In this document: positions 1-24,304 of the stretch, piece by piece
Position numbering within the stretch: the first letter of the stretch is position 1
How the letters are laid out: the number at the start of each line of letters is the position of its first letter
DNA from: a virus
Virus record (IMG/VR): IMGVR_UViG_3300029911_001830
Length of the DNA: 24,304 bases
Direction: 5' to 3' (one strand)
The notes under the pieces: model-generated
Seen by the model: only the letters and a program-made list of their open reading frames with translations
Told to the model about the DNA's origin: nothing
Database searches by the model: none
Program-made: the position numbers and the translations under genes

Positions 1-459
1 CACCATCACCGAAATCCGATCCCGCACCTCGCCGTACAGGTCCCGACTGGTCGGCGGGTTCGTCCGCACATGGGTCGCCTTGGTGATCGCCGTTTCGGCT
101 TCCTCGCCTGTATCGGCAAGTTGACCCAACATCGCGGTCAGAATGGTCTCCTTGAGCTTCATTTCTTGCTCGCGAGTCAGGATGGCCGAAATCCCATGGT
201 GCAGATTCGCCTCGGCAATCTGCTGGCGGATCGCGTAAGCGGTTTCGATCAAACCGACCGCCGTCTGCAACGCGTCGGTGTTCTCCCGCGCCAGTTTATT
301 GATACGATCAAGCAACGCACTAGGCGGCCTGCCGTCATTATCACCGCGCAGCAACGCGTCATGGATGGAAATCGACTCGGCCGCTTTGAGAGAAAACTTC
401 TTCGCTGCGTCAATGGCTGCACGAACATAGCGGTCAGCCCGCCTCACGGTTACCTTCAT
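1..459 (-). CDS. hypothetical protein. N-terminus is in the window (ATG at 459-457); the gene continues past position 1
   Basis: Hand translation of the reverse complement gives MKVTVRRADRYVRAAIDAAKKFSLKAAESISIHDALLRGDNDGRPPSALLDRINKLARENTDALQ...GEVRDRISVMV. It stays open for 153 codons down to position 1, checked codon by codon. AGGTG lies 5 nt upstream of the ATG. Amino-acid composition is ordinary, whereas the overlapping plus-strand ORF 70..600 is Arg-rich in the way antisense frames of GC-rich genes are. It is absent from the ORF track only because its stop codon lies outside the window. Confidence 0.5.
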   Translation of the reverse strand, partial: MKVTVRRADRYVRAAIDAAKKFSLKAAESISIHDALLRGDNDGRPPSALLDRINKLARENTDALQTAVGLIETAYAIRQQIAEANLHHGISAILTREQEMKLKETILTAMLGQLADTGEEAETAITKATHVRTNPPTSRDLYGEVRDRISVMV

Positions 460-616
460 CTCAACACCTGTTTTCCAAGGACCAGCAGCCGGGCTGCCGT
501 GGCGCATCTTCTAGAAACCTCGATCGCCCCCGTCAACAGGTTTTTTGCTCGGTTTCACAGAATTCTCGGGTCCAACGAAACGGCGACACTTCACCGCTAG
601 GAACCTAAATATCGTT

Positions 617-1399
617 ATGCATGCGACGGAACTCTTCGAGACGCCTGAGATTGACCTGCGCAAACTGCGCTATGCACAACGCGCCTCGCATAAGTTCTCG
701 CAATGGCTCTACCAAGCCAATGCCAAGACGCCGCTCAAAGACATGGGCCTCTTTAATGTCCGGACGGCCAAAGGCGATGAACTGTGGCTGCTCCGCGCCA
801 CCGAAGTCGGCATCCCCTATCAGGACCTCTATATCGGCCTCGGCTGGAACCCAAAATCCACCAGTGATGCCTATGTCACGACCGCCACCATGGCCGGACG
901 GCAACACATGCTTTTGGTGATGATGCTGAAAGACGATCCGCGCGACCAAATCGACCTCGGCTACAAACTCGACTGGGCACAGTTCACCCATGAGTTTACC
1001 CATGTGATGGATTATCGACGCGGCTATACCCAACACAAAGCCAATGTCGCCAAATCCGGCAAACCGCCAGTTGCCGATCGGGCCGCGTATTATAACAGCC
1101 CGATCGAATTCAATGGCTATTATCAACAAGGCCTGCACACAATTATCTACAAACTCGCTCTCCTAGCGATGGCCAAGAAGCCACCCGATCGTTTCAAGAC
1201 CATTAGTTATAGCCAATTTCGCCGGGTCTATGACATCTGGTTCGAAAGCGCGTGGCTGCACAGTCTTAACACCGTCTACCAACGCAAGTTTACGCGTCGG
1301 TTCTATAAATTCTATCGGCTGGTGCAAACCACGTGGCCCGATATGGAGGCGATCCAAGACATCGCCAAACAAGACGAAGAATCGCCGGAATTCCACTAG
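617..1399 (+). CDS. hypothetical protein with an HEXXH (HEFTH) zinc-metallopeptidase-like motif. First gene of the plus-strand gene string
   Basis: ORF track lists 545..1399. The first ATG is at 617 (MHATELFE...), with a weak AGGA upstream. The HEFTH motif is encoded at 989-1003. The antisense alternative 605..1138 (-) has an odd composition (HHHQKH, GHGGGRD). Function was not recognised beyond the motif. Confidence 0.6.
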   Translation: MHATELFETPEIDLRKLRYAQRASHKFSQWLYQANAKTPLKDMGLFNVRTAKGDELWLLRATEVGIPYQDLYIGLGWNPKSTSDAYVTTATMAGRQHMLLVMMLKDDPRDQIDLGYKLDWAQFTHEFTHVMDYRRGYTQHKANVAKSGKPPVADRAAYYNSPIEFNGYYQQGLHTIIYKLALLAMAKKPPDRFKTISYSQFRRVYDIWFESAWLHSLNTVYQRKFTRRFYKFYRLVQTTWPDMEAIQDIAKQDEESPEFH

Positions 1400-1453
1400 G
1401 TGATTAACCGGAGGGTTTATAGCCGCCGCTAAATATTCCATCTAGGTGGAAAC

Positions 1454-1876
1454 ATGGCCGTCATTACCCAATCAAACAGTTCCAGTCAGCTTACACGGTA
1501 TTTCCTCGGCTATAGCACGCTGTATTCGAATATCACCGGCGTGCGTTCGCTCTATGACATTGATCTGATCAATATTGATCTGATGACATCATTCAATACA
1601 CGGGTGGGCGAGCGGGTTATGCGGCCCGACTACGGCTGCAAACTGTGGGATATGTTGTTTGAGCCGATGACGCCGATCCTGGCCGGTGCGATCATAGCCG
1701 AAGCCACCCGCATCTGCAACCTCGATGCCCGCGTGGTGCCCCAGACGATCACTCCGCTGCAAATCGACAAAGGGTTTCGCATCGAAGCCACGCTTTTGTA
1801 TCTGCCTTGGAACGTGATCGCCACATTCAGCGCCAATTTTGAACTCTCTGAAACCACCTATTTCAATCAGTCATAA
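1454..1876 (+). CDS. gp25/GPW-like baseplate wedge protein (TssE / P2 gpW / T4 gp25 family)
   Basis: 140 aa. The segment RSLYDIDLINIDLMTSFNTRVGERVMRPDYGCKLWDMLFEPMTPILAGAIIAEATRICNLDARV aligns with the T4 gp25 core RSIKNSLLGIITTRKGSRPFDPEFGCDLSDQLFENMTPLTADTVERNIESAVRNYEPRI. Both share P-D/E-F/Y-G-C-x-L-x-D-x-L-F-E-x-M-T-P, a conserved I/V-E run and an R-I/V pair. A GGTGGA RBS lies 6 nt before the ATG. The size is typical of the family. Confidence 0.8.
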   Translation: MAVITQSNSSSQLTRYFLGYSTLYSNITGVRSLYDIDLINIDLMTSFNTRVGERVMRPDYGCKLWDMLFEPMTPILAGAIIAEATRICNLDARVVPQTITPLQIDKGFRIEATLLYLPWNVIATFSANFELSETTYFNQS

Positions 1877-1887
1877 GGACCATTCCA

Positions 1888-4800
1888 GTGAGTTCGCGGC
1901 AAACAGACCTCCTCGCAGGAGACGAATGGACTTCGATCTATCAGGGTTTCACCCAGATCAATTTCAACGCCACCGACCCGGTAAGCATCAATCAAGCTCT
2001 TAGGAATTACATCCTCGTCAATTATCCCGAGAACTTCAATGATTGGATCATCTCCTCGGAATTTGTCGCGATAACCGATCTTCTTTCCTGGCTGGCGGGA
2101 ACATTGGCCTTCAAGACCGATATCGCGGCGCGTGAAAACTTCATCGACACCGCCGAATCGCGCGAAAGCATCCTGCGACTGGCGCGTTTCCTGTCATACA
2201 ATCCGAGCCGCTGTCAACCCGCCACTGGCGTGCTGAAACTCACCCAGGTAACGACCAGTGATGATGTGTACGACAGTCTTGGTAACGATCTCGCCAATCA
2301 GGCGGTGGTCTGGAATGACCCGAATAATATCAACTGGCAAGAACAATTCACCCTGGTCATGAACGCCGCGTTCATCCAAACCAATCCGTTCGGCCTGCCG
2401 TTAGCCTCCGGCACGGTGGCGAATGTGAGCACCGACCTGTACCGGATCAACGGTTTGGCTTCCGCCTCCAGCCTGAGTTTCAGCGCCACGGTCAGCGGCA
2501 CCGTGATGGCGTTCGAGATTTGCAATGGCGATTTCAGCGACAATGGCACTCTGTTCGAACGCGATCCCAATCCAGCCAATGCCCTGCAACTGTATTATTT
2601 GAACGACAGTAATGGTTATGCCAGCACGCGCACCGGTTTCTTCCTGCTGTTCAAACAAGGGAACACCGCCCAACAGGTGTTCCAGATCGCCACCCCGGTG
2701 CAGAACCAGTTGCTCGATCTGGGGGTAAGCAACGTCAATAATAACGATATCTGGGTGGATACCGTCGATGACAATGGCGCCGTGCAAATCGATTGGACCA
2801 AAGTCCCGGCGATCTTCAACAATAATATCACCTATAACAATCTCGCCAATACCGTACGCACAATCTACTCGGTGCTGACCCGCGATAACGATCAGGTCAC
2901 CCTCCGGTTCTCGGATGGCAGTTTCGGTCTCGCCCCGGTCGGCAATATTGCGGTGACCTACCGGGTGTCCAACGGTCTGACCTACCAAATCCAGCCGAGC
3001 GAAATCAGCAACATCACACTGCCGATCCAATATTTCAACACCGCCGGATCGCCCAAGCTGGTGTATCTGACGTTTTCGCTGCTGGAGACCGTGGCGAATG
3101 CCAGTGCAGCCGAAACGATCGAGCAAATCCGCCAGCGCGCCCCCCAGGTCTATGGTACGCAGAACCGGATGGTGTCCGGTCAGGACTACAATACCTTTCC
3201 GTTGTCCTCCAATCTGGCGGTCAAGATCAACGCCGTCAACCGAGTCTATAGTGGCCAATCGCGCTACATCGATCTGCATGATCCGACCGGCACCTATCAG
3301 GACCTGTCGATCTTCGGCGAGGATGGCCTGTTCTTCAGCGATCCGGCGAATACCTATTTCGAAGTGCCCACTACGCTCAATCGCACCTCATTACAAATCT
3401 TCAATGATTATATCGTGCCTGCGATCAATCAGTATACCACAGCGAATTTGATCCGCGACGTGCTGCTGCAGAATGTCCGGAACAACACCATCCGGGCGCC
3501 GCTCGATCAGGCCGGTGCGCCCTTTACCTGGGCGCCGTCCAGTGCCGCATTATTCAACACCAGCGGGACGTTCATCCATGATGCCAATCGGGGCCGCGTC
3601 GCCCTCCCCAGCCTGCCCGCTGCGGCCGGGTTGATCCAGGTCGGGGCGCTGTTACAGTTCAGTGTCAACAGCACCCTGGTTTGGGTTTCGGTGGTCAGCC
3701 TCGGCAATGCGATCGATACCCCCTTGGTGGTCAATACGGCAGGGCCAGTGACGCTGTCGCAAAGCCTGCCAAGCGGGGCGATCCTGCTCGCTGTGCTGCC
3801 CCAGGTGGTTACCACGGTGCCATCGACCCTGAACACCCCGAGCGGGTTGTCGGTCAATATGCTCTCGGGCTATCTCGATCTGCGGCTGTCCTTCTCGCTG
3901 CTCTACGATTATGCCACCGGGCTTTGGGTTCTGGGCACGGCGCAGAACAGTTTTGGCGCGCCTCAGGCGACGCTGGGCGGGCCGAATGGGACCACGGTGC
4001 TGATCGGGCTGGTTAACATTGTCGGCGGCGTGTGGCGGATCAATACGCGCGGCCTGCGCTATGTGTTCGAAAGCCTCGGCGCGGTCGAATGGTACGACAA
4101 TGGCGTGCGCACCCTGGCGCAGACCACGGGCGAAGCCACGGCCGATAATCTCAGCGTGCTGCGGATCAATCCCAATCTGAACGACCCGAGGGGCTATGCG
4201 TTGGGAATCGATTACGGCCTCACCATCGATCGGCTCTGGACCTATCCGGATGGCACGGCCGAACCCCGGCGCACCACGGTCTTGTTTGCTGATAGTAACG
4301 GTGATGGCGTGCCGGATCGGCCCGACACGTTTTACAACCTCATCTCCGGCAGCCCGGCGACAAACTATTTGTTCTGGAGCAACACAGCAGTGCCTCCGTA
4401 TGACCAACCATATTACACAGTGAACGGGTATGACAATGATGGTTTGCTGCAAGCGGATACCCCGCCGCTCGGCACGGTCGGCTTTCAGGTCGTCTCTTCG
4501 GTCACCCCATTAGCGAATGAAACCTTTTGGGTGTATCAACTCACCGGCTGGACGCAGGACACCACGAGCAGCTATCGCTTCGCCATCGGACGCGGTCCGA
4601 ATGTCGCGGCCAATTGGATCAGCGCCTCGGCCAGCGCCACGCCCAGTGGCGATGCGTTATTCTTTCATTGGCAACATTACGCCCCGAGTGATCATCGGAT
4701 CGATCCGGCCAGCACCAATATCGTCGATATTTTTTGCCTGACCTACTCGTATGACAGTGCGGTGCGGCAATGGATCACAGCGGGCGCGATTGCCGCCCAG

Positions 4801-5274
4801 CAACCCTATCCGCCAACCGAACTGGACCTCAGTCTGGCGTTTTCCGGGTTGGAAGATTTCAAGATGTTCTCCGACACGATCGTGTGGCGGCCCGTGCAAT
4901 ATCAATTCCTGTTCGGTGCCGCTGCCGATCCGGCCCTGCAAGCCAAATTCAAAGTCGTCCGGGCGACCAATTCGGCAGTCAGCGATGGCGAAATCCAGAG
5001 CAGCATCCTTGCCGCAATCAATGTGTTCTTTGCCGTCAGCAACTGGGATTTCGGCGAAACGTTCTACTTTACCGAATTGGCCGCGTATATCCATCAGCAA
5101 CTGGTCGGGCAAATCCTGTCTGTCGTCATCGTGCCAGTGATCGCGAATGGCGCATTCGGGGACGGGTTCGAGATACCGTGCCAAGCCAACGAGATTTTCA
5201 TCAGCGTGGCACAGGTCGCAGATATCGTTCTGATCGCGTCCAACACCGCGACCAACCTGCGGATCGCAAATTAA
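1888..5274 (+). CDS. large structural protein, putatively baseplate-J/gp6-like. The assignment comes from position only
   Basis: Uninterrupted 1128-codon ORF with a GTG start, AAGGA 9 nt upstream and a 12-nt gap after the gp25-like gene. In P2, T4, eCIS and T6SS the gene following the gp25 homolog is the J/gp6/TssF wedge protein. I could not confirm a family motif by eye. Its stop codon TAA (5272-5274) directly abuts the ATG of the next gene. Confidence 0.8.
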   Translation: MSSRQTDLLAGDEWTSIYQGFTQINFNATDPVSINQALRNYILVNYPENFNDWIISSEFVAITDLLSWLAGTLAFKTDIAARENFIDTAESRESILRLARFLSYNPSRCQPATGVLKLTQVTTSDDVYDSLGNDLANQAVVWNDPNNINWQEQFTLVMNAAFIQTNPFGLPLASGTVANVSTDLYRINGLASASSLSFSATVSGTVMAFEICNGDFSDNGTLFERDPNPANALQLYYLNDSNGYASTRTGFFLLFKQGNTAQQVFQIATPVQNQLLDLGVSNVNNNDIWVDTVDDNGAVQIDWTKVPAIFNNNITYNNLANTVRTIYSVLTRDNDQVTLRFSDGSFGLAPVGNIAVTYRVSNGLTYQIQPSEISNITLPIQYFNTAGSPKLVYLTFSLLETVANASAAETIEQIRQRAPQVYGTQNRMVSGQDYNTFPLSSNLAVKINAVNRVYSGQSRYIDLHDPTGTYQDLSIFGEDGLFFSDPANTYFEVPTTLNRTSLQIFNDYIVPAINQYTTANLIRDVLLQNVRNNTIRAPLDQAGAPFTWAPSSAALFNTSGTFIHDANRGRVALPSLPAAAGLIQVGALLQFSVNSTLVWVSVVSLGNAIDTPLVVNTAGPVTLSQSLPSGAILLAVLPQVVTTVPSTLNTPSGLSVNMLSGYLDLRLSFSLLYDYATGLWVLGTAQNSFGAPQATLGGPNGTTVLIGLVNIVGGVWRINTRGLRYVFESLGAVEWYDNGVRTLAQTTGEATADNLSVLRINPNLNDPRGYALGIDYGLTIDRLWTYPDGTAEPRRTTVLFADSNGDGVPDRPDTFYNLISGSPATNYLFWSNTAVPPYDQPYYTVNGYDNDGLLQADTPPLGTVGFQVVSSVTPLANETFWVYQLTGWTQDTTSSYRFAIGRGPNVAANWISASASATPSGDALFFHWQHYAPSDHRIDPASTNIVDIFCLTYSYDSAVRQWITAGAIAAQQPYPPTELDLSLAFSGLEDFKMFSDTIVWRPVQYQFLFGAAADPALQAKFKVVRATNSAVSDGEIQSSILAAINVFFAVSNWDFGETFYFTELAAYIHQQLVGQILSVVIVPVIANGAFGDGFEIPCQANEIFISVAQVADIVLIASNTATNLRIAN

Positions 5275-8200
5275 ATGACCAAACGGCGTTTCATCTCCCT
5301 GCTGCCCGGCTGCAACCAAACCGCCGACCTGACCGCCTTCTTCGGCGCCACGGTCGATGCCTTATTCCAGCCAGGAATTTCCGACAGTATCAATGGTTAC
5401 ATCGGTCACCAAATCAGCGGGGCCGACCCGACCACCGATTTCTATCTCGCCGAACCGGATCAGACTCGCGCGTTCTACCAGTTGGAACCCGGCATGGTGA
5501 GCCTCAATTCCACCAGCAATACGATTCGCAATGCCCTGACCTATCCGGATTTCATTTCTTATCTCGATGACACCGGGGCGATCGTCAGCAATCAGCAGCG
5601 GCTGTTCGACACCGCATTGTATAGCTGGGCGCCGCCCATCAATATCGACGCCTGGATGAACTATCGGCAATACTATTGGTTTGGCGATGGCGCCGAGGAT
5701 ATGCCGGTCCTGGCGATTAACGTTCCAATCACGTATTATACCGGCGACGGGGTTACCACGCTGTTCGCCCTGCCACCATCCATGACCTCGATCACCCTCG
5801 CGCAGGAAACCCCGACCGGTTATGTTGCGGGTGAAACAATGCCAACCACCCTCAGTCCGGATGGCAGCAGTCTGATCTTCGCAGATGCGCCTGCTCTTGG
5901 CACAGTGGTCATGGTGACGCGCATTGCCGACTTTATCGGCACCGTGACCAACATGACGAGCATCGATGTGACCGGACTCACCTCAAATGATACTACCCCC
6001 TCACGCGCGCCCAGTCCGCCGGTCACCCAGCTTAGCTCGGGGATGCTGCTGCGTATCTACGATACCTTGCATCTGACCGAAGGCTGGGGTGGTCCGGCCT
6101 GGGATACCACGCCCTGGGACGCAGCGGCCTTCGATCAGTATATCATCGATGGCGTCGGTCAGAGCATCCGGTTCACCCCGTATGGCACGCTGATCCGGGG
6201 TCTCGCGGCACAATACGTCACCATTGATCGCTCATCGCAGCAAACCAACGCATGGTCGAGCCGCAATCTGTGGGTGCATCGCGCCACCTTCCTGTGGGCC
6301 GGAGTGGATTTCGTCAGCCGTCAAGCCTTGCGCCCAATCATCGAATTCGTCCGCGATCTGGTGTTATGGCAATGCTCTGCCTCACTCTACAAACCGACCC
6401 CTCAGCAAGGCAGCACCCTCACCTTCGCGGGAACCTTGCCGGTCGCCACCACCGTCAAGGGGTTTGATGTCGAGATCGGTGTCACGAGCGAAACGTTAAC
6501 CACGCCGATTCCGGTTGTTACAGTCATCACCACAGCATCCACTGCGGTCACCCTGGCGACACCCTTGCCTGCGCTACTGGGACCGTTCGCGGCAGGCACT
6601 TCCATGACCTTCCAGCAGATTTGGTCGGAGGATGTGGCGCCATTGTTCATGCTGTATGATCTCAGCACCACCCCCGCGCCCTTGAACGATCCGGTTCGTT
6701 ATCCCAACAGCACGTTTTATGGCGATCACATTTTCGGCTACGCGCTGGGCACCGGGGCGGCCGATCCGGTCATTTTGCAACCCTTGGTGTTTGACAGCAA
6801 TGGTATCATTGTCTACGACAATGCGATCGCCACGACACAATATCTGGCCGGATCGACGCCGATCATCGGGCTTTATCGTTACGCCACGCATAGTAGCGCG
6901 GGTGATCCGCAATATTACTCGCCGTGGCACGATGCGGGCATCACCAGCCAGTCGATCGCGATCAATGGCTTTTGGGATATTCCGGTCAATTTGCAAGCCA
7001 ATCCCTTGGCGCAAGAGGTTAGCCGGGTGTCGAACAGCGATGTCCAGCAGCATTTTGCCGACTTGATCAGCCAGCAAAGCAATTTCAGCGGCACGGCCAG
7101 TGCCAGCAACAACTATCGCGACAGTCCGCGCGATCTGTCTCTCGGCACCCAGGTTCTCCAGCATCGGGCGACCCTGCTCAAGGCCATGCTGCTGGCGTCG
7201 TCCAGCCAATTCGATCTGACCCTGGCACTGCGCTACGCCGATCAGGAATATAACAGATTCCGTAACAAATTCGCCCGCAAGCTGGTTGATCTATGCAATC
7301 GTGGTGTGCTGCGAGTGGATATCGATCCTGCCAGTACTTGGGTGGCGACGACCCTGGCGGCCTTGAAGATTGGCCATACCAATGCGATGCCGTTTTGGCT
7401 CAGCACGATGGCGGGCGGCCAATGGTTCATTCCGCCCACGGCCTCGGCCCTGGGTATCCAACCGGCTGTGGTGCCTGCGCTGCTGGTCGATGCCTTGTAT
7501 AATCCGCCGATTACTTTCATCCAGGGGCATGACGGCAGTCGCACACCCGCCAATAATGACTGGCGCGATGCGATCATCCTGGCGCTGGAACAACTAATCT
7601 ACACCAATCTCGATCCTGCGTTGCAGACCGAAGCGCGGCCGGTGTTTGACATTCAGCAATGGTGTGGCGGGCATTTCTACGCCCCCGCGAACGGCTATAG
7701 CCACGCCGAGGTGAGCAGCCTGCTGGCGCCATTCTTCGAAATCTGGGCGCAGAACAACGGGCTGGATTATCGCAATGCGCTGGGCTACGATCCGAGCAAT
7801 CCTTTCACCTGGAACTATCGCGGCAGCCTCGACCTCTTTGGCTTGCCGATGGCTGGAAGCTGGCGCGCGGTCTATCACGATTATTACGGCACCGATGCGC
7901 CACATCTGCGTCCCTGGGAAATGCTGGGCTTTCAAACTCAGCCGTCCTGGTGGGTGACGCAGTATGGCGCGCCGCCTTACACCCCCAGCAATCGGGTCTG
8001 GATCGACGCCACGAACGGCTATATCGCGGGTGGCGTGCGCGCGGGCTATGATGCGGTCTATTCTCGGCCCGGTCTGCTGGCGGTCTTGCCGGTCGATGCG
8101 ACGGGCCATCTGCGCGATCCCACCCAAATCGGTCTGGTCACGGTCACTTCGGGGCTCGTCGCGCTCTCCAGCCAGCCCTGGCAAGCAGGCGATTTCGGTC

Positions 8201-11200
8201 CGGTCGAGATGCTTTGGCGGACCACCCCGTCGTTTCAATATGCCCTGGCCTGTGTCAGTTTTTTGATGAAGCCCGCCCGCTTCACCGATACCTGCTGGAC
8301 GACCCTCACGCGCGGCCTGATCGCTGATCAATGGGTCGATCTGAACACTTTGTTGCGTTCCACTGACTCAACCAATCTGCTGCATGGCGAGAGCGATGCG
8401 GCAGGCCAACCTGTGATGGTCACTGGCGTCTCGCAATGGCTCGCCGACTATCTGGTTTCGCAGGGCGGCACGAGCAGTCAATTGGGCGATGCGGTGCGCG
8501 GCTTGGATGTGCGCCTGCTGCATCAGATGGCGGGGTTCGTATCGAGCAACACGGTGCAGGCGGTGTGCGATAGTTTCGGCTTGCTACCTGCCGAGAATGT
8601 GCAGACAATTCTCTATACATCGCCACCCAACGATACCGAGGTCTATAGCGGCGTGATCGTCGAGTGGACGGGCGCCGGGTGGCGGGTGATTGGCTATGAC
8701 GGGCGCACCCCTTCCTTCACCATCATCCCGCCTGATCCGGCCTCGGTCAAAGGCGTGATCAGTCTCGCCAGCGTCGCGGAACCGAAGATCAGCCCCTGGC
8801 AAGCCAGCACGTGGTATGCGCTGAATACTTACTGCAATTCGCAGGGTTCGGTGTATCAGTGCCAACGCTCGCACACCAGCGGCCCGATCTTCGAACTGAG
8901 TTTCTGGACCCCGCGTCCCGATCTCAGTCCATTCGCGATCCCGGCGCCACGCATCGTCACCTATGCGACCGGTTTCAAGGCGCTCCAACAAGTCGCCTAT
9001 GGCACGATATTCAACACCTATCAGGCGGTCGGCGATTTTCTGCTCGGCTATGAACGTTACTTGGTATCACGGGGGTGGATTTTCAGCGGCACCGATCCGC
9101 AATCCGGCGCGATCCTGAACTGGTCGATGGCGGCATTGGAATTCCTGTCCTGGACGCAGGTCAAATGGCAGCCCGGCAACTTCATCGCCCTGTCGCCCGG
9201 ACAGCGGCAAATCCAATTCAGCACGCTCACCGGGACGATCAATAACGTGGAGGACAACAGCACGGGGTTCTTCGGGCTGTGCGATCGCGTCGGCGCCCCG
9301 ATCAGCCAAAACAACGTCCTGCTCAGCCGTCTGGATGGCGATCTGACCATCACCGCGCTGAATGCCGATATCTTCCTGGCCCGGCTCTATCTCAGCACCA
9401 TCGAACATTTGTTAGTTTTTGATAACGTAACCATCTTTGACGATGCCATCTATCTGCCGTTGTTCAATCTCCGCCAGCCGCGTCTGCAATTGATCTGCAA
9501 TCGGGCGCAGCAATGGAGCGGACGGCTGGACGCACCCGGCTTCGTCATCACCGGCAACACCTTGGCCTCTAGCTTCGAGAAAGCCGCCAATGATGTGCGC
9601 TACATGTTTGACATCGAACTGGCAGATGTGGCCGACCTGCGGGACTACGCACGTCACGTGATCGGCTATGCCGAGCGTAATTACCTGGATAACCTCCTGT
9701 TGGCCGAAGTCGAGCAGTTTGAGTTCTATCAAGGAATGATCCAGCAGAAGGGTGCCCCCGGCGTGTTCGAGAAACTGATGCGCAGCACCCGCGCATCCGG
9801 CAACAGCACGCTATCGTTCCTCGAAGAATGGGGCTTTCAGGTCGGCCAATACGGGGCTCCGGCCGATGGGTTCGTGACGTTCCAACTGGCGCAGACCGAT
9901 ACCCGTGACGATCCGCAGTTTGTCAGTTTTCAGCCGCTCGCCAATGCGCCGCTGAACTGGATCATGCTCGCGCCGGGCGATCCGCGCTGGTATGACGTGC
10001 CGCCGAACCCGAGCCAATTTTTCACCATGCAGAGCGGCTTCGTCCCTGCCGCCTTGCCGATTGCCGGGCCGGTGCGGCTAACCGATGTCGCCAATACAGT
10101 GTTCGCCTGGGCCGACGTGCCGACGGTGTTCAGCCAAGAATTGCAGGCAGGTACTGCTACCTTGCCCGCCGGAGAACGCCTCTGGGTGTATGAACGAGCC
10201 GATCTAACCTTTACGGTGCTGGAAAGCTTTAACACAGCGGCGCTCCCAAATGCGCTGCTCAGCGTGCTCGCACCCGTCATCGGCAGCACCGATCGAACCG
10301 CGACCCAGACCACGCGACTGACCCTCAGCCAACCACTCAATCTGCAACAAAGTGACATTGGTAGCTACATCGTCATTGATGCGCCCAGTCTGTCCTATCC
10401 GGACCTGCATGGTGTCGCAACCTTGATCGCCATCAACTTCGCCAATAATACCATCGATATCGATTCGGTTAGCACACAGGGCTACGTCTATCTGCCCACC
10501 GACACCGCGCCTATGGTGCGCATTCTGCGCGAAATGCGGTTTCCTGATCTGGCGACGCTGATGGTCGCGGGCTACGATTGGATGATCGGCGACCTCGCCT
10601 GGATCGACGGTTCAGCCACGATGCCCTGGACGGTGCAGCAATGGGATGGCGGCGAATGGTCTCTCGCCCGCCAGCAGCCCCTGCGCAATAATCCGACGAC
10701 GATCAGCGAGACGCTGATCTATGCAGCCGGGACGCAGATCACGGGTATGCTCATGAGCAGCAACACGCCAGTGGTGAACGCCATCGACGTGATCGATCCG
10801 GTTGCTGGCTTAATTGCAGGCCGCGCCCGCAAGGAACTCGATTATCTCACCCCGTTCGATCCGGCCCGCTATAACGCCGGAGCGACATCTGCTGCGCTCA
10901 ACCCGTGGGGGCCGAATGAACGCGGCCGGGTGTGGTGGAATATCGCCACCGTCAAGTTTATCGATCCCTCCACCGATGTCTTAGGCGCAAGTAACGATCG
11001 CGATGTGGTCGAGTTGCACTATCGCATCCAGCAATGGACCCGTGTGGCGCCACTTAGCAGCGTCGATGTGTATGAATGGATCGAAAGCCTCGTCGATCCG
11101 ACGACCTATATCGCCCAGGCCATAACCGATTCGTCCTTGGGACGGGTGTATCTCACGGACGCGCCCTCCTGGGTCGAGCGGGTGGTGTATGATCCGACCC

Positions 11201-19283: not shown

Positions 19284-19311
19284 TTGACCTGCGCCGGACC
19301 ATTGGTATAAC
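19284..19311 (+). promoter_or_regulatory. sigma70-like promoter candidate (TTGACC, 16 nt, TATAAC) followed by an AT-rich leader-like stretch
   Basis: TTGACC at 19284-19289 and TATAAC at 19306-19311. The AT-rich CTCTTTGATATTAAAACCTGT (19319-19339) follows and leads directly into the first degenerate repeat unit at 19341. It would transcribe the mini-array in the orientation in which the units end ...GGCTACGAAAAC. Confidence 0.3.
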
Positions 19312-19340
19312 AGCGCCTGCTCTTTGATATTAAAACCTGT

Positions 19341-19800
19341 ATGGCTATGAAAAGCAGCAGGCGCAGCCTTGGGATAATGAATCAGTCATCCTCGATCGGG
19401 ATGGCTACGAAAAGACGCATTCGCATTTAGGTGGCTACGAAAACGCCGACAGCTACAAAAATCTGCTGAGCCGTCACCCCGTTGGTATCCGGGATGCAGT
19501 CATTCCTGTTCGAATGGCTACGAAAACTGGCTTGCGTAGCGGCTACACGGGCTGATGGGATGCAGCCACTCCTGTGGCTACGAAAAGGAAGGGGAGTTGC
19601 CTACGACCATTCCGGGAAGTATTTGCACGGCATGATAGCAAAGGCGCTATTACAGTCATCCATCTTGTTTGGCTGGCTACGGAAACGGAAGACCTCAAAT
19701 GGGGGACGATCGGATGCAGCCATCCGATGGATGGCTACTAAAATCATGAGAGTCCGCGCACGACGAAGCTCCAGTCACCCGGTATGGTGGATGGCTACGA
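19341..19800 (+). repeat. degenerate CRISPR-like mini-array in plus orientation, about 10 decayed units
   Basis: Units such as GGATGCAGTCATTCCTGTTCGAATGGCTACGAAAAC, GATGCAGCCACTCCTGTGGCTACGAAAAG, GATGCAGCCATCCGATGGATGGCTACTAAAAT and CAGTCACCCGGTATGGTGGATGGCTACGACAAAC match the reverse complement of the downstream CRISPR repeat (GGTGCAGTCACCCTATCGTTGGGTGGCTACGAAAAC). Spacing is irregular at 30-70 nt. Confidence 0.55.
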
Positions 19801-19841
19801 CAAACTTTAACATCTTGTGCCGCCAAAGACTAAATACTTGC

Positions 19842-20096
19842 ATGACCCTGCGAGAACTTTTGCAAATCACCGAGCGAAAACATTCATTGCACTATCACGC
19901 GCGACTCAATCCGGAGAACATGTGGTTCGACATCGTGGACATGAACGATCACGTGGTGGCGATCGATGTGTCGCCCAATCCCAAGCGGGCGCGAGAGATT
20001 GCGGCGACCTTCTATCCAGGGCAGATCATCGAGAGCGCCCGCCAGTCCCAAAGGAATCGTAGTTCTCGTAGCCATCAAGAGGATGACTGTTCATAG
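19842..20096 (+). CDS. small hypothetical protein (84 aa) between the two inverted repeat blocks
   Basis: ATG at 19842 gives MTLRELLQITERKHSLHYHARLNPENMWFDIVDMNDHVVAIDVSPNPKRAREIAATFYPGQIIESARQSQ... This is the only protein-like part of the 204-aa track ORF 19482..20096, whose 5' part is a read-through of the repeats. No clear RBS. The 3' end runs into a repeat-like TCTCGTAGCC...GGATGACTG element. Confidence 0.3.
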   Translation: MTLRELLQITERKHSLHYHARLNPENMWFDIVDMNDHVVAIDVSPNPKRAREIAATFYPGQIIESARQSQRNRSSRSHQEDDCS

Positions 20097-20125
20097 CCGG
20101 GGATCGACGCCTGGGGACGTCCGCT

Positions 20126-20340
20126 CTTTTCGTAGCCTTTTCGTAGCCGCCACAATGTGTGACTGGCGTTGACGCCAAGGCCAAGGCCGACCTAGAGCTT
20201 TTACCGTAGCCTTTTCGTAGCCGCCATCCTCAGCATAACCTTTTCGTAGCCGCCTCTGACTGACTGAATCGTAGCTATTTGTCCCTCAGCATAACCTTTT
20301 CGTAGCCATTTCGGGTGACACCTACTGTTTTCGTCGCCCT
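20126..20340. repeat. degenerate CRISPR-like repeat block in the opposite orientation to 19341-19800
   Basis: Repeated TTTTCGTAGCC(G/A)CC units include a tandem pair CTTTTCGTAGCCTTTTCGTAGCC (20125-20147) and two identical 24-mers CCTCAGCATAACCTTTTCGTAGCC at 20228-20251 and 20284-20307. It ends with GGGTGACACC...GTTTTCGTCGCCC. Confidence 0.5.
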
Positions 20341-20516
20341 TCGTGATCGTCCTGTGATCGATTCTCGTGACCGTGCGCAGCCTCGGTTGCGATCATGGCC
20401 TGCAACTCGTGTCAGATCGCACACCAGAGTGTATGCTGGCGATCGGGTTGGGTCAACCGTTTGGTTTGATCGAACTTCATGTTAAATAATGAAAACACTG
20501 AGGATGCCAACAAACG

Positions 20517-21275
20517 ATGAGTATTCGCGCCTGGATGCGGCTGGTGGAGGCGATCATGTCCCCCGCAGCCCCACCGCCCGTCACCGAGACGGCCGCCTTC
20601 CAGCAGTGGTTTGCGGGCAGTAAGGTGGTCGATAAGGCGGGGAAGCCGCTCCGCTGCTATCACGGCACCCAATCGGACTTTCATACGTTTTCCAATGAGG
20701 ATGCGCCGGGGCGGGGCGGTCTGTTGGCGTTCTTTTCGGTGAAGCCGCAATTTGCCAGTTCCTATGCCTCGGACGAGCGCTCGCCTGAGGTGCGGGCGGG
20801 CGCCCAGGTGATGCCGGTCTATCTGCGCATCGTCAATCCATTCGATTACCGCAAAGATTATCACATGGCCGGGAGTTTCTATGATGAGACCGGCGGCATC
20901 CAGGATCGTTTTGAGAGCAACCGCATCCTCATGGGCCTCGGTTGGAAGATCGATAACATTGACGATGTCTCGACGCCGCTGCTGACGGAAAAGCAGTTTA
21001 CCAGGGCACTCCGCAAGGGCAGTTGGGATGCCTTGGAGGCGCCGGACTTCGTGGAGTATATCCATGATGCTGGTTATGACGGGATCGTGTTGATGGAAAA
21101 CCGCAGCCTCAACTTCGCCATCTTCGAGGCTAATCAGGTTAAGAGCGCGATTGGCAATCGGGGGACCTTCGATCCCGAGTCCGATCACATTGGTGAATCC
21201 GCACCGGCGCGCGATACCGGGTGGCGGGCGTTTCACCGTATTTCACGGCTCGGCCGCAAACACCCTGAGGTCTAG
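20517..21275 (+). CDS. hypothetical protein, possibly ADP-ribosyltransferase-fold (YHGT motif)
   Basis: 252 aa, GAGGA 13 nt upstream, ordinary composition. LRCYHGTQSDFHTF (YHGT at 20658-20669) resembles the H-G-S/T NAD-binding motif of H-Y-E-class ARTs (PARP, Tpt1/KptA). Possible Tyr and Glu follow in FASSYA and NFAIFEANQV. The opposite-strand ORF 20412..21236 is Arg-rich and antisense-like. Confidence 0.6.
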   Translation: MSIRAWMRLVEAIMSPAAPPPVTETAAFQQWFAGSKVVDKAGKPLRCYHGTQSDFHTFSNEDAPGRGGLLAFFSVKPQFASSYASDERSPEVRAGAQVMPVYLRIVNPFDYRKDYHMAGSFYDETGGIQDRFESNRILMGLGWKIDNIDDVSTPLLTEKQFTRALRKGSWDALEAPDFVEYIHDAGYDGIVLMENRSLNFAIFEANQVKSAIGNRGTFDPESDHIGESAPARDTGWRAFHRISRLGRKHPEV

Positions 21276-21526
21276 TATTTTAGGGAAAACGTGCCATTGC
21301 CGTGATCGATTAGCTGGTCGGTGCGATGCAAGGAGAACGTGCCGTCGCAATGATCCAGAAGCTGGATGTCGCCGGTTTCGAGGTAATACACCACCGAGTC
21401 GTGCGCCTGTTCGCGCGTGACGCCAGCAGGGATTTTATCGTAGTCGAGACAGCTTTCGATGATCGCATCGAGGCATTTGCGAGCGCCTTCGGGAAGTTCT
21501 TTGTACGGGACTGTAGGTTTTGTCAT
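21272..21526 (-). CDS. small hypothetical protein, convergent with the ART-like gene. Its start is uncertain (ATG 21526; alternatives ATG 21619, TTG 21655)
   Basis: Encodes MTKPTVPYKELPEGARKCLDAIIESCLDYDKIPAGVTREQAHDSVVYYLETGDIQLLDHCDGTFSLHRTDQLIDHGNGTFSLKY with an internal duplicated motif DH-x-(D/N)GTFSL. Its stop (CTA, 21272-21274) overlaps the plus-strand TAG (21273-21275) of the ART-like gene within CTAG. The opposite-strand ORF 21326..21751 looks non-coding. Confidence 0.45.
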   Translation of the reverse strand: MTKPTVPYKELPEGARKCLDAIIESCLDYDKIPAGVTREQAHDSVVYYLETGDIQLLDHCDGTFSLHRTDQLIDHGNGTFSLKY

Positions 21527-21582
21527 GCCGGTGTGGATAGCATTGCCCGACCCCTGGTGTCCAGATGGAGTATCTGTCTTGC

Positions 21583-21909
21583 TCAAGATAGTATCCGCAA
21601 TAACAGCAGGACGAACCATGTGATGCCCAAAGCTGATACGAACATGTTCAGCCAAAACGCCACCCGCATCAGCCAGTGGAATCTCTGGTTGAAACTGCGT
21701 GACGTCTCGATGATATCATGCATGAGTTCAATGCGATCGCGGATGGCGTGATCAAAGGCCATCAACACGATCAAGTGGTGCAGGTCTTGCAGCACGATCT
21801 CGATCGCAAGGGTCATGGCCAGAAACGGCGATGCGCCGCCTTGTTGCAGTTCGGCGAATAGCGCTGCAATCACGGGACGCACATCGGGTTCGGGCTGTTG
21901 CATCACCAT
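21583..21909 (-). CDS. small hypothetical protein with a hydrophobic C-terminal helix
   Basis: MVMQQPEPDVRPVIAALFAELQQGG...FWLNMFVSALGITWFVLLLLRILS. A strong GGAGGG RBS lies 9 nt upstream of the ATG (minus strand). It is the first gene of a two-gene minus-strand unit that reads toward the ART-like gene. Confidence 0.55.
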   Translation of the reverse strand: MVMQQPEPDVRPVIAALFAELQQGGASPFLAMTLAIEIVLQDLHHLIVLMAFDHAIRDRIELMHDIIETSRSFNQRFHWLMRVAFWLNMFVSALGITWFVLLLLRILS

Positions 21910-21995
21910 GGTCTACAACCCTCCAATACGAATTGGAAGCGTCGGATTTGCGCTTTTCGATCGCGTGGTTGTTGTTGGCTATATTTGCAGATGTC

Positions 21996-22029
21996 ACCTC
22001 AAGCGGCCTTGGCTGCGTCCGCTTGAGGT
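21996..22029. other. perfect inverted repeat (11-bp stem ACCTCAAGCGG/CCGCTTGAGGT, 12-nt loop)
   Basis: Read directly from the sequence. It lies between the start of the minus-strand gene at 21909 and the first degenerate repeat unit at 22046. A loosely T-rich tract (TGCGATCGTGCTGTTTGTTTT) follows on the plus strand. It is not a textbook intrinsic terminator on either strand. Confidence 0.25.
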
Positions 22030-22045
22030 TGCGATCGTGCTGTTT

Positions 22046-23768
22046 GTTTTCGTAGCCGCCCAAGGGTGACTGAAACCAGCTTGCCGGTCCTCTTGCTGTC
22101 GGTCTTGTGGTCGTATCCATTTCCATTTTCATAGCCATGCCAACGGGATGACTGCACTTCTGTGTAGTTACTCGTGAGTGACGATTCTGTTTTCGTAGCC
22201 ATCCCATGGCTCTTGAAAGGACGTCCGCAGTCGTGCCCTTGTCGTAGCCGCCGGATGGTAGGGTGAGTGAGCCGATGATGCCCGTCTGGCCGTGATGTAC
22301 GGGGTTGTCGTAGCCATCCTAGCCACCCAACGATAGGGTGACTGCGCCTCCTGCGCTCAGCCCTCGGATACATTTTTCGTAGCCACCCGAAGGGTGACTG
22401 AAACTGAGGCATTCGGGGTTCGCAAGGCTCACACGTTTTTCGTAGCCTTTTCGTAGCTTTTTGTAGCCTTCAATCCCCGCCCATTTCTGTATGTTGTCGT
22501 AGCCACTCTCTCTCATAGCCGACGAACGACATAGCGCGATCGTCGCTCTCATACAATGCATCAAATAAGCTCTCGCGCCGTGCACTCTCATTTTCGTAGC
22601 CACATGGCCGGGTGACTGAACCGCCATGCATTCGCCATGCAAGTTTTTCGTAGCCACCCAGGTATACCCCCAACGGGCGCCAGTTGAATTTTTCGTAGCC
22701 ACCGAAACATCGGGTGACTGGAACTCAGCGGCTAGCTCGCCGACCTGGGATTGATATTTTCGTAGCCACCCACTTTCCATAGCTACCCAAAAAAGGTGAC
22801 TTTAAACCCGCCCGCCACACAAGATTTTCGTAGCCACCCAAGAGTGACTGAACCCGAACCCAACTGGATCAGTGGTCTTTTAGTAGCCCACGCAAATTTT
22901 CGTAGCCGCCCGAATGCCGGACCGTACCCATGCCACCCTGTGTGTTGTTGTAGCGACCCACCAATCATCGATTTCCGTTTTCGTAGCCGTCCCGAGTGGG
23001 GTGACTGAATCTCGGAGCCACCAAGCCAGACGCAACATTCTTTTTGTAGCCGTCCGAGTGGCGGAGCGACTGAAGCCTTGGCCAGCATGTCGATCATCAG
23101 CTTCTGTTTTCTGTAGCCACTCGATGTAGACTGTCGAGGGCTGTCGGGCAAGTAGTTTTGTAACACCAAAGGTTGTAGGGTCTCCGAAACGCGTGTTTTC
23201 GTAGCCATCCAAAGGCGCTGTTCCACCTCAGGCATGGGTGTTTTCGTAGCCATCCAGCCATCCAAAGACAGGATGACTGAGCCAATCCGTCACATTTTTC
23301 GTAGCCCCTGCGAGGGCTGTCGGAGCGGTGTTTTCGTAGCCTCGAACGCAACAAGTCGTTGCCATTTCTTGTCGTAGCCGTCCAAAAGGCAGGATGACTG
23401 TGGGGGAGTGGTCTGCACGGCGAATTCAGCGATGTTTTCGTAGCCACCCAACGGCACGGCATGACCGAAGCTCCGATCGAAACTTTTTTCGTAGCCATAG
23501 GGTGACTGAATCGTCCCGAACTAAATCGGTTTTTGGAGCGGCCTACGCCGACGGCACGATCCGATGGCAGTTCTCGTAGCCTTTTTTCGTAGCTATAGGG
23601 TGACTGATCGTAGCGGCCGGGCAGCGACTCCAAAGTTTTCGTAGCCACCCAAGGCTGGGAAACCGGCTGAGCCCTTTTCTTTTTGTAGCCGCGTCCGGCG
23701 ACTGAGGCTGAATAAAAACTGCCGCTCCATCGCTGCACCAGCAGGTGTTGCGGCCTGCACAGGCTTTC
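22046..23768. repeat. extended zone of decayed CRISPR repeat units, many of a shorter variant GTTTTCGTAGCCACCCAAGGGTGACTGAAAC
   Basis: About 30 units beginning (G)TTTTCGTAGCC at irregular 45-100-nt spacing. Examples are 22046, 22374, 22590, 22690, 22825, 22976, 23488 and 23569, which end GGGTGACTGAA(A/C)C and lack the CGATA segment. Units at 22128 and 22303 are closer to the intact repeat. There are tandem partial copies at 22436-22468. A 13-mer CGAGGGCTGTCGG recurs in two different inter-repeat segments (about 23130 and 23306). Confidence 0.7.
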
Positions 23769-24304
23769 GTTTTCGTAGCCACCCAACGATAGGGTGACTG
23801 CACCCAGGATGATGGTGGCGTACTGGCCAAAGGTGTTTTCGTAGCCACCCAACGACGGGGTGACTGCACCGACCTGCTCTTGGCAGGTTATCGCAATTTT
23901 TCGTAGCCACCCAACGATAGGGTGACTGCACCCGCGCTCACCCGGATCGTCGATGGCTTTTTGTTTTCCGTAGCCACTTCCTCAATCCAGTTTTCGTAGC
24001 CACCCAACGATAGGGTGACTGCACCGAGATCGAGGTGAAGTGGTTGCCTGTCTGTTTTCGTAGCCACCCAACGATAGGGTGACTGCACCCAAAACCAATG
24101 CTGAGGATAATCCGTCCCAGTTTTCGTAGCCACCCAACGATAGGGTGACTGCACCCATCCTGTCCAGCGGCGCTTGAACGCGCCAGTTTTCGTAGCCACC
24201 CAACGATAGGAATACAACGCTCAGTTCGTCAGTTTTCGTAGCCACCCAACGATAGGGTGACTGCACCACCGGCACTCCAGGAGAACGAACAGTACTAGTT
24301 TTCG
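23769..24304. CRISPR. CRISPR array with 36-nt repeat GTTTTCGTAGCCACCCAACGATAGGGTGACTGCACC. It continues past the window end
   Basis: Repeats at 23769-23804, 23835-23870, 23897-23932 (begins TTTTTC), 23990-24025, 24054-24089, 24120-24155, 24186-24210 (truncated to 25 nt), 24232-24267 and 24298-24304 (cut by the window end). A degenerate copy lies at 23963-23989. Spacers are unique and 26-30 nt long. The reverse complement ends ...GGCTACGAAAAC, like typical repeat 3' handles. The conserved end is at high coordinates, so the leader is probably beyond 24304 and transcription probably runs on the minus strand. Confidence 0.9.

Follow-up and report, generated by a model that had tools for sequence, protein, structure and literature searches.

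The gene at 1454-1876 of the window (by which we mean the whole 24,304-nucleotide stretch of IMG/VR record IMGVR_UViG_3300029911_001830) in all probability encodes a gp25-family inner-baseplate subunit of an uncultured, very large contractile-tailed phage. We give this reading a probability of roughly 0.9, with the location of the protein in the virion and its stoichiometry both drawn from homology. That the gene specifies a gp25-family baseplate wedge protein had been proposed in a preliminary description of this DNA, and the proposal is now backed by profile searches, sequence comparisons, a predicted fold and synteny. The identification serves as an annotation anchor: through it, the region 1454-15924 can be labelled as the operon for the inner-baseplate wedge of an uncultured huge phage. 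The gene and the conserved elements within it are as follows.

1454-1876, + strand: predicted gp25-family baseplate wedge protein / sheath initiator (140 aa, ATG to TAA, stop included)
1625-1675, + strand: conserved block PDYGCKLWDMLFEPMTP, residues 58-74, with the phage-type (F/Y)GC motif at residues 60-62
1724-1732, + strand: D91-A92-R93, where gp25/TssE have their EPR(L/I) motif; aligned to T4 E-P-R

Identification of a gp25-family gene

The reading frame is preceded by a Shine-Dalgarno-like AGGTGG, 4 nt before its ATG. The comparison with the Pfam profile PF04965 (GPW_gp25) that the preliminary description had recommended gave a match above threshold: 34.3 bits against a curated gathering cut-off of 27.2 (E 2.1e-8), the aligned part being residues 39-84, which cover only positions 7-52 of the 96 in the profile. 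The same label is attached, as a precomputed annotation, to an identical database protein and to 59 of the 62 homologues listed. Among the PHROGs, the protein matches two families described as "baseplate wedge subunit", phrog_43 (E 1.6e-14, residues 30-132) and phrog_261 (E 3.3e-11). Matches of such strength are well outside what chance would give.

A HMMER search of 177,635 PDB sequences retrieved gp25-type subunits exclusively, from phages, extracellular contractile injection systems (eCIS), pyocin and related systems. The top matches were AlgoCIS (7aeb, E 7.8e-9) and the Anabaena CIS (7b5h, E 4.5e-8), which scored better than T4 gp25 itself (5iv5_T and 5iw9_A, E 1.8e-5, 28 bits, residues 39-96 aligned), and further matches included PlPVC1, Afp9, Pvc9, Klebsiella phage KP1, the Geobacter protein 2ia7 and pyocin PA0617. 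T4 gp25, at 132 aa, is of similar length to the 140-aa protein described here and belongs to the same Pfam family with the same fold; overall identity between the two is ~22-24%. An alignment of 25 relatives has 26 invariant columns, and with the family profile 1112 representative clusters are recovered at E<=1e-3, of which 253 remain at E<=1e-10; the gp25 family to which this protein belongs is a large and ordinary one. A search of a plasmid collection produced nothing beyond a 32-residue, chance-like match in an Embleya replicon. The product of 1454-1876 is a genuine and ordinary gp25-type baseplate protein, and one that adds nothing new on how gp25 proteins work.

Predicted fold

An AlphaFold2 model, computed from an alignment of 25 homologues, has a mean pLDDT of 73; the 10-residue blocks of its core reach 80-91 over residues 61-130, and the N-terminal 22 residues fall below 50. 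Helices were assigned to residues 36-48, 63-67 and 74-90 and strands to 94-104, 107-116 and 121-130. The protein is thus predicted to pack three helices against a three-stranded antiparallel sheet, as gp25 does. When this model was compared with the PDB using Foldseek, the best match was 2ia7 (E 1.6e-5, TMt 0.76). Every one of ranks 1-17 was a baseplate or sheath-initiator chain of gp25 type, from phage, eCIS, pyocin and diffocin. The structural comparison with T4 gp25, also suggested earlier, agrees with the sequence-based identification (5iv5/5iw9, TM 0.57-0.66, rmsd 2.1-3.0 A). In BFVD there were 37 matches at E<=1e-3, and those with names are almost all baseplate wedge, gpW or sheath initiation proteins.

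Conserved motif blocks

The preliminary description held that two blocks of the protein match T4 gp25 nearly residue for residue. This is a fair account of the first of them: PDYGCKLWDMLFEPMTP aligns with T4 PEFGCDLSDQLFENMTP ungapped in the HMMER alignment, with 11 of the 17 residues identical in addition to D/E and Y/F pairs. For the second block it was an overstatement, as the alignment of AIIAEATRICNLDARV with TVERNIESAVRNYEPRI requires a one-residue gap and contains just two identities in 16 (N and R), together with the conservative pairs I/V, D/E, T/S and V/I. The part of this second block that matters biologically, T4 E-P-R opposite D91-A92-R93, is nevertheless aligned.

Within the first block, P58, G61, C62, W65 and E70 are invariant among the 25 relatives, and either YGC, WGC or FGC is present in all 62 close relatives, the form here being Y60-G61-C62. 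T4 gp25 and the window protein both carry this phage-type (F/Y)GC motif and the block P-[DE]-[YF]-G-C...L-F-E-x-M-T-P. In the superfamily, YGL has been described as a hallmark of type VI secretion systems (T6SS), T4 gp25 and a Geobacter prophage protein having FGC instead (PMC3352280).

The EPRL motif is reported to be conserved throughout the gp25/TssE superfamily (Lossi et al. 2011, PMC3352280). The same work predicted, from the Geobacter structure, that the acid and the Arg of the EPR motif form a salt bridge, and found that replacement of the motif's glutamate in HsiF1 (E105A) abolished function (PMC3352280). In the window protein D91-A92-R93-V94, where the last helix leads into the first strand, pairs with T4 E-P-R-I; Glu is replaced by Asp and Pro by Ala, so that a literal E-P-R is absent. 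The D and the R at this position are nonetheless invariant in the 62 close relatives, and it is the residue between them that varies (S in 39, T in 12, Q in 4, A in 3, and others). Among 149 more distant cluster representatives recovered with the family profile, DPR (69) is more frequent than EPR (30), followed by DSR (18), and the literal EPR is missing from 119 of the 149. Judging from these alignments, it is the acid-x-Arg pair that defines the EPR position, and the missing proline characterizes the clade rather than being a defect. That a proline-less D-[STAQ]-R version of a "strictly conserved" EPR has become fixed in a clade is a modest point that goes beyond routine annotation.

The wedge operon and its downstream partners

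The gp25-like gene is followed immediately, on the same strand, by two much larger genes.

1888-5274, + strand: gp6/gpJ-like baseplate wedge protein, 1128 aa, with a GTG start 11 nt past the gp25 stop
5275-15924, + strand: giant 3549-aa virion structural protein (phrog_10938), with an ATG that abuts the preceding stop

The 1128-aa protein matches the "baseplate wedge subunit" family phrog_10646 at 1015.6 bits as well as phrog_219 (E 6.4e-25), and its precomputed Pfam label is DUF8360. It has a partial match to TIGR02243 ("putative baseplate assembly protein", E 2e-6), which is well under the family cut-off, and T4 gp6 gives collinear BLASTP matches to it (E 1e-4 and 0.08). The 3549-aa protein scores 1262.9 bits against phrog_10938, "virion structural protein", and its gene occupies the slot that belongs to gp7, TssG or gpI in other systems.

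From gene position only, we infer a gp7-like role for this giant. Its first 600 aa have no PDB match by phmmer, and an hhalign comparison of its N-terminus, as an 8-sequence alignment, with T4 gp7 gave a probability of 0.05%. An AlphaFold2 model of residues 1-420 reached a pLDDT of 51, with residues 1-131 below 50, the 7 N-terminal homologues available having limited the model. The giant may equally be a gp7 homologue that has diverged past sequence detection. The presence of gp25 beside a 3549-aa protein where gp7 or TssG would be expected is, like the altered EPR motif, a modest point beyond the routine.

The preliminary description took the gp25-like gene as identifying its surroundings as contractile-tail or baseplate derived. 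This applies well to 1888-5274 and 5275-15924, as it does to the upstream genes found on longer contigs (see below), but it does not extend to the region from 15.9 to 24.3 kb. Upstream within the window, the 284-aa ORF at 545-1399 has no Pfam, PHROG or NCBIfam match, and its one weak match is to the jumbo phage Salicola phage SCTP-2, so that we do not assign it to the baseplate.

Both T4 and the window phage have gp53-, gp5- and gp6-like genes in their baseplate sets, and the order on the window and its longer contigs (53-like, hub, 5-like ... 25, 6-like, giant) resembles both the T4 series 53-5-6-7 and the P2 W-J-I or tssE-F-G arrangements. However, gene 25 of T4 is absent from the 53-5-6-7 stretch that we inspected, whereas here the gp25 gene lies directly upstream of the gp6-like one. 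The T4 partners are also much smaller, gp6 having 660 aa against 1128 and gp7 having 1032 aa against the 3549 of the giant.

Relationship to cultured jumbo phages and to longer contigs

A megablast comparison of the window in full with 50,697 phage records gave no match; the window is therefore novel at the nucleotide level, and every relationship described here is at the protein level. When the gp25-like protein was compared with the same 50,697 records by tblastn, 105 of them matched, and the 30 listed of these 105 are all phages in the range of ~280-490 kb, or incomplete records of phages of this size. Among the matches listed are Phosso, Atu_ph07, EJP2, GAP32, CBB, PA5oct-like phages and RaK2 / K64-1. 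The closest cultured homologue is that of Sinorhizobium phage Phosso (XYS97453, 39.9% identity, E 4e-23), and Agrobacterium phage Atu_ph07 has a homologue in CDS 182 (AUZ94964, 35.9% identity, E 2e-18).

The resemblance to these two phages extends well beyond a single gene. The trio of gp25, gp6-like and giant genes has the same order and orientation in both Phosso and Atu_ph07 (CDS 182-181-180 in the latter). The identities of the trio to Phosso are 40%, 39-42% and 37%, where the second value refers to the Phosso "baseplate wedge protein" XYS97452 and the third to a 4555-aa virion structural protein that aligns over ~1000 aa and has an additional N-terminal match. The published description of Atu_ph07 assigns CDS 182 (390 nt) and CDS 181 (3,597 nt) to the baseplate wedge and calls CDS 180 (13,350 nt) a structural protein of the T4-like kind; the three genes fall inside the cluster of virion proteins, CDS 170-215, that was defined by ESI-MS/MS, and they are conserved across the Rak2-like phages (PMC6102473). 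The place of the CDS 182 orthologue in this cluster lends indirect support to a predicted position of the protein where baseplate and sheath meet.

At the residue level, the window protein shares with the gp25 proteins of Phosso and Atu_ph07 an N-terminal F-x-G-[FY]-S-T element. At the EPR position these two phages have D-S-R, and the window protein D-A-R. Their trio continues from a wedge protein of ~1200 aa to a giant of 4450-4555 aa, so that the giant of the window is ~1000 aa shorter. The flanks differ as well: in Phosso and Atu_ph07 the upstream neighbors are nucleases and hypothetical genes, and downstream both phages lack a homologue of the vault protein that is found in the window. Finally, unlike these two phages, the window phage and its host are uncultured.

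Metagenome contigs from 45 index blocks encode the identical 140-aa protein; the longest of them measures 259 kb (ena:ERZ27250025:k141_1547704), and relatives of the protein lie on contigs of 472-637 kb. On the contigs with the identical protein, the upstream region (1-9 kb from the gp25-like gene) contains three more baseplate genes. One encodes a gp53-like wedge protein of 101 aa (phrog_7145), another a hub-like protein of 1136 aa (phrog_27932), and the third a gp5-like spike of 1017 aa that combines a Phage_base_V OB domain, a DUF2345 beta-helix and an SLT transglycosylase. On the basis of synteny with cultured jumbo phages and of contigs of at least 259 kb, we hold that the source of the window is very probably an uncultured jumbo or huge contractile-tailed phage akin to Atu_ph07, Phosso and the Rak2-like phages.

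Alternative identities

Phages are not the only source of gp25-type proteins, and the protein could in principle be a subunit of the Afp9/Pvc9/Cis type belonging to a phage-derived, non-viral contractile injection system or tailocin. The best PDB sequence matches are in fact to eCIS (AlgoCIS and the Anabaena CIS), with Afp9 and Pvc9 matching as well; these eCIS subunits (AlgoCIS 7aeb_S, Anabaena All3318 7b5h, Afp9 6rao_H and Pvc9 6j0n_D) are of the same family as the window protein and, together with PA0617 of the R-type pyocin, occupy the sheath-initiator position in solved baseplates. However, eCIS and R-type pyocin are non-viral and have wedge partners of ordinary size, whereas the context of the window is that of a huge phage. 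All of the close cultured relatives are jumbo myoviruses, and the trio is common to Phosso and Atu_ph07, which have been imaged and form plaques, with 37-42% identity over thousands of residues. The contigs of up to 259 kb, and of 472-637 kb for the relatives, speak against an injection system too, as do the upstream gp5-like spike with its transglycosylase, which is typical of phage cell-wall penetration, and the vault-protein homologue, whose sole matches in the phage collection are uncultured huge phages of 462-735 kb. With ~45 kb of the 259-kb contig covered, we therefore regard an injection-system origin as very improbable.

A still smaller probability attaches to the protein being the TssE of a bacterial T6SS. 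The name "TssE-like" had been applied in the preliminary description, and at the level of superfamily and fold it is apt: TssE/HsiF proteins have the same fold and, like the window protein, an acid and an Arg at the EPR position, and the succession of a small gp25-like gene, a large TssF/gp6-like gene and a next wedge gene resembles tssE-tssF-tssG. Beyond that level the name does not hold. TssE/HsiF proteins have YGL where the window protein has YGC, and the NCBIfam library, which we take to include the TssE equivalog TIGR03357, yielded zero families at E<=1 for the 140-aa protein. The neighbors are a 1128-aa gp6-like phage protein and a 3549-aa virion protein, both matched by phage PHROGs. 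Within the +/-10 kb inspected we saw neither TssB/C nor Hcp, TssK or ClpV, and no T6SS families were found among the genes from 10 kb upstream to ~20 kb downstream of the gp25-like gene; these genes either have phage PHROG/Pfam labels or are unlabelled. On the NCBIfam result, the YGC motif and the gene context together we reject a TssE identity. Equally negligible, in our estimation, is the chance that the gene specifies a soluble protein that has the gp25 fold and some other role, such as an IraD-like anti-adaptor or a "tail lysozyme" enzyme. IraD does have the gp25 fold, and there is a weak Foldseek match to it (6od1_B, E 0.11); similarly, several members of the family still go by the legacy name "tail lysozyme" in PDB and UniProt. 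Nevertheless, just 11 nt separate the gene from a gp6-like wedge gene, and the structural operon to which both belong is conserved in jumbo phages; the cell-wall-degrading SLT domain of the locus is located on the gp5-like spike instead. Moreover, no lysozyme activity was detectable in the gp25-like HsiF proteins, and the authors urged that this annotation be reconsidered (PMC3352280). The product of 1454-1876 is in all likelihood not a lysozyme.

Proposed role in the baseplate

If the protein is, as we believe, a gp25-type inner-baseplate subunit of a huge phage, its function can be outlined by analogy with the solved structures of T4, pyocin, eCIS and T6SS. There would be one copy of gp25 per wedge and hence six per baseplate, situated atop the inner baseplate. 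The loop that carries D91 and R93 would, as in T4, pyocin and T6SS, dock on a helical core bundle, and this bundle would presumably be made of two gp6-like chains and the N-terminal part of the next wedge protein. On its exposed side, the predicted sheet (strands 94-104, 107-116 and 121-130) would gain further strands from the termini of the subunits in the first sheath ring. Such an extension of the sheet would nucleate the polymerization of the sheath and would keep it anchored to the baseplate during contraction.

Since the N-terminus of the giant has no detectable similarity to gp7, there is room for a more radical, though on balance unlikely, variant of this scheme. Here gp25, with its proline-less D-x-R instead of EPR, would dock on a giant of 3,500-4,500 aa that has replaced gp7 and that perhaps also builds the peripheral baseplate and the fibre apparatus. 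If this were true, the replacement of gp7 by the giant would constitute a wedge architecture that has no solved counterpart.

Other features of the window

The region from 15.9 to 24.3 kb is not tail-related. It encodes a major-vault-protein homologue as well as an ADP-ribosyltransferase of the ART-PolyVal type, and it also contains a repeat field that is non-coding and CRISPR-like. The vault-protein homologue has matches in only 3 records of the phage collection (37-38% identity), these being the uncultured huge phages of 462-735 kb mentioned above. We considered whether it might correspond to the Phosso gene at the equivalent downstream position and rejected this, the two not being homologous. 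The repeat field comprises ~60 CRISPR-like repeats; it contains no tRNA and matches no Rfam family at E<=1. The exact repeat and a degenerate hairpin pattern are both absent from 185,579 species genomes, and a search of IMG/VR for the exact repeat pattern was likewise negative, so that the repeats pointed to no host. No protospacers of the field were found in ~60 kb of this phage. The vault-protein homologue and the repeat field are more unusual components of the window than the gp25 gene itself.

The CRISPR-like repeat field

The right-hand end of the window is occupied by a long field of short repeats that resembles a CRISPR array:

Repeat field and neighbouring reading frames
19343-24304, mostly minus strand, with 8 copies on the plus strand: non-coding field of about 60 CRISPR-like repeats
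20517-21275, plus strand: stand-alone ART-PolyVal ADP-ribosyltransferase of 252 aa (PF18760, E 7.3e-24)
about 21272-21655 and about 21583-21909, minus strand: two small ORFs following the ART-PolyVal gene

In the matching metagenome contig stretches L009 (13247-14138) and L010 (8325-9216), which reach beyond the window, the field can be followed to about position 24650. In minus-strand sense, its 11-mer core GGCTACGAAAA occurs 54 times at no more than one mismatch, against a chance expectation of 0.23. The full 36-nt unit, GGTGCAGTCACCCTATCGTTGGGTGGCTACGAAAAC on the minus strand, folds into an 8-bp hairpin (AGUCACCC/GGGUGGCU) with the 8-nt tail ACGAAAAC behind it, an architecture associated with Cas6-processed repeats. 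From 23769 rightwards there are about 14 perfect copies separated by spacers of 26-30 nt; some 45 degenerate and irregularly spaced copies extend over 20063-23700 on the minus strand, and the eight plus-strand copies lie at 19343-19803. In the degenerate copies the tail is preserved, and the stems are often compensated (e.g. CAUCC/GGAUG). Stems of 5 bp or more are present in 37 of the 60 copies; shuffles gave 18 on average and never more than 28. The spacers have the same content in two samples.

One possible reading is an orphan CRISPR array carried by the phage, with a long trailer that has decayed; another is a repeat-mimic decoy, similar to an RNA anti-CRISPR. No cas labels were seen within 10 kb downstream, and a self-protospacer search with the spacers across roughly 60 kb of this phage found none. 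The field had no family match in Rfam, the exact repeat pattern was not found in IMG/VR, and neither the exact repeat nor a degenerate hairpin pattern was present in 185,579 species genomes.

The ART-PolyVal gene lies inside the repeat field, at its middle.

A phage-encoded vault protein homologue

To the left of the repeats lies a homologue of a eukaryotic protein, separated by two small reading frames from a giant ORF:

The giant ORF and the genes between it and the repeat field
5275-15924, plus strand: giant single ORF of 3549 aa, 44% of the window
15957-16154, plus strand: ORF of 65 aa
16144-16710, plus strand: ORF of 188 aa (180 aa as called in metagenome contigs)
16757-19279, plus strand: homologue (840 aa) of the major vault protein (MVP) of eukaryotes, identified by Pfam and MVP chain matches

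The 840-aa protein matches Pfam MVP_shoulder (E 4.7e-18; 65.8 bits, cut-off 25) and, more weakly, the Vault_3, Vault and Vault_2 repeats, and its residues 347-716 match the human and rat MVP chains (E 3-7e-15). Vault homologues are also carried by the uncultured huge phages LR756501 and LR756503 (735 kb) and LR756500 (462 kb), with 37-38% identity over 96% of the length of the 840-aa protein. A PHROG search returned no family, and the gene at the equivalent position in the cultured Sinorhizobium jumbo myovirus Phosso has no homology to it. Neither small ORF has a family match; the hydrophobic C-terminal segment of the 188-aa product, LLAIVSGAIAICSLVVTVLLHF, is probably membrane-spanning.

Over its central region (about residues 558-1553), the giant ORF shares 37% identity with a 4555-aa virion protein of Phosso. 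Its only Pfam hint is a weak, below-cut-off resemblance to the carbohydrate-binding CBM_5_12 (residues ~1175-1204, E 0.009). Its candidate role is a gp7-like core together with peripheral baseplate or fibre.

The left end of the window

Genes upstream of gp25
1-507, minus strand: gene cut by the window start, 223 aa in the matching contig L004 (8383-9054), no family match
545-1399, plus strand: ORF of 284 aa immediately preceding gp25 (260 aa as called in some contigs)

The 284-aa product had no match in Pfam, PHROG or NCBIfam, and its only match is to hypothetical proteins from the Salicola phage SCTP-2 (genome of 440 kb), at 25.8% identity and E 4e-5. It contains an HExxH-type motif (FTHEFTHVMDY) and may be a metallopeptidase. 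A plus-strand ORF at 70-600, taken from a mechanical listing, overlaps the minus-strand gene at 1-507 and is probably not a gene.

Follow-up and report, generated by a model that had tools for sequence, protein, structure and literature searches.

The window analysed here is a 24,304-nucleotide stretch of viral DNA (IMG/VR record IMGVR_UViG_3300029911_001830), and a single reading frame of 3549 codons occupies much of it, directly downstream of a baseplate gene. The question raised by this locus is what such a protein is and where in a virus particle it would belong. A first-pass annotation made from the letters alone had described it as a giant protein of modular, fibre-like architecture with a duplicated tryptophan-aspartate motif; what it had observed was confirmed, while its interpretation was supported in part only. 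On balance we lean towards the reading that the product of this ORF is part of the virion of an uncultivated jumbo myovirus, where it would be a giant structural protein of the baseplate wedge or periphery. The features on which the argument is built are collected in Table 1.

Table 1. Features of the giant gene and of the two wedge genes upstream of it, with window coordinates (aa, residues of the giant protein)
Feature	Position	Strand	Basis
gp25-like baseplate wedge gene, 140 aa, first of conserved trio	1454..1876	+	Pfam GPW_gp25 2.1e-08; phrog_43 1.6e-14
gp6/J-like baseplate wedge gene, 1128 aa, stop abuts giant ORF start	1888..5274	+	phrog_10646 1016 bits; phrog_219 6e-25
Giant ORF, 3549 aa, PHROG 10938 member	5275..15924	+	ORF listing; stop-free translation; PHROGs match; tblastn
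Family-specific N-terminal domain, aa 1-137, LLPxxNQT...FF...LFQPG...GYIG...YYWFG	5275..5685	+	family alignments; 1317 clusters
Module N, YxGDG beta-sandwich, aa 149-222	5719..5940	+	HMM from relatives only, E 2e-19; AF2 pLDDT 70-87
WD triple-pentad site N, aa 271-282, GWGGPAWDTTPWD	6085..6120	+	family conservation; low-pLDDT loop
Conserved non-repetitive body, family core, aa ~290-2600	6142..13074	+	PHROG best stretch aa 564-2151; occupancy and identity profile
CBM5/12 carbohydrate-binding module (predicted), aa 1175-1211	8797..8907	+	Pfam CBM_5_12; 1ED7 profile match; conserved signature
WD triple-pentad site C, aa 2674-2685, GWDVATWDTKPWD, just after invariant LLFDR block	13294..13329	+	family conservation; low-pLDDT segment
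Module D1, aa 2812-2902, first C-terminal module of the first-pass annotation	13708..13980	+	AF2 pLDDT 84-94; hhalign
Module D2, aa 2903-2978, second module of the first-pass annotation	13981..14208	+	HMM match; hhalign N-D2 96.8%
Beta domains D3 and D4, aa 2983-3212	14221..14910	+	AF2; relation to module partial (D3) or absent (D4)
Module D5, aa 3216-3286, third module of the first-pass annotation	14920..15132	+	hhalign D1-D5 93.8%
Beta domain D6, aa 3298-3378, invariant GERIEYF...LRRGTxGT block	15166..15408	+	invariant alignment columns; AF2
Module D7, aa 3389-3468, extra copy beyond the three first noted	15439..15678	+	hhalign N-D7 92.8%
Private C-terminal tail, aa 3470-3549	15682..15921	+	few or no aligned homologues; low pLDDT

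The frame opens with ATG and is translated without stops, and the TAA of the upstream 1128-aa ORF (5272-5274) abuts that ATG at 5275, so that the TAAATG junction at 5272-5277 on which translational coupling had been proposed is indeed present. Identical genes occur both in a JGI sample and on an ENA contig of 259 kb, and the giant protein occurs in 46 index blocks. Megablast of the window against catalogued phages returned no near-identical DNA match, and we take the source to be an uncultivated jumbo myovirus. The protein is a new member of a jumbo-phage family that is catalogued and has long had annotated members from cultured phages, but is uncharacterised: against PHROGs it matched phrog_10938 ("virion structural protein") with 1262.9 bits (E 0; best stretch aa 564-2151), and tblastn matched 93 jumbo-phage records. 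The best of these relatives were Agrobacterium phage Atu_ph07 gp180 (YP_009611845.1, 4449 aa), Sinorhizobium phage Phosso XYS97451.1 (4555 aa), Pseudomonas phage PA5oct gp355 (YP_010678859.1, 3857 aa) and Escherichia phage 121Q gp582 (YP_009102169.1, 3323 aa). A profile of the first 137 residues of the window protein, run against 1.84 billion representative proteins, matched at least 1317 clusters (50% identity); 108 of the 143 new matches listed were of 2000 aa or more (median 3572 aa, longest 6281 aa), which makes 3549 aa mid-sized for the family and does not bear out the idea that its size is far beyond known systems. In a query-anchored alignment of 170 family proteins conservation extended over nearly the full length; more than 100 members were aligned up to aa ~2100 and 40-100 up to aa ~3400, and the last ~100 residues were private to the window protein. 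An NCBIfam scan of the giant protein gave nothing, and the only solved structures sharing sequence with it are relatives of its small CBM5/12 module.

Literature on PA5oct, Atu_ph07 and phiKp24 gives no function to the giant gene, the orthologues appearing only as large structural or hypothetical proteins. The PA5oct orthologue is named among the largest proteins of that phage, beside a wedge gene (PMC7318152), the Atu_ph07 paper has a list of baseplate proteins in which the giant gene does not figure (PMC6102473), and in the cryo-EM study of phiKp24 the baseplate was not resolved (PMC9700779). Incorporation into the virion is recorded for PA5oct gp355, whose annotation gives detection in virions by ESI-MS/MS and which is the sole orthologue to carry such a note.

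The gene order gp25-like, gp6-like, giant is shared by the window, Atu_ph07, Phosso, PA5oct and 121Q. The gp25-like protein is 37% identical to Atu_ph07 gp182; the gp6-like protein strongly matches Atu_ph07 gp181, PA5oct gp354 and 121Q gp583, weakly matches T4 gp6 by BLASTP (E 0.003), and was also hit by TIGR02243 (2e-06) and, in precomputed annotation, by PF27647 (DUF8360). The giant gene thus lies directly after a gp6/J homologue, the position of a core wedge protein, and this position is kept in the relatives. Since the two genes abut, the giant protein would be made together with the gp6-like wedge protein. On the source contigs (L007-L009) a 1017-aa VgrG-like spike protein (precomputed Phage_base_V and DUF2345) is encoded ~2.5 kb upstream of the gp25-like gene, so that the window starts inside a baseplate module. 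In 121Q (L004) an HNH endonuclease gene, which its annotation links to a group I intron, lies between the gp25-like and gp6-like genes (2646-3410), and the junction from gp6 to the giant gene measures 79 nt (6877-6955) with a hairpin and T-run, as against the abutting junctions elsewhere.

The genes downstream of the giant gene in the window have no counterparts adjoining the orthologues in the cultured relatives. Just downstream (16757-19279, +) an 840-aa protein with a major-vault-protein shoulder (4.7e-18) and vault repeat domains is encoded, whose sole relatives in the phage collection (37% identity over 96%) come from LR756500, LR756501 and LR756503, metagenomic "huge phage" genomes of 462-735 kb. 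Further on (20517-21275, +) a protein of 252 aa is encoded that contains an ART-PolyVal ADP-ribosyltransferase domain (7e-24), of the kind typically seen in the polyvalent proteins of conjugative elements and large phages. Large phages sometimes eject giant multi-domain proteins, and with an ART-PolyVal gene nearby one could suppose that the giant shares only its coding position with the tail module and is itself internal to the virion or ejected from it, either like a tape measure or as a polyvalent effector. Its synteny, however, is with wedge genes and not with tube or tape-measure genes, scans with Pfam, NCBIfam and PHROGs found no enzymatic or effector domain in it, and its C-terminal third is all-beta and of adhesin or baseplate type; we consider an ejected protein very improbable.

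Given its gene position, the protein was compared with the wedge proteins known from that slot, and as a homologue of gp7 or gpI it failed every sequence and profile test. BLASTP against T4 gp7 gave nothing and tiles of the protein reached at most 0.8% against it; tiles against a gp7 family profile built from six phages had a maximum probability of 1.2%, and hhalign against P2 gpI gave 0.1%. The tile comparison also covered T4 gp6-12 and gp53. Foldseek of the N-terminal AF2 model returned no gp7-type match, in a model whose residues 1-120 have pLDDT below 50. The negative sequence and profile tests favour a reading in which the giant is a peripheral add-on to the baseplate rather than an equivalent of gp7 or gpI: the core trimer would consist of the gp6-like dimer and a separate, unrecognised small protein, and the giant would be attached outside it. 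Small unannotated ORFs around the module could supply such a protein, and the best structural match of the giant is an outer-periphery protein of phiKZ. Against this stand the conserved position right after the gp6-like gene with abutting codons, which is the canonical gp7/gpI slot, and the finding that the ORFs of the window hold no other gp7 candidate, and we judge an add-on to be unlikely. We therefore keep to the wedge/periphery reading, in which the giant protein occupies the gene position of gp7/gpI and probably also their role.

What would take the place of gp7 homology is the family-specific N-terminal domain. Residues 1-139 match positions 16-153 of the family profile at 4e-40, and this signature domain stands at the extreme N-terminus in all matches listed; against Pfam, PHROGs other than 10938 and the PDB it gave no match. 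Its AF2 pLDDT is below 50. The first model (aa 1-900, 20 sequences, mean pLDDT 52.6) was mostly of low confidence, and the Foldseek matches of this model were read for aa 120-365 only. The AF2 models covered the protein on either side of aa ~900-2400, a stretch of ~1,500 residues of the body.

Behind this domain comes the YTGDGVTTLFALP motif, present at aa 155 as the first-pass annotation had stated, where it was taken for a motif of tail-fibre N-termini. This stands at the level of the fold: Foldseek of the region of module N matched 7y22_e with prob 1.0, and the fold is that of T7 gp17-type anchors, accepted at fold level only since the T7 gp17 N-terminus gave 11% by hhalign and no Pfam match. 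The module is not N-terminal, since it begins at aa 149 after another domain and recurs at aa 2812-3468. The C-terminal arm (aa ~2810-3469) consists of about seven beta-sandwich domains (AF2, pLDDT mostly 80-94). With deep family profiles and AF2-guided boundaries hhalign related module N to D1, D2 and D7 at 93-97% (N-D1 93.9%) and D1 to D2 at 91.3%, and an HMM built from the N-terminal modules of relatives also matched aa 2921-2964 of the window protein with 14.3 bits, against at most 3.8 bits in 200 shuffled proteins. As controls, 32 tiles from elsewhere in the protein all remained at or below 4.2%. D3 aligned with D1 at 86.8% over 29 columns, and D4 with every other domain at 20% or less. 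Because the mutual hhalign scores are 91-97% as against 4.2% at most in the controls, we conclude that the giant protein carries at least five ancient copies (N, D1, D2, D5 and D7) of one domain of ~70 aa. All three of the C-terminal VxVNG...DY...TVTL modules first noted are thus homologous to each other and, in addition, to D7 and N, although they are invisible to self-BLASTP, which was empty at E values up to 10; the internal repeats expected on self-comparison exist only as ancient copies revealed by deep profiles. With shallow profiles of three sequences only one of the three had been supported and the first and third (A and C) had seemed unsupported, a result overturned by the deep profiles and their controls. 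A recent internal duplication was discarded, self-BLASTP being empty and the sole DNA self-match being a 22-nt motif stretch that largely reflects codon bias. The sixth C-terminal beta domain contains a family-invariant PGVxWIxGERIEYF...LRRGTxGT block (window ~15328-15432, aa ~3352-3386), which is assigned to no known family.

These modules also bear on the view of the first-pass annotation that the giant is itself a tail fibre or receptor-binding protein. It would then be long and possibly trimeric, anchored by the YxGDG module and recognising the host with sugar-binding domains. The T7 gp17-type anchor fold, the presence of a CBM5/12 module, the C-terminal third being the most variable part, and tailspike-like genes that follow a homologue on locus L006 all speak for it. 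A fibre of the T7 gp17 type would nevertheless begin with its anchor and continue into a trimeric shaft and a distal receptor-binding domain, and this is not the layout we found: the anchor-type module sits behind the 137-aa family domain and recurs internally, no BLAST repeats and no fibre-type sequence periodicity were detected, ~2,400 conserved and non-repetitive residues lie in between, and the C-terminal domains are confidently modelled as a monomeric chain of beads. PA5oct, moreover, encodes separate fibre proteins. A fibre seems to us distinctly unlikely. On L006 downstream of the C-terminal homologue P0022 (7019-11876) there are genes with arabinofuranosidase-catalytic and beta-helix domains, candidates for depolymerases or tailspikes; the window has no equivalents at the matching position.

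Within the conserved body the CBM5/12 module is the sole element with a solved relative by sequence. It was the only Pfam match of the window protein (CBM_5_12, E 0.012) and, with 16 bits, fell short of the 26.2 cut-off; the family profile, however, matched the chitinase A1 chitin-binding domain (1ED7) at E 2.4e-05, and the module's aromatic signature (W1175, Y1181, Y1194, H1200, F1206, W1211) is conserved in more than 100 members. Profile and signature together identify it as a predicted sugar-binding module. It occupies one fixed site in more than 100 members, and three members (P0012, P0013 and P0016) have an extra copy inside the N-terminal signature domain (aa ~50-95); this small module seems to have been inserted independently. 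Elsewhere in the body, two overlapping tiles (window 8422-8718, aa ~1050-1148) showed a weak profile similarity to T4 gp10 residues 249-341, a fibre-docking domain in branched tailspike systems; at 19-23% probability this was too weak and was dropped. Just before the LLFDR/WD site lies an alanine-rich insertion, predicted to be helical (AIIAAMAAAGTAASALASANGG..., window ~13108-13240, aa ~2612-2656), which homologue P0022 lacks and of which P0021 has a short form.

Of the two reported copies of the heptapeptide, the first reads WDTTPWD (aa 276, nt 6100) and the second, 2403 residues further on, WDTKPWD (aa 2679, nt 13309); the DNA under the two copies is nearly identical (21 of 22 positions; self-blastn E 0.001), the only significant self-match of the ORF. 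Within this one protein the repeat means little: two matches at six of seven positions were observed against 3.8 in shuffles of a protein of such length, which is not above chance, and the near-identity of the DNA is largely due to identical peptides and codon bias (five of six codons shared; P about 0.06 for all six). Across the family, by comparison, 119 giants contained W[DEN]xx[PGLT]W[DEN] 91 times, where shuffles gave 1.7; the motif occurred in 48 of 108 full-length members and at least twice in 27 of them, usually with one copy towards the N-terminus and another in the C-terminal third. Both sites of the window protein are conserved alignment columns, each with three aromatic-Asp pentads. 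It is this recurrence in the family and the conserved columns at both sites, not the repeat within the protein, that make the motif real. Three contexts were seen: beside a (V/I)(D/E)GVG block, after LLFDR, and after "NG..L..DY" modules. The motif is absent from all other ORFs of the window and from the gp6-like partners; at the N site it is absent from Atu_ph07, PA5oct, 121Q and Phosso and present in closer metagenomic relatives. We regard it as a family signature. Both sites lie in low-confidence AF2 loops, and any function they have would be that of a docking clamp or of a glycan- or cation-binding loop, these being candidates.

The mode of assembly that we propose can be put as follows. 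The N-terminal domain (aa 1-137) would attach the giant protein to the inner wedge of gp25- and gp6-like proteins, in the role of T4 gp7 or P2 gpI; this gp7-equivalent role and this mode of attachment we infer. The ~2,400-aa body would build an enlarged outer baseplate and display the predicted CBM5/12 sugar-binding module, and the variable C-terminal part, a chain of some seven beta-sandwich domains of which four are of fibre-anchor type, may form an arm towards the host surface or dock fibres or tailspikes. A bolder version, which is speculative and rather improbable, would have the family be a single-polypeptide stand-in for the outer baseplate that T4 builds from gp7, gp8, gp9, gp10 and gp11, nucleated by a new N-terminal wedge-docking domain unrelated to gp7/gpI, with the WD triple pentad ((W/F/Y)-D-x3-(W/F/Y)-D-x2-P-W-D, up to five sites per protein) as a loop of a kind not described before, serving in docking or in glycan binding and so organising fibres or contact with the host.

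The gene itself will not surprise a specialist. Members of the family are typically among the largest genes of these phages. What goes beyond the papers and database records consulted is the five-copy module repeat, the conserved CBM5/12 module and the statistics that establish the WD pentad as a signature across the family; fibre-anchor-like modules and the WD motif are traits of the family and not peculiarities of the window sequence. The placement in the gp7 slot, the five anchor-type modules with the conserved CBM5/12, and a defined WD pentad motif make concrete experiments feasible on PA5oct, Atu_ph07 and 121Q, and bear on how jumbo phages build oversized, hyper-branched baseplates.

Among known systems the closest are RaK2-like and related jumbo myoviruses, represented by the four cultured relatives (Atu_ph07, PA5oct, 121Q and Phosso), whose giants are homologous to the window protein over aa 1 to ~2700 with 27-34% identity and share with it the N-terminal signature domain, the CBM5/12 module, the LLFDR block and the gene position after gp25-like and gp6-like genes; their C-terminal third, however, is divergent (less than 20% identity after aa ~2850), and the giants of PA5oct and 121Q, unlike the window protein, are without the YxGDG module. 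The best structural match is an outer-periphery protein of phiKZ; the peripheral proteins PHIKZ027 and PHIKZ087 of the phiKZ baseplate (9xqd, 9xqs) are much smaller, however, with 898-963 aa, they match with only 9-11% identity and a high rmsd, and sequence homology to them was not detected. The fold of its modules is common to the anchors of T7 gp17 (N-terminus, 7boz), GP4, P-SCSP1u, Carin-1 and CBA120 TSP4; in podophage fibres the anchor occurs once, at the N-terminus of a trimeric fibre, whereas the giant protein has it five times within one chain. With the third core wedge proteins of contractile systems (T4 gp7, P2 gpI and TssG of the T6SS), finally, it shares a gene directly downstream of, and abutting, a gp6/J homologue and the expectation of being a structural component of the baseplate, but it is 3.4 times as long as T4 gp7 and 20 times as long as P2 gpI.

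Follow-up and report, generated by a model that had tools for sequence, protein, structure and literature searches.

The 24,304-nt stretch of DNA analysed here, referred to as the window, originates from a bog and belongs to a phage, as indicated by baseplate genes (gp25; phrog_10646, 1015 bits). Its right-hand end (23769..24304, minus strand) is occupied by a live CRISPR array. To the left of this array, about 45 repeat-like units are distributed over three blocks between approximately 19.3 and 23.8 kb: zone C (22046..23768, minus strand), zone B (20062..20340, minus strand), and zone A (19343..19804, plus strand), the latter being inverted. Zones B and C are separated by three genes, namely an ART-PolyVal ADP-ribosyltransferase gene (20517..21275, plus strand) and two small ORFs lacking a functional annotation (21272-21655 and 21583-21909, minus strand). 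At the outer boundary of zone C, an 11-bp inverted repeat with a loop of 13 nt can be read from the sequence (21996..22030, ACCTCAAGCGG / CCGCTTGAGGT); terminator prediction did not rate it as canonical. No cas gene was found within 22 kb to the left and 11 kb to the right of the array, which has none adjacent to it; the search covered the window by means of Pfam, PHROGs, NCBIfam, and PADLOC, and the main ORFs of the 11-kb right flank by means of Pfam. An Rfam scan of the window yielded zero families, and megablast of the region 16-24.3 kb against phages and plasmids gave no matches.

With near-identical 36-nt repeats and spacers of about 30 nt, the live array qualifies as a CRISPR array in the generic sense. 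Inside the window, it comprises seven full 36-nt repeats, a truncated repeat (24186-24210), and a core-only partial unit at position 23964. The window edge cuts into the start of another live repeat, and the array runs on for about 360 nt, so that the total is 13 full repeats; in the transcribed sense, these read GGTGCAGTCACCCTATCGTTGGGTGGCTACGAAAAC. The sole polymorphism in array content among about ten assemblies is a replaced spacer in L122, which lies to the right of a common left-hand series; variation towards one end, as expected at a leader, is seen in this one variant. Three leader-proximal spacers, compared to IMG/VR with every sixth position masked, gave zero matches.

The repeat family is also found in L127, a phage-like contig of 555 kb. 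There, genes for Csf2, DinG (163 bits), Csf3, and Cas6 are followed by 16 repeats on the same strand, ending in GGCTACGAAAAC; cas1 and cas2 are absent beside this operon. A further locus, L039, possesses Cas6 only, followed by a same-strand array. The window repeat and the L127 array have the 12-nt 3' end GGCTACGAAAAC and the hairpin geometry in common. Based on these two features and on a common leader motif, with cas linkage seen in L127 and partly in L039, the window repeat is assigned to a family whose array in L127 immediately follows a type IV-A operon. An orphan phage array is now tied to the type IV-A system of this 555-kb contig, whose effectors are very divergent: Searches for homologues of DinG and Cas6 returned one relative or the query alone, the DinG query finding nothing beyond itself. 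When all collected loci were searched by tblastn with the Cas proteins of L127, the only match was the Cas6 of L039; none was obtained for this phage, and no cas operon linked to it was found.

From the location of this family downstream of the L127 operon it follows that the window array has the minus strand as its transcribed strand, its leader on the right, and the zone flagged by the initial annotation as its trailer; the repeat had been given there in the orientation of the non-transcribed strand. In three independent lineages, the first unit is preceded at a distance of 32-132 nt by the leader motif TCTTTGACAA, which has one other occurrence in 889 kb. Together with a promoter-like site (L064, 1999-1971, minus strand) and the spacer polymorphism, which are also on the right-hand side, it supports the leader-distal position of the flagged zone. 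A strand call from G-U wobble pairs was dropped, as the outer stem favours the minus and some inner positions the plus strand. All minus-sense variants fold such that exactly 8 nt are left unpaired at the 3' end, i.e. an 8-bp stem is followed by the 8 unpaired nucleotides ACGAAAAC. These predicted folds suggest Cas6-type cleavage at the 3' base of the hairpin, which would give ACGAAAAC as an 8-nt 5' handle. A possible resemblance of the handle to type III-A tags was given up in favour of the type IV-A linkage. No minus-strand terminator was predicted from the leader through to the end of zone C, and no promoters were predicted before individual units.

Coordinates and sequences given by the initial annotation for the flagged region (22046-23768) are correct, including the start of the live array at 23769. 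The affected zone, which is real in the flagged part, is however far larger than noted, as cores occur from position 19353 on. Allowing for up to two mismatches, the core TTTTCGTAGCC is found 49 times on the plus strand (20063-24233) and nine times on the minus strand (19353-19803); in the remaining 19 kb of the window, there are just two chance-level matches. Each of the 30 units of zone C has kept this core (GGCTACGAAAA in the transcribed sense) and the units differ in stem, loop, and tail. Due to this heterogeneity and an irregular spacing of 10-97 nt, zone C by itself does not qualify as a generic CRISPR array. Core divergence is about 5% per site (26 mismatches in 539 nt). Zone B contains 7-9 degenerate units oriented as in zone C. 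Zone A has 8-9 units that recur about every 60 nt and whose RNA sense is on the plus strand; its stems are ATCC/GGAT and ATTC/GAAT, and the 5' end is GGATGCAG. Unit 19743 of zone A resembles the terminal repeat of L127, both containing GATGCAGCCAT...ATGGCTACTAAAA.

According to the initial annotation, many decayed units share a 31-nt form. For a census, we anchored the 30 units of 22046-23768 at their cores, determined edit distances to the 31-mer, and aligned all units with MAFFT. The short form exists, but it is one among several minority variants and not the common one, so that "many" was an overstatement. Three of the 30 units are within three edits of the 31-mer (22046..22076, one edit, G for A at position 13; 22373-22404, two edits; 22824-22854, three edits), a fourth one (23635-23665) is at four edits, and all others are at six or more; all four lie on the minus strand. 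Three to four units are right at the limit, set by the annotation itself at two or three, up to which the form would not count as shared. The minus-strand RNA of unit 22046..22076, GUUUCAGUCACCCUUGGGUGGCUACGAAAAC, folds with -10.3 kcal/mol and a CUUG loop. The annotation was right in that the zone is not a random decay product of the 36-mer: eight units form a distinct tail class ...GACTGAAnC. The tail GACTGAA occurs seven times in the zone, once at 20240, and is missing from the live array, the tail of which (GACTGCA) is found once in the zone. Converted to the transcribed strand, GACTGAAnC corresponds to a GTTTCAG/GGTTCAG 5' end. Since related arrays elsewhere have such GTTCAG-type 5' ends (L039, GTTCAGCC...; L110, GTTCAGCC and GCTTCAGTCC; L113, GGTTCAGTCC), the GAAnC tail is family-typical and probably older, whereas the GGTGCAG... 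end of the live repeats is probably derived.

An old repeat type neatly succeeded by a new one, or a clean fusion of two arrays, as had been considered, does not agree with the arrangement of the units. Two live-type units (22125-22157, tail GACTGCACT, and 22304..22348, TAGCCACCCAACGATAGGGTGACTGCGCC with CAACGATAGGGTGACTGCGCC, preceded by a partial duplication; both minus strand) sit among short-form units at the far end, and the at least four stem and tail variants are mixed without any block structure. Independent arrays of the 31-nt form were not detected: A scan of the GTDB representatives and IMG/VR with one pattern covering both the 36-nt and the 31-nt form gave zero matches, and a two-core scan of JGI metagenomes revealed none beyond this phage's own contigs. 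The 114 loci returned by the latter scan were mostly unrelated tandem or coding repeats that have the 11-mer.

The pattern of conservation follows the putative RNA: The handle and the stem base are conserved best, followed by stem pairing, and then by the loop and the 5' tail. Inner-stem positions form 47 Watson-Crick pairs, compared to 9.3 +/- 3.4 in shuffles, and the stems vary on both sides (ACCC/GGGT, ATCC/GGAT, ATTC/GAAT, GC/GC). Counting the seven full live repeats, 27 of 54 units have an anchored stem of 6 bp or more, versus 7.1 in shuffles. In approximately half of the units, a stem that closes on GGCU precedes ACGAAAA; the other half is without a usable hairpin. The live loop CAACGATAG was retained in one decayed unit only, which amounts to about 30 cores versus one live loop in 1.7 kb. 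With the core kept in every unit, scrambled loops, and covarying stems, the zone did not arise from point-mutational decay.

Recombination inside the array, as proposed by the initial annotation, is corroborated by core-only tandems at four places, duplicated units, a 24-nt exact duplicate (20228 and 20284), and the inverted block. The triple partial repeat at 22436..22468 (minus strand) is present as described and consists of three tandem core-only copies, TTTTTCGTAGCC/TTTTCGTAGCT/TTTTTGTAGCC, with a period of 10-11 nt; the core scan identified further core-only tandems at 20127-20148, 20201-20222, and 23571-23594. Core-only tandems also exist in independent phage contigs, namely in L113 (three copies, 17-nt period) and in L110 (13-14 nt), and in L113 a loop is inverted between identical stems. 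The 13-mer CGAGGGCTGTCGG does recur at 23135-23147 and 23311-23323; however, it is repeat and not spacer sequence, as it constitutes at both places the tail and one stem arm of a hairpin closing on the conserved core. The first copy belongs to a further-variant unit (23107..23152, minus strand) with tail and 5' stem arm CCGAC|AGCCCUCG in RNA sense, the second one to a unit of the same duplicate family at 23295-23326. This stem type is that of the L113/L114 mini-array repeat (CGCAC|AGCCCUCG). In two duplicated truncated units within 23485..23614 (minus strand; TTTTTCGTAGCC/T ATAGGGTGACTGA), which start 98 nt apart at 23485 and 23583, a live-type loop end (ATA) is joined to an A-type tail. When the entire array and zone were compared to phages and plasmids by sensitive blastn, one chance-level match of 30 nt was obtained, and a comparison of the inter-unit segments with the collected loci and the rest of the window revealed internal duplications only (13-24 nt).

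Ten assemblies of the phage show seven differences, all non-coding, three of which are in zone C and none in about 4 kb of coding sequence. Gain or loss of units was not seen in the zone despite dozens of direct repeats; note that these assemblies are 99.8-99.9% identical, which is too close for a test of constraint and makes this weak evidence for the stability of units. Relatives of the phage identified through a vault-like protein (74%, 71%, and about 60% identity) are devoid of a repeat zone, the closest ones (74% and 71%) specifically behind that gene, and a scan of the viral collection with this protein gave no matches. Similar heterogeneous clusters exist in at least four other phage-like contigs (L110, L113/L114, L074, L042); L113/L114 stem from the same sample series as L115, which is one copy of this phage. 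L127 and L039 each have one degenerate terminal repeat, which has retained stem base and handle.

Weighing these findings, we lean, with little more than even confidence, towards a rearranged relic zone at the trailer of a cas-less array that is carried by the phage and has repeats of a type IV-A family. The flagged region would then be the leader-distal trailer of an array whose repeat family serves a Csf/DinG/Cas6 system found on very large phage-like contigs. Transcription would proceed from right to left, starting from the leader past the window end, and Cas6 supplied in trans would bind the 8-bp hairpin, with ACGAAAAC remaining as the handle. The approximately 45 units in three blocks left of the 13 homogeneous repeats would form a halo of leftovers of earlier repeat variants, including the 31-nt form, reshaped by local duplication, hairpin deletion, inversion, and gene insertion and not by point mutation. 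The units presumably descend from once-functional repeats, and the zone now appears to be largely relic. Relaxed constraint is suggested by the exclusively non-coding polymorphisms, and the zone is not conserved in the closest vault-protein relatives. A plain relic leaves unexplained, however, why no unit has lost the 11-nt core, which is diverged by only about 5%, while 26 of the 30 units of zone C are six or more edits off either canonical form. Also counting against a relic are the abrupt boundary, the number of about 45 units, which is extreme compared to one in L127 and L039, the absence of unit turnover in the near-identical assemblies (a weak argument), the existence of like clusters in other phage-like contigs, and the absence of any cas operon linked to this phage itself.

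That the 36-nt repeat simply decayed by point mutation at the trailer end, for which the leader-distal position of the zone and the degenerate terminal repeats of L127 and L039 might speak, is very improbable and already contradicted by core and loop retention and edit distances. Retention is sharply uneven, no decayed unit is within five edits of the 36-mer, core divergence is only about 5%, and a gradient rising with the distance from the leader is absent: The boundary is abrupt, as the unit at 23679, which is 15 edits away from the 36-mer, lies beside the perfect repeat at 23769, and live-like units occur at the far end. Equally far from probable is a non-CRISPR origin of the units as iterons, protein-binding sites, or a minus-strand coding repeat. 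Although the 11-mer stands alone in tandem at four places and long minus-strand ORFs, called by some gene callers, tile the zone, the units grade continuously into a true array with spacers varying between samples, and many retain the repeat hairpin and GACTG. Coding repeats are rejected, as the core spacing is a multiple of three in only 12 of 31 intervals and the overlapping ORFs have no Pfam match.

An unlikely alternative generalizes the array fusion considered initially: The zone could be a mosaic imported from several arrays of phages, plasmids, or hosts via recombination at the 11-12-nt core, with the hairpin plus spacer acting as a cassette. The intermixing of at least four stem and tail variants at low core divergence would fit, as would the stem type shared by the 13-mer variant and the L113/L114 mini-array of the same sample series as L115, and the likeness of unit 19743 to the L127 terminal repeat; core-to-core junctions and an inverted block are expected of misaligned crossovers. 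On the other hand, the variants are not arranged in blocks, the inter-unit segments match no other collected locus and no phage or plasmid collection, and, core-only tandems aside, foreign matches do not exceed the shuffle maximum (top values 21-25; null 95th percentile 21, maximum 26). Rather unlikely is that the units were selected as hairpin-plus-handle RNAs, either as Cas6/Csf decoys, which would amount to an RNA anti-CRISPR made of many clustered variants, or as regulators akin to crRNAs. They would be transcribed by read-through from the array leader, which the lack of a predicted terminator would permit, and their target would be a type IV-A system belonging to the phage itself or to a large phage or plasmid that competes with it. 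Conservation that tracks RNA function, with handle and stem base first, the excess of inner-stem pairs and of stems of at least 6 bp over shuffles, stem changes on both sides, clusters of the same grammar in L110, L113/L114, L074, and L042, and the ART-PolyVal gene within the zone argue for such a role. Moreover, Racr decoys are established, and the published pipeline dropped clustered and partial repeats, so that clusters of this kind would have been missed. Yet a usable hairpin is missing from about half of the units, and Cas6 could not act on core-only tandems; polymorphisms gather in the zone and not in genes, the closest vault-protein relatives do without it, the stem variants were perhaps functional only when first formed, and decoys beside a live array in need of the same machinery are seemingly self-defeating. 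The wider proposal that peat and bog phages carry clustered and deliberately heterogeneous batteries of hairpin and ACGAAAAC-handle RNAs, which sponge or regulate the type IV-A Cas6/Csf of rival large phages or plasmids, is improbable in our judgement. If it were true, the 11-mer would be the selected functional element, variable hairpins would widen the range of Cas6 variants bound, and RNA anti-CRISPRs would extend from solitary units to arrays.

Should the rearranged zone on the trailer side be only a relic, as we prefer, it is an unusually long record of CRISPR repeat change over time, showing compensatory stem changes, 5'-end replacement, hairpin indels, and core-only duplications. Such a record bears on the growth and turnover of type IV-A-family arrays that lack adaptation genes of their own. 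Terminal repeats at leader-distal array ends are known to degenerate, and the zone resembles them in being leader-distal and composed of repeat-derived units. It differs from them in size, as its three blocks span about 4.5 kb and hold about 45 units where one to a few are usual, and also by the abrupt boundary without gradient, the near-intact 11-nt core, and the heterogeneity of hairpins and tails, as well as by inserted genes and one inverted block. Repeats of types IV-A1 and IV-A3 have about 29 nt, compared to 36 nt here. The array shares with type IV-A arrays the carriage by a mobile element and the L127-type 3' end and hairpin geometry; it is unlike them in that a search over 22 kb on its left and 11 kb on its right revealed no linked cas gene, and the effectors in L127 are very divergent. 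Type IV-A systems of plasmids and phages consist of Csf1-3, Cas6/Csf5, and DinG, have no adaptation module, and interfere without a nuclease (PMC11656645; bioRxiv 10.1101/2023.06.23.546257).

CreTA creA and crlRNAs are degenerate repeat-like elements that regulate genes via partial guides (bioRxiv 10.1101/2024.12.27.630466, 10.1101/2024.01.05.574328). The zone is similar in that degenerate units retain what an effector needs, and repression by partial guides would suit a nuclease-free type IV-A effector; in contrast to the zone, those elements have one or two units beside the regulated gene in a cas-bearing genome, and for the inter-unit segments no target was found here among the collected loci and the phage and plasmid collections. 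Racr are virus-encoded, cas-less repeat mimics keeping hairpin and handle, which Cas6 can bind and process, thereby titrating Cas proteins (PMC10651486). By definition, a solitary repeat unit has no second repeat, complete or partial, closer than 100 bp, and the published search removed repeats that were clustered or partial (PMC10651486). The zone does not conform to this definition, as tens of differing units are clustered 10-97 nt apart beside a 13-repeat array. About half of its units are nevertheless cas-less, virus-encoded repeat mimics with hairpin and handle, for which inhibition by sequestration of Cas proteins is a putative function. If the units were maintained, phages would deploy clustered repeat mimics, a class discarded by design in searches for solitary units and Racr, and there would be a testable handle on conflicts between large phages carrying type IV-A.

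The decayed zone C (22046-23768) borders the live CRISPR array and is built from units which all contain an 11-nt core, comprising the stem base and the handle. Anchoring on this core gave 30 units, which were aligned with MAFFT. According to the initial annotation, many decayed units share a 31-nt short form. This form exists, but it is a minority variant: the unit at 22046 differs from the 31-mer by 1 edit, that at 22373 by 2, that at 22824 by 3 and that at 23635 by 4, and all others differ by at least 6 edits, which leaves 4 of 30 units at no more than four edits. No zone C unit lies within five edits of the live 36-mer. The tail GACTGAA is absent from the live array but has seven copies in zone C and another at 20240, whereas the live tail GACTGCA has a single copy in zone C. 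In RNA sense, the GACTGAA tail corresponds to a GTTTCAG or GGTTCAG 5' end and matches the GTTCAG-type ends of repeats on the contigs L039, L110, and L113; it is thus typical of the family, and the live GGTGCAG end is probably the derived state. To this extent, the proposal of an older repeat type that was replaced is supported. A simple succession is not seen: at the far end of the zone, short-form units flank two of live type (22125 and 22304). The triple partial repeat at 22436-22468 proved to be one of four core-only tandems. The 13-mer assigned to two spacer-like segments does recur, but not in spacers: both copies consist of a tail (CCGAC) plus the 5' stem arm (AGCCCUCG) of a hairpin closing on the core, a stem type common to the mini-array repeat of L113/L114. 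The 13-mer is the mark of a further repeat variant and not a recurring spacer.

To keep the count free of ascertainment bias, all 9-mers contained in the 36-nt repeat were scanned along zone C: those from the 5' core have about 30 copies there, GGGTGACTG has 13, and the loop has one. In the decayed units, the core diverges by about 5% per site (26 mismatches in 539 nt) while the remainder of each unit is scrambled, and the boundary of the live array is abrupt, with 15 edits adjoining 0 edits. These findings rule out uniform point-mutation decay and agree with the earlier statement that the units do not result from random decay of the 36-nt repeat. Of 54 units (including 7 full live repeats), 27 have an anchored stem of 6 bp or more, as compared to a mean of 7.1 and a maximum of 15 in 300 shuffles. 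With the live repeats excluded, the inner-stem positions form 47 Watson-Crick pairs versus 9.3 ± 3.4 in shuffles. The stem sequences vary (ACCC/GGGT, ATCC/GGAT, ATTC/GAAT, GC/GC), both sides being changed, which is the pattern to be expected if the repeats were functional when made.

With up to two mismatches allowed, the stretch from 19353 to 24233 contains 58 copies of the core, and the other 19 kb has only as many as chance would give. The copies form three blocks, so that the zone is larger than flagged, zone C being one of them. Zone A (19343-19804), with the stems ATCC/GGAT and ATTC/GAAT, is inverted; zone B (20062-20340) is separated from zone C by two small ORFs and an ART-PolyVal ADP-ribosyltransferase gene (20517-21275). 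A second ART-PolyVal gene (16536-17024) lies about 6 kb off the type IV-A array of contig L127; no similarity between the two is detectable by tblastn. These genes beside repeat loci may constitute an anti-defence neighbourhood. A perfect 11-bp inverted repeat with a 13-nt loop (21996-22030), lacking a U-tract on either strand, sits right at the outer edge of zone C and could serve as a boundary element or in processing.

Its gene content identifies the window as phage DNA. The genes of gp25, a baseplate wedge protein (1454-1876), and of a 1128-aa protein matching phrog_10646 (baseplate-wedge family; 1015 bits) are directly followed by a single 3549-aa ORF (5275-15924), whose product is presumably a giant tail fibre or serves host recognition. 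The 840-aa product of 16757-19279 is major-vault-protein-like (shoulder domain PF11978, 4.7e-18), and more than 4600 homologues of it were counted at E ≤ 1e-10. Some of these are encoded on contigs of 370-570 kb, which point to a probably large phage lineage, and others in bacterial MAGs. The closest relatives according to this protein have no repeat zone at all; the locus is therefore lineage-specific. About ten peat/bog metagenome assemblies (L064, L071, L077, L115-L122) contain it at 99.8-99.9% identity. Ten assemblies show seven differences in 7.5 kb, all non-coding, and none in about 4 kb of coding sequence: two indels in the 21910-22045 spacer, three differences in zone C (none in the core), and two in one live spacer. 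Neither gain nor loss of units in the degenerate zone was seen among them. The differences fit relaxed constraint, but ten assemblies are too shallow a sample to settle it. In one live spacer, the window deviates from five other assemblies at 24268 and 24294 (ACCGGCACTCCAGGAGAACGAACAGTACTA versus TCCGG...GTTCTA), the adjacent repeats being identical.

The live array, with the plus-strand repeat GTTTTCGTAGCCACCCAACGATAGGGTGACTGCACC and spacers of about 30 nt, is regular from 23769; in longer assemblies it has 13 full and 2 truncated repeats and ends about 360 nt past the window. No cas genes were detected in the window, nor by Pfam across the 11 kb right-hand flank. On the minus strand the repeat reads GGTGC-AGTCACCC-TATCGTT-GGGTGGCT-ACGAAAAC; folding gives an 8-bp stem and then exactly 8 unpaired nt, and the 12-nt 3' end is identical to that of the repeats on L127 (see below). 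A scan for two core copies at CRISPR-like spacing identified L039, where a Cas6e/type-IV-Cas6-like gene is followed by the repeat GTTCAGCCATCCCCTAAAATGGGTGGCTACGAAAAC on the same strand. A 53%-identical homologue of this protein is encoded on L127 (554,748 nt) in an operon of Csf2/Cas7, Csf4/DinG (163 bits), Csf3/Cas5, two unassigned proteins, and Cas6, which precedes 16 repeats CTCTCAGCCATTTAGAAAATAGATGGCTACGAAAAC on the same strand. Directly after the array trailer, both AT-rich relatives carry a small conserved ORF (MSSEAA.KAW.TRR...GWVHPASR; L039 1207-1281, L127 11839-12002). L127 additionally contains, 3 kb from its array, a solitary exact GGCTACGAAAAC (14868-14878, minus strand) preceded by an A-run and without hairpin; about 0.01 chance occurrences are expected in 18 kb.

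Three independent lineages (the window phage, L113/L114, L127) share the 10-mer TCTTTGACAA, placed on the RNA-sense strand 32-132 nt upstream of their first unit; in 889 kb of collected loci it occurs only once elsewhere. In the window phage, a promoter-like site on the minus strand is close to it. Between assemblies, array content differs only in L122, by a replaced spacer right of the shared series. G-U wobble pairs alone are insufficient to call the array strand. Together, the shared 3' end and stem, the same-strand order of cas genes and array in L039 and L127, the 10-mer, the promoter-like site, and the L122 spacer place the leader on the right, which makes the flagged zone the trailer.

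Short clusters of the same grammar (conserved core, differing hairpins, CTGAAC-type tails, core-only tandems) exist in the phage-like contigs L110, L113/L114, L074, and L042, as found by a scan which demanded two exact cores and is biased toward such clusters. In L113 (IMGVR_UViG_3300045771_000034, 5474-5640), two units have identical stems (AGCCCT/AGGGCT) and reverse-complementary loops (ACAAACG, CGTTTGT), implying loop inversion between the stem arms at the DNA level; three core copies with a 17-nt period are also present. Tandem 36-37-nt palindromic repeats, TTTTCGTAGCCC-N13-GGGCTACGAAAA, with the same 11-mer on both strands, in Ga0058701/Ga0058702/Ga0268247 contigs (L060, L091, L035, L107, L059, L095, L047) appear unrelated to CRISPR. 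Neither live spacers nor inter-unit segments matched phage or plasmid collections, IMG/VR or the collected loci.

On balance, we favour a relic halo flanking, on its trailer side, an orphan array that the phage carries and that belongs to a type IV-A repeat family. Earlier repeat variants, among them the short form, would have remained beside the array, and duplication, indels centred on the hairpins, inversion, and the insertion of genes would have reshaped the zone. This reading does not account for the almost perfect survival of handle and stem base (11 nt), and for this reason two others stay in play. Cassettes may have been imported from other arrays via recombination at the core, which we regard as unlikely. 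That selection keeps hairpin-plus-handle RNAs, as decoys for type IV-A proteins or as their regulators, is rather improbable; the published pipeline for RNA anti-CRISPRs (Racr) dropped clustered or partial repeats (PMC10651486), so that a clustered class would have escaped notice.

The arrays of L127 and L039 each end in one degenerate repeat with stem base and handle kept, whereas the window phage has about 45 such units, which is extreme for this repeat family. Type IV systems are known from plasmids and some phages, without adaptation genes (PMC11656645; bioRxiv 10.1101/2023.06.23.546257), and the existence of mini-arrays and of single repeat units in viruses is already established (PMC10651486); the finding is therefore a variation on established things.

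Follow-up and report, generated by a model that had tools for sequence, protein, structure and literature searches.

Huge phages that carry compact CRISPR arrays, with a median of 6 repeats, and that lack acquisition genes and often interference genes as well, are known (PMC7162821). Those lacking both interference and integration genes can share repeats with their hosts and possibly use host Cas proteins, and one phage-borne type I-C variant has no Cas1 or Cas2 and carries a helicase in place of Cas3 (PMC7162821). Other described viral systems are built from repeat-derived units. For example, solitary repeat units act as RNA anti-CRISPRs (Racrs), often beside acr genes and usually just downstream of a promoter (PMC10651486), and in phage Cracr arrays each repeat-like unit combines a handle of 8 nt with a short guide (bioRxiv 10.1101/2024.10.29.618823). 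That huge phages can bear arrays without cas genes is known; how such arrays arise and die is poorly documented.

The phage described here resembles the huge phages with arrays (PMC7162821) in being a jumbo phage, with no cas1, cas2 or cas4 seen, that carries one cas-less array (array A) and one compact, cas-adjacent array. It differs from them in that array A has 14 repeats and adjoins ~45 decayed repeat units, and in that this array, which only loses units, coexists with a type I-C array whose content varies. Unlike the Cas3-replacing I-C variant (PMC7162821), the Cas3 of this phage consists of HD and helicase parts that score above curated cut-offs. Array A is also like bacterial orphan arrays, being regular, with unique spacers, no cognate cas genes nearby, no gain of spacers and signs of erosion; unlike them, it is borne by a virus, lies beside a complete but non-cognate interference module, and has an unusually extensive field of fossil repeats. 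What is unusual here is that one phage carries two arrays that are not cognate and change in opposite ways, that the fossil field is so large, and that survival is biased toward the handle side of the repeat.

Array A lies at the end of a 24,304-nt stretch of viral DNA (IMG/VR record IMGVR_UViG_3300029911_001830), the whole of which we call the window. Its features are as follows.

1454 to 15924, plus strand: baseplate module, comprising a gp25-like gene (1454-1876), a wedge gene (1888-5274) and a 3549-aa ORF (5275-15924)
16757 to 19279, plus strand: major-vault-protein (MVP) homolog, an 840-aa ORF called as 829 aa (Pfam MVP_shoulder, E = 5e-18)
19343 to 19806, minus strand, inverted relative to array A: block A, 8 degenerate repeat units at ~60-nt spacing
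19842 to 20096, plus strand: small ORF of 84 aa, called as a gene in JGI assemblies
20062 to 20340, oriented like block C: block B, 7 degenerate units just upstream of the ADP-ribosyltransferase gene
20517 to 21275, plus strand: ADP-ribosyltransferase (ART) gene, ART-PolyVal family, 252 aa (Pfam PF18760, E = 7e-24)
22046 to 23768, array A orientation: block C, 30 degenerate units at irregular spacing of 10-97 nt
23769 to 24304, minus strand more likely: clean part of array A (repeats 1-8 and the first 7 nt of repeat 9)
23769, 23835, 23897, 23990, 24054, 24120 and 24232: starts of the full array A repeats in the window
23963 to 23977 (15 nt) and 24186 to 24210 (25 nt): truncated array A repeats

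The baseplate module, with its gp25-like and wedge genes, marks the element as a jumbo phage of the myovirus type. The wedge protein matches phrog_10646 (1015 bits) and is ~40% identical to those of the jumbo phages Atu_ph07, Phosso, XbC2 and 121Q, whose genomes span 350-490 kb; the 3549-aa ORF at 5275-15924 matches no family. The region is also present on a 259-kb contig (ERZ27250025:k141_1547704) that terminates inside array A, and assemblies from JGI, ENA and Logan contain the element again at 99.9% identity. Taken together, the baseplate proteins, the ~40% identity to jumbo phages and the 259-kb contig indicate that the element is an uncultured jumbo myovirus with a genome of more than 259 kb. 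The MVP-homolog gene lies directly upstream of block A, and MVP homologs elsewhere are found on contigs of 375-570 kb. The small ORF at 19842-20096 separates block A from block B, which are inverted relative to each other, and its 84-aa product matches no family. The ART gene, located between blocks B and C, encodes a protein that is identical on 24 contigs. ART homologs in other phages have no repeat blocks nearby, and close homologs of the ART protein (P0004, P0005 and P0010) and of the MVP homolog (P0079, P0080 and P0082) in other phages show neither synteny nor repeats. Two functional candidates among these neighbors were rejected: the ART protein as a known Acr, for which PDB, PADLOC and NCBIfam gave no match, and the downstream 677-aa ORF as a compact effector, which is a Ser/Pro/Thr-rich repeat protein without similarity to Cas proteins.

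The repeats at 23769-24304 are a real CRISPR array. Direct repeats of GTTTTCGTAGCCACCCAACGATAGGGTGACTGCACC recur with a period of ~66 nt, and the array shows two generic CRISPR marks, namely at least three near-identical, regularly placed repeats of ~23-50 nt and unique spacers of similar length. A sequence-only reading of the window had recognized the array, and much of its description stands. The period and the spacer lengths bear out a regular array with 26-30-nt spacers, repeat 3 (23897) does start with T, and of repeat 7 just 25 nt remain (24186-24210), with a 21-nt segment after them, which was rightly read as an internal deletion. The same reading erred in its count of identical repeats and missed many repeats outside the array. 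Rather than eight repeats identical over 36 nt, the window holds only five (23769, 23990, 24054, 24120 and 24232); repeat 2 (23835) carries two substitutions (ACGACGGGG) and repeat 9 runs off the end of the window. Repeat 7 is not the sole sign of decay: another truncated repeat (GTTTTCCGTAGCCAC, 23963-23977), with 12 nt after it, is hidden in the 57 nt that separate repeats 3 and 4, and single-unit deletions occur in other samples. Nor is the array isolated, given 45 degenerate repeat copies in its surroundings that had escaped notice.

Other assemblies of the same element, reached through exact-protein look-ups, extend the picture beyond the window. Five loci overlap the window and continue past its end (L001, L002, L008, L009 and L020), and the complete array is present in L001 (13247-14138), L002, L008 and L020. 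In it, 13 spacers alternate with 14 repeats of 36 nt; the window end cuts it 7 nt into repeat 9, with 5 further full repeats beyond. Over their 36 nt, 10 of the 14 repeats have one and the same sequence, and the period is 62-66 nt. Eleven of the 13 spacers are intact at 26-30 nt, all 13 differ from one another, and none matches elsewhere in the phage sequence. The feature at 23769-24304 is best explained as the older part of the 14-repeat array A. That 10/14 repeats are still identical speaks against a long-dead array and is compatible with recent activity or selection.

No cas genes were found near array A, either in 34 kb upstream (the 24-kb window plus 10 kb) or in 17 kb downstream. Pfam, PHROGs and PADLOC searches uphold the earlier statement that nothing cas-like lies in the 24 kb upstream. 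That statement had come with two possibilities, that the cas genes and leader lie beyond the window end or that the array is orphaned, and each proved partly right. Extending the sequence past 24304 revealed no cas genes immediately downstream, in 17 kb, leaving the orphan idea unrefuted; beyond the window end there is a leader-like flank and, on the same contig, a set of cas genes, but cas3 is 17 kb away and the set has an array of its own. This set is a complete type I-C interference module (cas3, cas5c, cas8c and cas7) 17-23 kb past array A on contig Ga0311330_10001192, with cas3, which begins 17 kb beyond array A, divergent from cas5c-cas8c-cas7. Each member scores above the curated cut-off of its NCBIfam model (TIGR01587, TIGR01596, TIGR01876, TIGR01863 and TIGR02589), at 112.8 bits for the cas3 core, 76.6 for the cas3 HD domain, 121.4 for Cas5c, 310 for Cas8c and 310 for Cas7. 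The locus thereby contains the proteins that define type I-C: Cas3 (HD and helicase), Cas5c, Cas8c/Csd1 and Cas7/Csd2. Within 10 kb on either side of the operon, cas1, cas2 and cas4 are absent, and in the ~90 kb examined of the >259-kb genome we found no Cas13, Cas10 or Csm/Cmr genes.

The I-C array lies directly after cas7. Its repeat, GTTTCATCCGTCCTTCGGGACGGGTGTGGATTGCAAC, measures 37 nt in the direction of the cas operon, its spacers are 33-36 nt long, and a degenerate terminal repeat marks its far end. The repeat ends in a sequence close to the end of canonical I-C repeats, GTGGATTGAAAC. When the I-C and array A repeats are aligned globally and end gaps are free, the score is 4.0, against 2.5 +/- 1.3 for shuffles, which is not significant, and the similarity of the two leaders is not significant either (p = 0.09). 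The repeat tails differ as well, 8 nt (ACGAAAAC) in array A versus 14 nt (GUGUGGAUUGCAAC) in the I-C array, as do stem and loop. With neither repeat nor leader significantly similar, the I-C module, which has the only cas genes found, is not the cognate partner of array A. Relative to every cas gene found, array A is therefore an orphan, with the qualification to the earlier orphan proposal that I-C cas genes do exist on the same contig.

The two arrays also behave differently. In 4 assemblies the I-C array contains 15 distinct spacers, 3 of which are common to two assemblies. In 10 assemblies array A shows two independent single-unit deletions (spacer 9 in L021 and spacer 8 in L023) and two SNPs in one spacer; in these 10 assemblies of a near-clonal population (99.9% identity) it contains no novel spacer and shows no polarized gain. 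The two arrays reside in the same genomes, which makes the I-C array an internal control for array A. We conclude that array A no longer acquires spacers and only erodes, and that the truncated repeats are part of this erosion, with the proviso that in so nearly clonal a sample the lack of gain spans a short time. One phage population with two arrays of opposite behavior thus has a built-in control for work on how a virus loses a CRISPR system.

Spacer searches, as the sequence-only reading had proposed, gave nothing significant in IMG/VR (6 spacers), INPHARED or PLSDB and one borderline match. Neither IMG/VR (queried with 6 spacers), nor INPHARED and PLSDB (queried with the whole array), nor ~390 kb of collected loci yielded a protospacer. 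The borderline match is that of spacer 1, which pairs at 27-28/30 positions, in frame, with a DctA-like transporter gene of Methylobacterium (E = 0.07). Besides this phage, no array with the array A repeat occurs in 185,579 species-representative genomes, the JGI metagenome collection or viral collections. A genome-contig match (L011) considered as a host array with this repeat was a chance match, as were two metagenome matches (L007 and L010), which fall inside coding sequence. One I-C spacer shares 16 nt with the MVP gene of this phage; the match breaks down beyond this 16-mer (19/34) and was likewise dismissed as chance.

The surroundings of array A contain ~45 degenerate copies of its repeat in three blocks, spread over 5.5 kb and flanking the ART gene. 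The core 10-mer TTTCGTAGCC, allowing at most 1 mismatch, occurs 54 times in the window against 0.9 expected, with 9/54 matches inside array A and the other 45/54 in the degenerate blocks. Block A shows a tail variant peculiar to it, CTGCATCC, and its hairpins, whose stems differ in sequence, are the best preserved; block B includes tandem copies of an 11-mer alone; and block C directly abuts perfect repeat 1 at an abrupt boundary, with no gradient of decay. This 11-mer, TTTTCGTAGCC, survives in decayed units 3-4 times more often than any other part of the repeat. Outside the clean array, its 8-mers occur 25-31 times on the plus strand and 4-5 times on the minus strand, those of the 3' stem arm 8 times and those of the loop once, and another 30 kb of the phage contains 0 copies of the 11-mer. 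Read on the minus strand, TTTTCGTAGCC is the base of the stem plus the 8-nt crRNA handle. The compared 8-mers are equal in G+C, and mutation bias was therefore rejected as the cause of the uneven decay. Candidate causes of the uneven decay and of the abrupt boundary at repeat 1 are selection on the handle, polar deletions, or descent from several ancestral arrays that shared only this terminus.

Folding gives a mixed picture of the same units. As a set, they fold no better than shuffles by whole-segment minimum free energy (MFE) (mean z ~0, p = 0.47), so that a general conservation of hairpins through compensatory changes in all degenerate units is unsupported by MFE and concerns a subset only. 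A stem of at least 4 bp in the canonical position is present in 15/46 decayed units, versus 8.2 +/- 2.5 in shuffles (p = 0.008), and the kept stems use 14 different arm pairs (for example, CATCC/GGATG, CATTC/GAATG and CCAC/GTGG); the canonical stem is absent in 24/46. The last base of the handle is not conserved in degenerate units (G/C 15/15), no promoters or terminators were detected framing the units, and their pseudo-spacers yielded only chance-level 13-14-mers in 77 kb of phage DNA that included the cas region. Survival of the 11-mer, together with canonical stems of varied arms, hints at past or present constraint.

These blocks invite comparison with the RNA-based systems described above. 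Like Racrs (PMC10651486), they are repeat-derived units in a viral genome, with no cas genes beside them and with a possible anti-defense neighborhood; unlike Racrs, they are clustered (8, 7 and 30 per block), mostly lack an intact hairpin and have no framing promoters or terminators that could be detected. They share with Cracr/crlRNA elements (bioRxiv 10.1101/2024.10.29.618823) the retention of handle nucleotides and guide-like segments that are shorter and irregular, but differ in that no partly complementary target was found in phage DNA, whereas Cracr guides partly pair with a cas or defense promoter, in that the last handle base varies and in that the units are far more numerous. More broadly, the fossil field lends itself to a natural test between two views of repeat remnants: neutral debris, or decoys with a handle that are retained.

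The flanks of array A suggest its direction of transcription. Over ~150 nt, the high-coordinate flank is 55% AT, compared with a locus average of 44% and with 40% before repeat 1, and it contains one sigma-70-like site pointing into the array, in a sequence whose count of promoter-like sites is not above chance. Farther along come two more degenerate units and then a run of small minus-strand genes; the genes adjoining the array on this side are all on the minus strand. Imperfect repeats of array A lie mostly on the low-coordinate side, and the decayed units are likewise there. The minus-strand repeat is predicted to fold as GGUGC-[AGUCACCC-UAUCGUU-GGGUGGCU]-ACGAAAAC, an 8-bp stem with a tail of exactly 8 nt (-13.6 kcal/mol, z = -2.95). 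On the strength of the imperfect and decayed repeats on the low side, the AT-rich, promoter-bearing high flank, the minus-strand neighbors and the fold with its 8-bp stem and 8-nt tail, the minus strand is probably the transcribed strand of array A. Cas6-type enzymes cut repeats of such a stem-plus-8-nt layout and leave an 8-nt 5' handle in types I-E, I-F and III, and transcripts of array A may have been processed in this way.

We favor, at about even probability, an explanation in which array A is the orphaned remainder of a second CRISPR system, one of Cas6 style, no longer acquiring spacers and eroding amid older fossil arrays. Its repeats represent a family different from that of the phage's own I-C system, and it has no cas genes adjacent. 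Erosion proceeds through single-unit deletions, repeat-truncating deletions and point changes, and in the ~45 degenerate units this process would have run its full course on older arrays of the array A family, in a fossil field that was presumably split by an inversion and by inserted genes. When active, array A would have been transcribed on the minus strand from the AT-rich leader just past the window end, each repeat contributing an 8-bp hairpin followed by the 8 nt ACGAAAAC, and a Cas6-type cut would have left an 8-nt 5' handle on each crRNA. The phage may now rely on its type I-C module, and array A, which probably has no present-day function, would be functional only if Cas proteins were supplied in trans. 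The ~90 kb covered are part of a >259-kb genome, so the rest of the phage could still hold cas genes cognate to array A.

Supply in trans is the essence of a competing explanation that we consider distinctly less probable, though a serious contender: array A could be at work with Cas proteins taken from the host or from another phage locus, its crRNAs directing interference at competing phages or host genes, a role that has been proposed for huge-phage arrays without cas genes. The identity of 10/14 repeats, the stable hairpin (z ~-3) and the leader-like flank with its promoter-like site are consistent with this possibility, as are the precedent of cas-less arrays and possible use of host Cas proteins in huge phages (PMC7162821) and the borderline match of spacer 1 to the Methylobacterium DctA-like gene (E = 0.07). 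Moreover, the I-C array evidently acquires spacers without nearby cas1, cas2 or cas4, and supply in trans thus occurs in this phage system. Weighing against a working array, its repeat is found in no other array among 185,579 species-representative genomes and the JGI metagenomes, IMG/VR (6 spacers), INPHARED and ~390 kb of collected loci contain no protospacer, and array A gained nothing in 10 assemblies while the I-C array turned over in the same population. That opposite behavior in the same genomes also counts against a very improbable reading, in which array A is a further array of the I-C system of this phage and is processed by its Cas5c. The shared contig, with a complete module 17-23 kb away, and a weak similarity between the array A repeat read on the plus strand and the phage I-C repeat (z = 2.9) would fit such an arrangement, but the two repeats differ in sequence, stem, loop and tail (ACGAAAAC versus GUGUGGAUUGCAAC), their spacers differ in length (26-30 versus 33-36 nt), and their leaders are not significantly similar. 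Least probable of all is a non-CRISPR origin, in which the repeats would be protein-binding sites in phage DNA such as iterons, packaging sites or partition sites. A short 11-mer that is the best-conserved element, that occurs in both orientations and in tandem, and that is confined to 5.5 kb could be viewed in this way; 14 repeats of 36 nt, unique 26-30-nt segments, a 62-66-nt period, a hairpin and an AT-rich flank form instead a CRISPR signature, and the exact loss of whole repeat-spacer units is CRISPR-like too.

A different possibility concerns chiefly the degenerate units, which could be anti-defense RNAs, either Racr-like repeat mimics that would sequester Cas6 or effector subunits of the host or Cracr/crlRNA-like guides whose conserved handles would let them reprogram host Cas proteins, with the ART gene as part of the same island. 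We judge this unlikely. The part of the repeat that survives preferentially is, on a minus-strand reading, the stem base and 8-nt handle, the 11-mer recurs alone in tandem, canonical stems persist with 14 arm pairs, and there are precedents for both kinds of RNA (PMC10651486; bioRxiv 10.1101/2024.10.29.618823). Arguing the other way, the set folds like shuffles (p = 0.47) and 24/46 units lack the canonical stem; the last handle base is G/C 15/15, and no promoter or terminator frames the units; pseudo-spacers match 77 kb of phage DNA at chance level; and the ART protein matches no known Acr or defense model. Among phages with ART or MVP homologs there is no diverged relative with such blocks. 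A more specific form of the idea, equally doubtful in our estimation, is that the ~45 units are maintained as handle-bearing RNAs that titrate or reprogram a Cas6-type system of the host, with array A and the ART gene together forming an anti-defense island. Such decoys would be notable if real, and what speaks for them, up to this point, is the asymmetry of conservation. If survival of the 11-mer does reflect selection, RNA-based anti-CRISPR strategies would extend to large, multi-copy arrays.

On sequence, array A is not assignable to a CRISPR type. As in the stem-plus-8-nt-tag repeats of types III-A and VI-A, its 36-nt repeat combines a C-rich/G-rich stem with an A-rich tail whose last bases are AAC. 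On the minus strand, the tail ACGAAAAC is reminiscent of type III-A tags such as ACGAGAAC. In contrast with III-A and VI-A systems, the ~90 kb examined contain no Cas13, Cas10 or Csm/Cmr gene and the repeat has no match among the Rfam CRISPR-DR models, even at E = 10; a literature search for the repeat sequence returned only unrelated primers. The S. epidermidis III-A repeat compares with the array A repeat at z = 4.0. The LwaCas13a direct repeat, taken from PMC11345561, compares with the array A repeat at z = 5.0 when the latter is read on the plus strand and at z = 3.2 when it is read on the minus strand. The orientation signals thus disagree, with LwaCas13a repeat similarity being higher for the plus-strand reading.

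Array A, the orphan CRISPR array at the end of the window, is not the only array of this phage. A type I-C array lies ~23 kb beyond it, next to a cas3/cas5c/cas8c/cas7 module, and in the lists below, coordinates outside the window refer to loci from other sequences (L numbers).

CRISPR-linked features
L024 6088-6476; L026 1-360; L027 3929-4030; L028 1-520: cas-adjacent type I-C array, 37-nt repeat
Window 24304 (probable); L003, L004, L006, L009, L026, L028, L030: contig ends at arrays
L024 1108-2118: IS1595-family transposase (129 bits, above cut-off)
Methylobacterium bullatum NZ_LR743510.1 96532-96561: match site of array A spacer 1, within a 463-aa ORF

Across samples (L024, L026, L027 and L028), the I-C array holds 15 distinct spacers, only three of which are shared; its content is sample-dependent. 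No cas1, cas2 or cas4 gene was seen within 10 kb of the I-C operon or across the ~90 kb of phage examined. Taken together, the spacer differences and these missing adaptation genes imply that adaptation is supplied in trans or from a source elsewhere in the genome. The transposase lies ~4.5 kb past the I-C array in one phage assembly.

The flanks of the two arrays (L001 14139-14390 and L024 6477-6661) show a weak, non-significant likeness (p = 0.09) centred on a TTGACA/TTGGCA box, TTTGACAAGTAAATCCGCAAT versus TTTGGCAGGCAAATGCGAAT, which could represent a promoter type in common. Many independent assemblies, including a 259-kb contig, break inside one or other array. The window itself probably stops at a contig break that stems from the repeats.

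Spacer 1, which directly follows the first repeat of array A (window 23805-23834), matches M. bullatum at 27-28/30 positions, 22 of them contiguous (E = 0.07). Judged from its sequence, the ORF containing the match site looks like a DctA-type transporter; translated in its frame, spacer 1 reads TFGQYATIIL versus SFAQYATIIL. The match could point to a host or target among the Hyphomicrobiales.

Strains of the phage also differ around and past array A.

Variable regions past array A
L009 2923-4956; L020 7770-9939; L021 7988-9939: region of a 677-aa Ser/Pro/Thr-rich repetitive ORF, 6.5-8.5 kb beyond
L021 12609-14288 and L022 12052-13530 versus L020 12609-13310: strain-variable segment, ~11 kb past

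The first region is hypervariable, as gene callers conflict (331, 361, 363 or 499 aa) and its length varies from sample to sample; the 677-aa ORF overlaps opposite-strand ORFs. In the second, L021 and L022 carry an ORF that spans at least 493-560 aa and has no family match; at that place L020 encodes a 108-aa ORF and, after it, a methyltransferase. Immediately upstream of the degenerate repeat copies of block C, two 3-nt indels (window 21943-21945 and 21968-21970) set the window and L005 apart from L001. Other variants between samples, single SNPs or small indels, fall at window 23126 and near L001 12880.

Phage genes inside the window
5275-15924: 3549-aa ORF, immediately after the baseplate wedge gene
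16757-19279: full-length, phage-encoded major-vault-protein (MVP) homolog
20517-21275: ART-PolyVal ADP-ribosyltransferase gene, flanked by degenerate repeat blocks B and C

The 3549-aa ORF had zero matches in Pfam and PADLOC and presumably encodes a giant structural or fibre protein. MVP is known chiefly from the vault particles of eukaryotes. At E ≤ 1e-10, the search for homologs gave 4679 proteins; many of them lie on contigs 375-570 kb long, which resemble genomes of jumbo phages. Homologs of the ADP-ribosyltransferase in other phages share 44-61% identity, lie in unrelated neighbourhoods and are in some cases multi-copy (L016).
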